Assembly (NCBI GenBank): GCA_951406725.2 | Contig: OX597833.1 | Coordinates: 28,148,001 to 28,212,000, forward strand | Direction of reading: 5' to 3' | Length of the DNA: 64,000 nt | Origin: Octopus vulgaris | Taxonomy: Eukaryota | Part shown: piece by piece, positions 1-64,000 of the stretch | Layout of the letters: the number at the start of each line of letters is the position of its first letter | Position numbering within the stretch: the first letter of the stretch is position 1 | Notes under the pieces: generated by a model | The model's database searches: none | Seen by the model: only the letters and a program-made list of their open reading frames with translations | What the model was told of the DNA's origin: nothing | Position numbers and translations under genes: made by a program

Positions 1-59
1 TTTTATATTTTATGTTATTATTGAAACACTTGTTCATATGCATCATCATTCACACTCAC

Positions 60-441
60 ATGTAGACAAACCATTGTGTATACACATCCCAAACACACAC
101 AGACATGCATGTACATGGACATGCACACATACACACACACACACACATACACACGTACACATACATACACACACACACAAACGTATGCATACACACACAT
201 ATACATATGCTCACATTCTCTCCTGTACAAACTCAATGATACACGTACACACACACACACATACAACAATACCTACCACAGCCTGTATATATATATATAT
301 GCACACATACTTGAATAGCCACAATAATATACACATGCACAAGACACACTGCTAAACTCCCATCAAATACACCCAAACCAATACACACATACCGGGACAG
401 ACACTCACACATAAATGCATTGATGATCTTTTGCTCTCTTG

Positions 442-481
<40 letters not shown>

Positions 482-600
482 TACACATACACATTAAAGT
501 GTTTACATGTGCACAAATAAATACATATATATCTATGACAAATGTTTATTTGTATGTACATTACTCACTTTTTCTTTCTTTTCTTCTTTCTCTCTCTCTC
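60..600. repeat. Degenerate (CA)/(TA)/(CT) microsatellite region
   Basis: Dinucleotide runs read directly from the sequence. Confidence 0.9.
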
Positions 601-606
601 TTTCAG

Positions 607-820
607 TAAGCACCTCGAAAATATCTGAGAGGCAATCAGTTACTTTCTTAGACCATGAATCTACCGCTGCTAGCCCACCAACGGGACCACCTCCATCTGA
701 AGCTACTGAAGCTATTGAGGTAGAGACTCCTTCTGAAAGTTATCAGATAAGTGACATACAGATAGAGATAGATGAGGAGACTTTCTCGCTTGAAGATGTT
801 GAATCAACAGAAATGTTAGA
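607..820 (+). CDS. LRRC74: LRR gene exon (acidic, Ser/Glu/Pro-rich region)
   Basis: Long polypyrimidine tract, then tttcAG|taagc. Reads [13 protein letters not shown]...[10 protein letters not shown]. Donor GTGAGT at 821; ends in phase 2, matching the next exon. Confidence 0.75.
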
Positions 821-1154
821 GTGAGTGTTTTGATTATTATGGAAATGAGTTTAATTGATTGGTATTTTGTGTTCTGAAGAAGTCTTCAAATATTGCAAGT
901 TTAATTAATATTAAATTACTTTTACAATTTGAAGAATTCAGAAAGAAATGAAAAATAAGGATAACTCAGCAGAGTTGGAAAACATAGGCACAGACGTAGC
1001 TGTGTGGTAAGAAGCTGGCTTCCCAACCACATGGCTTTGGGTTCAGTTCACTGCATGGCACCTTGGACAAGCGTCTTCAACTATAGTCTTGGGCCAACCA
1101 AAGCCTTGTGAGTGGATTTGGTAGACAGAAACTGAAAGAAGCCTATAGCCTATG

Positions 1155-1202
<48 letters not shown>

Positions 1203-4200
1203 CATATATACATACATATACATCGATATATATATAATAAAAGAAACAAATAAAGTTTTATTAGAAACGTCAGAACACTTCTACATGGGCTCTATTGGAT
1301 GCAAAGAAGTTGTCAATAAATTGAAGAAGTTGTAAAGATAATTTAAGAGCACCCTGCATGTATATACACTGAACCTCAAAAGAAATGCAAGATGTGTGTG
1401 ACTGTGAAATATATTTTGATTTCATTATGTCTGTGATAAACTTTGAAAAAATCTGATAAAGATAATTTCTTGGATGCACTTTGACCACAATCTATGGGTT
1501 GTTGTCATGTGTTCTGGTAGTCGGCAGATCCAGCACATCGAGATGGTAGGGCATGACACGTTCAATACTGTATATGCCGTCCCTGGGTGTTCAAAACAAT
1601 CATACACTATTGGTACATGGAGTGCATGAGGAGATTCACAAAAGCCATTGGCACCTGTGCCCACACCTTGAGGAAAGCTGCCTCCAGTTTCACACAAGTT
1701 GTTGGCCTTGCAGCCACCTGGTTTTGCCATCTCTGAATTTCATCCCACAGGTGTTCAATTGGGTTCAAATCTGGGCTGAGAGCCGGCCATGGCATGATTC
1801 TGATGTTGTGCTGATGCAGGAAGTCCTTGGTGACGCTGGCCATGTGGATGGGAGCATTGTCCTGCTAGAACACGTGGCCATGGTGACGTGTGAAGAAGTG
1901 CACAATGTGAAGTCTTAGGATCTGGTCAACATAGCACTGCATTGTAATGCTATTCCCTCTGCCTGCATCAACATTTTGGAACACATGGGGCCCAATTCTC
2001 TGATTCAGGCCTATAGCACCCCAAACCATCATGCTTTGGCCACCCCACATATCTCTCTCTATGACACATGCATTTCTGTAGTGTTCACCCCTCCTATGCT
2101 ACACCCTCACTCTACCATCCAAGGTGGAAATACAGTACTAACTCTCATCAGAGAAGACTATTGACCTCCATTGTTGATACTGCCAATGTTGATGCTGTGT
2201 AGACCACTGATGGTAGCAGGCAGTGAGGAGAGGCCCTCGAGCAGGATGACAGCAGCAACTCCATACACTTTCTGCAACTTTTCATAGGCCTCCGAGCAGG
2301 TATTGCCATGGCAACTTACTCTATCATGGTCAATGCAATGATCACACATTACACACCTTCCTTCCAAGCACTGCTGTAAACAGCAGAAGTGAGCTAGAAC
2401 ATTAAAACTTAGTGCACCTGTACAGCAGAGTTAAAGATCAATTTGTGCCAAGCAGCTTCACTCTATGTACTTTAGCTTCATTACTATGGCAAACGTCTTT
2501 ATACTTATTGATCAGACTTCGTATTTCTGTCTGTGTATATATATAGATATATATATGGAAAAAAGTCAAGGGAGAAAATGATAAAATAATTTTATAAGAA
2601 ACATTTCAGTACCAGTTTCAGTCATTGAGACTTTTTCAACTGTAAATATAGAAAAAAATTAAAATTTGGAAAAATTAAATGAAAAGTATTTTAAAAGAAT
2701 ATTTGCATAGTATTCAAATATAAGGGTCATTTTCCTTATTTCTGCCTGTCTCTGTCTCCTGTTTACTCTTGTGGGTTCGAGATCATTGTGAATTCTTGGC
2801 AGAGAAGAAGAACAAGAACAACAAGAAGAAGAACAAGAACAACAAGAAGAAGAACAAGAACAACAAGAACAAGAACAAGAACAAGAACAAGAACAAGATC
2901 AACAAGAACAAGAACAAGAACAAGAACAAGAACAAGAAGAAAATGTGGGAGTGGTATGATAGTAGTAGGATGTTAAATGGTCAAGTGCCCTGAAAGTGAC
3001 TTGTTGTGGATGGTAGTAGTAGTGATTGAATTCTTGAGATATCACTTTTGATTGTATATATATCATCATCATCGTTTAACGTCCGTTTTCTGCACATGCA
3101 CGGGTTGGACGGTTTGACCGGGGTCTGGGAAGCCAGGGGCTGCACCAGGCTCCAGTCTGATCTGGCAGTATTTCTACAGCTGGATGCCCTTCCTAACGCC
3201 AACAACTCCGCGAGTGTAGTGGGTGCTTTTTACGTGCCACCTGCACAGGTGCCAGGGGGTCTGGCATCGGCCGCAATCGGTTGGTGCTTTTAACATGCCA
3301 CCAGCACGGAAGCCAGCCAGGGCGGCACTGGCATCAGCCACGTTCGGATGGTGCTTATGTGCCACCGGCACAGAAGCCAGTTGAGGCGGCACTGGCATAA
3401 GCCACATTCGGATGGTGCTTTTTATGTGCCACCGGCACAGAAGCCAGTTGAGGCGGCGCTGGCAACAGCCACGTTCGGATGATGCTTTTTATGTGCCACT
3501 GGCACAGGTATCACATCTACTATTTCCATTGATATTTGTTTCGATGTTCATGTACATGCACTTGACTCAACAGGTCTCCTCAAGCACAGCGAGATGTTCC
3601 GGGATCCAAGGTACTTTGAATGGGCAGGGGCTATGCAGAACTGGTGCCGGAAGCATCCCGGGTCTTTGTAGTCACAGCACATCTCCAGAGATCTCGGCCC
3701 TTCGCCATTGCCTCAGTGAGGCCCAACGCTCTGAGGTCATGCTTGACTACCTCATCCCATGTCTTCCTGGGTCTACCTCTCCCCCTGATTCCTTCAACTG
3801 TTTGGGAGCGGCACTTCTTCACACATCTCTCCTCATCCATCCGCAGTACATGGCCATACCATCGCAAGCATCGCTCTTGCACACCGCATCTGATGCTTCT
3901 TATGCCTAGCATTTCTCTCAGGGTGCTTACACTCTGTCGTGCATTCACACTGACATTACACATCCAGCGGATCATGCTAGCTTCATTACTTTCAAGTCTA
4001 CGCATGTCCTCTGCAGTCACGGCCCATGTTTCACTGCCGTGAAGCATGGCAGTTCGCACACATGCATCATACAATCTACCTTTCACTCTGAGTGAGAGAC
4101 CATTTGTCGCCAGTAGGGGTAGGAGCTTTATAAACTTTGCCCAGGCTATTCATACTCTAGTGGTGACACTCTCTGAGCATCCACCTCCACTACTAACTTG

Positions 4201-5350
4201 GTCACCCAGGTAGCGGAAACTATCAACTACTTCTAGTTTCTCCCCCTGGAGTGTGATGGAATCTGTTTTCTGAGTATTTGTGGTGTCTATTGTCCCTGTG
4301 CATCTGCCACACATGAAAGCTATCTTATCAGTTAATTTCCCTTTGATGTTGCTGCACCTCTTATGCGTCCATAGCTTACACTGGGTGCATCTTATGGAGT
4401 TTCTACCTACACCTTTCCTACAACTCGAGCAGGGCCACCTGCCGGATGGGGTGAGTGCTGAGTTTGGCTTTCTGCTTACTATAACTTTGGTCTTCGCTAC
4501 ATTTACTCTAAGGCCCTTTGATTCTAACCCTTGTTTCCACACCCTAAATTTCTTTTCTAGTTCCGGTAGTGATTCTGCTATGAGAGCCAGGTCATCAGCA
4601 TAGAGGAGCTCCCAGGGGCAACCTGTTTTGAATTCCTCTGTTATTGCCTGGAGGACTATGATGAATAAAAGGGGACTGAGGGCTGAGCCTTGGTGTACAC
4701 CTACTTCTACCCGGAATTCTTCACTATATTCGTTGCCAATCCTAACCTTGCTGACAGCCTCTCTGTATAGAGCCTGTACAGCCCTTATTAGCCATTCGTC
4801 AATCTCCAGTTTCCGCATCGACCACCAGATAAGGGATCGGGGAACCCTGTCAAAGGCTTTCTCCAAGTCCACAAAAGCTATGTAGAGGGGTTTATCTTTA
4901 GCTAGGTACTTCTCCTGCAGTTGTCGGACCAGGAATATAGCATCAGTGGTGCTTCTAACCCGGCACAAAACCGAACTGCATCTCATCTAAGCAAATCCTC
5001 TCCCTAATGAGATGGGTTATGACCCTCTCTGTGACCTTCATCACCTGATCCAACAGTTTAATACCCCTGTAGTTATTTATATCTAGAGCATCACCCTTAC
5101 CCTTGTAGCAGTTGACTATGGTGCTGCTACGCCAGTCATTGGGTATGACTCCATTATGAACTACCTGGTTTACAATACAGGTGACTAGGCCATAGCCCAC
5201 ATAACCAGCTGTTTTAAGCATCTCAGCAGTGATACCTGATGGGCCGGGGGCTTTACCTGGTTTCATACCCTTAATTGCCTTAACTACAAGGGAGCAGTCT
5301 ATTTGGATAGCTGGTCCCTCTACTGGGTCAACATTTGGCAGGCTCTCCTC

Positions 5351-5434
<84 letters not shown>

Positions 5435-6496
5435 TGTATGTATGTATATGTATACACACAGTCTACATGTTTCTGTGTGTATATTTATGTTGTCTCTATG
5501 CCATACACACCTTCCTCAACTTTCTTTGTATTTCTTCTCTTAACAGGAAACGTCACAAGATATCAGCATCTGATTTACAATGTTAGTATAATTGTATATT
5601 TTCTATTTAGTATAAGAGGACTGATGTTATAGCTGTGCTGTGTGATATGTTGTATGGTTGTTGTTCTTATTGTTTAACTAGCAAGTCAGATCTAATCAAG
5701 CAGACCTTTCATCAAAAATATTCTAGCAGTAAACATCTCCAACCCTGCCATTATTTTCAACCATTGTGTATCAAAGACTAGCTAATGTAACCTTCCTTTT
5801 TCTTAAGATGGTGGTATATGATTTTGAAGGTATTAGACTGCTATTTCTAGCCAGTCAAGCAAGTAAGTAGAGCAGTGGTCCTCAACCATTTTATACCCCT
5901 TTGATTTCTATTTCATTCTTGTGGACCGCATAGCCATTCAAAGGTTAAAAAGTACTTAAAGGAGGAGGAGGAGGATAACAGTTTCAAGTGAGTAATGTTA
6001 AAATTCTTCTACCAACTTACCTATTCAGCTAATGTTGAAACAAGAATCCAAGTCTACCGCCTTGCCTGTCACCATTTCAAAGTTTTGCCAATGACTACAT
6101 TTATTACCAACATACATAAGACCGATATTAATCTAGAGCATCTTGGTATCACACCAAAAGAAGCTCATGCAATGAGCATTCCATTGAGGGTGAGTGAGTT
6201 CTTATTTTCTATTAGCTTTTATATATCAATATTTTGTGTCTGTATTGGGGCAGCTATCTTTTATTTTTTCATTGGCATCAGTCATTGAACTTCAGCCATG
6301 CTGGAGCACTGCATTGGAGAGTTTTAGTAAAAAGAAATCGTCTCTAATACTTATTTTTTCTTAAGCTTGTTACTTATTGTATCAGTTTCTTTTTGCCAAA
6401 CTTCTAGGTTACAGAGACATAAGCAAACCAAGACCAGTTGCAAAGCAGTGATGGGGAGACAAACATAAACATATATAAACACACATAGATATATAC

Positions 6497-6561
<65 letters not shown>

Positions 6562-6834
6562 CCAGAGTAGGCACATAAATGTGAAACAAGGTGGAAAAAA
6601 TAGTATAAGCATACCAGAAGTAGAGTAATATGCTTTATTAATAAAGCTGCAAAGACATCACAAAAACTGTTACTCAGAGTTTCACGTTCCCATTGTCAGA
6701 CTGATGTCTTTGCAGCTTTATAAAATAATACATATATATAGTTGAATAGCTATTTGGTGTTTATAAGAATGGAGAGCTAAAGGTTAAACTTATTAATTCT
6801 TGTATATTGCATCTTCCGTCTTTCATTTACCATA

Positions 6835-6866
<32 letters not shown>

Positions 6867-9800
6867 GTGTGTGTGCGTGTGTGTGTGTACACACACATCA
6901 TCATTGTCATCATCAGTCAGCATCTGTTTCCCTGCTGGCATGGATTAGACAGTTTGACTGGAACTGGTAAGCTGGAGAGCTGCACCAGGTTCCAATCTCA
7001 TTTGATGTGGTTTCTATGGCTGGATGCCCTTCCTAATGCCAACCACTCCAAGAGTGTAATGAGTGCTTTTTACATGCCACCAGCATGGTTGCCTGTAATG
7101 TGACACTGGCAATAGCCATGACTACATACATACACACATACATACATACATACATACATACATACACACATACATACATACATACTTACACACACACACA
7201 CACATATATATCTATTATATAAAATCTGTTCTGTCTGTCTATGCTGAATTTTCATTAAATATACATATACATACATATACATTGTTGCAAAATGTGGCCT
7301 CCTGACACCAACACAGCTCCAACAGTCGTGTAAACAGTTAGAAAACCACAGGCCTGTCCAACAAACCAACTTGCTTAGAGAGGAAGAAGTAATCGTACCT
7401 GGCTGGATGTCTTGTGTTCTTCATCACTTGGCATCACTTTGACTGGTCACATCAAATCTTTACACCAACTGTCTTCATTGCAAAGTATGGCCAAATTACT
7501 TAGAAGTTCACTTTGCAGCCATGAGGTCTCAGGTTTAATCTTTCTGCTTGACACCTTGAGCAAATGTTTTCTTTTAGTCTTAGACTGCCCTATCCTTGTG
7601 AATGAAAAAAAGAAGTCACAAACCATATAGAAACCCACTGGATGGATTGTGCCAGCATTTCAAAAAGAAACAGCCTTGTCACACACTGTCACATTGAATT
7701 TGCTTGGGAATGATATAAGAACACTCTTGTCTGTGGAATGGTCAGCCAGTTATACACTTATTCAGGATCGAGTAATTCGATTGATTGAAAAACTGAATTG
7801 TCATCATCAAACAATCAAGTTCCACCATTCTTGTTCCATGCATTCAGAAACTCATTGTGGGATTAGAAACACCTTACTTACCATTAGAAATTCTTGTTTT
7901 CAGTATCTCATTCTATTCTTGCTCGTTTGAACCATTTGGTTGGTGTTTTGCAAGTCTTACATATATTGTTCTGTGACACCCATGTTTCTAGGGATGAATT
8001 ATTCCAACCCCAAAGAATCCTTCTCCACACATGGCTATGATGCCCCTCCATTACACTTGCTCATGATGAGAGATACACATATTGTGAGCCACTAAGGGAT
8101 ATGTTTGACTGGTTGTTTGTTCCTTCTTGAGCCATGCCTGGTTCATAAGGGCCGGTTTCCCGGTTTCCTTGGCATATAGGTTCCCCACCTGGATGGGACG
8201 CCGGTCCATCACAGGTGAGCTGCAAAATGCAGGTAGAAAGAGCGAGAGAAAGTTGTGGCGAAAGAGTTAGCTGAAGTTCGCCATTACCTTCTGCCAGAGT
8301 CGCGTGGAGCTTAGGTGTTTCGCTCATAAACACACACATCGCATGGTCTGAGATTCGAACCCACGATCCCTCAACCGTGAGTCCACTGCTCTAACCACTA
8401 GGCTATGTGCCTCTACATTTGACTGGTTACGGTCAAGCAAATGACAAGCAAATCTGTAGTATTGAGCAGAAGATTTGCTGTAGCTCTTCTTTTTCATCAA
8501 GACAAAACATGTAAATGTTAACACTGCCAATCATTTAAGATTAGATGCTATGAGAGTCACTGCATGGTATTGTTATTATTATTATTATTTAAGGTGGCGA
8601 GCTAGCAGAATCGTCAGCATGCTTAGCGGCATTTCATCCATTGCTACATTCTGAGTTCAAATTCCACCAAGGTTGACTTTGCCTTTCATCCTTTCAGGGT
8701 CAGTTAAATAAGTACCAGTTATGCACTGGGGTCGATGTAATCGACTTAATCCCTTCACTCAAATTTCAGGCCTTGTAGCTACAGTAGAAAGGTTTGTTAT
8801 TATTATTATTACTACTATTATTGTTATTATATTCAAATTCTGCCGAGGTTGACTTTGTCTTTCATCCTTTCATGGTCAATAAATTAAGTGCCAGTGAAAC
8901 ACTACAATTAATATAATCAACTAGTCCCCTCCCCAAAACTTTCAGTAGAAAGGATTACTATTATTATCATTATTATTATTTGAACTGGCAGAATCGTTAG
9001 TACACTGGAGAAAATGCTTAGCAGCATTTCATTTGTCTCTACATTCTGAGTTCAAATTCTGCCACGGCCAACTTTGCCTTTCATCCCTTCAAGGTCGATA
9101 AAATAAGTACCAGTTGTTTACTGGGATCAATGAAATCAAATAGGCCCCTCCCACAAAATAACTATGTCCCATGAGGTTTCTACATTCTCAATTCCAATCT
9201 CATTGAGAGCAACTTTGCATTTCATCTTCCTAGTTTCAACAAATACCAGTCAGACAATGGTATTGAAACTGCCACCCAGTGTAAGAAATATGATTGCACG
9301 TGGTCGCATTGTGTAGGGAATACGATCGCACGTGGTCATATTCTTAACGAATTATTATAAGCCATAAATACAATGCAGTACCAAAAGAACATAGGTGAAT
9401 TGACGACAAGCCGTTCCACTGTGTGCGTGCAACACGTGTTTGTGTTTGTGTGTGTGACAGATACAATAAGGATGAAAGCGTGTGACATAGTAGGTACAGA
9501 GCATAGAGTTAATGATGGAAATTGATTTACTGTTCATGAGGCACACGAAGTGTAAGCGTTCAATATCAAGTTGTTGTGTCTCGGAGCTGAGATTAGTTGA
9601 ATCACTTGTTGTGCTTATCTTTCTCTTGATATAGATATTCTTTCAGATATATATACTGCAACTGTTTTTCCGTGGTGAGATTTTCACCTAACAGCATGCG
9701 TTGAATTTGTAGTATCTTGTGTACAAGTTAAATCTTCGTAGATAGAGACGATGTTGGCGATGACGTTATGTCTGTCGCTTGGTTTACTATAGCGTCTTCA

Positions 9801-12800
9801 TATCATGTTTTGCTTGGTTATTTTTCTTTTGATAGACATTCTTTCAGATATATATATACTGCAACTGTTTTTCCGTGGTGAAATTTTCACACTAACAGTA
9901 TGAGTTGAATCTGTGAAGTTGGTGTGTACATGTCTGAAGTGGACGATGGTGATGGCGACTTGAAGTTGGTACAATGATGGTGACGACGGCGGCGGAGATA
10001 GAAGGCTTTCTGTGGTGAGTGTACATTAGCGTCATCGTGACTGATCGTCTGTCGCTGTGACTGGAACATGTTGAGTAGCTCTGTGGTCAGAGGTTTAGTC
10101 CTCATAAGGACTAGAAACCAAAGACGAAAGTGTCTGAGAACACTCCCTTATATACAAGTAAGGTGGCTCAAACGAGCTTACGAAATGGGACCTTAACCAA
10201 AGGCCGTGATTGGTTGGCTTTGGCCAGTGGCACGAAATAAGTAGAGAGACAGACCGCGCTTAGATGCCAACCAATCAAAATAGTGGACACAACAACGTTA
10301 AACTAGCCAAAGATGTTTGTAATCTCAAACGAGATCATTCTTAATATTTCTCTCAAACGGTGAAGATAGCAATGAAGAAAACAATATTGCTACAGATAGC
10401 CTCTTGCCAGACGTTTTGTCATAGACAAAACGACGATAAAATTGAAGCAAAGATGATATTCGAACGGTTGGTCAATTTAACTGGCACTAAGTCACCTATG
10501 TGGAATGTTCGAGTGAACATAAAATGGCTGCGTAGTGAATACGAATGGCTGCGTATTTGATCACGTCGGGTCACCAGTGTAAGAAATAATAATGGCTGCG
10601 TGTTTGATCACGTCGGGGTCACCAGTGTAAGAAATATGATTGCACGTGGTCGCATTGTGTACGGAATACGAATGGCTGCGTGTTTGAAAACGGCGGGTCA
10701 CCAGTGTAGGTAATAATAATGGCTGCGTGTTTGAAAACGGCGGGTCACCAGTGTATAACGAATTTTCTTCGCAAAATTGTAACAATTTTTCTGGCGAGAG
10801 GCTGATGTAGCGTGGCAGTTTCAGCCATTTTGAAATATGACTATAGCGATTTCTAATATCTTCACTATTTGAAAGGCAAGGCAGAAATGATCTCGTTTGA
10901 GGTTACAGCCATCTTTGGCTAACTTGTTCCTGTTGTAAACACTAACCTGATTGGTTGACACGTGACGTGATTTGTCTCCACTTATTTTCGCGCCAGTGTC
11001 CCGAAACAACCAATCACGGCCTTTGGTTAAGATTCCATTTCTGAGGCTCGTTTGAGCCACCCAACCGGTATATAAAGGAGTGTTTTCAGACACTTTTTGT
11101 CTTTGGTTCCAGTTCTTCTAAGAACTAACTTTACACCACAGCGCTACTCAACCAAGCGATATACGATTGTTCCTGCTGCCACTAGCTACGACGCTAATGT
11201 ACACAATCACAGAAAGCCTACTATCTTCGCCGTCTCCACCATCATGTATCAACTTCAAGTCGTTTCCAACGTTTTCGCCATACGAACAGTAAACCAATTT
11301 CCATTATATATTCTATGTTCTGTACCCTTTTATGCCAAACGCATCCACTCTGATTGTTCTGTCACACACACGAACACACAGACACAAACACGTGTTGCAT
11401 GCGCACACGCGTGTTAACGCTTACGAACTCCTAACATTGACACGGTTGTAAAATAAATAATATTTATCTCTCCACAGCAAGACTTGTCGTCGATTCACTT
11501 ATGTTCTGTTGTTACTGCATGTTTTTATGGATGTAATAATTCGTTAAGAATATGACCACGTGCGATCGTATTCCCTACACAATGCGACCACGTGCATTCA
11601 TATTGCTTACACTGGTGACCCCGACGTGATCATTTCTGCCTTGCCTTTCAAATAGTGAAGATATTAGAAATCGCTATAGTCATATTTCAAAATGGCTGAA
11701 ACTGCCACGCTACAGTATCAATTAAGTCTACAACACCCTGATTAGAAAGTCTATAGCCTTATTAGAAATTCCATCAACATTATTAATTAGGACGTACATT
11801 TTTTACACTTTTCCTTGGTTCTGTCATTGGACTGTGGTGATTCTGGAGCATCATGATGAAGAATTTTTAATCGATCATATCTGGCCCTTATTTTATCAAT
11901 CTCTTTGTTGAAAAGCTAAGTTATGGAGCATGACCAATGAAAGCTGTTTTTCAAGTAATACCATAATACCAGTGTTAACACAAACACATTAACAGACAAA
12001 CACATAAATAATACCACATTGGTGGATAAAAATTCTTTACTTATGGGTTAAGACTTCCATTGGTTTCATGGAAGAGAGAAATCCCTTTACAGCTATCAAG
12101 CTTGCTGCATGGAACATTGGTGTTCAATTCCATTTTGATTCAGATCCCTTAGCATTTAAACCAGTTATATCCAGCAAAATTATTCTACTGATTTTATGTT
12201 CAAACTCACCATATGCAACCTCTCATACTTACCCTCCAAGATGGAGATGAGCAATAATGCTCCATGAAGCAAGCTTGATAATTGGTAAGGGATTTCTCTC
12301 TTAACATAAAACCAATGGTAGCCTTAACCCATAAATAGATACATATACACTCTTTATTTGTGGATTAACGGTGCTACCAATGGTTTCATGTGGAAATCAC
12401 TGCTAGCAGTGTTAATCCACAAATAAAGAATATTTATCCATCAAATGCAGTGTTGGGCAAGCATTCTCATTATTCCACACTATCACACAGATACACACAC
12501 ACACACACACACTCACACACACATCATGAGTTTCTACCAATTTCACTCACAAAGCATTGCTCAGCTCAAGGATAGGGAACACATGGTCCAAGGTGCCACA
12601 CAGTGGGACAGAATCTGGTTGCAAAGTGAACTTCTTGACTGCACAACCACACATATGATTATGTTCTGTTTTCAAATCTTATTATGATAGATTTTGTCTT
12701 CTACACCATATTTGACATGAATAAAATAAGTATCAATAATATACAGAGCTAAAGAGCTGGCAGAACTGTTAGCCTGCTGGGTAAAATGCTTGGTGACATT

Positions 12801-15800
12801 TTGTCTGTCTTTACAATCTGAGTTCAAATACTGCTGAGGTCAACTTTGCCTTTCATCCTTTTGGGATTGATAAAATAAGTACCAGTTGAGTACTGGAGTT
12901 GATTACATCAACTTATTCCCACCCTGAGGTCGATAGCCTTGTTCCAAAATTTGAAACCAGTAATATACAGAGCTGGGAGTGAAGGAATTAAACTCAATCA
13001 AATATCTTCTGTCCCTTACAAATTTGTCAATGTGATAAATCAATACTTATTTTATAATTGGATTTTACTTTTTCAGAACATTGAATACGTTGAAGAACTG
13101 AATCTATCTGACAACCGACTCTCAGATGAAGGTGCCACTTTCATCTTCGAAATTTTGACATTTGGTAATCGTATCAAATCGTTAGTAAGTCCTTACAAAG
13201 AGTGTTCTTCATTCCAAAATGTTTATTACAAGAAATCTTACAAAACTACACCACCCCACTGCCAAACTACTATACATGACTCCATACTACACTATACTTC
13301 ACTTACTACACTGTCATACACAATACTACCCTATGTTATACCATGCTTCACTGTGATATACTATACTATGTTATGCCACACTACACTGTGATAAACCATG
13401 CTGCCCTATGTTATACACTGCACAATGATACACGATACTACTTTTGTTATACCAGACTGAATTACACTATGGAATACTATGTTATAACCACACTACATTA
13501 TGCAGCATCATAATAACCTCTACATGGCCATTTCATCTAATAGGAATATTAACCAAAACTCACTGTCTTAACTATTTAGCATTTAACCCTTTAGCGTTCA
13601 GATTATTCTATCATATGTAATGCTCATTTATTCACATTGTTTTGAATTAAGCATCCTTTATCTTGCAGCTTCAAGATTTCAATGTGATTATTTATTTTTA
13701 GAATAACATTTTAGGGGAGGTGTGAGAGTTTGGATCTGCTCAGTTTGAGCATGAAACAGATGGAATATATTTTGGTCAGAAATGGCCAGTTTAAATGCTA
13801 ATGGGTTAAACTGAACATATCCAGCCAAATTATTTTACCCATTTTATGTTCAAACTGACCATGTCCAGCTTCTCATACTTACCCTCCACTGTTATTTCAA
13901 AAAATAAACATCGAAATCTCAAACTTACAAGATAATGCATGATTAATTCAAAATAATGTGAATTAACAAGCATTACATTTGATAGTGTAATCTGAATGCT
14001 AAAGTGTTAAACAAGTAAAAACTCATTAGTCCTAGAATGTCTAAAAATACATATGGACAGAGCTGATATTATTTTCATCAATCACTATATGTATATGCGT
14101 GGGAGGTAATATTTACCCCCACTTAAATATGGATGTTCTGTTAGAACAAAATATACAGTGGTAGATACCATGAGAGAAGCTCCCACATTGGCTTTTGGTG
14201 CAAAATGCACTCTTGTTTATATTGCTGGTAGGGAGACAAACCCCTGCCATCTCTAGCACCAAGACTACCAGATCACATAATTTTGACCTTCCTTGGTCTT
14301 GTCAATAATGGATGCTTGACTGCTAGAAAGAGCAACAACTCACCTCCCCAGCACTGATATACAGAACAATAGGGCCAGAACAGGTGCTGGTGTGTGATTA
14401 GCCAATGACCTTGTTAAATGCCCACCTGTTTATGTGTGTGTGTGTATTTGCTGTTTTCCTCTTTTCAGAACCTGTCAAGCAATAATCTTGGATTTCAAGC
14501 AATGCAGAAAATGGCAGAGATGTTGGAAGAAAATGTCAATCTGAACACAATAAATCTTTCCAGTAGGTGGTGCCTTTTTTCTTGTTGTTATTGTCAGCCC
14601 AGGGCAGCTCTGAATGCTGTTTTTCTTGTTCTTGTGTAAGCTCAGATCAACTCTGAATGTTGTTGTTGTGTAATTGAGCTCCAGATCGGCTCTGCTTGTT
14701 GTTATTTTGTTGCCCCAGGTCAGATTTGATTGAACACACCTATGATCAAAGGCGTTCCAACCATGACCGTTCCATCTGTATAGAGTTCTATAGTGAAACT
14801 TTATATAAAAGGCACAGGTGTGGATGTGTGGTAGGGAGCTTGCTTATGAACCACATGGTTCCGGGTTCAGTCCCACTGGGTGGCACCTTGGGCAAGTGTC
14901 TTCTATTATAGCCTCGGGCTAACCAAAGCCTGGATTTGGTCAACGGAAACTGAGAGAAGCCCGTCATATGTGTGTGTGTGTGTGTGTGTGTGTATGTTTG
15001 TGTGTCTGTATTTGTCCCCCCCACCATCGCTTCACAACTGATGCCGGTCTGTTTACGTCCCCGTAACTTAGCGGTTCGGCAAAAGACACCGATAGAATAA
15101 GTAATAGGTTATTCTATTTGGTTGCTATTTCTTGCAGGGTGAGCAAACACTCTTGTTGTTATTGTTTTTGTCTCATCGTCATTGTTGTTGTTGTTGTTGA
15201 TGGTATTATCTGATAAGCATAGCCGTATTTCGTCTGCCATTACGTTCTGAGTTCAAATTCCGCCGAGGTCGACTTTGCCTTTCATCCTTTCGAGGTCGAT
15301 ATATTAAGTACCAGTTACGCACTGGGTTGATGTAATCGACTTAATCCGTTTGTCTGTCCTTGTTTGTCCCCTCTGTGTTTAGCCCCCTGTGGGTAGTAAA
15401 GAAATAGGTATAATCTGAACGGTCACTAGTCAGCTGTACATGGTCAAGTCTGTAGGGAAAATATAATTAATACTATGATCAACGGCAATCCAGAACAGTC
15501 ATCATGAAATTATAGTGTGTGTGTGCACATGCTGTAATTTATCCTATCAAGCTCATCCACAGGTCCAGACTATCAGAGAGATGGTAATCCAGAGATTACT
15601 CTTACTCTTTACTCTTTTACTCTTTTACTTATTTCAGTCATTTGACTGTGGCCATACTGGAGCACCACCTTTAATCGAGCAAATCGACCCCAGGACTTAT
15701 TCCTTGTAAGCCTAGTACTTATTCTATCAGTCGTTTTTGCTAAGTTATGGGGACGTAAACACACCAGCATCGGTTGTCAAACAATGTTGAGGGTGGACAA

Positions 15801-15811
15801 ACACAGACACA

Positions 15812-15903
<92 letters not shown>

Positions 15904-16504
15904 CATATATACGACGGGCTTATTTCAGTTTCCGTCTACCAAATCCACTCACAAGGCTTTGGTCGGCCCTAAGCTATAGTAGAAGACACTTGCCCAAGGT
16001 GCCATGCAGTGGGATCTTGGGCAAGATTGCCTATTATATGAAACACATACCTGGAAATCCACAAATATCCAGAGTTTCTACAAATATAACCAAAGAGAAT
16101 GGAGTGAGCAAGTCCTTTTATTACATTGATTTACAACTGTTTCATCAAAAATTGATCTCATGAGCATCACTATATTATTATGCAAAAATATATACAACAT
16201 TTGATGCACGAAGTGTCACAGACATCAATTCTTCAGAATCATGCATAAAGGTGCGTGTGTGTGTGTGTATACATGTGTTTGTGTTTGTCCTTCACCAGTG
16301 TTTGATAACTGGTGTTGGTTCACTTATGTCCCTGCATTAGTAAGTGGTTTCACAAAAGAGCAATAGGATAAGAAAAATAAGTTCTGGGATCCTTTTGTTT
16401 GATTAAACCCTGGAAGGCAGTGTCCTACAATGACCACTGCCCAATGACTGACACAAGTAAAAGAAGAACAAATATATAGAGACAGAGATAGATAGATAGA
16501 TTGA

Positions 16505-16539
<35 letters not shown>

Positions 16540-16673
16540 GTAGGTAGGTAGGTAGGTAGGTAAGTAGGTAGGTAGGTAGGTAGATAGATTGATAGATAGA
16601 TAGGCAGACAGACAGGTAGGTAGGTAGGTAGGTAGATAGATATATAGATAGATAGATAGATAGATAGATAGAC

Positions 16674-16720
<47 letters not shown>

Positions 16721-18030
16721 TAGATAGATAGATACTGGGTGCAGTGAATAAATTTTCATCTAATTTACTCAAAAATGAAAATAACACTGACATCTCATTT
16801 TAACAGATATATTTACCAAAATTACATAAAGTTATCTTGAAATACTAAAGAGTAAATTTATTCAATAAAATCGCTATTGGCTTCAAACCACAGCCTTCAA
16901 ACAACTTCAGAATCTCCTGCAACACTTCTGGACGATCTCCTTGTTTAAGTTGGTGAATGCCGCCATAATCGTTGCCTTCAGTTCATCTTTGGTGTTACAC
17001 GGAATTTTGTTGGTCTCTTGCTCAATTGCACCCCACACATAATAATCAAGGGGTTGTGGTCTGGGGAGTTAGGTGGCCAGCTGTTCGGGGTGATATGATT
17101 GCAGAAATTGTCTGACAGTCATGATTGGGTTCTCCTGCTTGTGTGGCATGGTGCAGAGTCCTATTGCCAGACATAATGTCTTCCAGCAGCCACTCTCATG
17201 ACCCAGGGCAGCACTACCTCCTCCAGGTACTTGATGTAGGCCTCTGTATTGAGTCTGAGGCTGTGTGGGAAGATGAATGGAGGCATAACGTCGCCGGGAT
17301 GCTTGACTTTTATTACTCTCAGTACATGTTTTGGGGACACAGCAAGCCAACGGTTGCTCTGTGTGTTCACCATCTGATTCTAGTAGAAATTATTCTCGTC
17401 TGAGAAAAACCAAAGCATGTTCAGTTGGAGTGGATGATTGAGTTTGTGCAAAAGCTTCATAGTGCAGTCTTTCCTCTTGTCCTTGTTGGCTTGGGATAAA
17501 AATTGGCCCATTCACATGCCTTTATAATCACCATTAGACTCATCCAGCTCTTTCCAAATCCTCTGCACTGTCCTCAAATACTCTGAAATGTTCATATTGG
17601 AGCTTCCAGTATGAATGCCAAGCAGTACAGCATCTTGTTTCCAAATTTCTGGCAGAGTGAATTGCCTCATGATGTTGTTTTTCTCACAGACAGGGCCCAA
17701 CTGACCCTACAATATTGTGTAGTCAACAAAATCAAAAACAAACAAAGCACATGCATGAAATTCAAAATACAAAATGGCAACAATTTACCCATCACACCAC
17801 ATATACATATTCACTCACACACATACACATAAGCACTAGTCCACTTTGTTACTGTATTCATTATCTTTGTTGAGTATTTTTGGATAACCATCATTACTCT
17901 ACAAGCTTTAACGATTATGTAATGAACACTTTTTATTGTTGTTCAGCCCCATGTCAACCCTGATTACACATTAAATAGTTGATGCTTTACATTAATAGCC
18001 AAGAGACCCAAATCCTGTAAATTAGCTTTT

Positions 18031-18082
<52 letters not shown>

Positions 18083-21000
18083 GGTGGTGGTGGCGCCAGT
18101 GATGGTGGTGATGGTGGTGGTGGTAGTAGTAGACCCAGTAGACCAAGTTCGTTTGGAACCTAATCCCTGTGATAAACAAGGATAGATGTATTAGATGTTT
18201 TGGGTCAACATCATCTGATACACTTATAGGTAGTTTATGTCAACCTGTTTTAAATTGATATCTGACTGTGAATGTCACTTTCTTTTACAGAATCCTCTTC
18301 TAATATATTACACAAGGAGGCAGGATTAAATATAAGAGCAGGAGGTTCCAACATTCATTGTACTTCTTGAAATTCAATGGCTTCCTTTAATTGATTTCAA
18401 TCAATATTAATCTTCAAAGGGAAATGTTTGTAACTTGGTAGGGATAGAATCTGGAAACTGATGATGATTTTCATCAGCAATTGATATAAGATGGGAGGGC
18501 AGCAACCAAAGGGGACATCAATTTATCAAGTGACTGGAAATGAGCCAAGTAAGACAAATGAAGACAATGGGGCAAACAGGATTGTTTGGCTCATGGATTC
18601 AGTGGAGGAAGAAGTAGATGGTAGATGGGAAAACTGTAGCCCATGGGATATTCTGAATGATACACATGACAAAAAATTACTTTGAATTTTGTTTAGTAGT
18701 GTGAACTGCCTGATGAAAAACTGTTTCATGCAGCCTGCTTCTTGTAAAAGGTTGCCCATACTGGTGGTAGACATTTATGAACTTTGAACAATGAGGTGAG
18801 TGTCTGTGACCTGAAGTAAGGAATTGGAAATGAGCTTAAGTACAATAGTGAAGACAAGATTCTGGTTGCAGTGGAAATTGTTATTGAATAATTTGTTATA
18901 GAGGAGATGATTAATCAGTTGAATTCTTCATCTATGTAGAGTTTCATTAGCTTCTTGCATCACTTAACAACTAACTTATCATTAAAACACCATACAAGGT
19001 AATGTTTTAGTGATAATAGTGGAGTTATTTAATGCAACATAAAATAGATGGCATTAGCAAGGGCACCCAGCCATAAAACCCATGCCAAAACAGACCTTCC
19101 CAGTGAAGGTGCTTTGAAAAAAGTACTGCTCAGTTCACTCTGTAAGATAGCTGATGTTAGAAAGGGCATCCAGCCATAAAACCCATGCCATAACAGACAG
19201 TGTATCCTGGTGCTGTCTAACCAGCTAACGCATGCCAGCAGGGAAAACGGACATTAAATGAAGATGATGATGATGATGATAACTTGCAGTTGACAGACAG
19301 CAGTGAAGACATAGCAATTAATGAATTAACCATGTAGTTCTGTTCACCTTTTTCAGATAATCTACTTGATGATAGATGTATGAAAATATTAGTAACTGCT
19401 CTACAGGTGAGTATTAACTATTGTACTATTGTAGAATATTCCTTTTGGTATTGTGGTCTTACAAAACTCTCTTACCACTGCCTGGCATCACTAATCATCT
19501 CTGTCACTTCTAACATACATTGTGCTATTGAAACTGTATGACAACAAACTAAAGAGGTTTTTATGTAATAAAAAAGACATTAAAATACTAACGGCAAATA
19601 ATTATATGACATGGAGAAAAACAATATTAGCCATCAATAAATATAATTTTAATTACAGTTGATAGGTTGGTAGAATCATTAGAACATCAGATAAAATATT
19701 TTGTGGCTTTAGTTTCTTCTTTTATAGACATTACTTGTGAAATAACAATTAATCCTTTGACCTGTGCACATGCTTAAGTAAGTGAGATTTAATACAGAAA
19801 GGATTATTAAACACTATTTTAAACAATTGTTAGTTCAGTCTAGTCAACTAGCAAAAATGAGAGCTAACACAGACAGAAGAAAGTCTTTGTTCAAAACATC
19901 CATATTCGTGTCTCCGTGCCATAAACTTATCTAAATTTTAAAAATTTACTAAATATTCTTTCTAGAATAACAAAATGGTTAAGACTGGAATACATTTGAT
20001 CCATAGTCTGCTCATTTAAACATTCTAGACTATATAGAATGCTCCATTCTACCAAAATCTATGGTCTACAGAAGCTATAAGTGCACAATGTGTGCTTCCA
20101 TAGATAGATGACCATATTGGCACATGTTTATTATCCTGGTATAGTTGAGGTTTCTCTGCCCTTTGACAGGTTTTATTTTTAGTTCCTGTTGTATGTTCAT
20201 GCATTCACCTCATCTACCATAGTAAACTTGGGTAACGGGAATATTTTGTTGTCAAACATGATTGTTGTTTAAGCCAGGTCAGCCTTGGTAAAGCAAACTA
20301 ATGTTTCTGTAGTGTACATATGAACACTGGTGCCCAACTGATATATCACGTCACAGCAGAATTTTGAGGTGTCTTCCATGTTTGTCTTTTGAGAATCTCA
20401 CCAATAACAAGTGGTCAATATAAGTAAAAGCAACATGGTAAGCTGGCAGAATCATTAGCACCCCAGGCAAGATGCTTTGCAGCATTTTGTCCATCTTTAC
20501 ATTCTGAATTCAAATTCCACTGATGCTGACTTTGCCTTTCATCCTTTTGGGGTCCATAAAATAAGTACCAGTTGAGCACTAGGGTCAATGTAATTGACTT
20601 ACCCCTCCCCCAAACTTGCTGGCCTTGTGTCAAAATGTGAAACCAATATAAGTAAGAACAAAGAGTAGACCCTATAGGATGATATTTATGAAAAGTTAGT
20701 ATGCCTGTGTAATGTTACAATGACTAAAAGACATACAAATAAATCTGTACAACTTAAAGAACATAACAACAGCTTTCTCGGGAATATTTTAGGGCTTGAT
20801 ACAAATTTGGCTGGGGGCTCTCTATCAATCTTCCAGAAAATCTGAGAATATTCCAGAGTAGAAGAAAATATATGGAAGTGTGGGATTGGGCATCTGTCAA
20901 TAACTGTTATAGAACAAAGGTAATCGTTTTTGGAGATCATATGAAGAGGAGACGAGCATGAAATCTGTGAGGTATAAATAATCTCCAACTCCAGCAGATA

Positions 21001-21928
21001 GAAATCTTCACAACTCTCTATCACAAGAGAACTGTTATATAACTACAGTTACAACACTCCATTATTTCTATACAATATGAGCCAACAAAAGTAACCCCTG
21101 TACTGTCACTCAACCTGCTAGAACACATTGGACAACAAAGTCCTCGAAAGGTAAAGCCAACCTCAGCAGAATTTGAACTCAGAAAGTAAAGATGGATGAA
21201 ATACCACTAAGCATTATGTCTGGCATGTTAACAGTTCTGCCAGCTTACCACTCAATACTTAGACATGTGTTGATCATAGATTTATTCAGTCAGGACTAAA
21301 CATTAACTTCTATAGAAAATTCACAAATCTCCATTGCCTCTGCGTTATATAGACTCATTTTTTTATGACATAAACTATATCACTGTTTTACCACTATACA
21401 ACAGGCATAATTTTCTATTAATAATATTAAAGTGAGAATTTTTCCCAATTACTCTTTTACAGGATAGCGGCTATATAATCATGATTAACCTCAGTCATAA
21501 CCATTTCACAGAAAACTGTGCAGAACTGGTGGGGACTTTGATAGGTAATGTGGTGTGTGTTTGTGACTGAGTACAGGTGTATGTGTGTGAGGCTGTGCAT
21601 GAGAGTATGAATATGACTTTCTAAGCACAGTGTGACAAAGATGTGTGAGTGTGTATATATAGATGTGTGTGTTTGTATAGATGTGAGTGAGTGTATATAC
21701 ATGTGAGTGTGAGTGTGAGTAAGTGTATATAGATGCTTTAATGTGTTGATATTTGTGACTTTCTATGTACAGTGACTTCCTTTGTAAGCATGTGAGTTTG
21801 GCTGTACATGAAGTGTGCGTCATAGATGAGTGTGTGTGTGAGTGTGCATGTGCATGCAAACATGTATGTGTATGAGTGAATGCGTGTGTGTGAGCAAGTG
21901 TAAACATGTGTGTGTATGCATGTAAACA

Positions 21929-21961
<33 letters not shown>

Positions 21962-24900
21962 TTGTGACTTTGCTTCTGGGCATGGATCTGAGTTACTTTC
22001 AATGTAGAGTGGGTTGTATGTATACAGCTACACTCGAGTAAGTTTCCATGTAGGGTGAGACATAAATACATGTGTGAGACTTTTATAAAAATAGTAACGT
22101 GATCCTATTCTTAATAATATATTGACAATAGAATACATGCAGCGGCAATACACATAAGTTTGGAATGACAACAAGATTTCTTTTTAAGATATATACATTA
22201 TTTATTTTACATATTTTACAATCATGTTTGATGTTGGAAGTTTGTAAGTGTTCGCATGTTTTTGTGTCTGTGTGTTCGTTAGGCGTAAAAAGGTACTGAC
22301 CAGTGAATTGACGATGGGATTTGATTCACAGTTAATGTTGTTGGTATCGGCTTGGCAACAGGTAATAACAGATGGCTTAAGGTAGTTCTTAGAAGAAACT
22401 AGAACCCAAGAACAGATAATTGATTTACCATTTATGAGGTACACTATAAGAGTCCCATATCAAGATATTGCATGTCGCAGTTGAGATTAATTGAATCACT
22501 CATTGTGTTTATCTTTCTCTTGATATGAATATACTTCCAGACATGTTACTGTAGCCGTTTTCTTCGTGGCGAGAATTTCACCTAACCGCTATAGTTGAAT
22601 CTGTAGTTGTCTCATGTACAATTTAATCTTCGATGTTTGTCGATTGGTTCTTGCTGCTTCTTCATTATATGTTCTGCTTGGTTATTTTTCTCTAGTTATA
22701 GATATCTTGTAACCGTTTTCTTCATGGTGATTTTTCACACTAACAGTATGAGGGGTATCTGTAACATCTTGTATTAATGGTGGTCGCCTGCCTCGAAACT
22801 GGAACTTGGTCGAGTATTCTGTGTGGTCAGAGACTTAGTTCTTAAAAGAACTAAAAACCTAAGACGAGCTGTGTGTGGTCAGAGGTTCGCCCTTAGAAGG
22901 ACTGGAAACCTAAGACGAATATTTTTCTGAGAAACCTTGTTTTATAAGCTTCACCCGGCTCCCAGTGAACTTCAGAAATGGAAAGCTGTGATTGGCTGCT
23001 TGGACTATGGCGCGAAAATAAGTCGAGACATTTTGCGCCAAGTTATAACCAGCGGTGCGAGCGTAGTAGAGACCAACGTGTCAGCCATTCGAATTAGTGT
23101 TTACATCAATGTTGAACTAGCCAAAGCTGTTTGTAATCTCGACCGAGGTCATTCTATATACTCTTCTCAAACAGTGAAGATAGCACTGAGAGACGATATT
23201 GCTACACTTTCAATGTAAAGGAGGATCATGTGTGGGCAGCAGAAGCCCATGCTTGAGTGTGTGAGTATAAGTGACTTTCAATGTAGAATGGATTATTGTT
23301 TTTGTGGTGTTATGGGTTGTGATGATCTATGTGGTGTTGGTGGAGAGGATTGCAGATGAGGTAAATGGAAGTGAAGACTGCAGGGCTGGCGGAAGAGCCA
23401 CATGCATAGGCAAAAGCATGATGAGAGTTGGATGAGAGACAGCAGCATGCAAGGACACGTTTTTTCTCGACAGTGATTGCTCATCCCGCCTAGGTCAACA
23501 GGTAAGGTCTCTGTATTTCTTTCTCCCTTTTGCTTCTTTTTCTGTTGTCTTTTTCTTTCATCACACTACAAGCTATTTCGGCCCATAAAAATAACAAGCA
23601 AACAAAAAAAAAAACAATGATGAGTGTAGTCTGTATTTCGAATTATATGGTCAAACTATTTTGCGGTGAAATGGATGTAGTCGCTTGGTTGAAGAAGTTG
23701 AAGCTGGTTGCAAAACTCCATAACTTAGCGAGTTTTATACCACTGTACCTAGATGGTTCGGCGTTGGCGCTATACCTAGAAAGGGATCAACTTAGCGTGG
23801 AAAAAATAGAAATCCGTTTGATGGAGGCCTTTGCAGAAGGAATGTTTGAAGCATATGCTCGCCTGGGAAAAGCAAAGTGGACCAGCGAACAGGCCAACAT
23901 ATTTGCAAACAAACTCAGAAGATTAGCTAAACTGGTGGGATTTGAGGCAGAATCACTGGACCGAATGGTTAGTTAGTGTTTGTGACTGGCTTTCCTGACC
24001 ACATGTTGGTTGAGTTGCAAAAACTGCCGAACATTAACTCTATGGTGATGACAGACATTATATCTTAGGCTTGCATGCTAGTTTCGTGTTGCAGGATGAC
24101 ACCGGTAGCAGCAACTGCAATAGCGAAAAGTGGCCAACCAAGGAGTAGCAGAGAGGGGTCAAACAAGGAACATGTGCGACCATTCAAAGGACAGTGTTTC
24201 CGGTGTCAGGGCACGCACATGGGGGTGGACAGAACATTGTTCTTAGCCAGGAAAGTCGACTCCAATGTAACAAGATGAAGCATGCAGAGAGTGGTCAGCA
24301 GCTGTGACTGGTGCCAGTCCATCGACCCTGCTCCGGACGTACATGAGGTAGGAAGTGTTCCAGTGGACCACAACTGGAAACGACTGGCAGGGGACATAAC
24401 ACACTACCGGCAGGGGACATACCTCTCAATGGTTGACTGTGGACCAGGACAGTTGGCCATATGGAGGGAGATGAAGACAGGGACTGCAGAGGAAATGAGA
24501 TATTTAGTTAAGTACTAAATGAGATATTCCTGGAACAAGGCCCCATGGATGAGCTGCTTCTGGATAATGGCACTGCATTTCATTCGGAGGTGCTGAAAGA
24601 AATATTTGATGGGTGGCAGGTCAACCGCTTCTTCAGGGCAGCATACCAGCCAAGTGGTAATGGGGTGGAGGAAAAGCATCATCGTATCATCAAGGCCATG
24701 GCAGAGAGGGGCCACATTTCACCAATCAAGGCCGTATTCTGGTACAATATGTCGCCCAGGTCGGGACAGGCTGAGAAGTCGGTACCACACAGGGCAATAT
24801 TCAGGTACGAGTGGAGGCATCCGTGTACTGCATCAATGCGACCCAGGGTAGAGGAAGAGCATGCTTTCGTGCAGATCAGGGAAGAAGTTTGGGTAAAACC

Positions 24901-26537
24901 CCCAAATGCACAGTGTACATCACAATGGGGAAAGGGAACAATAACATCCATCAATTCGAAGAACAACGTATCTGTCAATAGTATACCACACCATGTTTTG
25001 GATGTACGGAGGATTGTCAATGCCTCAGAGGATGGAACCAGCAGCAGTGGGGCAAGAAGATGAAGACAGCAACAGTAGGCAAGAAGATGAAGACAGCAGC
25101 AGTAAGCAAAATGATGAAGTCAGCAGCAGCATGCCAGGAACTCAGGCCAGACTTGGGGTTGCACAGTGACCACAGAGGGAGTGGCACCCTCTTCCCTGGT
25201 TGACTGATTATGAAACCAGTTAAGGTGTGAGTTCAGGAGCGAGGAGTAAGTGGGAAAGCTGGTTGAATGATCTGTAGATCAGTGGGGAACGTGTGATGTT
25301 TGTGGTGTTATGGGCTGTGATGAGCTATGTGGTGTTGGTGGAGAGGATTGCAGATGAGGTAAATGGAAGTGAAGACTGCAGGGATCAGTGGAAGAGCCAC
25401 GGGGGCATGCATGGGCAAAAAGCACATGCAGGCAGTTGGATAAGAAACGGCAGCATGCAAGGACGTGTTTTTTCTTGACAGTGATCGCTCATCCCGCCTA
25501 GGTCATCAGGTAAGGTCTCTGTATTTCTTTCTCCCTTTTGCTTCTTTTTCTGTTGTCTTATTCCTCCATCACACTACAGTTTTCATTGTGTTTCCCCATG
25601 TCAGCACTGGTCAGTAATCATAAAACATTTAGGCATTCAGTCATCACAACTCTCACACAGATTGCTTGAGATCTCTGAGCCTCTGCATAGTTGAAAATCT
25701 TAATGCACAATCCATCATACATTGGTTAATTGCATGAGGTGTAATGCTGCAGTTTGGGCATGTTACTCACTTGCTAATGTCCAGTCTATCATGTGTACAG
25801 AGTAGCTCAAAGAGTTGTACATATGTATGTATGTGTATGCATGTATGAATATGTATGTGTGTGAGCAAGTGACAGTATGCATTATACACAGCTTTATACT
25901 CATCGTTGTTTTAAAATTTGTTCTTTTCTTTCTTTATTTGTTTGCCTTTTCCATTTCTCACTGGCATGGATTGGACAGCTCTGTAATACCACTTATGTCT
26001 AAATTATAAGTTACCTTGACTGTGACACCCAGATCTGATTTCAACACTCCAGTCTAAATTTACCAATGACAGATGACACTTTTTCACCCTGCACTCTTTG
26101 TCCATTCACTAGCCATTTCTTATGCATACATCAGTTGACTTGTAGTCGAACTAGTAGTCTATCAGTAATAGTCTAACCATAGTTGTCTTACTAGTAGTCT
26201 CACATTACACATCCAACAAATGTATTATGTCTGCTTCCCTTCTTTCCAGCCTACACAAATTTCCCACTTTCAATGCCCATTTTTCACTACCATATACGAT
26301 CACACTTCTAACATTATATAGTCCACTCTTTCCTTGCTGATGCTTCATACATATATATCATCATCATCATCATTTAACATCTGTTTTCCATGCTGGGATG
26401 GATTGGATGGTTTAACTGAAGTTGGTATGGCCAGTGGCTGCACTACAATAACCCTATGCAGACCAAACCTTTGTGGATGGATTTGATAGGCAGAAACTGA
26501 AAGAAGCCTATTGCATAGTTATATGTTTGTGTGTATG

Positions 26538-26623
<86 letters not shown>

Positions 26624-26697
26624 CATATATATATATATATACATATATATACATATATATATACATAGATATATATATACATAGATATATAGATATA

Positions 26698-26752
<55 letters not shown>

Positions 26753-26956
26753 TTAGAGATAAAACCACTATTAGGCAAATCAAACAGTGAAAAACATAAG
26801 CCAATACATAAAATTAATTAAAAAATATAAAAGTTAAAAATTTAAAAATTATTTTAATAATTTAAACTTATAAATTTTAAATATATATATATATGTATGT
26901 ATATTTTTATATTTATATATTATTTTATTTATTAATTTATTTATTTTTATTTATTT

Positions 26957-26988
<32 letters not shown>

Positions 26989-29267
26989 CAAGATAAGAAA
27001 ATGGAGATATACATCTAAATCAAATATCAATTACCAGATAATACTCAATCACATACTTTATTAAACCACCACATAAGAGACTGTAGGGTTAAACATAAAA
27101 AAGCAGAGCAAATCAGTGTACATAAAGGAATGTACATGAAAAAGTGTACATAAAAGAGTAATGTTGTATAATAAGTAGAATATATATAAAAAAGAGAATA
27201 TAAATATAAGTAAATATAAATATAAGTATAGATTACATCTTACAGCTGTTTCGGCCATGTAGATAAGTATGTCTCATTTTACCAATATTAACCTTATATG
27301 GTAGGTCAATATATAGATATAAATGAGACATTTACAAACATATCATAAGGCCTCTTCGGAGATATACATATACATATGAGTGCATATACTCACACTCCTA
27401 TACATATAAAAATATACATATACATAATGATGTAAATAAATAATATAAATTAGTAAACATATATATGTTCCACATTCAATGTTTCAGTTTTCAACTTAAT
27501 ATTGTGATAATAATGTGTATGTTTATTATTTACTTATATTTACTTATATTTATATTCTCTTTTTTATATATATTCTACTTATTATACAACATTACTCTTT
27601 TATGTACTTTCCTTTATGTACACTGATTTGTTCTGCTTTTTTATGTTTAACCCTACAGTCTCTTATGTGGTGGTTTAATAAAGTATGTGATTGAGTATTA
27701 TCTGGTAATTGATATTTGATTTAGATGTATTTCTCCATTTTCTTATCTTATATTAGTAATTTGTGGTAAATCATTTTACCTTTGCCCATATAATACAGTA
27801 AATGAATTGATTGTATCGCAATCCCTAACATTTATGTATTAACTTTGTTGGGTACTTCACTAGCAGTATATTGGATATATGTTATCCCATGGAGGGTTGC
27901 ATTTACAACCCCCATCCCAATTTGTATATATATCCGAAGACCCACCATCCGAAGACCCGGCGACGTAGTCAGTCCACCTGTGCATACCTTCCTACTTATG
28001 ACACTTGTGAAGACCTATTGAGGCAAGTGAAAATCAAAATCAAATCAAATCAAATCAAACCAAATCAAAATAGATGAACATCAATGGAATTTGTATCTTT
28101 GTGGTACCAGTACCGGTGGCACACAAGAAAACCATCCGAACGTGGCCGTAGCCAGTACCGCATCGACTGGCCTCTGTGATGTGGGCACATAACAAAGACC
28201 ATCCGATCGTGGCCGTCCGCCAGCCTCATCTGGCACCTGTGTCGGTGGCACATAAAAACACCAACCGAAGACCCGGCAAGACTAGTCAGGCCATAACCCA
28301 TGGCCCCTACTTGGGACGTAGTCAGTCCACCTGTGCATACCTTCCTTCCTTCTTGTGACACTTGTGAAGACCTGTTGAGGCAAGTGAAAATCAAATCAAA
28401 TCAAATCAAAATAGATGAACATCAATGGAATTTGTATCTTGTGGTACCAGTGCCAGTGGCACACAAGAAAACCATCCGAACGTGGCCGTAGCCAGTACCG
28501 CATCGACTGGCCTCCGTGCTGTGGGCACGCAACAAACACCATCCGATCGTGGCCGTTCGCCAGCCTCATCTGGCACCTGTGTCGGTGGCACATAAAAACA
28601 CCATCCGAAGACCCGGCAAGACTAGTCAGGCCATAACCCGTGGCCCCTACCTGGGACATAGTCAGTCCACCTGTGCATACCTTCCTTCTTGTGACACTTG
28701 TGAAGACCTGTTGAGGCAAGTTAAAATCAAAATCAAATCAAATCAAAACAAATCAAAATAGATGAACATCAATGGAATTTGTATCTTTGTGGACCAGTGC
28801 CGGTGGCACACAAGAAAATCATCCGAACGTGGCCGTAGCCAGTACCGCATAGACTGGCCTCCGTGCTTTGGGGACGTAACAAACACCATCCGATCGTGGC
28901 CGTCCGCCAGCCTCATCTGGCACCTGTGTCGGTGGCACATAAAAACACCATCCGAGCGTGGCCGTCTGCCAGCCTCGTCTGGCACCTGTGTCGGTGGCAC
29001 ATAAAAACACCATCCGAGCGTGGCCGTTCGCCAGCCTCGTCTGGCACCTGTGTCGGTGGCACATAAAATCACCCACTACACTCTCGGAGTGGTTGGCGTT
29101 AGGAAGGGCATCCAGCTGTAGAAACACTGCCAGATCTGACTGGCCTGGTGCAGCCTTCGGGCTCCCCAGACCCCAGTTGAACCGTCCAACCCATGCTAGC
29201 ATGGAAAATGGACGCTAAATGATGATGATGATGATGATGATATATATATATATATATAAATACATAC

Positions 29268-29299
<32 letters not shown>

Positions 29300-31657
29300 G
29301 AATAAATGAAAGAATGGAGTCAAACGAAGATGTTAACAAAATTCCTTTACTCTCGACATATGTTTCGAAGACCACATGGTTTCATTCCAAAGGAATAAAG
29401 GGTGTATGATGCAATCTTCTCATCAGGAAAGAAAGGGAGCCTCTCTCGGCAACAAGACAAACAAAAATTTCGATGACTGCCTACATGGTAAACAAAATGA
29501 CAATAAGTGATTTTTTTTAAAAACCGTTAGAAGAATTGACGTCAAAGTTAGATAGTAGGAAGAGAAGGGTTAAAGGAATGATAGGTAGGGAACCAGTGGA
29601 AAGGGAAGGGTATGTTGATTAAGAATGTTCAAAGGCTTAGGAAAGAATTTCACTATTGATGTGGTGTGTATGTTAAGCTAATTGTTCAAAGCACGATGCC
29701 TATCGTAATCATTTGTAAGAGTAAAAAGTATGTTTCTGCCAGTACTTACATTTATAGGATTTCTCTGTGAGTGTGTTTACAAGGGGAACCTTAGAGAAGA
29801 GGATATGGAAGAGCTCAGAGTTGCACATGTTACAAAATCTCCTGCCCTTATCAAAAGGAAAGGATACAGACAGTATGAACCAATCTAACTTGAAATCTAT
29901 ATTATTGTCTTTAAGACGCCAAACTAATTTATTTAGCCCTGTACTATGTCGTTTTTTACTATCCCTGAATGTTGAATAGTGGTTTGAAATTCTCATGGAT
30001 AACTGGGAAGAGGACGCTCCTATATAGAAGAAGACATCGGTACCAGAGGAGATTCTACACTGGTAAATAGAATTCTCGATCTTAGAATTACTAGACAAAA
30101 ATCTAATTCTGTTGGGGTTGTCCTCCGAGATCGAAACGAATTGCTATGATTGTTGTTACTATTATTATTAGCACTAGCAGCTCCACTATTCGTATTATTG
30201 TTAGTATTATTAATGGTAATACAATCATTAATTTCTCCGTTATTGTTATCACTATCAACATTACCATTGTTATTAACACGACTGATACTATTATTAATAT
30301 TATCATTGTTAACAATATCGCTACTATCATTGCTATTACTATTAATACCATATTTTATTCCATAATGGCTACCTCTGAAGAGCACAGAGTTACATAATCA
30401 TACTGTTACCTAAAACTCCATTGAACCCCTAGTGCGAAACTGATTGGTAAGATCGATCATAATGGATTTATAATAATGTGCACTTCAATTAATACATTCA
30501 CTCTATTGACATAAATGAGTGCATTTTTTCCTGACTTATGCACTCTTCAATGGCTTACACACACATATTTTGACAGGATCCAATGTGTCCAAGAACTGCA
30601 TCATGCTCCTCAGCAGACACTGAAGCACTCCTTGGACTCACTGGATCCTGTCGAATCATCCAACACAAGCCACCAGGGAACATGGATGTTAAATCATGAT
30701 GATGGTGACGATGATGATGATGATAATGAAACTCATCATCAACACTTTCTGCTTTTGCTTCTAGCTTTTTTTCATCTTCAACTATTGCACATGTCTTTTT
30801 GAGCAAGACGGTGCAGATACTTCTTTTTTCGTGTGAGTTGAGTGACATGAATTAAAGTTTAAATACTGATGTGTATATCAGTGTTTTTATAGAATAAATG
30901 AATAAACTCAAGCAAGAATCTATTAGAATTTGCTTTTCTGTGTTCTGACATTCAGTATCTTACAGCAGTGAGACCTAAATCATGAGATATGTTTCTGTAA
31001 TGGCTAGTTACATCAAGACTTACAACATGAACATTTATATTTGTAGGAGTTGGAAGATGCAACAAAAAAATAAATGTGGTCACAGATGTAACTTAGTATA
31101 GAGAAACAGTGATTTCAAAATAATGTTGATGAAATTACTTAGACAATGAGTGTGATATCAATGGCTAGCTATTATAGGTCTTAGTTTCAGATCTAGTTGA
31201 GCTTCTTTATTGATATATTCAGTCTTTTGTTCTCTCACTTCATCTTTAATTTGAGTATTTTGGGGATTTCATTAAAGTTGCATATTTTCTTTTAAAACTC
31301 CCATCAAATAATGGAATTTTAATCTGTTGCTGTAAATGGATGTTTCACAACAGATTCTTGCTGCCATATTAAAGATGACCTATGGTGCTCAGAATTTTAG
31401 AATAAAATATATGATTCCTTAATTGTTGTTCTGTGAGACTCTTGTAAAATTCCACACTTAGTTTTGCAATTGTTACTCCTTTATCTGCCTGCTTAATAAT
31501 ACTTATCCAATCTTCCAATAGCTTTCTTAAGGTCAACTATTCACATTTAGTTAAATTTTGTTTTGCAATTTTGGAAGTCAGAAAGAAATTTAAAACTGCT
31601 AGTATGGCATATTTCTTCCACTGGGGATATGAAATTTCATTTGTTCCAAACTAAGGA

Positions 31658-31722
<65 letters not shown>

Positions 31723-34700
31723 TATTTTTGTTGGCAAAATCTTTGTCTTCTGCTAATTCAAGATGGCTGACTGAGGATGTAGGTTTGAAGTTCAGTCCAA
31801 AAATGTGATTACTGATCTCTTTTGTACTTTTGTCCCAAGTCTTGCCAACACCAAAAAGTATCTGCAAAATGATAATGTGAATGATGCATGTACATGTATA
31901 TTTCTGTGCATGTATGTGTGTGAGTGTATCCCATTCAGTATCTATGCAGCTGTGTTTATGTGACAGTGCATTTGTCATATTTATGTACCCCTATATCTGC
32001 TTCCAAGGCTGTCCACACCCCAAACCCCTATTATCCATTATGTTCAGCATCATCGTCATCCATTTCTTGAATATTTCAGAAAAGAATTCTTTTATAACAA
32101 GTCTTGACATTAGCTGGAACATGCTCGGCAAGAAGGGAGCAAAATCCATAAGTAGAGGACTGCAGGTAAGTGAAGACATGACACTGTGAGGTATATATAT
32201 ATATATATCATCATCATCGTTTAATGTTCGCTTTCCATGCTGTCATGGGTTGGACGGTTTGACTGGAGACTGGTGAGCCAGATGACTGCACCAGGCTCCA
32301 ATTTGATCTAGCAGAGTTTCTACAGCTGGATGCCCTTCCTAATGCCAACCACTCCGAGAGTGTAGTAGGTGCTTTTACATGCCACTGGCACGAGGGCCAG
32401 TCAGGTGGTGGTGTTTTTACGTGTCACCTGCACAGGAGTCAGTCCAGTGGCACTGGCAATGCCCTCACTCGAATGTTGTTTTTCATGTACCACCAGCACA
32501 AGTGCCAGTAAGGTGACGCTGGTAACAATCACACTCAAATGGTGCTTTTTATGTGCCACCAGCACGGGGTGCCAGTCAGCGGCCCTGGCAACGATCATGC
32601 TCGGACTGCTATTAACACTCCACTAGCACAGATGCCAGTCATGCGGTGCTGTCGTCGAATTTGATTTTGATTTCACTTCCCTCAACAGGTCTTCACAAGC
32701 AGAGTTTTGTGTCCAATGAAAGAAAGGTACACCTAAGTGGGTTGGTTACACCACTAGCATTGGCCACGAGACATGGTCTCACTTGGCTTGCCAGGTTTTC
32801 TCAAGCACAGCATATTTCCAAAGGTCTCGATCACTAGTCATTGCTTCAGTGAGGCCCAATGTTTGAAGGTCATGCTTCACCACCTCATCCCAGGTCTTCC
32901 TGGGTCTACTTCTTCCACAGTTTCCCTCAACCACTAGGGTGTGACACTTTTTCACACAGCTATCCTCATCCATTCGCACCACATGACCATACCAGTGCAG
33001 TCGTCTCTCTTGCACACCACATCTGATGCTTCTTAGGTCCAACTTTTCTCTCATGGTACTTACACTCTGTCGAGTATGCACACTGACATTATACATCCAG
33101 CGGAACATACTGGCTTCATTCTTTGCAAGCTTACACATGTCCTCAGAAGTCATGGCCCATGTTTCACTGCCATGTAGCATGGCTGTTCATACACATGTGT
33201 CATACAGTCTACCTTTTACTCTGAGTGAGAGGTCCTTTGTCAACAGCAGAGGTAAGAACTCTCTGAACTTTGCCCAGGCTATTCTTATTCTAGCAGCTAC
33301 ACTTTCAGAGTGCCCACCCCCGCTACTGACTTGGTCATATATATATATATATATATATCAGCCTCGTCTGGCACCCGTGCCGGTGATACGTAAAAGCACC
33401 ATTCGCTCATGGCCGTTTGCCAGCTCTGCCTGGCCCCGTGTCGGTGTCACGTAAAAGCACCATCCGTTCGTGTTCGTTGCCAGCCTCGCCTGGCCCCGTG
33501 CTGGTGACACGTAAAAGCACCGTCCATTCGTGGCCGTTGGCCAGCTCTGTCTGGCCCCGTGTCGGTGGCACGTAAAAGCACCATCCGTTCGTGGCCGTTT
33601 GCCAGCTCTGTCTGGCCCTGTGTTGGTGGCACGTAAAAGCACCATCCGTCCGTGTCCGTTGCCAGCCTCGGCTGGCCCCTGTGCCGGTGACACGTAAAAG
33701 CACCATCCGCTCGTGGCCGTTTGCCAGCTCTGTCTGGCAACCGTGTCGGTGGCACGTAGAAGCACCATCTGTTCGCGTCCGTTGCCAGCCTCGGCTGGCC
33801 CCCGTGCCGGTGACACGTAAAAGCACCATCCGTTCGTGGCCGTTTGCCAGCTCTGTCTGGCCCCGTGTCGGTGGCACGTAAAAGCACCATCCGTCCGTGT
33901 CCGTTGCCAGCCTCGGCTGGCCCCCGTGCCGGTGACACGTAAAAGCACCGTTCGCTCGTGGCCGTTTGCCGGCTCTGTCTGGCAACCGTGTCGGTGGCAC
34001 GTAAAAGCACCATCCGTTCGCGTCCGTTGCCAGCCTCGGCTGGCCCCCATGCCGGTGACACGTAAAAGCACCGTCCGTTCATGGCCGGTTGCCAGCTCTG
34101 TCTGGCCCCGTGTCGGTGGCACGTAAAAGCACCATCCGTTCGTGTCCGTTGCCAGCAGCGCCGGGCCCCATGCCGGTGACACGTAAAAGCACCATCCGTT
34201 CGTGGCCGTTCGCCAGCTCTGTCTGGCACCTGTGCAGGTGGCATGTAAAAAACACCCACTACACTCGCGGAGTGGTTGGCGTTAGGAAGGGCATCCAGCC
34301 GTAGAAACACTGCCAGATCTGACTGGGCCTGACGAAGCCTTCCAGCTTCACAGACCCCAGTTGACCCGTCCAACCCATGCTAGCATGGAAAACGGACGCT
34401 AAACGATGATGATGATGATGATGATGATCAATGGAATTTGTATCTTTGTGGTACCAGTGCCGGTGGCACACGAGAAAACCATCCGAACGTGGCCGTAGCC
34501 AGTGCCGCACCGACTGGCCTCCATACTGTGGGCACGTAACAATTACCATCCGATCGTGGCCGATCGCCAGCCTCATCTGGCTCCTGTGTCGGTGGCACAT
34601 AAAAAACACCATCCGAGCGTGGTCGTCTGCTAGCTTTGTCTGGCACCTGTGTCAGTGGCACATAAGAAAACCATCCGAGCATGGCCGTTCGCCAGTCTCG

Positions 34701-34963
34701 TCTGACACCTGTGTCAGTGGCACATAAAAACACCATCCGAGCGTGGCCGTTCGCCAGCCTCGTCTGGCACCTGTGTTGGTGGCACATAAAATCACCCACT
34801 ACACTCTCGGAGTGGTTGGCGTTAGGAAGGGCATCCAGCTGTAGAAACACTGCCAGATCTGACTGGCCTGGTGCAGCCTTCGGGCTCCCCAGACCCCAGT
34901 TGAACCGTCCAACCCATGCTAGCATGGAAAGCGGACGTTAAATGACGATGATGATGATGATGA

Positions 34964-35007
<44 letters not shown>

Positions 35008-35082
35008 TTTATAATATACATACATACACAAAGAATATAAAACATAAAAAATATATTAAAAGGAATGAAAAATAAATTAAAA

Positions 35083-35134
<52 letters not shown>

Positions 35135-37306
35135 ATATATAAAAAGTATAAAAAGTATTATATAAAATTTCAAAATATAAATAAATATGAAATATATATA
35201 TATATATATATATATGCTTTTTATATATACATATATATACATATATATATATATATGCTTTTTATATATACATATATATATATATATGTTGATTTCAACT
35301 GCATTGATTTCAACACTGTTGAAGACAGGTTGAAATCAATGCAGTACTGTAAGCACTCAAGAAACAAGGTGTGACGATGCAGTATGTCACCCTCTTTAGG
35401 GAGGCAAATGTGGCCTTGTTACCCTCACCAGTGAATATTCCATTGGAGAAGGGTGCCAGGCAAAGAGATACTATCTCACCTAAGCTTTTCATGGTGTGAC
35501 TCGAGATGGTCATACAAGACATGAACTGGAATGGAGGCATAAGGATAAATGGAGAGCTGCTCACCTATCTAAGATTTGCTGATGATATAGTGCTGATAGC
35601 AGAGAGCATCCACCAGCTGCAGACCATACTAGACGAATTGGATTTTAGGGCTTCAGTGGTTGGCCTGAAGATCAACTGTACAAAAACCAAGTACATACAG
35701 TCTGAGGGTGATTAAATAGAAGAGGTGAGCAGCAATGTGTATCTTGGTCAAGAAGTTACTATGAGGCAAGAGATGGATAATGAGATCTCACAAAGGGTAA
35801 GAGCAGGGTGGAGAGTATTCAATTCACTGAAGCATGTGCTGAAGGCAAACCTAAACAGGACAACTTGCACCAATCTCTTCTTGCCTACACTGCTATTCAC
35901 ATGAAAAACTTGGGCCTTGACAAAGAGTGAAGACCATCATCAGTTGATGATGCAGAGAGCCATGGAAAGGGCGATGTTGGGAATCTCACTAAGAGATCAC
36001 ATCCAGAACAAGAAGATCAGGAATAGAACCAGAATGAAGGATGTCATCACAGAATACCACTATACAAAGCTACAATGGGCCAGTCATGTCACAGGGTTCA
36101 CAGATAACTGGTAGACCTGTGCAGTTGTCGAGTGGTACCTATGCAAATGGAAGAGATCACTCAGACCTCCAGTCAAGTGGAAAGATGATTTAAGAAAGAT
36201 GCTTGGAACAACATGGAGGAAAATGGCAAAAGCACAAGCAAAATGAAGCAAATACTGTGGCCAACAGAGCCAACTCAGATCCAGGTGATGTATACATATG
36301 TACACATTGTTGGATGGTTGTTGGTTATGCAGGAATTCCTGTACCCTTTCACAGGTTTTATTTCTCATCCTGCAGGGTGTCCAGCTATCACCTTCCTCAC
36401 CAACTTGGTGGGGTTGCCAGTTTTGTCGTTGACAACCTAACCATGCAACAGATTGTACTGGGTTACATGTTACCAGTAGTACTCAAAAGTGACCTGGCAT
36501 ATATATATATATATATATATACAGTATAACAACATATAAGAAAGGTGTCAACATCTAATTGTGAGAGTATGTGGCAAGTATGGTAGACCTGAGATTTGAG
36601 ATTATGGTTGTTCAGTTTCTGAGTTTACCATCTCATTAACTTCATGCTGCAAGATGATGTAAGTTTAGACAGACAGTCTAAAAGATTATGATCTCTATGC
36701 TGTTTCATGTAATATAATCTCAATGCTGTTCCATTCTCTATGTAACAATATTTACAAAAGTGTCTTCACTGGAATCAAATATCACATGGATTAGCTTTAC
36801 AGGTATTAATGATGGTGTAAGGAGAGTAAAAAATCATAATCTCATTTAGGTAAGGGTTTAAGTTAAATGAGAAAGTGCAGCACCCTTGAGCTTTGGAAGA
36901 TGGGCTTTCATTACTGGAAGTTGAAAGGGAGGATAAAACACCATTAGTTGGGTCTGTTAACGACTACTTTGATTTTCTAGATAAATATTCTATCAAAAAG
37001 TCAGTGGATACAGACGAATCTGCAAATAAGACAACAGCCATAAAAATCATTACAATCTTTCTGTTTTTAAATCAGGATTTACAATAACATGCATTCACTT
37101 GACATTTTCAGAAAAACTCAAGTCTGGAATATTTCAATATTGCCTTCAACAACATTGGGAACGAGGGCTGCAACCACCTGAAAACTGGTATTGGTGTCAA
37201 CAACACCTTGAAGATATTTGACATGAGCACAAACAACATCACATCTGATGGTATCAAGATGTTGGCCAAAGGTTTAGCTACAAATAGTCAATTGGAAGTC
37301 TTACAT
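607..37306 (+). CDS. LRRC74: Multi-exon gene (partial, nine exons seen) encoding an RI-type leucine-rich-repeat protein, LRRC74A/B-like
   Basis: Exons 607-820, 5547-5581, 6029-6189, 13077-13184, 14469-14562, 19357-19406, 21463-21544, 32080-32165 and 37112-37306 all have AG/GT boundaries and join in one open frame (1025 nt). The product is an acidic N-terminal region, a '[12 protein letters not shown]...INLEHLGI' cap, then ~28-aa LxLSxNxL repeats. The family call is from recalled similarity, not a search. Confidence 0.85.
988..1150 (+). mobile_element. tRNA-related SINE, family A, 5' part
   Basis: ggcacag..gctgtgtggtaagaagc..gggttcagtt head with A/B-box-like motifs. The same body recurs at 14811, 15600 (minus), 49008 and 60420 (minus). 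Confidence 0.75.
1365..2540 (-). mobile_element. Decayed Tc1-like DNA transposon
   Basis: Minus-strand fragments [11 protein letters not shown] and [20 protein letters not shown] (Tc1 catalytic-domain motifs). TA-cactgaac terminus near 1365; right end approximate. Confidence 0.8.
2606..2643 (-). ncRNA. Degenerate minimal hammerhead ribozyme motif (Penelope-type remnant)
   Basis: Minus strand reads cag-TTGAAAA-agtc-tcaat-gact-GAAA-ctgg-TA-ctg. Stems are present but the core differs from CUGANGA at two positions. Confidence 0.4.
2803..2941 (+). repeat. (AAGAAC/AAC/AAG)n simple repeat
   Basis: Read directly from the sequence. Confidence 0.95.
3062..5353 (-). mobile_element. 5'-truncated RTE-clade LINE: RT, 3' UTR with internal tandem repeats, (GAT)n tail
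   Basis: ORF pieces [67 protein letters not shown] few stops/frameshifts; flanked by (TA)n. Confidence 0.93.
5547..5581 (+). CDS. LRRC74: LRR gene 35-nt small exon ([11 protein letters not shown])
   Basis: ttcttctcttaacAG acceptor and GTTAGT donor. Its 1+33+1 nt bridge the phase-2 end of exon 607-820 and the phase-1 start of exon 6029. Confidence 0.75.
6029..6189 (+). CDS. LRRC74: LRR gene exon (cap and first repeat)
   Basis: ctattcAG acceptor; [53 protein letters not shown]; GTGAGT donor. Confidence 0.88.
6666..6704 (-). ncRNA. Degenerate hammerhead ribozyme motif
   Basis: Minus strand reads CTGACAA..gggaacgt-GAAA-ctctgag-TA-acag. Stem III (actc/gagt) is intact; the core and stem II are damaged. 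Confidence 0.35.
8120..8415 (-). mobile_element. tRNA-related SINE, family C
   Basis: Minus-strand head tagcctagtggttagagc...gggttcgaatc (A and B boxes). A related body lies at 53627-53945. Confidence 0.7.
8591..9263 (+). mobile_element. Cluster of 3-4 SINE family B copies
   Basis: Repeated gagctggcagaatcgttagc...gagttcaaattc...gactttgcctttcatcctttc..gtcgataaa..aagtaccagtt with (ATT)n tails. The family recurs at about 12752, 15215, 20430, 21150 (minus) and 60880. Confidence 0.8.
9280..10394 (-). mobile_element. LTR copy 1 (minus strand)
   Basis: Minus strand starts TGTAGC, ends CTTACA, and is preceded by purine-rich ctggcaagaggc. It is the inverse homolog of 10806-11611 and a homolog of 22084-23206. 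Confidence 0.78.
10523..10760 (-). repeat. Tandem array of four (plus one partial) extended tRNA-Trp primer-binding sites, each joined to an LTR-end fragment
   Basis: Plus-strand units aatggctgcgtgtttgatcacgtcggggtcacca-gtgta... start at 10544, 10591, 10671 and 10718 (partial at 10523). Confidence 0.85.
10806..11611 (+). mobile_element. LTR copy 2 (plus strand)
   Basis: TGTAGC...CTTACA, preceded by PPT-like ctggcgagaggctga and followed after 1 nt by a perfect tRNA-Trp PBS. Contains promoter motifs and AATAAA. Confidence 0.85.
10950..11076 (+). promoter_or_regulatory. Putative LTR U3 promoter
   Basis: ATTGG at 10950, CACGTGACGTG at 10959, CCAAT at 11010, TATATAAA at 11069; AATAAA downstream at 11452. 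CCAAT- and TATA-like motifs are retained in LTR copy 1. Confidence 0.55.
11613..11630 (+). other. tRNA-Trp primer-binding site
   Basis: TGGTGACCCCGACGTGAT is the exact complement of the 3' 18 nt of metazoan tRNA-Trp(CCA), the same sequence as the avian sarcoma-leukosis virus PBS. Confidence 0.92.
12030..12429. repeat. Fold-back region: ~85-bp inverted arms plus a 79-nt hairpin
   Basis: 12034-12120 is inverse-homologous to 12255-12340. 12351-12369 tctttatttgtggattaac pairs perfectly with 12411-12429. Confidence 0.7.
13077..13184 (+). CDS. LRRC74: LRR gene exon
   Basis: ttttactttttcAG acceptor; [36 protein letters not shown]; GTAAGT donor; 108 nt, phase 0-0. Confidence 0.92.
13568..14010. mobile_element. 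Two nested piggyBac-type (TTAA) MITEs
   Basis: The inner copy, TTAA|CCCTTTAGCGTT...AATGCTAATGGG|TTAA (13587-13805), sits in the TTAA of an oppositely oriented outer copy (about 13572-14006, TTAA-flanked). Confidence 0.72.
14469..14562 (+). CDS. LRRC74: LRR gene exon
   Basis: ttttcctcttttcAG acceptor; [31 protein letters not shown] plus 1 nt; GTAGGT donor. Confidence 0.92.
14811..16015. mobile_element. SINE cluster: family A plus 14811-15110, family B 15215-15410, family A minus 15600-16015
   Basis: Homology to the other copies in the window; internal (GT)n/(CA)n tract. Confidence 0.8.
16480..16732. repeat. Compound GATA/GACA/GGTA tetranucleotide microsatellite
   Basis: Read directly from the sequence. 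Confidence 0.95.
16735..17801 (-). mobile_element. Decayed DD37D (maT-type) transposon
   Basis: Minus frame WQ*DSAPCH...[20 protein letters not shown] has exactly 37 residues between the two Asp. Imperfect TIRs (ctgggtgcagtgaataaatt / caatttacccatcacacc) next to TA. Confidence 0.85.
18250..18960 (-). mobile_element. Highly decayed Penelope-like RT remnant
   Basis: Minus-strand pieces resembling PNNPxxPIV and [21 protein letters not shown]. Boundaries approximate. Confidence 0.45.
19357..19406 (+). CDS. LRRC74: LRR gene exon (absent from ORF track)
   Basis: cacctttttcAG acceptor; (N)[16 protein letters not shown]; GTGAGT donor; phase 1-0. Confidence 0.9.
21463..21544 (+). CDS. LRRC74: LRR gene exon (absent from ORF track)
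   Basis: actcttttacAG acceptor; [27 protein letters not shown] plus 1 nt; GTAATG donor; phase 0-1 fits both neighbours. Confidence 0.9.
22084..23206 (-). mobile_element. Solo LTR related to the 9280/10806 LTRs, with a 4-bp TSD (CTTT)
   Basis: Ends GCTACA on the plus strand and is homologous to 9560-10394. CTTT flanks both sides, and removal restores gactttcaatgta, a motif repeated locally. Confidence 0.7.
23303..25578 (+). mobile_element. Internally deleted Gypsy-type LTR retrotransposon (gag remnant and integrase; no PR/RT/RNase H)
   Basis: LTRs 23303-23570 and 25301-25578 (TGTGGTG...CACTACA) with a GTTTT TSD. Gag-like ORF 23620-24200. Integrase motifs [34 protein letters not shown]-like agtggggaac. 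Confidence 0.9.
26990..27749. mobile_element. Penelope-type inverted terminal fragments with a hammerhead motif
   Basis: 26990-27225 is the reverse complement of about 27520-27749; a hammerhead motif lies between the arms. Confidence 0.65.
27237..27363 (-). ncRNA. Hammerhead ribozyme motif (U4 to C variant, long stem II)
   Basis: Minus strand reads atct-CCGAAGA-ggcc...ggcc-GAAA-cagctg-TA-agat, with palindromic stem III acagctgt. Confidence 0.6.
27950..29240 (+). mobile_element. RTE LINE 3' UTR with a tandemly triplicated ~345-bp segment and (GAT)n tail
   Basis: agatgaacatcaatggaatttgtatc recurs at about 28072, 28413 and 28760. Same 3' end as 3062-3560; followed by (TA)n. Confidence 0.85.
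29350..29431 (-). ncRNA. Type I hammerhead ribozyme with intact core
   Basis: Minus strand reads ctttc-CTGATGA-gaagattgcat...atgtggtcttc-GAAA-catat-GTC-gagag. Stem I is 5 bp, stem II is 11 bp with GU pairs, stem III is the palindrome acatatgt. Confidence 0.8.
30371..30453 (+). ncRNA. Hammerhead ribozyme motif (weak stem I)
   Basis: ct-CTGAAGA-gcac...gtgc-GAAA-ctgattg-GTA-ag. Confidence 0.55.
32080..32165 (+). CDS. LRRC74: LRR gene exon
   Basis: atatttcAG acceptor; (E)[28 protein letters not shown]; GTAAGT donor. Confidence 0.92.
32208..33336 (-). mobile_element. 5'-truncated RTE LINE
   Basis: [13 protein letters not shown]...[14 protein letters not shown], 3' UTR and (GAT)n tail; (TA)n on both sides. 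Confidence 0.9.
33358..34966 (+). mobile_element. Two head-to-tail RTE 3' ends; the first carries an expanded ~61-bp minisatellite
   Basis: About 14 copies of a cacgtaaaagcaccatccg-containing unit (33360-34245). (GAT)n tails at about 34405 and 34945. Confidence 0.88.
35300..36260 (+). mobile_element. Decayed RTE-clade LINE of a second family (no PHD insert)
   Basis: [56 protein letters not shown]. Confidence 0.85.
37112..37306 (+). CDS. LRRC74: LRR gene exon with two repeats (absent from ORF track)
   Basis: gacattttcAG acceptor; [65 protein letters not shown]; GTAAGT donor; 195 nt. Confidence 0.93.
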
Positions 37307-37929
37307 GTAAGTTCCTGACCATTGCCATTTGGACATTTCAGAGTGAAAGAGAGAGACACAGAGAGAGAGAGAGCATGTTGTTAACACCAGGTGAGCTCTA
37401 TATGAGATCTATGATCAAATATAATGCCAAATTTAGGCATAAGCTAAACAAGCTACAGTTTAGGGCTTCATAATCCAGAGATCTTAAATTGATTTAAAAG
37501 AATAAACAATTTTTGGGAGGGTATTTTGGAACGTTTTTTTAACAAAAGTTTGAATGCTCTACATAGTTTATGGTTCTACCAAGTCTAAACCTGACACTGA
37601 TCAAAAGTATTCCAGTCATGACCCCACCATATTTTTTTAAAACAATGCATCTAAGACGATATTATTCAAGTGCACTTCCATATTTAAGAGTGGGAATTTG
37701 CTTAAGGGAGATTTGGTTGTTGTTCCTACTATCTCAAGCAAACACACATGCTTCATTGCTGGTTCATCTCTTCAGAACCTAAAGAGCTGAAACAAATACT
37801 GCAAAACATTATTTCTGATGCTCTACCAATCCAGCATATATATATATATAAAACAAAATTTAAAAGAGTTACCCAAGGTTTTGCACCCACCGGGTAACTC
37901 TATACATAAAATTTTGCTGTAATAATTAC

Positions 37930-40900
37930 TGCTCTATATTTTAGAGTGTGCTTCTTTGGTCAATCACCAAAACAATAACCATAGCAACTTATTTGACATT
38001 ACCATGGGATCACCTGATTCCGCCCAGGTCACTGACCTGGTTGGACAATATATATTCCACCATCTCCAAATACATTTCCCTAATATTAAGAGAGGCCTCT
38101 ATAGGGATGACACCTTCCTAGTTACCAAAAGCATGAATAAATCATCCTAGGAAAGAATTAGCAAGAATCTGCATAAATTCTTCTCAAACCAAACCTGTTT
38201 ATCACATTCGAAAACTCTCAAAAAACTTCTAACTTTTTAGACGTAACTCTAAACTTATCAACCTCCCAATACTCCCCTAACTATAAACTTAACCAATATC
38301 TTAAAAACCTTAACAATTATTCCAATTACCACAAATCCACTTTTGATAACATAATCAAGGGTACTTCAACCCGTATATCTGACCTCTCTTCCACTGAGGA
38401 AATTTTCAATAACCACGCACCATATTACAATCAAGCACTCACCACTAGCAGCTTCTCCCAACAAATAAAATACATCCATAACACCAGACTCAAACAATAT
38501 ATATCTCAAATTCTCAAATCACATCTCAAAAGATGCACTAATCACCACAATCACAACTGACCACACATACACTTCGATAAAACCCCTATAGATCCCACAA
38601 ATAGACAACCTGGACCTTGCACGCATACATTTAACACTAGGTCAAAAACTAAAACAGCTAACAACAACAGGCCTTGCCACCCATTCCATTCTCCAAAAAC
38701 ATAGATAGCACTCCATTCTCCAAAAACGTAGATATCACTGCTCCTAGACGCCCTAAAAAAAGTGGCGGACGCTCTATTCTGTGGTACCCCACCACCACCA
38801 CCACCACCCTTCTCACTTAACGTTAAGAGCTTAGCTAAATCTTTCTTTAAAATACTAGACTCCAACTACCTTCATCAATATAAATATTATTCTATCTTTA
38901 ATAGATCTACCCTGAAACTATCCTATTCTGTCCCATCCAACTTCGAATCTATCATAGCAGCCTCTAATAATCAAAAGCTTTCTCTCTACTATAAAAACTC
39001 ACATAATTACATCTTTAGTTACACGAACGCTCAACACGCACACAGCTCCAGCACGGAAACCTTTACATTAGACCATAAAAATCCTACTGACACTACACTG
39101 AACACTACCACAACCTCTATGAAACTTACAAATAGTACAAATAATTTTAACAATAGTAATAATGACAATAATAGTAATAATAACATTATCAATACTAATA
39201 GTTTAGACCTTTCTACTCCCTTCTCTAACCTCTCCTCTGACAATATTACCTCCTCCATTCCTGAAAACAATCACCAAAATTCACCCACTTGTAACTGCTG
39301 TCCTGGGGCCATCTGTCTTTTGCAAACCCATTGTAGAAGATATAATATAATTTACAAATGCACTGTCCTTAACACATTACACAATTCTACAGCCATATAT
39401 ATAGGATCAACCATAACTTTTAAACAACGATATGCCGCTCACCTCCATTCTTTTAGATACGATAAACATAGTAAATCTACAACACTCACCAGTAACATAC
39501 ATCATCTCAAAAATGCAAATATCTGTATATCTATAAAAGGCAGGATGTGTGTGTGTGTGTGTGTGTGTGTGTACGTGAATGTAATTTATGCACTTACACA
39601 AATTAGCACGCATGTTGCTCTAACTTTAGGACATTCGTCACGACCCTAGCTGGGTTTTGTCAACTTATTTTTCCCGAGACATCCTCGGATAGTGGTAAAA
39701 ATTGATTTTCATCCATAATTTTTACCAATTTTCACGTCCCATTGTTTGCTAACATGAGTTAAGTCCCCTGCAATGGCAACTATTATACAGAAAAACAAAG
39801 ATAAACTATTTCGTTTTTGGATTTGGTTTGCAAGATTCTTTATGTGAGTTCGTGTGGTCCAAAAGAAATATATATATAGTTTTAATTATACAGAAAAACA
39901 GAGATGAACCGCTCTGAAAGAAATGTATATACAGTAAACATATAGTATATGTATATATTTAATTTTTCTATATATTTCATTTTAATTGAAATTTTGAATG
40001 TTAGATAATTAATGTTGGTTTATTCAGCTAGACAACAAAACCTAATGACGATGTAATTAGCAACGAGCACATTTTGTTTCTTAGTTTTTGTTTGCTTTAA
40101 TATTTAAATTCTTTACTTGACTGTTATTTTTTATTTCTGTTCGCTAGAAACCTCACAAGAAACTTTGTTCAGCCGCAACATTCTTTCCGTTTATTTCTGT
40201 TTATGAAATTCTCTGTACGTACTTCTGCTTTCTCGGTGGTCGAAGCAAATCGATGACTTCGTGCTGTAGCCATTTTCCTTCTGATGTGATTTAAAGCATT
40301 TTTTGATATATGGCATTTCAACATTAGAAACGAGTTCCGAACATGTTATTCAAGTTTGCAGAAACTTATCTCCTGCCACTCAAAACAACAACTCAAATAG
40401 GATAAAAAGTACATGCATCACAGGAACAATAACACCAAGTGTGTGTATGTAGACTTACAATATATCCTATTGTTAAGAAACTTTTACACGATCATTCAAT
40501 AAAACTCAAATAGGATAAAGAGTACACGCTTTATCCACCTATACAGTGCAACAGGACCCGCTTGGTAGTCAAGTCCCTGATGCCCCAATTTATTGAGACC
40601 ACCATTGTTACGGGGTGTGAGAGGGGGGGAATGTTTTCATTTCAAGGATGCACCTTTATCCCTCGGGGTCAGACATGCTGTTTAACTTCCGCAGATTGCC
40701 ATGTCCACAACAAATCCCAAGGCCAAATACTATCGGTGGCGGGCATCCATTTGGGGGAACCGTGCTTTTCACATGGGCAACTTCATGTGGCCTGCTCCCG
40801 TGTGGGGGAGTAGAAACACTCTTTTTGTGCATGCTCCTCAGGACAGAACATGCAATGTTGTCTATAGCGAAGTTTTATAGATGTAGAAAGAAGAACAAGT

Positions 40901-42400
40901 CATCATTGTAGCCGGTGAGGTTATAAACAGGTGATCCGGAAGCGCTGGCCGGACATATTCCCAAACCATGGCAACATGATTCATAGACTCTTCCTCTTCT
41001 TTATTGGACAATGCGGACTTCTCCAACAGCAATGCTCACTCTGTCGATATCAGTGCTAGGCCAAGTTTCTCATAGAGTTAGGCAAGAAGGGCCAAGATCT
41101 TTTTTTTTTAAGGCTGTTGGTAAGTTTTCCTAAGTTATTCCAATCTGGATCCCCCAATGCAAACCTTCGAATCAACCTTCTCCAATGCGGATCTCTAATG
41201 CAACCTTATCCAATCCAAATCTTCTTCACTGCAGATCTCAAATGCAAACCTTCGATGCATCCTTATCCAATGCAAGCCTTCGATGCAACCTACTCCAATG
41301 CAGATCTTCGATACAGCCTTGACCAATAGTACCCCTAAGAAGGGTTAGGACTAGATCGCGATCAGTCGCTGCCTTTTAGAGGTACATTTTCGCTAGATTA
41401 GCTTAGGCTTAGGTTAAGGCTTAGTTGTGATCTGAACATAACCTCTTCTGACACAGAGAATCGGGAGCCCTTTTGGGCATTCTATTTTCCTTGTCGGAAG
41501 GGCTCCCAACCCGTGGGCCAAGGGGAGTTAGATGATGGGGAGGTTCAAAAGGGCTGGCATGTGCAACCTGATCGCCTCTGCTGGTCAAACTCCCAACCCA
41601 TGCGTTCCCATCGCGACACTGATTCTGCAGAACTAAGTTGGGTGTGAAAACCAGCTTTAAAGCATACATTTTTTGAACCAGCAATTTTGTGTTCGGCTAA
41701 GTCCTATTTGGGGTGAAAAATCAATAAACTGATTCTTTATGGGGTTTTCCATTCAATCAGGAGGAAAATTCGATAAACTGATTCCTTATAGGATTTCCCA
41801 CTAAAATTGGTTACACCCCATTTTCAACCATAACTTTTACCGGTTTTGACGTATTTTGTTCAAACTTGATGCTGGCGTTACTTAGGACTCATGGGATCTT
41901 TGAGTGCAAAAATCGATAAACCGGTACCTTATGAGATTTCCCAATTAAATTGTCTGCAACCCTCAGCCAACCGTTTCCCAATTTCAATGGATTCCGCTCA
42001 AATTTGACGTCGGTGTTACTTAGTTTGGTTTGAAACAAAGTGCTTGATTAGCTTAATAATCCTAACTTAATCTCGAGCAACACCGGGCTATACTGCTAGT
42101 ACCCTATACTTTGTCATGGTCCATATTAGATTCAGGGCTTCCTTACCAAGGTCAACGCTCAACCTGCAAGCCTTGCCTGAAGGAGGCACTTCACATATTG
42201 GAGCACGACACTTCAACACTACTAAATAAACATAATAAGGTCCTAAGCACATGCAACCATTGCTTTTTTCATACATTCAAATTCTACCAGAAATCCAAAT
42301 GCCTAAATAACCACACAGTATATTTCCACAATACCCCATAGGTAATCCCTAACAACCTTATAATTCTCCATTTTAATTTCTAATCCTTATCTAATTCCCC
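37930..42400 (+). mobile_element. Decayed Penelope-like element (RT and GIY-YIG) interrupted by a Helitron
   Basis: FDITMGSPDSAQVTDLVG and GLYRDD (RT); CNC..IIYKC..YIGS..FKQRYAAH (GIY-YIG); the ORF continues at 42100 with WSILD..CKPCLKE. Confidence 0.88.
39522..42099 (+). mobile_element. Non-autonomous Helitron, 2578 bp
   Basis: 5' TC start (A|TCTGTATATCTATAAAA, then (GT)n). 3' imperfect hairpin ctcgagcaacaccggg, then CTAG|T. No TSD. Removal restores the host ORF. Confidence 0.88.
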
Positions 42401-42458
42401 TTTCTTATTTGAAGATCACAATCATTTTATTATATAAGTATATGCATGTATGTATGTA

Positions 42459-42495
<37 letters not shown>

Positions 42496-42591
42496 GTGTG
42501 TATGTGTGTATGCATGGTATATGTACAGATGTTATAATATATATGGATACGCATATGTATGAGTTTGTATATATGTGTGTATGTGTATGTA

Positions 42592-43884
42592 TTGGGTTGG
42601 CAACCAAGTTCCCGCGGTTTTTTTTTAATTTTGGAATTTATTGCGTTTTTAAATTTTGGAATCATTTTTTTTTTTTGGCGAGAACTCTATTTTTGAATCA
42701 TTTTGGAATCTATTTTGTTTTTTTCTTTTCAAGTTAATTTTAGTTAATTTTTGTTTATTTTCAAATCATTAAAATGGAATGTCAAGTTAAGGAAAACGAG
42801 CATTTTCGACACCTCCTTTTTGCTTTTAATCAAGGTTCTAAGGCCGCAAAAGCTGCTTGCGACATTTGTGCTGTGTATGGAGAGGGTCCCATAGCTGAAA
42901 GAACCAGTCGTAATTGGTATGCCAAGTTCAAAAATGGAAATTTTGACCTCAAAGATGCACCTCGTTCTGGCCGTCCAGTTGAGTTCGATGAAGAGCGATT
43001 ATACCAACTTTTGCACGAAAATTCTCGTCAAACGACAAGGGAACTGGCGGAGAAAATGGAATGCTCCCACACTGCTATAGAGAAGCATCTTTTACTCGAT
43101 GGGAAAGGTTCAGGAGTATGGAGCATGGGTTCCGCGTTCTTTAAGTGCCAACAACAAAAATCAACGAGCCACAATCTCCACTGGTTTGCTTGCTCATCAC
43201 CACTCAACTCATGGACACAAGCAACGATTTCTTTACTGAATCGTTACTGCCGACGGAAAATGGTGCCTGTACATCAATATGAAGCAGCGTAAGGAATGGC
43301 TTAGCCCTGGTGAACAAGCGATACCGCGCGTGAAACAAGATCTTCATCCGTGTAAAACGATGCTGTGCGTATGGTGGGACTGGGAATGCTTGAACGAATT
43401 GCTTGAACGGAACCAAACGGTCAACACGGAACTCTATGTTCAACAGATAGAACGACTCAACATGGCTATTCAAGAGAATAGACCTATTCGGCAGCATGGA
43501 GCTCTGCTGCACGACAACGCGCACCTTCATATCGCCAGTATGACCAAGAAAGCCATTCAAACGCATGGCTGGGAAGTGCTGCCACACCCACCGTACTCTC
43601 CTGATTTGGCACCACAGATTTCCACCTCTTTCGATCTCTTTCAAATGCTATGCGCGGAGTTTCGTTCAATATTGATGCAGAATTGAGAGTTTGGTTGGAT
43701 CAATTTTTCGAGTCGAAATCGGGTGATTTCTACCAACGAGGGTTTGAACATCTTGCTGAACATTGGGAAGAAGTTGTAAACAACAAGGGTGAATACATTA
43801 TTGATTAATTAGTTGTTATCTTTTATTAAACCTTTTAAAAAATTTGAATTTTAAAAAACCGCAGGAACTTAGTTGCCAACCTAA
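42592..43884 (+). mobile_element. Full-length decayed mariner transposon
   Basis: TIRs ttgggttggcaaccaagttcccgcggttttt / aaaaaccgcaggaacttagttgccaacctaa. Frameshifted transposase 42774-43807 with RSGRP, HDNA and HPPYSPDLAP. Confidence 0.93.
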
Positions 43885-43906
43885 TGTGCTTATATTTGTT
43901 TATGTG

Positions 43907-43937
<31 letters not shown>

Positions 43938-44172
43938 ATGTGTGTGTGTGAGTGTGTGTGTGTGTATGTATGTATGTATGTATGTATGTATGTATGTATG
44001 TATATGTATGTATATATGTGTGTGTGTGTGTGTATATGCGTGTGTATGTATGCATACATGAACATGCAAGTGGGTACATGTGAGTATATATGAGTATAGG
44101 TATAGATATGTTATATAAGTATGGATGTGTAGGTATATACATGTACACATACTCGCATGTATGTGTGTGTGC

Positions 44173-44216
<44 letters not shown>

Positions 44217-44998
44217 ATATACTTACATACATTTATATGCATGTGTGGGAATCTCCATGCATGCATTTATATGTGCAAGAATTTATATATACAAATATAG
44301 ATACGAATGTGTGTGTATATGTGTGAATGCGTGTGAACATACAAGACTTTGTATGCGTATATGTGTTGACGTATGTATATATCTATATACATGTGTGGAT
44401 ACGTATGCTTGCATACATTTTCACACCTTTAAATTCTTTATTTCTTCTCCTACCTGTCAATTTTAGCAACTTGACTTATATTCTTCATTCTTTATTCCAA
44501 CACAATTTTATAACCAAAACAAATTCCCACTTACACATCACCTTTATTTTCTCTTTACACTTTCGATACCCATCCCTTAATGCAGCTCTGTTAACATACC
44601 TCACATTCTTTCACTCTTTACCCTCTCATCTCTTCCTTCCTTCTATCATTTTATCTTGACCACTAGCTAGCACACCTCTTTCTTTCCTTGTTTATTGTCT
44701 CACTCACCCTTTTTTTGTCTTCCTGTTTTTGATCTGACCTTACAAACGTATTCTCAATTTTTAAGTTACTCAAAAAAAAAACCCTAGATTGAATAACACT
44801 GCTTGGAATGACCAAATATAAACATCATTGGAGCTCACACACAAGGTACAGGAAACTTACATATACACCTTGTGTTTAAATAATGGAACTGCAAATACAA
44901 TATCCTTAGGTATCTCAATTCTATTTTCATTCTTTCACTTCCCTCTGTATTTCATATCTTCTCGACAATAATTATTACTTACACATTTTCTCACACCA

Positions 44999-45044
44999 TC
45001 TCTGATGAAGGGATATATAAAATATCCTGGAAACAGCTGTAAGA
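44999..45044 (+). ncRNA. Minimal hammerhead ribozyme motif in a Penelope-type 3' remnant
   Basis: tct-CTGATGA-agggatat-ataaa-atatcctg-GAAA-cagct-GTA-aga. The stem II closing pair is mismatched; stem III is palindromic. Confidence 0.65.
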
Positions 45045-45292
45045 ACTTCTCTTTATATATGTTCTGAAAACTATTGGATTTTTATATCATTATTATATGT
45101 ATATGTTAATTATTATATATATGCATGGTAATACACGACCCATGTTGAATTCCTCTTTCGTATCATTATCGAACCTGGAGCTTAACTATGGTCTATCCAT
45201 AGCACTTATTCAGAGTCACCTGACACCTTTGGGTCTTCTTGATTCCAATACATCTCATACCCTACACACACACACACACACGCACGCACGCA

Positions 45293-45376
<84 letters not shown>

Positions 45377-46458
45377 AGAGAAAGCACATAATGCAAAACA
45401 AGGTGGAAAAATAGTACTCAAATATCGAAGGTAGAGTAATCTTTATAATACTAAAAGTCTAGGGATGTTTGTGTGTACCCGAAATATCTCAGATATTGTA
45501 TATTTTATCTTAATTATTTTGCATATTTATTTTCATACTATCCTTTGGCAGTGCAGTACAAATTTTTGTGACATTTGGACCTCTATTTATTAATGAAAAC
45601 AAGTAAACACAATTTTTGTGTTTACTCGTGACGTCAACACACATATAATAAATATCATGGCAAGTCAATCAACACAAACATACGTCCGCTATCTGTGACA
45701 TACACACACAAATAGTCTTCGCACTCTCTAAGAAAAAAACGTTGATTTTTTGACATACACATTATTTTAATCATTTAGAAATACTTTTAACAGAATGTGA
45801 TTTCAGAAATGTAAGTTGTTTGTACAGTAAGTATTTATATTTTAGCTTTCTTTAAACAAACAATATTTTAATGTTTTTTAAAATCATTTTCAAGTCGTTA
45901 ATTTCCATAAAAAAAATTTAATTTATTTACTTTTGTGAAAGACAGGAGAAAGTGAAAGATGAATTTACATGTATATGAAATGGACATGTGCATGTGAAAG
46001 AGAGAGAAAGAGAGAAAGAGAGAGAGGAAGGAGAAAAAGAGTGAGAGAAAGAGAGAGAGCGAGTGAAGGAGTATGTTGTCACATATACGTACATACATCA
46101 ATACATATGCGTATATATCTTTTTTGTATGTATGTGTACATGTGTGTGTAAAAGAGAGAGAGTGGGTGTTCTCATGTATGTGTAAGTGGCTCTCTCTCCC
46201 TCTTTCTCTCTCTCTCTCACACACACACATCCACTTCATACACTCGTTCATACAACTTTCCCTTTCTCCTCTCTATCACTTTAAAACAAAAGTAAATAAA
46301 TAAAAAAAATTTTACCGGAATTAACGAACAAAATCAGCTGATCCAGATGACAGTTCTGAGAGTCAAAGTCACAGTTCTGAGAGTCAAAGCGAAAGATCAC
46401 CCAAAGGGAATACCATTACAAAAGTATTTGCAAGTGCATTCAACGTATCTCAGCCCCA

Positions 46459-46575
46459 AAGATTTGGTTACAATTTCTAGCACACCCTGCTACCACGTAA
46501 CAGCTATTTGTGGTAAAGGACCCAAAATACCTGTTACATGGTAGTAGGGCGTGCAAGAAATAGCAGCCAAATCTT
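46459..46575. repeat. ~50-bp-arm imperfect hairpin
   Basis: aagatttggttacaatttctagcacaccctgctaccacgtaacag pairs with ctgttacatggtagtagggcgtgcaagaaatagcagccaaatctt. Confidence 0.7.
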
Positions 46576-46764
46576 CCCTTTTCCGGGGAAAGGAGCCATT
46601 TACGCATGATTTCAAAGTCACATTTGTTTGCCAAATAATCTGGAAAAGAAAAAAAAACATGAAACAAAACTCCGTTGCTGGGAAACTGTAGTCTAGTACG
46701 GTAGTATGGTTTATTAATAAAGCTGCAATGAAATCACAAAAACCAAACCTGTCGACGAAGGGGA

Positions 46765-46803
<39 letters not shown>

Positions 46804-46807
<4 letters not shown>

Positions 46808-47173
46808 CAGTGCATGATATAATTTATTAAACACAGTTCAACAAATTCATTCATATTTATGTAATGGGGGAGATTAGATGTTAAAGTAGATAATAGTTTT
46901 TATCTTTAATGTTGCTATACAATTTGTTTCATACAACAAGACTCAGATATTTATAACAGAATACCGACAGGTACAAATTTGACTATTCCAATTTTCTGTT
47001 ATAAATATTATGAATATCTATTATGAATATCTGAGTCTTGTTGTATGAAACAAATTGTATAGCAACATGAATAATAAAAACTATAGTCAATTTTAACATC
47101 TAATCTCCTCCAGTACATAGATATGAATGAATTTGTTGAATTGTGTTTAATAAATTAAATCATATACTGATTA
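46804..47173. repeat. ~150-bp inverted repeat
   Basis: 46804-46956 is the reverse complement of 47020-47173, with scattered mismatches. Confidence 0.8.
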
Positions 47174-47450
47174 TTTTGTATATAAGTTTTCGTACCCATA
47201 CAAATTTACATTAGTAAATTCAAAAGTAAAGTATGAAGAAACGCAGTTAGAAATCCTTGGAAATTACTCCAATTAAAGGACGAAATCACATTCATTCAGT
47301 ATATATATATATTGGACGTGTAGTATGTGTACATCCTCAACAGAGTGTAAATACCTTAAGAGAAAAGTTGGACCTAAGAAGCATCAGATGTGGTGTGCAA
47401 AAGAGATAACTGTGCTGGTATGGTCATGTGGCAAGATTGGATGGGGATAG

Positions 47451-47537
47451 CTGATGAGTGACTATAATTATATTGAAGTGATTTCTATACTACTATAATC
47501 ATTTCTTAAATATAGCCACAAAACATGTGTCGTTATT
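47451..47537 (+). ncRNA. Degenerate hammerhead motif fused to a short RTE fragment (47330-47453)
   Basis: CTGATGA-gtgactata...tatagccac-AAAA-catgt-GTC; the conserved G12 is lost. Confidence 0.45.
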
Positions 47538-47702
47538 CTACAAATTATATACGTTTTTATTATTATTTTTTTGCAATTTATTTAACCATTGACATTTTAT
47601 TGTTATTTTAATTTTAATATTTCTATTATATGTAATTTTGTTAATGGTGTAATTTAATTTATTTAATTGTTCATTTTGAATTGATAAATGGTGGTTTTTT
47701 TC

Positions 47703-47731
<29 letters not shown>

Positions 47732-47733
<2 letters not shown>

Positions 47734-48218
47734 CATCATCATCATCGTCGTCGTTTAGCGTCCGTTTTCCATGCTAGCATGGGTTGGACGGTTCTACTGG
47801 GGTCTGTGAAGCCAGAAGGCTTCATCAGGCCCAGTCAAATCTGGCAGTGTTTCTACGGCTGGATGCCCTTCCTAACGCCAACCACTCCGTGAGTATAGTG
47901 GGTGCTTTTTACGTGCCACCCGCACAGGTGCCAGACAGAGCTGGCAAACGGCCACGAACGGATGGTGCTTTTCATGTGCCACCAGCACGAGGGCCAGGCG
48001 AGGCTGGCAACGGACACGAAACGGGGCGGTGCTGGCAACGGTCGCGAAACGGAAGGTTCTCTTACATGCCACCGGCACTGGTAACACATCTGCAATTTCC
48101 ATTGATCGATTTCCATTCTGATCCTCACTTGCCTCAACGGGTCTTCACAAGTAGAGTTTCGACATGCCACCGGCACTGGTAACACATCTGCAATTTCCAT
48201 TGATCGATTTCGATTCTG
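47732..48218 (-). mobile_element. RTE 3' UTR fragment between (TA)n tracts
   Basis: Same 3' end and (GAT)n tail as the other copies; its 5' junction segment is duplicated. Confidence 0.85.
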
Positions 48219-48349
<131 letters not shown>

Positions 48350-48354
48350 TATGT

Positions 48355-48995
48355 ATATATAATTGTCACTAAATAGGATTAGGATGTTAGAACACCCACA
48401 TTGCTAGAAATAAGAGCTAAAAAGCTCTAATGCTGTAGTTAAAACATACTTCTATACATATGTACTGAAAGAAACTGTAATCACCCAAAAGCATCAGTCG
48501 AGAATTTCCTATACTGATCTGTCTGTTTCGGCTAATTCTGTAGCCTCATCAGGTACATATGTATACAATTATGTCCTTTAACAACTAGACCGCTTTATCT
48601 CTTATTTCTAGTAATGTAGGTGTTCTAACAGCCTAGTCATATTTAGTGACAATTATAGTTTTCCTTTTTGGTGTAACAATGCACACTGCTGTCTCTATTA
48701 ATTTTCTATATACACATTAGCGATTTGCTAAATCATCCATAGATTTTTATGGTGAATACATATATACTAACAAGTCTGGAATCAGCTGAGTCAAGCATCC
48801 CTAGTGATGAGGTTATGGAATTAGCCAAAACTGACTGATCAGTATAAGGAATTCTCGACTGGTGCTTTCAGGTGATTACAGTCCCTGTCAGTACATATGT
48901 ATGCAAGTATGTGCTTTAACTACAACATTAGAGCTATTTAGCTTTTATTTCTAGCACACTAGTCATATTTAGTGACAGTTATAGTTTTCCTTTTT
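48355..48995. mobile_element. Penelope-type pseudo-LTR pieces in inverted arrangement, each with a hammerhead motif
   Basis: 48355-48555 is inverse-homologous to 48800-48980. Minus 48508-48556 reads CTGATGA-ggcta..tagcc-GAAA; a degenerate plus copy lies at 48800-48850. Confidence 0.65.
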
Positions 48996-49007
48996 GGTAA
49001 AACATTA

Positions 49008-49155
49008 CACATGGCTGTGTGGTAAGAAGCTTGCTTCCCAACCACATGGTTCTAGGTTCAGTCCCATTGCATAGCACATTGGGCAAGTGTTCACTATATC
49101 CTTGGGCCAACCAAAACCTTGTGAGTAGATTTGGTAGACAGAAACTGAAAGAAGT

Positions 49156-49194
<39 letters not shown>

Positions 49195-49395
49195 TTGCGT
49201 GTCTGTGTTTGTCCCCTCACCATCACTTGACAACCCATGTTGGTGTATTTGTGTCCCCGTAACTTAGCCGTTTGGCAAAGGAGACTGATAGAATAAGTAC
49301 TAGGCTTACAAAGAATAAGTCTTGGGGTTGATTTGTTTGACTAAAGGTGGTGCTCCAGCATGGCCACAGTCAAATGACTGAAACAAATGAAAGAA
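49008..49395 (+). mobile_element. Near-complete SINE family A copy
   Basis: tRNA-like head, internal (TA)n, and the conserved 3' part ggtgctccagcatggccacagtcaaatgactgaaac. Confidence 0.8.
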
Positions 49396-49439
49396 AGAAT
49401 ATGCATATGCAATTTTGTCACATCCTGTGATGCATCTGT

Positions 49440-50072
49440 GTGCATCTGTGATGCATCTGTGTGCGTCCATGCTGCCAACAAAGCACGCGGAATTCTGTTC
49501 TTGATTCGACGGTCATTCGGAATGCTCACAGCAGCCATATTCCTACCACTCTATGTCACGCTGGTGAGACCCATATTGGAGTACGGGATTCAAGCCTCTT
49601 CTCCTTATCTCCTCAAAGACATACAGCATCTCGAAAGAGTCCAGAAGCTGGCTACCCGCATGGTTCATGGTCTCAAAAATTTGTCCTATGAAGAAAGGCT
49701 GAGGACGCTCGACCTTTATTCTCTTGAAAACGCCGCCGCCGTGGTGATCTCATTCTCGCCCACAACATCATAAGCGGAAAGTGTAACCTCTCGAAAGAGC
49801 TGTTCTTCACTCCTGCTCCAGAGCGTCGGCTGCGGGGTCATTCCGAAAAGCTCTACCTGCGACGATTTCATCTCAATCGAAGGAGAGGAGCTTTCTCCGT
49901 CCAGGTTGCAGATCCGTGGAACAAGCTGCCAACGAGATGGTGAAGATGCTGACGACCGCTTTGTTCAAAGCTTCCCTTGACCTCAAGTGACCTGAGCTCT
50001 TTACATGAACACCACCCTGTACTTAACTCCATGTCCCCCTACATGGCCTTGCTATTTGCTTTTGAGCCAAAT

Positions 50073-50102
<30 letters not shown>
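49440..50102 (+). mobile_element. CR1-clade LINE 3' end with (TAAC)n tail
   Basis: LYVTLVRPILEYG, LERVQKLATRMV and LSYEERLRTLDLYSLE are CR1-type ORF2 C-terminal motifs. Confidence 0.88.
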
Positions 50103-50103
<1 letters not shown>

Positions 50104-50394
50104 CTGGACACGTCATCAGCAATGTTCTTGCAACTATGAGGTGTTTTGGGTCTTGCAACATTAAAAGCCTTCATCCAAGTGACCCACCTGGAGTTGGTCA
50201 GTCCTAAGCTTGCGACCAGTTAGCAGTACCTTTAATAGCACTGCCCATTCCAAATGTCGTACATCATGACCCATGGCTATCTGTAGGCAAAACACATTAC
50301 CTCCACAGCCAGCCTTATGGTCTTCTTCCACATATAGATTGATAGACAGATTGATAAATACATACATATAGACAGATTGATAAATACATACATG

Positions 50395-50862
50395 ACTTGG
50401 GATAGAGAAGAGAAACTGCACAGTTGTGGAAATTAGCAACCCAGCGGATGTTAACATAAAGCTGAAGATCAGTGAAAAAGAGAACACCTATGCAGAACTA
50501 TTGAGAAATCTGCAGTTACTCTATCCAGATAACAAGTTCAGGTTTATACCTGTAATTATCAGGGCCCTGGGATATGTAACACACTGCCTAAATATTAATC
50601 TTGAGAAATTAGGCTTCTCTAAATTAGAAGGGAGAAAGCTAATTCGAAGACTACAAGTCCAATCCATCGCTGGAACTGTAAAAATCTGTAAAACTTTCCA
50701 GAAGTTTATCATTTAAATATATATGAGCATGTCTAGATATGTAACTATATGCATGAGAATACATACAAAAACATACAAATCTGCACATACATACATGTAC
50801 ATGCATACATACATACATACATACATACATACATACATACATACATACATACATACATACAT
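50395..50862 (+). mobile_element. 3' fragment of a restriction-like-endonuclease non-LTR element (R4/Dong-like) with (TACA)n tail
   Basis: VEISNPAD..EKENTYAELLRNLQLLY..FIPVIIRALG matches the C-terminal half of the REL domain. Confidence 0.7.
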
Positions 50863-51254
50863 ACTCACCGGTAAAATTTCCACGTTTTTCTTATTTAAAA
50901 AAATTTTTTTTCAATTTTTTATTTTTATTTTTATTTTTAATCTTGCAAACCAAATCCAAAAACGAAATATATATGTAAATTAATTAATACAAACATCTAG
51001 GTGCAATATAATACAATAAAGGAAAACTTTTATCATTACCAATTGTAACTGAGAATGCTGAAGCTCCTATATTGCAAGAAATAAGAGTTAAAAACTCTCA
51101 ATATTGTAAGAAGTGTGCATTATATACACACTGACATGGGAGATAATCACCCCATGAGCGTCTCTAGGACCAATAGACTAAACTAGTTTTGCCTATCAGC
51201 CATAGGCTCTGTTTTGCAATATAGTGCTTTGGCATCATCAGTCCCAATTAGTGA

Positions 51255-51734
51255 CAATGAAATTTTTCCTTTATGGTATTTTTTACGTGCCACCTGCACA
51301 GGATCCACCAGCAGATGTGCCAGTAAGGGGACGCTGGTAACAGGCATGCTCAAATAGTGCTTTTTACATGCCACCGGCACGGGAGCCAGTCGGCTGCTCG
51401 GGCAACAATCACGCTCAGATGGTACTCCAGTAACATGAATGCCAGTCATCGAATTTGATTTTGATTTCGATTTCACTTGCCTCAACAGGTCTTTGCAAGC
51501 AGAGTTTAGTGTCCAATGAAGGAAAGGTATGCATAAGTGGGCTGGTTACATCACTGGCATAGGCCACCAGTTATGGTCTCATTTGGCTTGCTGGGTCTTC
51601 TCAAGCACAGCATATTTCTAAAAGTCTCGATCACTAGTCATTGCCTCGGTGAGGCCTAATGTTCGAAGGTCGTACTTCACCACCTCATCCCAGGTCTTCC
51701 TGGGTCTACCTCTTTCACAGTTTCCCTCAACTGC
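51255..51734 (-). mobile_element. RTE LINE 3' fragment
   Basis: [17 protein letters not shown] and 3' UTR homologous to 32400-32930. Confidence 0.8.
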
Positions 51735-51823
51735 TATATTGTGTGAAATTTGCTTTAGTATTTCTAAATTGAATTTTTTTCCTTGTAGGTTGGATTTTAT
51801 TCCCTCAAAAAATAATTATTATA

Positions 51824-51870
<47 letters not shown>

Positions 51871-51952
51871 ATTATTATTTGAGGGAATAAAATCCAACCT
51901 ACAAGGAAAAAAATTCAATTTAGAAATGCTAAAGCAAATTTCACACAATATA
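51735..51952. repeat. Near-perfect palindrome with ~85-bp arms around a (TA)n centre
   Basis: tatattgtgtgaaatttgctttag...ttccctcaaa pairs with tttgagggaa...ctaaagcaaatttcacacaatata. Confidence 0.9.
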
Positions 51953-51959
51953 TATAATT

Positions 51960-52550
51960 ATCATCATATATATAATTATCATCATCATCATCATTTAACA
52001 CCCGGCGTCCATGCTGGCATGGGTCGGACAGTTTAACCAGGGCTGGTAAGCCGAGGGGCTGCACCAGATTCTAGTCTGATTTGGCATGGTTTCTACAGCT
52101 GGATGCCCTTCCTAATGCCAATCACTCTGATAGAGTAATGGATGCTTCTATATGTCACATGCATGATTGCCAGTTGCATGACACCAGTATCTGCGGTGAC
52201 TATGATTTCCTTCAGTTTGATGGATCTTCCTACTCAAGCACTGCATATTGCCGATGGTCCCAGTCATTTGTCATGGCCTCCGTGAGGCCCAATCACTCGA
52301 AGGGTACTTTTTACGTACCACCAGCACAGTTGCTAGTTCTGCAACACTTACAGCTGTCACATTGCCTCTGTGAGGCCCAACACTCAAAAGGTGCTTTTTA
52401 CATGCCACCAGCATGGGTGCCTGCTAAGTGACACCAACAATGGCCACAACTACGATTTCACTTGGCTTGATAGGTCTTCGCAAGCACAGCATATCGCCAA
52501 ATGACTTGGTCGCTAGTCATTGCTTCCATGAGGCAGTCATTGCTTCCATG
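51960..52550 (-). mobile_element. Older RTE 3' end
   Basis: (CAT)n then the ctggatgcccttcctaatgccaa core. Similar pieces at 6898-7120, 19050-19280, 26358-26445 and 55495-55910. Confidence 0.75.
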
Positions 52551-53041
52551 TGTGTGTGTGTGTGCGTGTGTTGAAATATGTACAACTATCAACTGAGAAA
52601 AACATATACATAAATATATGCCCATATATATAAACACACATATATATATTCATAGATATGCTCATGAACATATGTATATATGTATCAAGGTAGATAGGTA
52701 GGTAGGTAGGTAGGGAGGTAGGTAGGTAGGTAGGTAGGTAGGTAGGTAGACAGGCAGGTACACCATAAAAACGAACACTTAACCAATATACCTGGATGAA
52801 TTTATATGAAGTCAATTACACAAAAATGATGTTTGTTTAAATTTCTATAACTGTATATCTAATTGATACCTTCTGAACTAAACATTTATTAATGTACACT
52901 TTCACTTCCACAAATAAACAACATTCGCATTGGTAAACAATTTTGTCTTTTATCTTCACCAGCTTACAATTAACTATATTATTTTTATACAGATTGATTC
53001 TCAGATTTTAGCACATTTGTTTTCTCCATACACGTGTGTGC

Positions 53042-53125
<84 letters not shown>

Positions 53126-53502
53126 TTATCTTATCTCTGATTTTGATGCCTATCTGATGCCAGTCTGTCTGGTTATCACAAACTGCTAGCGTTCTTTTTA
53201 TGAGGTATTTATTTATGTAAGTCTGCCTAACTTTATCTCTCTATTTAATGCACATGATGACAATTTGTATGTATGTGTGCATGTGTGTACACACACACAT
53301 ATATATATACACATATATATCATACATATACATATATATATATATGTGTTTACATATATATATACATATATATATATGTATATATATATATACATATATA
53401 TGTATATATATGTGTATGTGTGTGTGTGTGTGTGTGTGTGTATGAGTCCGCTGCCCTAACCACTAGGCCACTGCACCTCCACATATATATATCTATAAAT
53501 AA

Positions 53503-53537
<35 letters not shown>

Positions 53538-53547
53538 AACAAATATA

Positions 53548-53581
<34 letters not shown>

Positions 53582-53595
53582 CATACATACATACA

Positions 53596-53626
<31 letters not shown>

Positions 53627-53944
53627 GGAGGCACAATGCCCCAGACCGAGTGTTGTGAGTGCTTATTGAGCAAAAACACCTAAAGCTCCTGAAGGCTCCT
53701 GCAGGGGAGGGGCGAACCCTGCTGTACTCTTTCACCACAACTTTCTGACACTCTTTCTTCCTGTTTCTGTTGTACCTGTATTTTGAAGGGCCAGCCTTGT
53801 CACACTTTGTGTCATGCTGAATCTCCCCGAGAACTACATGAAGAGTACACATGTCTATGGAATGCGCAGCCACTTGCACATTAATACATTAATTTCCCGA
53901 GCTGGCTGGAACCCTCATTGTCATAGCCAACAGAGTGCCATGAA

Positions 53945-53979
<35 letters not shown>

Positions 53980-54004
53980 CATATATATATATATATATAT
54001 AAGA

Positions 54005-55172
54005 TATACCTAGTGTAAGCTATGGACACATAAGAGGTGCAGCAGCATCAAAGGAAGATTAACAGGGAAGATAGCTTTCATGTGCAGCAGATGCACAGGG
54101 GCAATAAACACCACAGATGCTCATAAAACTGATTCCATCACATGCCAGGGGGAGAAACTAGAAGTAGTTGATAGCTTCCACTACTTAGGTGACCAAGTCT
54201 GTAGTGGGGGTGGATCCTCAGAGAGTGTTACCACTAGAATAAGAATAGCCTGAGCAAAGTTCAGAAAGCTCCTACCCCTACTGGTGACAAAGGGCCTCTC
54301 ATTCAGAGTGAAAGGTAGATTGTATGATGCATGTGTGTGAACTGCTATGCAACATGGCAGTGAAACATGGGCTGTGACTGTTGAAGACATGCGTAGGCTC
54401 GAAAGAAATGAAGCTAACATGATCCGCTGGATGTGTAATGTCAGTGTGTCCACATGACAGAGTGTAAGTGCCCTGAGAGAAATGTTGGACATAAGAAGCA
54501 TCAGATGTGGCATGCAAGAGAGATGTTTGCGTTGGTATGGTCATGTACTACGGTTGGAAGAGGAGATCTGTGTGAAGAAGCGTCACTCCCAAATAGTGGA
54601 AGGAATCCTGGGTAGAGGGAGACCCAGGAAGACATGGGATGAGGTAGTGAAGCATGACCTTCAAACATTAGGCCTCACAGAGGCAATGACAAAAGACCAA
54701 GACCTCTAGAGATATGCTGTGACTGCAAATAAAGTGTGCTGTAACCTATACCAGTGCAACCTACACCACAGCAGTAACTTACATCAGGGTCGCATAACCA
54801 GCCAACTCAAAAGTACCTTGGATTGTAGGGTGACATTCTGTGCTTGAGGAGACTTATTGAGTCATGTACATCAAAACCAAAATCAAATGGAAATTGTAGT
54901 TGTGATACCTGTGCCAGTGGCACATAATAAGCACCATCTGAACATGGCTGATGCCAGTGCTGCCTTGACTGGCTTCCATGCTGGTGGCACATAAAAAGCA
55001 CCCACTACACTCTTGGAGTGGTTGGCATTAGGAAGGGCATCCAGCTGTAGAAACAATGCCATATCAGACTGAAGCTTGGTGCAGCCTCTTGGCTTCCCAG
55101 ACTCCAGTCGAACCACCCAACCCATGCCACAATGGAAAATGAGTGTTAAACGATGATGATGATGATGATGAT
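54005..55172 (+). mobile_element. 5'-truncated RTE LINE, decayed
   Basis: Begins within the PHD-like insert ([15 protein letters not shown]), then FHYLG, RPRKTW, 3' UTR and (GAT)n. (TA)n on both sides. Confidence 0.9.
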
Positions 55173-56039
55173 ATATATATATATATCGTGAAGTATATTT
55201 GCCACCTAGATGTGGCTAACCCTTAAAGGTTGATGCTGCTGTACCTTGTAGCCCCAGGAAGACATCTCCTCCAGCTGGCTATTGACACATTATCTGTGCC
55301 CTATCAGTATTTGAAAAAGGAAGTCATCTTTCCCATCTCCAGCCTGACGTTTCTGGGTATTGACCCATCTTAAGCTTCTGACAACCACCAAATGGTGTTG
55401 GGAAGTGGTTCTCAATGCAAATATATATGGTTTTTCCAGTGACGAAAAGTCACTGATCTCGAAAAAGTGAAAACAAGCAATAATAAATCTCTATCATCAT
55501 TTTACATTCGTTATGCACGTTGGCATGAGTTAAATGGTTTGACTGAGCTCGCACACTGGAAAGCTGCACCAGACTACAGTCTGATTTGGCATTTGGATGC
55601 CTACAGTTGGATGCCCTTCCTAATGCCAACCTGTCTGAGAGTGTAATGAGTGCTTTTATGTGCCACTGGCATGAGTGCCATTTGCATGACACTGGGGTGC
55701 GTTTACATGCTACCAGTATGGGTGCCAATTTATGTGACACTGGTATCTGCCATGACTGCGAATTTGCTCGACTTGATGGGTCTTCTTCCCAAACACGACA
55801 TAATGCCAAAGGTCTTGGTCATTGCCTCCGTGAGGCCCAACACTTGAAAGGAACTCAGCCACCTTGCTTCTGTGAGGTCTAACACTCAAAAGGAACTCAG
55901 TCACTTTGCCCCTGTGTGTGAGAAAAATGTTGTTGAAATGTCAGAGGTAATTTGCAATTCAGGTTCGAATCTACTCCATGCCCAAATGAAGTCACTACAT
56001 ATATATATCACGCCGTTTGCTTCACTATTGTTGATTGAC

Positions 56040-56600
56040 AATTGCGATACACAGCTAAGCTAAGAATTTCTCTCATTTTTAATCACTTCATTCATTCAGT
56101 CATTCATCTAACCCGTATTACTAACGTACATTTATAACCTGTAGTTATTTAAGTTAATTCTTCAAGTGACTTTCAAATTGTAATTCCCTAAAACCGTAGT
56201 TTTCTCTCCCCGTTTCATGTTTTCATCGCTGTTCCCTAAAATTCATAAGCAGTCTTGTTTTACTTATGTCTCTCCCATTCGTAGGCACTTGTTTTAAACT
56301 GACCATTGCTTGTCTGCGATGCTTCCACCTATCCCCACACCTATACCGGAAATCTATTCTCAATACTGGAAACCCCTAGAGGGCTCTGCCTCACTTCTCT
56401 CCCAGAAGACTTGTATACCTCCATCCCCCTCCCTCTTCCCACCATCAACAATCGCTCTATGATATGTTACTTAGTAAATTATTAACAATTTAATAAACCA
56501 CCTACCTCTTTATATATATGATAGATTAACCAATAGTAGATCATTTATATAATTAATTTATACATTGACCTATTTATATTTGCAGCAGTAACACTTATAT
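56040..56600 (+). mobile_element. Highly decayed Penelope-like RT remnant
   Basis: FPKIHK and DLYTSIP motifs; boundaries approximate. Confidence 0.45.
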
Positions 56601-56639
56601 TTACAACACTACTCACCAATAATAGGGACAACAATTTTA

Positions 56640-59600
56640 ACATGTTTGAATGATGGTGGATTAAAGCGAGACCAACTGATGTGACATGTCTGTTACCAAA
56701 CGATCACTGAACCCTTCTTTTCAGGTGCCCAATACCATCCCTCCTGCTCATGTTCCATCCCATGCTCCTTTCCCAATCCTCAGGGTTGGCACTGTCAATG
56801 TAGTCACATTGAAAGGTAGGTCTAGTGAGATTGTTGAGATGCTTGAACAGAGGCATGTTGATGTATGTTGTATCCAAGAGGTAAGGTGGAGAGGAACTTC
56901 AGCTAGGTTCCTCACAGGCAAGACATGTATGTATAAAATCTTCTGGGAAGGTAACAGTGACAGGGTAGGTGGTGTGGGCGTACGTCTTGCAGAGAAATGG
57001 GTGGATAAGGTCATAGAGGTAGTCAGAGTGAGCAAGAGAGTGTCTAAGCTCAGGCTAGTCTTGCATAATAGCATAGCATCGATTATCTCTGCCTATGCCC
57101 CACAGGTGGGCCTACCAAATGAACAGAAGGGCCATTTTTATGGTATTCTTCTGTAGGCTACTTCTAAGGCTGGAGATTTCAATGGGCATGTTGGACAGCA
57201 GCCCGGTATTTTCCATAGTGTACATGGGGGCCATTGAATTGGTTCCCAAAACAAAGAGGGAACAAGGCTACAGGAGTTCTGTGATGCTAATAACCTATTG
57301 ATTTGCAACACCAACTTCAGGAAGCCAACCAGTCACCTGATAACCTACCAATCAGCTGGGTATGCTAGCCAGATCAATTACATTGCACCAAGCAATAGTA
57401 TGCATGGCTGCTCTTAAATACAAAGACCCTCCCTGTTGAATGTATCCCCCAGCATAGACTAGTCATCAGTGACTCCAGGTCAGAAGGATGCCAAGAAAAA
57501 GACCAGTCTGGAAAAGAAGGATTTGGAAGCTTAAAGACCCTTCATATGGTCAGAGATTTAGGGACACCCTAATTGAGAAATTTGGTGAGAGGGAGGAAGA
57601 GTTACAGACTTGTGACATAGAGGGCAACTGGGAATTCCTGCGAGATAGCTTGCTGAGTGCCATAGACCAAATCTGTGGGTGGTGCAAAGTCCCAAACAGA
57701 CCTAGGGTAACGTGGTGGTGAAACGTTGCTGTAGACAAGGCCATAAGAGTAAAGAAACAGGCCTGGGAGACATGGAAGAGTGGTGATAGCAGGGAGTTGT
57801 ATCAGATAGTCAGAAAGGAAGCTAGAAGACAGGCATATCTAACCAAGGGAGAAGCAGAAAAAAGGAAGTTTGCCTATGTTCAGCGATGTGAGGACCAAAG
57901 AATTGAAGTTTTCCAGATTGCAAGACAGTGAGTGAGACAAAATTGTAATGTCAAAGGAAGGGAAATGTGTCTGCATGGATTAAGGTGTCCTTGCATTTAG
58001 TGATTCTACAAAAAAAGAGGCTTGGAAATGTCATTATGAAAGACTCTGAATGTAGAGAACGAATGGGATGAGGAGAGTCTGCCAAAGGTTGACCCAATTG
58101 AGGGATCAGCTACCCGAATTGACAGTACTTTGATAGATAAAGCAATTAAGGATATGTAAACAAAGAAAGCCTCTGGCCCTTCAGGAATCACCGCTGAGAT
58201 ATTTAAAATATTTGGTGGTGTAGGCTATGGTCTGGTCACTCATATTGTAAATCAGGAGATTCACGAAGGAGTCATACCTAATGACTGGTATAGCAGCATC
58301 ATAGTCACCTGCTACAAAAGTAAAGGTGTTGCCTTAGATAGAAATAATTACAGAGGTATCAAATAGCTGGAACAGATGATGACAGTTACAGAGAGAGTCA
58401 TAGCTCAACTAATTAGGGAGAGAATTAGTCTAGATGAGATGCAGTTTGGTTTTGTGCTAGGGAGAAGCACCACTTATACTATATTTCTGGTAAGGAAGCT
58501 GTAGGAGAAATACATAGCCAAAGATAAACCCCTATACTTAGCTTGTGTTGACTTGGAGAAAGCTTTTGACAAGGTCCTCTGCTTCCTTATTTGGTGGTCA
58601 ATGTGGAAACTAGAAATATACAAGTGGCTGGTGAGAGCCATGTACAAGCCATGTACAGAGATGCCACCAGTAAGGTGAGGATTACCAACGAGTACAGTGA
58701 AGAATTCAGAGTACAAGTAGGGAGTTCACCAAGGATCGATCTTAAGCCCCTCTTATTCATCATAGTCCTCCAGGCAATAACAGAAGAATTTAAGACAGGC
58801 TGCCTCTGGAAACTCTTCAATGCTGATGACCTTGTTCTTATAGCTGAATTACTACCAGAACTAGAAAAGGCGTATGGAAGCAAGGTCTAGAATCGAAATG
58901 TCTCAGAGTTAACCTAGCAAAAACCAAAGTAAGTAAGAAAGCAGACAAATCACAAGTCCCTTCCAGTTGATGGCCCTTCTCAATCTTTAGAAAAAGTATA
59001 GGTAGTAACTCTGTAAGATGCATCCAGTGTAAGCTTTGGACATATAAAGGTACAGCAATATCAGAACAAGGTTAACAGAGAAAATAGCTTTTGTGTGCAC
59101 AGGTACAATAAACACCGAAAATGTACAGAAGATAGACTCCATCAACTGCCAAGGGGGTAAGCTAGAGGTTGTTGATGGCTTCCGTTACTAGTAGCAGAGG
59201 TGGTTGCTCTGAGAGCATAGCTGTCGGGATAAGATTAAGCTGGGCAAAGTTCAGAGGGCTCCTACCCCTGTTGGCAACAAAGTGCTTCTTGCTCAAAGTG
59301 AAAAGCAGATTGTATGATGCTTGTGTGTGAACAGCTATGCTACATGGCAGTGAAACAGGCTGTAACAGCCGAGGACATGCATAGGCTTCAAAATAATGAA
59401 GCCAGTGTGCTTTGCTGGATGTGCAATGTCAATATGCATGTTCAACAGAGTGTAAGCATCTTGAGAGAAAATCTAGGCATAAGAGGTATCAGATGTGCTG
59501 TGCAAGAGAGATGAACGCACTGGTATGGGTATATGATGCGTATGGACAAGGACATCTGTGTAAAGAAGTTCTGATCTCTAAGTGTGGAGGGAAGCTGTGG

Positions 59601-59830
59601 TTGAGGTAGACCCAGGAAGACATGGGATGAGGTGGTGAAGCATGATCTCCAAACTTTGGGCCTCGCAGAGGCAATGACTAGTGACCGAGACTTTTGGCAA
59701 TATGCTGTGCTTGAGAAGATCCGTCAAGCCAAGTGAAATCACAGTCATGGCTGATGCTGGTGTCACATAACCTGCACCCGTACAGTATCACATAACCTGC
59801 ATCCTTGCAGGTGGCACATAAAAAGCACCT
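56640..59830 (+). mobile_element. Near full-length but heavily mutated RTE LINE (APE endonuclease and RT)
   Basis: LRVGTVNV, CIQEVRW, SAYAP, GDFNGHVG (APE); VDLEKAFD and ADDLVL (RT); PHD-like remnant near 58970-59100; many stops. Confidence 0.92.
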
Positions 59831-59967
59831 TTCGATCGTTGACCCAAAATCTTTACCAAGGACTAAGTCCACAGAAAAAAAAAAGTGGCTATAAGAGGAA
59901 TCCAAGTGAGATGACACAGAGATAATGCAAATATGCAAATAAACATCAAGCATCTCTGGATCTTCTT

Positions 59968-60061
<94 letters not shown>

Positions 60062-60087
60062 TTTCACTCCACATGTATTACATGTAC

Positions 60088-60134
<47 letters not shown>

Positions 60135-60419
60135 TGATGTATATATTATGTATACACATGGGCATATGTGCACACACGCATACATATATGTAGGTATGTA
60201 TATACGTATTTATACGTATATGAATACCTGTGATTATGCAAGTCAAAAGCGTGCATATAATTATGAAATTAACATACATGATTAACTGAAAAGTGATAGT
60301 TTACCTCTACATTTAAATTGATTAATTATTAATGTTAATTACATAATTATATAAATGATAATGCTTTTATTCCATTGAAACCTGTCAAAAATAATAACAC
60401 TATGAACCATAGAATTTAT

Positions 60420-61105
60420 TCTTTTTACTCTTTTATCTCTTCTTTTTCTCTTTTATTTGTTTCAGTCATTAGACTGTGACCATGCTGGGGCACCGCCTTG
60501 AATAATTTTTTTAGTTGACTGAAATAGCCACAATAATAATCTTTATTTTTTAAGCCTGATACTCATTCTATCGATCTCTTTTGCTAAACCACTAAGTTAC
60601 AGGGTTGTAAGCACACCAACACCGGTTGTCAAACAGTGGTGGGGTACAAACACAGACACACATATATGACAGGCTTCTTTCAGTCTCTAGTTACTAAATC
60701 CAATCACAAGGCTTTGGTTGGCCTGAGGCTATAGTAGAAAACACTTGCCCAAGGTGCCATGCAGTGGGACTGAACCTGGAATCATATGGTTGGAAGGCAA
60801 ACTTCTTACAACACAGCCACTTTTTAGCTGATTCTGTATATATATGCAAGTTATTTCATCAATATTTCATTATAAAGCAGCAAGCTAGCAGAATCATTAG
60901 CACACCAGGTGAAATGCACAGTGGTATTTCATCTGTCGTTATGTTCTGAGTTCAAATTCCACCAAGGTTGACTTTGCCTTTCATCCTTTTGGGGTTGATT
61001 AAATAAGTACCAGTTACGCACTGGGGTCGATGTAATCGAATTAATCCCTTCGTCTGTCCTTGTTTGAATACTCTATGTTTAGCCCCCTGTGGACAATAAA
61101 AAAAT
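60420..61105. mobile_element. SINE family A (minus, 60420-60820) and family B (plus, 60880-61105)
   Basis: Homology to the other copies in the window. Confidence 0.78.
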
Positions 61106-61218
61106 AAATATTTATTTCATTATAATTATGTATAGGAGTTTAGCAATGTGTTAAGCATTGAGTTCTCAAATGCTGTACATAAATTTTTTGTGATGTTTAT
61201 GCATCAACTCATTATAGA

Positions 61219-62503
61219 TTAGGGTGTCAAGAAAGTTCTTGTGGGATTTTCAATTTTGGTTTTAAATGATGTATTGTCAAATTAATTATCATTAAATTAC
61301 TTTGATTTATATATCATTTTAAAGCCCGTTTTTCACTTTATATAATTGTGTTACTCTTTTTCTTTTTGAATAATTACACCATTTTTTCCGGAACATTCAA
61401 TACAACATGGACAAAAGGCAAATTCGCACAATTTTCTTATTCCAGTTCAAGCTAGGCCGAAAAGCTGCTGAAACAGCTCACGATATCAATGATGCTTTAG
61501 GCCCAGGAACTACTAATGAATGTGCAGCACAATGGTGGTTCAAGAAATTTCGTAGTGGTGACGAGAGTCTTGAAGATGATAAGCGTAGTGGTCAGCCATT
61601 GGATGTTGACAATGATCAACTAAGAGCCTTAGTGGAAGCCAATCCATGCACAACTGTTCGAGAGCTTGCGTCTGAATTAGACATAACATATATGACAATT
61701 TCCAAACACTTGAAAGTGATTGGAAAAACAAAAATACTTGAGAAATGGATGCTGCATGAATTGAACGAAAACCAAAAAAAACACCATTTTGAAGTGTCGT
61801 CTTCCCTTCTTGAACACAACAAGAATGACCAGTTTCTCAACTGGATTGTGACTTGCAATGAAAAGTGGATTCTTTACAACAACCGGCGACACTCAGCTCA
61901 GTGGTTGGATGTCGATGAAGCTCCACAGCACTTCCTGAAGCCAAAGTTGCACCAAAAGAAGGTCACGGGGACTGTTTGGTGATCTGTGGCCGGTCTCACC
62001 CATCACAGCTTTTTGGATCCAGGCGAAACCATTATTGCAGAGAAGTACTGTCAGCAAATAGATAAAATACTGAAGAAACTCTGACAACAACAGCCAGCAT
62101 TGGTCAATAGAAAAAGACCAATTCTTCTCTATGACAATGCTCGGCTGTACGTTGCACAACTGACCCCGCAGAAGTTGAACGAATTGGGCTACGAAACTCT
62201 GCCTCATCCACCATACTCACCAGACCTCTTGCCTATCGACTACCACTTTTTCAAGTATCTCAACAACTTCCTGTGTGAGAAATGCTTCAAAAACCAAGAC
62301 GATGCCAAACACACCTTCAACGACTTCATCGCCACCAAAAGGCAGGATTTTTATGCTACTGGCATAAATATTCTTGTTTCACGTTGGCAAAAGTGTGTTG
62401 ATTTTGATGGTGTTTATTTCGATTAATAAAGTTTAGTTTGAGCCGAGACATGTGCAACTGAATTTAAAGGTTAAAAACCACAAGAACTTTCTAGACAACC
62501 TAA
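61219..62503 (+). mobile_element. Full-length mariner (D,D34D) transposon, inactivated
   Basis: TIRs ttagggtgtcaagaaagttcttgtgg / ccacaagaactttctagacaacctaa. The transposase 61407-62426 is in a single frame with two TGA stops; DNAR...SPDLLPID spacing is 34; the first Asp reads Asn (TCNEKW). Confidence 0.94.
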
Positions 62504-64000
62504 TATATGAAACTCTTCAGCCTCTGGAATCCAACTGAGAGCAAACACAGTATCCTTCCAGATAATATATACATCTGAACTCACTTCTACGTATATCGGT
62601 GTGTGTGTGTGTGTGTGTGAATCATATATAGACACATGCATATATGACCATATACATAAATATACATACATACACATGCACACACACACATACATATATG
62701 GATGGATAGATATATACACACATGCATGCATGGACAGACAGATGGATGGATGGATAGGTATTATGGTGATTTCACTATCTTTACAGATGATTGCTGTCTC
62801 CTTGTGAATCATCATTGTCAATGAAATTTCTGACCTTCCATTCATGACTTTTCATATGAATTAATCAGTCTTGTTGCAAATCTGCATAGTTTGAAGCATA
62901 GATGACAGATAAAAGTTGTAGTGTATTGTGCACTTGCAATTGGCTTGGTTGGCACACATTGTTGCTCCTCTATCATCATAGGATTCTCTGTAGATTGGAT
63001 GACAAATGAGGTCATCTGTATGTCATTGGATAAAGTGATAAATACTTCACATGATGAGTACCACTCCCTGCATCCCCGTGATTAGTACCTGGTGACAGGT
63101 TGAAGTGAGATGACTAATAATCATGTGAAACCACAGGTTTTACACCAGAATATCCCTTTCCTAAAAGGACGCTGTGACAACAGCTAGAGGTCCTTCACTC
63201 CTGGTAGTTATAGAAGTAAGATCACATTCATACAGATGTTAAATTTATTTCAACCATTTGAAGTATTTCAAATTTTCATTAGATGCTTTACAAATTTTCT
63301 ACCCTTACGTGGCTTTACATACTGATGACAAACATTGCATTCCATTTTCCTAGCAATTGATAATAAAGAAGTTTCAAGCATTTAAAGTTCTGCAATTTTA
63401 GCTAATCGAAAACTGCCATTACTGACATATCAAAAATCACAGCTGTCGTCATGGCAACACATTTTTTCTGTAATAAAAGAAAATGCCGAGAATCTGTATC
63501 CATGAGAAAAGGCACAAAGTTAGAAGGGGGTACCCTTCCTCTTAGGAGTTCAATTTTGCTTTTAAGTTGCTAGGTACAACAATTAATTCTATTGGGAATA
63601 AAATTTTACAGTAATCTGTGTGGAGCATATTCACACAGTCAAGAGATACCAAGCTGCCACTTTCAGCATTGAACAGTGAACCACACACAACATTGAGTTT
63701 GTCAGCCTTCAAGACAGGACCCACACTCAAGAAGTAGAAAGTACTTGAGCCTATCTTAAGTGTGGAAACAAACAGCATTGTGGCACTCCTCCTCCTACAG
63801 TAGACTCATATTTCCATGAATTCATGTAGCAAAGTGTGACCTATTCGGAAAACTATTTGAATGTATTTTAAATACATAGCAAAAATTCGAGAATAAAAAT
63901 TCTGTCTCCAGTAAATACTTTTGAAAAAGAATTCAATGTTCAGCATGCAAAACCACATACATCAGTGTAGGAAATATGAAAAAAAGCTGGCAAAATTTGA

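Follow-up and report, generated by a model that had tools for sequence, protein, structure and literature searches.

Two head-to-head LTRs within one 4-bp target-site duplication in Octopus vulgaris: a probable chimeric Ty3/Gypsy cDNA

Anatomy of the block and its target site

The window analyzed in this study is a stretch of 64,000 nucleotides of Octopus vulgaris (contig OX597833.1, positions 28,148,001 to 28,212,000, forward strand), and all coordinates below are positions in it. A composite of two head-to-head LTRs, further called the block, occupies 9264-11714 (2,451 bp) and has GTAT on either side. It contains no coding part. Sequence comparison placed the parts listed in a first-pass annotation at, or 1-4 nt from, the positions given there; the features are as follows.

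9177..9259, plus strand: left half of the target, a copy of a SINE-like interspersed repeat that aligns to repeat copies in the window and at other loci
9260..9263: left GTAT copy of the target-site duplication, from the single-GTAT flank alignment
9264-9275, minus strand: 12-nt piece tgaaactgccac, the left terminus, an exact match to nt 7-18 of the plus (A-type) LTR
9276-9279, minus strand: ccag (CTGG on the minus strand), spacer C and the first 3 nt of a primer-binding site, directly after the U5 end of the minus LTR
9280-10394, minus strand: LTR B, 1115 nt, TGTAGC...CTTACA, from a short non-autonomous "M-type" element
10395-10535, minus strand: purine tract and M-type internal region of about 125-140 nt, with matches elsewhere in the genome
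10536..10755, minus strand: primer-binding-site array of four units (repeat families D3, D4, and D7; alignment to the host tRNA-Trp)
10752..10755: junction J2, a TGTA microhomology between M-type sequence (minus-oriented) and A-type internal sequence (plus-oriented)
10752..10805, plus strand: last 54 nt of an A-type (autonomous-type) internal region with its purine tract, shared with other loci
10806-11611, plus strand: LTR A, 806 nt, TGTAGC...CTTACA, 96-97% identical to the LTRs at loci L004, L005, L007, L010, and L012
11612..11630, plus strand: spacer C and an exact 18-nt primer-binding site (11613-11630) complementary to the 3' end of the host tRNA-Trp
11628..11631: junction J3, GATC microhomology, with the last base of the 18-nt primer-binding site (11630) inside it
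11628-11714, minus strand: right cap, an inverted copy of LTR A nt 1-87, identical to 10806-10892 at 87/87 positions
11715..11718: right GTAT copy, from the flank alignment and sequence comparison
11719..11790, plus strand: right half of the target, the same SINE-like repeat copy, resuming the repeat alignment where the left flank ends

The flanks of the block are contiguous halves of one SINE-like repeat copy, and their alignment to other copies indicates that nothing of the target was lost. Joined with one GTAT, they align without gaps to seven other repeat copies, whereas two or zero GTATs produce a 4-nt gap. Since only the single-GTAT empty site gives this gap-free fit, the 4-bp duplication proposed in the first-pass annotation is real. 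It also has the length typical of the LTR family: perfect 4-bp duplications surround 10 of the 12 LTRs with host DNA on both sides, the remaining two matching at three of four positions, and the related solo LTR at 22084-23206 has the expected 4-bp duplication, AAAG. The termini of the block are 5'-TG...CA-3'. No duplication of its own was found around either LTR (the minus LTR is flanked by TATC and CTGG, the plus LTR by CTGA and CTGG), as would be present had the two been inserted independently, one into the other, which the annotation had named as the finding that would speak against it. The block is one integration site. That the 2.45-kb unit also arrived in one integration event, as was originally suggested, is very probable, and is supported by the contiguous flanks with one GTAT, the family-length duplication, and the lack of LTR-specific duplications. 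Neither an allele nor an orthologous site lacking the block was encountered. The block has no evident host function.

Two source elements

The two LTRs are 57% identical overall; as had been noticed from the sequence, they are diverged in U3, where their starts differ, and nearly identical at the U5 end (98% over 82 nt). Each has a purine tract directly upstream (GGCGAGAGGCTGA and GGCAAGAGGCTATC) and primer-binding-site bases downstream. For the plus LTR, this combination had already been reported, and it holds, with the tract ending at 10805 and the 18-nt site at 11613-11630. The minus-strand module, from a non-autonomous element, reads PBS array - internal stub - purine tract - LTR B - CTGG; the plus-strand module, from an autonomous-type element, reads 54 nt - purine tract - LTR A - 18-nt primer-binding site. 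Judged by sequence, the order purine tract - LTR - primer-binding site in each module is that of a reverse-transcription intermediate, not of a provirus. A normal provirus, with direct LTRs that are identical at insertion, the primer-binding site internal to the 5' LTR, and the purine tract internal to the 3' LTR, was rejected, the LTRs being head to head and only 57% identical.

LTR B starts with a B-type U3, contains a tandem duplication of 203 nt, and is about 90-92% identical to the LTRs at L011, L022, and L058. The adjoining sequence at 10395-10535 is indeed present, but it is not the leftover stub assumed previously: elements of a separate, short non-autonomous family normally have it as their internal region. 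It has 41 matches in total (for instance, 99% over 139 nt to C20:24169702 and 98% to C3:117375093), and in one complete element, L079, with the duplication ATTA, it is enclosed by two LTRs. By sequence comparison, the M-type module taken by itself belongs to this mobile family, whose complete elements have B-type starts at both LTRs.

Each unit of the primer-binding-site array consists of a U5 end, a tRNA-Trp primer-binding site, and a copy of about 15 nt of the tRNA T-arm. The array holds four copies of GGGTCACCAGTGTA (family D7), at 10568, 10616, 10695, and 10742, and one embedded 50-nt U5 piece (10622-10671). One or two such units are present in other M-type copies; thus a part of the array is inherited family variation, and the array is not all evidence for the event considered here.

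The 54-nt stretch of the plus-strand module recurs upstream of the LTR at four of the 17 loci inspected (L004, L006, L013, and L025). The A-type internal end is 89.8% identical to positions 5899-6107 of L077, downstream of the integrase open reading frame of this autonomous relative. The primer-binding site after LTR A matches, at 18/18 positions, the 3' end of the host tRNA-Trp(CCA) once CCA is added; the tRNA-Trp gene was found in L083.

Parts of the block derive from a Ty3/Gypsy (Metaviridae) LTR retrotransposon family. In L077, a DUF7041 gag-like frame is followed by one frame with RVT_1 (E 5e-34), RT_RNaseH_2, and RT_RNaseH, and by another with Integrase_H2C2 and rve, that is, the polyprotein order RT - RNase H - integrase with gag upstream. 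The LTR ends TG...CA, the tRNA-complementary primer site, the purine tract, and a short duplication of fixed length (4 bp, GTAT at the block and ATTA at L079) all agree with this assignment. DIRS elements have inverted terminal repeats, a tyrosine recombinase, and an internal complementary region, and are not known to make a target duplication. The block resembles them in the inverted orientation of its terminal repeats, but a DIRS-like element was rejected: the block has a tRNA primer site, purine tracts, and a 4-bp duplication, and the autonomous relative encodes a DDE (rve) integrase.

Both outer ends of the block are A-type. At the right, the cap joined through GATC, described initially as an inverted LTR-start copy of about 87 nt, proved identical to LTR A at 87/87 positions and terminates exactly at U3 nt 1, so that the right terminus ...GCTACA is an intact U3 terminus. 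(The same match was also called as 91 nt at 99%, a figure that includes the four junction bases.) At the left, 16 extra nucleotides separate the duplication from the LTR end. In the CTGG that follows the minus LTR, three bases belong to the primer-binding site and copy the tRNA 3' CCA; the 12-nt piece beyond it is the reverse complement of plus-LTR nt 7-18 and does not match minus-LTR nt 7-18. It had been called an inverted U3 piece. The U3 match is exact, but relative to the adjoining minus LTR the piece is direct, not inverted, having the same absolute orientation as the right cap. The left terminus starts with TG on the plus strand, that is, CA-3' on the minus strand. A chance origin of the 12-nt match and the 87-nt inverted copy is excluded, both being far beyond chance. 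Because the cap and the 12-nt piece are A-type, and complete M-type elements are B-type at both LTRs, the outer end is not a remnant of a normal M-type 5' LTR.

Junctions and proposed origin of the block

Three internal junctions connect these parts. J1 reads CTGG|GTGG and has no microhomology. At J2, A-type copies read ...ATATGTATAACGAATT... and the array units read ...CACCAGTGTA(A/G)G..., with TGTA shared. J3 lies within 1 nt of the end of the 18-nt primer-binding site; within the first 130 nt of LTR A, GATC has a single occurrence (nt 84-87), and over ACGnGATC the junction matches at 7 of 8 positions.

The 22-mers across J2 and J3 are unique in the 2.8-Gb genome at up to two mismatches, and the J1 string was found here and at one additional two-mismatch place, at C5, with no LTR similarity; such string searches give lower bounds, with about two chance matches expected by our estimate. 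The possibility raised in the first-pass annotation, a mobile non-autonomous family whose normal architecture is two inverted LTRs, would account for the integrase-competent ends and the duplication, but it requires the junctions to recur. As their strings are unique in the genome, the block does not represent such a family, and we give this explanation next to no chance. For the same reason, a mobile TRIM- or LARD-like element with the architecture of the block was rejected.

The assembly of the region could also be at fault, if LTR repeats were mis-joined and the internal order between the host junctions were wrong. J2 and J3 lie inside repeats and are taken from the assembly; none of the short-read contigs listed bridges either, and the raw-read run sampled yielded 0 reads. 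On the other hand, contigs of runs X1 (9119-9305, 0 differences) and X14 (9096-9325, one difference) bridge the left host junction together with the CTGG junction at 9276-9279, and another contig of run X14 (11669-12000) bridges the right host junction. Altogether, contigs from runs labelled with four organisms agree with the assembly, showing 0-2 differences, at both host junctions, at J1, and in parts of the array, and the bins holding J2 and J3 have non-zero depth at 99% likeness in all three contig runs. Further, the structure is not the perfect palindrome that sequencing chimeras give, and comparable structures exist at other loci. An assembly artefact is thus very improbable.

We suggest that the block is probably a multi-switch, partly snapped-back chimeric Ty3/Gypsy cDNA, inserted by integrase in one event. 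This corresponds to the other alternative put forward earlier, an aberrant multi-switch cDNA, which agrees with the junctions and with comparable structures elsewhere in the genome. What we observe is the anatomy, the duplication, and that the junctions are unique; the following pathway is our inference. Minus-strand DNA of the non-autonomous element would have started at the tRNA primer and extended over U5, U3, the purine tract, and the stub as far as the primer-binding site. At the TGTA microhomology it would then have switched to a co-packaged autonomous-type element, entering the minus-strand DNA of that element 54 nt before its purine tract. Plus-sense copying of this strand would have continued across U3-R-U5 and for 18 nt into the tRNA-Trp primer. 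By analogy with retrovirus work, synthesis is predicted to stall at the modified A58 of tRNA-Trp. The stalled GAT-3' end may have paired with the sole GATC in the U3 start of a plus-strand strong-stop DNA and been extended to U3 nt 1, which would yield the 87-nt inverted cap with a normal integrase end. On the other strand, synthesis beyond the U5 of LTR B may have continued for 3 nt on the tRNA and for another 12 nt on U3 (nt 7-18), ending in a CA terminus that integrase could have used as a cryptic end.

The cap agrees with a self-primed strong-stop product: J3 contains nt 18 of the primer-binding site, where a strong-stop DNA naturally has its 3' end, and the inverted copy runs from there to the 5' end of its template, U3 nt 1 (87/87). 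Such a product would have arisen during reverse transcription. The pathway is weakest where it explains the 12-nt piece. The order of the switches is unprovable from the finished product, and repair at the DNA level also uses microhomology.

A stepwise chromosomal origin would comprise a normal insertion at GTAT, one or more nested insertions, an inversion between the opposed LTRs, and microhomology-mediated deletions. The microhomologies at J2 and J3 are typical of DNA repair and replication template switching too, and LTR families recombine ectopically; in Triticeae, according to Sabot and Schulman (2007), most complex LTR arrangements result from recombination between separate insertions. 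This scenario, however, needs at least two insertions and three deletions or inversions, all within the original 4-bp duplication, and should account for the missing duplications around both LTRs and for the 16 extra nucleotides at the left. With an A-type right outer end and an M-type left element with a B-type start, no single normal element owns both ends. The junction falls exactly at nt 18 of the primer-binding site, the cap runs off exactly at U3 nt 1, and similar scrambling is confined between duplications at four other loci. We therefore consider a stepwise origin unlikely.

Quite improbable is the capture of retrotransposon cDNA fragments by end joining at a chromosomal double-strand break, with GTAT resulting from staggered-break fill-in or coincidence. 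Though the blunt J1 and the short templated 12-nt piece look like filler DNA, and J2 and J3 have microhomology, the duplication is exactly of the family's integrase length, both ends conform to TG...CA with an intact U3 terminus at the right, the target has no loss, and the smaller parallels likewise have exact 4-bp duplications. The chimeric cDNA remains the preferred reading, and the block is likely a record of failed reverse transcription, not a new type of mobile element.

Parallel loci and relation to known systems

Small inserts with a snap-back structure, TG...CA ends, and perfect 4-bp duplications were found at four other loci.

C3: 335 bp
C6: 499 bp
C13: 103 bp
C25: 398-bp palindrome

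In three of the four, the exact 18-nt primer-binding site is immediately followed by inverted LTR sequence. A further duplication-bounded element, C2, has normal outer LTRs and inverted internal blocks. The five scrambled inserts examined in this study all have 4-bp duplications and CA-3' ends. C3 and C6 share one junction string and possibly are not independent events. Tentatively, these loci may form a recurrent class of dead-end reverse-transcription intermediates inserted by integrase. In this view, strong-stop synthesis would have halted once exactly 18 nt of the tRNA-Trp primer had been copied; the DNA would then have snapped back or jumped, using 0-7 nt of homology, and entered the genome via a normal U3 or U5 end or a cryptic CA. 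If this class is real, the block is its largest and sole two-element example.

In Sabot and Schulman (2007, BMC Genomics 8:247), complex LTR insertions are ascribed to abnormal switching of templates among co-packaged RNAs, the products being inserted by integrase in the ordinary way. Like those complexes, the block holds LTR and internal sequence of more than one element in one family-length duplication, which surrounds the whole. The complexes described in that text are collinear (LTR-internal-LTR-internal-LTR) with two near-identical outer LTRs, whereas the modules of the block are head to head; it has two LTRs only, in opposition, with no third direct LTR, and internal regions of 54 nt and about 360 nt in place of two complete ones. 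Its ends are LTR pieces of 87 and 12 nt instead of highly similar outer LTRs, one of them with a cryptic CA. The word "inverted" is absent from that paper.

Self-primed strong-stop DNA, known from 1997 work as summarized in PMC4668388, folds back and continues on a DNA template, so that inverted repeats result; the summary regards this product as a dead end suppressed by nucleocapsid protein. A similar fold-back of stalled strong-stop DNA, with an inverted repeat as the result, is what we propose for the block. The summarized system is minus-strand strong-stop DNA with the TAR hairpin in a test tube, whereas for the block the snap-back would follow a plus-sense stop on the tRNA primer at 3-4 nt of microhomology, its product being integrated in the germ line.

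The plus-strand strong-stop at m1A58 was described for HIV-1 and tRNA-Lys3 (Fukuda et al. 2021, NAR). As there, the copied primer stretch is exactly 18 nt long in the window and at three parallel loci; the block, unlike HIV-1, uses tRNA-Trp, whose A58 modification is presumed by analogy. Finally, overexpressed Ty1 integrase inserted non-Ty fragments ending in TG...CA with 5-bp duplications, according to Friedl et al. (2010). In that system, the terminal dinucleotides suffice for integrase-type insertion with a family-length duplication, which makes the cryptic CA end of the block plausible, though that system is the Copia-type Ty1 of yeast with overexpressed integrase and a 5-bp duplication, and the block is Ty3/Gypsy with 4 bp.

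Knowledge of template switching and strong-stop self-priming comes mostly from retroviral experiments in the test tube and from collinear complex insertions in plants. Here, finished products lie in the germ line between exact duplications, and the molecular steps can be read from their junctions. If the class proposed above is real, it would be an in vivo germ-line record of where and how the reverse transcriptase of a retroelement fails, would extend the tRNA A58 stop outside vertebrate retroviruses, and would demonstrate natural acceptance of cryptic CA ends by integrase. A genome-wide census would then measure the error modes of Ty3/Gypsy reverse transcriptase in vivo. For annotation, it would mean that a head-to-head LTR pair, or an LTR with both a purine tract and a primer-binding site, need not indicate nesting or mis-assembly.

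Anatomy of the composite and uniqueness of its junctions

The block at positions 9264-11714 (2,451 bp) of the window (C20:28148001-28212000) probably goes back to one chimeric cDNA, multi-switch and partly inverted, that integrase inserted in a single event; no host function is evident for it. It combines LTR A, from an autonomous-type element (A-type), and LTR B, from a short non-autonomous element (M-type). All elements of the composite listed in the first-pass annotation were confirmed by sequence reading, a repeat scan, and self-BLAST.

Features of the block, in window coordinates
9260-9263, left GTAT of the target-site duplication
9264-9275, 12-nt piece, followed by CCAG
9280-10394, minus strand, LTR B (1115 nt)
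10395 to about 10535, purine tract and internal stub
up to 10755, primer-binding-site array of four copies
ending at 10805, second purine tract
10806-11611, plus strand, LTR A (806 nt)
11613-11630, 18-nt primer-binding site, preceded by a C
11628-11631, GATC, followed by the inverted start of LTR A as far as 11714
11715-11718, right GTAT of the target-site duplication

The right cap is identical to nt 1-87 of LTR A at 87 of 87 positions; the value of 91 nt at 99% reported by the tools counts four junction bases as well. The 12-nt piece corresponds to nt 7-18 of LTR A and differs from nt 7-18 of LTR B. Since its absolute orientation is the same as that of the right cap, it is direct relative to the adjoining LTR B, and not inverted as had been annotated. 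The two LTRs are, as claimed, nearly identical at the U5 end (98% alike over the last 82 nt) and diverged in U3, where the first ~85 nt differ. The related solo LTR at 22084 indeed has a 4-bp duplication, AAAG, flanking 22084-23206. LTR B holds a 203-nt tandem duplication (9612-9725 versus 9815-9930, ~85% identical), and a Logan contig of sequencing run X16 skips exactly 203 nt in this LTR (9679 to 9883), presumably because it comes from a paralogous LTR without the duplication.

The single-event origin had been proposed in two forms, an aberrant multi-switch cDNA or a mobile element with an inverted-LTR architecture, and only the first is retained here. In the genome (2.80 Gb, 227 contigs), the strings spanning the junction of the array with the A-type internal end (J2) and that of the primer site with the inverted U3 (J3) occur at no second place with up to two mismatches. 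The string across the 12-mer, CCAG, and LTR B (J1) has beyond the window a single match with two mismatches, on contig C5 (locus L055), which is without similarity to the block or to an LTR. All three junctions are thus confined to the window, and the block is not a mobile family.

Source elements and the tRNA-Trp primer site

The autonomous relative was found on contig C4 (L077). Its LTRs of 824 nt are 97.7% identical, and its open reading frames encode, in order, a gag-like DUF7041 protein, RVT_1 with two RNase H models, and Integrase_H2C2 with rve, making it a Ty3/Gypsy element. The 54 nt upstream of LTR A, including the purine tract, are the 3' end of the autonomous-type internal region: they match L077 directly before its 3' LTR and precede LTRs at four of the 17 loci inspected (L004, L006, L013, and L025). 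The stub at 10395-10535 has another source. Annotated as an internal remnant, it is the normal interior of a distinct family of short non-autonomous elements, the M-type, with 41 matches genome-wide (best, 99% identity over 139 nt). At L058/L079 it lies between two LTRs, both with B-type starts, together with one primer site and a purine tract, within the duplication ATTA. Other M-type copies carry one or two units composed of U5 end, primer site, and leader, so that part of the four-unit array is family variation. Overall, this unit was seen in one to four copies per element (window 10536-10755, L059, L060, L079).

The primer site is the complement of the last 18 nt (3' end, CCA included) of a tRNA-Trp(CCA) whose gene is present in this genome. 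ARAGORN called tRNA-Trp in L083 only; in L080 (C1:102115130) and L082 (C5:138577965), where the tRNA-Trp 3' pattern is present, it called no tRNA. A cluster of ~20 hits of this pattern at C6:58.38-58.67 Mb is probably a tRNA-Trp gene array. Past the 18-nt site, the family leader still reproduces the tRNA T arm as far as ~32 nt, departing from it by a 1-nt deletion and one substitution in the T loop. A genome search for the perfect primer-site pattern with a non-A base after GATC gave no match. In the genome census of perfect primer sites, 22 of 25 places belong to a different tRNA-Trp-primed LTR family. These 22 loci (for instance, L116-L120, C1:77631421, and C2:21332188) share the TTACAC end and the perfect tRNA-Trp primer site, and have a conserved leader starting with TCTGGTCTAAAACC. 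The argument that a perfect primer site marks a fresh tRNA copy was dropped, because its rarity is explained equally well by CpG decay of older copies.

Target site and assembly support

The left flank (9177-9263) and the right flank (from 11715 on) together make up a single copy of a common SINE-like interspersed repeat, each contributing one half. Searches with either flank gave repeat-internal matches only, and since no locus joins both flanks, the empty site was deduced from an alignment of the repeat. The flanks were joined programmatically and aligned to seven of the 11 collected repeat copies; L032, L033, L035, and L037 were left out because their alignment was lost beyond the first ~90 columns. 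With a single GTAT, the joined flanks fit the seven copies free of gaps. If both GTATs are kept, a 4-nt gap opens in all seven; if both are removed, the 4-nt gap opens in the target site. Hence target bases were neither lost nor gained except for the 4-bp duplication. The proposed GTAT duplication is therefore real, as also indicated by the length typical for the family: of the 12 LTRs that have host DNA at either side, 10 show a perfect 4-bp duplication and two a match at three of four positions, and the complete short element has ATTA. Within the block, neither LTR A nor LTR B is flanked by a separate duplication.

The composite occupies the last of at least four diverged SINE-like repeat copies arranged in tandem at 8500-9263 with a spacing of 141-219 nt (families D1 and D2) and divided by ATT-rich runs. 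Just right of the insertion, at 12038-12442, inverted repeats are clustered (pairs I6, I8, and I13; arms 33-66 nt, 80-88% complementary) in what resembles a small foldback or MITE-like element.

The left host junction together with J1 is bridged by a contig of run X1 (9119-9305, no differences) and by one of run X14 (9096-9325, one difference). The right host junction is bridged by an X14 contig spanning 11669-12000; there, the X1, X4, and X16 contigs extend into the insert by only 28 nt, the tool's minimum being 31 nt. Since the runs are labelled as four organisms, the insert is common to whatever these labels denote. Among 15 of 54 joints, none skips 9264-11718, as an empty allele would. At 90% likeness, the block region is swamped by paralogous LTR contigs, and at 99% none of the contigs listed bridges J2 or J3; sampling ~3 in 100 of raw-read run X17 gave no reads on the block. 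J2 and J3 as assembled have the assembly as their sole source, which is the main caveat of our verdict.

Probable origin by aberrant reverse transcription and parallels in the genome

In each module of the block the order is purine tract, LTR, and primer-site bases. A provirus has another order; this one is that of minus-strand DNA with the tRNA attached or of plus-strand strong-stop DNA. Reverse transcription is indicated by three landmarks. First, the primer site after LTR A is exactly 18 nt long, its last base falling inside the 4-nt microhomology window of J3; in retroviruses, plus-strand synthesis is described to halt at m1A58, that is, after 18 nt (Fukuda et al. 2021, NAR). Second, the inverted copy is identical to the start of LTR A itself and ends exactly at U3 nt 1, which is the 5' end of plus-strand strong-stop DNA. 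Third, LTR B is followed by C and TGG, a copy of the tRNA CCA end.

We suggest the following course of events. The plus strand of the block would derive from minus-strand DNA of the non-autonomous element, which would have switched at TGTA onto minus-strand DNA of a co-packaged autonomous-type element and been extended as plus-sense DNA up to the tRNA stop. The stalled end could then snap onto GATC of plus-strand strong-stop DNA and run off at U3 nt 1. The opposite strand would have been extended past the U5 of LTR B, first over 3 nt of the tRNA and then over 12 nt of U3, to an end at CA. Both 3' ends of the block are CA, described as the sole known requirement of one integrase, that of Ty1 (Friedl et al. 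2010), and self-priming of strong-stop DNA is described as a dead-end reaction in vitro (PMC4668388).

Building the same order after insertion has several difficulties: the right outer end is A-type whereas the left element is M-type, LTR B is set off from the duplication by 16 additional nt, and at least two insertions and at least three deletions or inversions would all have to be kept within one 4-bp duplication. Autointegration was ruled out, as no LTR terminus adjoins non-cognate internal sequence with a 4-bp repeat, and so was a 2-LTR circle, whose junction cannot give U3 nt 7-18 at both ends.

The nearest structures described are complex insertions within a single duplication in Triticeae, rice, and maize, attributed to abnormal template switching (Sabot and Schulman 2007, BMC Genomics 8:247). 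Those are collinear three-LTR complexes, with no inverted case in that paper, whereas the LTRs of the block are head to head. In the open-access papers searched, neither snap-back strong-stop DNAs integrated between duplications nor head-to-head LTR composites were found described. For aberrant cDNA insertion, parallels were found in the same genome.

Parallel insertions
C13:81714217-81714319 (L115 2518-2620), 103 bp, duplication CTAT, ends TGTAAG...TTTACA
C3:174333540-174333874 (L114 2541-2875), 335 bp, duplication GCCT, ends TGTAAG...GCTACA
C6 near 7679168 (reverse complement of L126, 1272-1770), 499 bp, duplication ACAG, ends TGTAAG...GCTACA
C25:31924846-31925243 (L028 1503-1900), 398 bp, duplication AAAC, ends TGTAGC...GCTACA
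C2:71867446-71871612 (L078 547-4713), ~4.2 kb, duplication TTAG, normal direct LTRs

The C3, C6, and C13 inserts belong to the same LTR family and have perfect 4-bp duplications and TG...CA ends. The C13 insert starts with ~64 nt of antisense U5, snaps back at TCATATT into the U5 end and the exact 18-nt primer site, and finishes at a cryptic CA after 14 nt of antisense LTR. At C3, the hairpin seen at C13 and the 18-nt site are followed by antisense U3 from ~255 to 1; the C6 insert has this plan with a 234-nt hairpin, and its junction string after the 18-nt site is that of C3, so these two may not be independent events. In all three inserts, each with the perfect primer site, the junction lies right after nt 18 or within a microhomology window that closes at this position. 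The C25 insert is a near-perfect palindrome assembled from U3 starts of the A-type and the B-type, with a U3 terminus at either end. Finally, the C2 element is scrambled in its interior: the 5' LTR breaks off near nt 460-500, two antisense blocks with gag, leader, primer site, and 51 nt of U5 come next, and sense integrase after them. The gag-like frame is on the minus strand and the integrase frame on the plus strand; one junction in this interior has a 3-nt microhomology.
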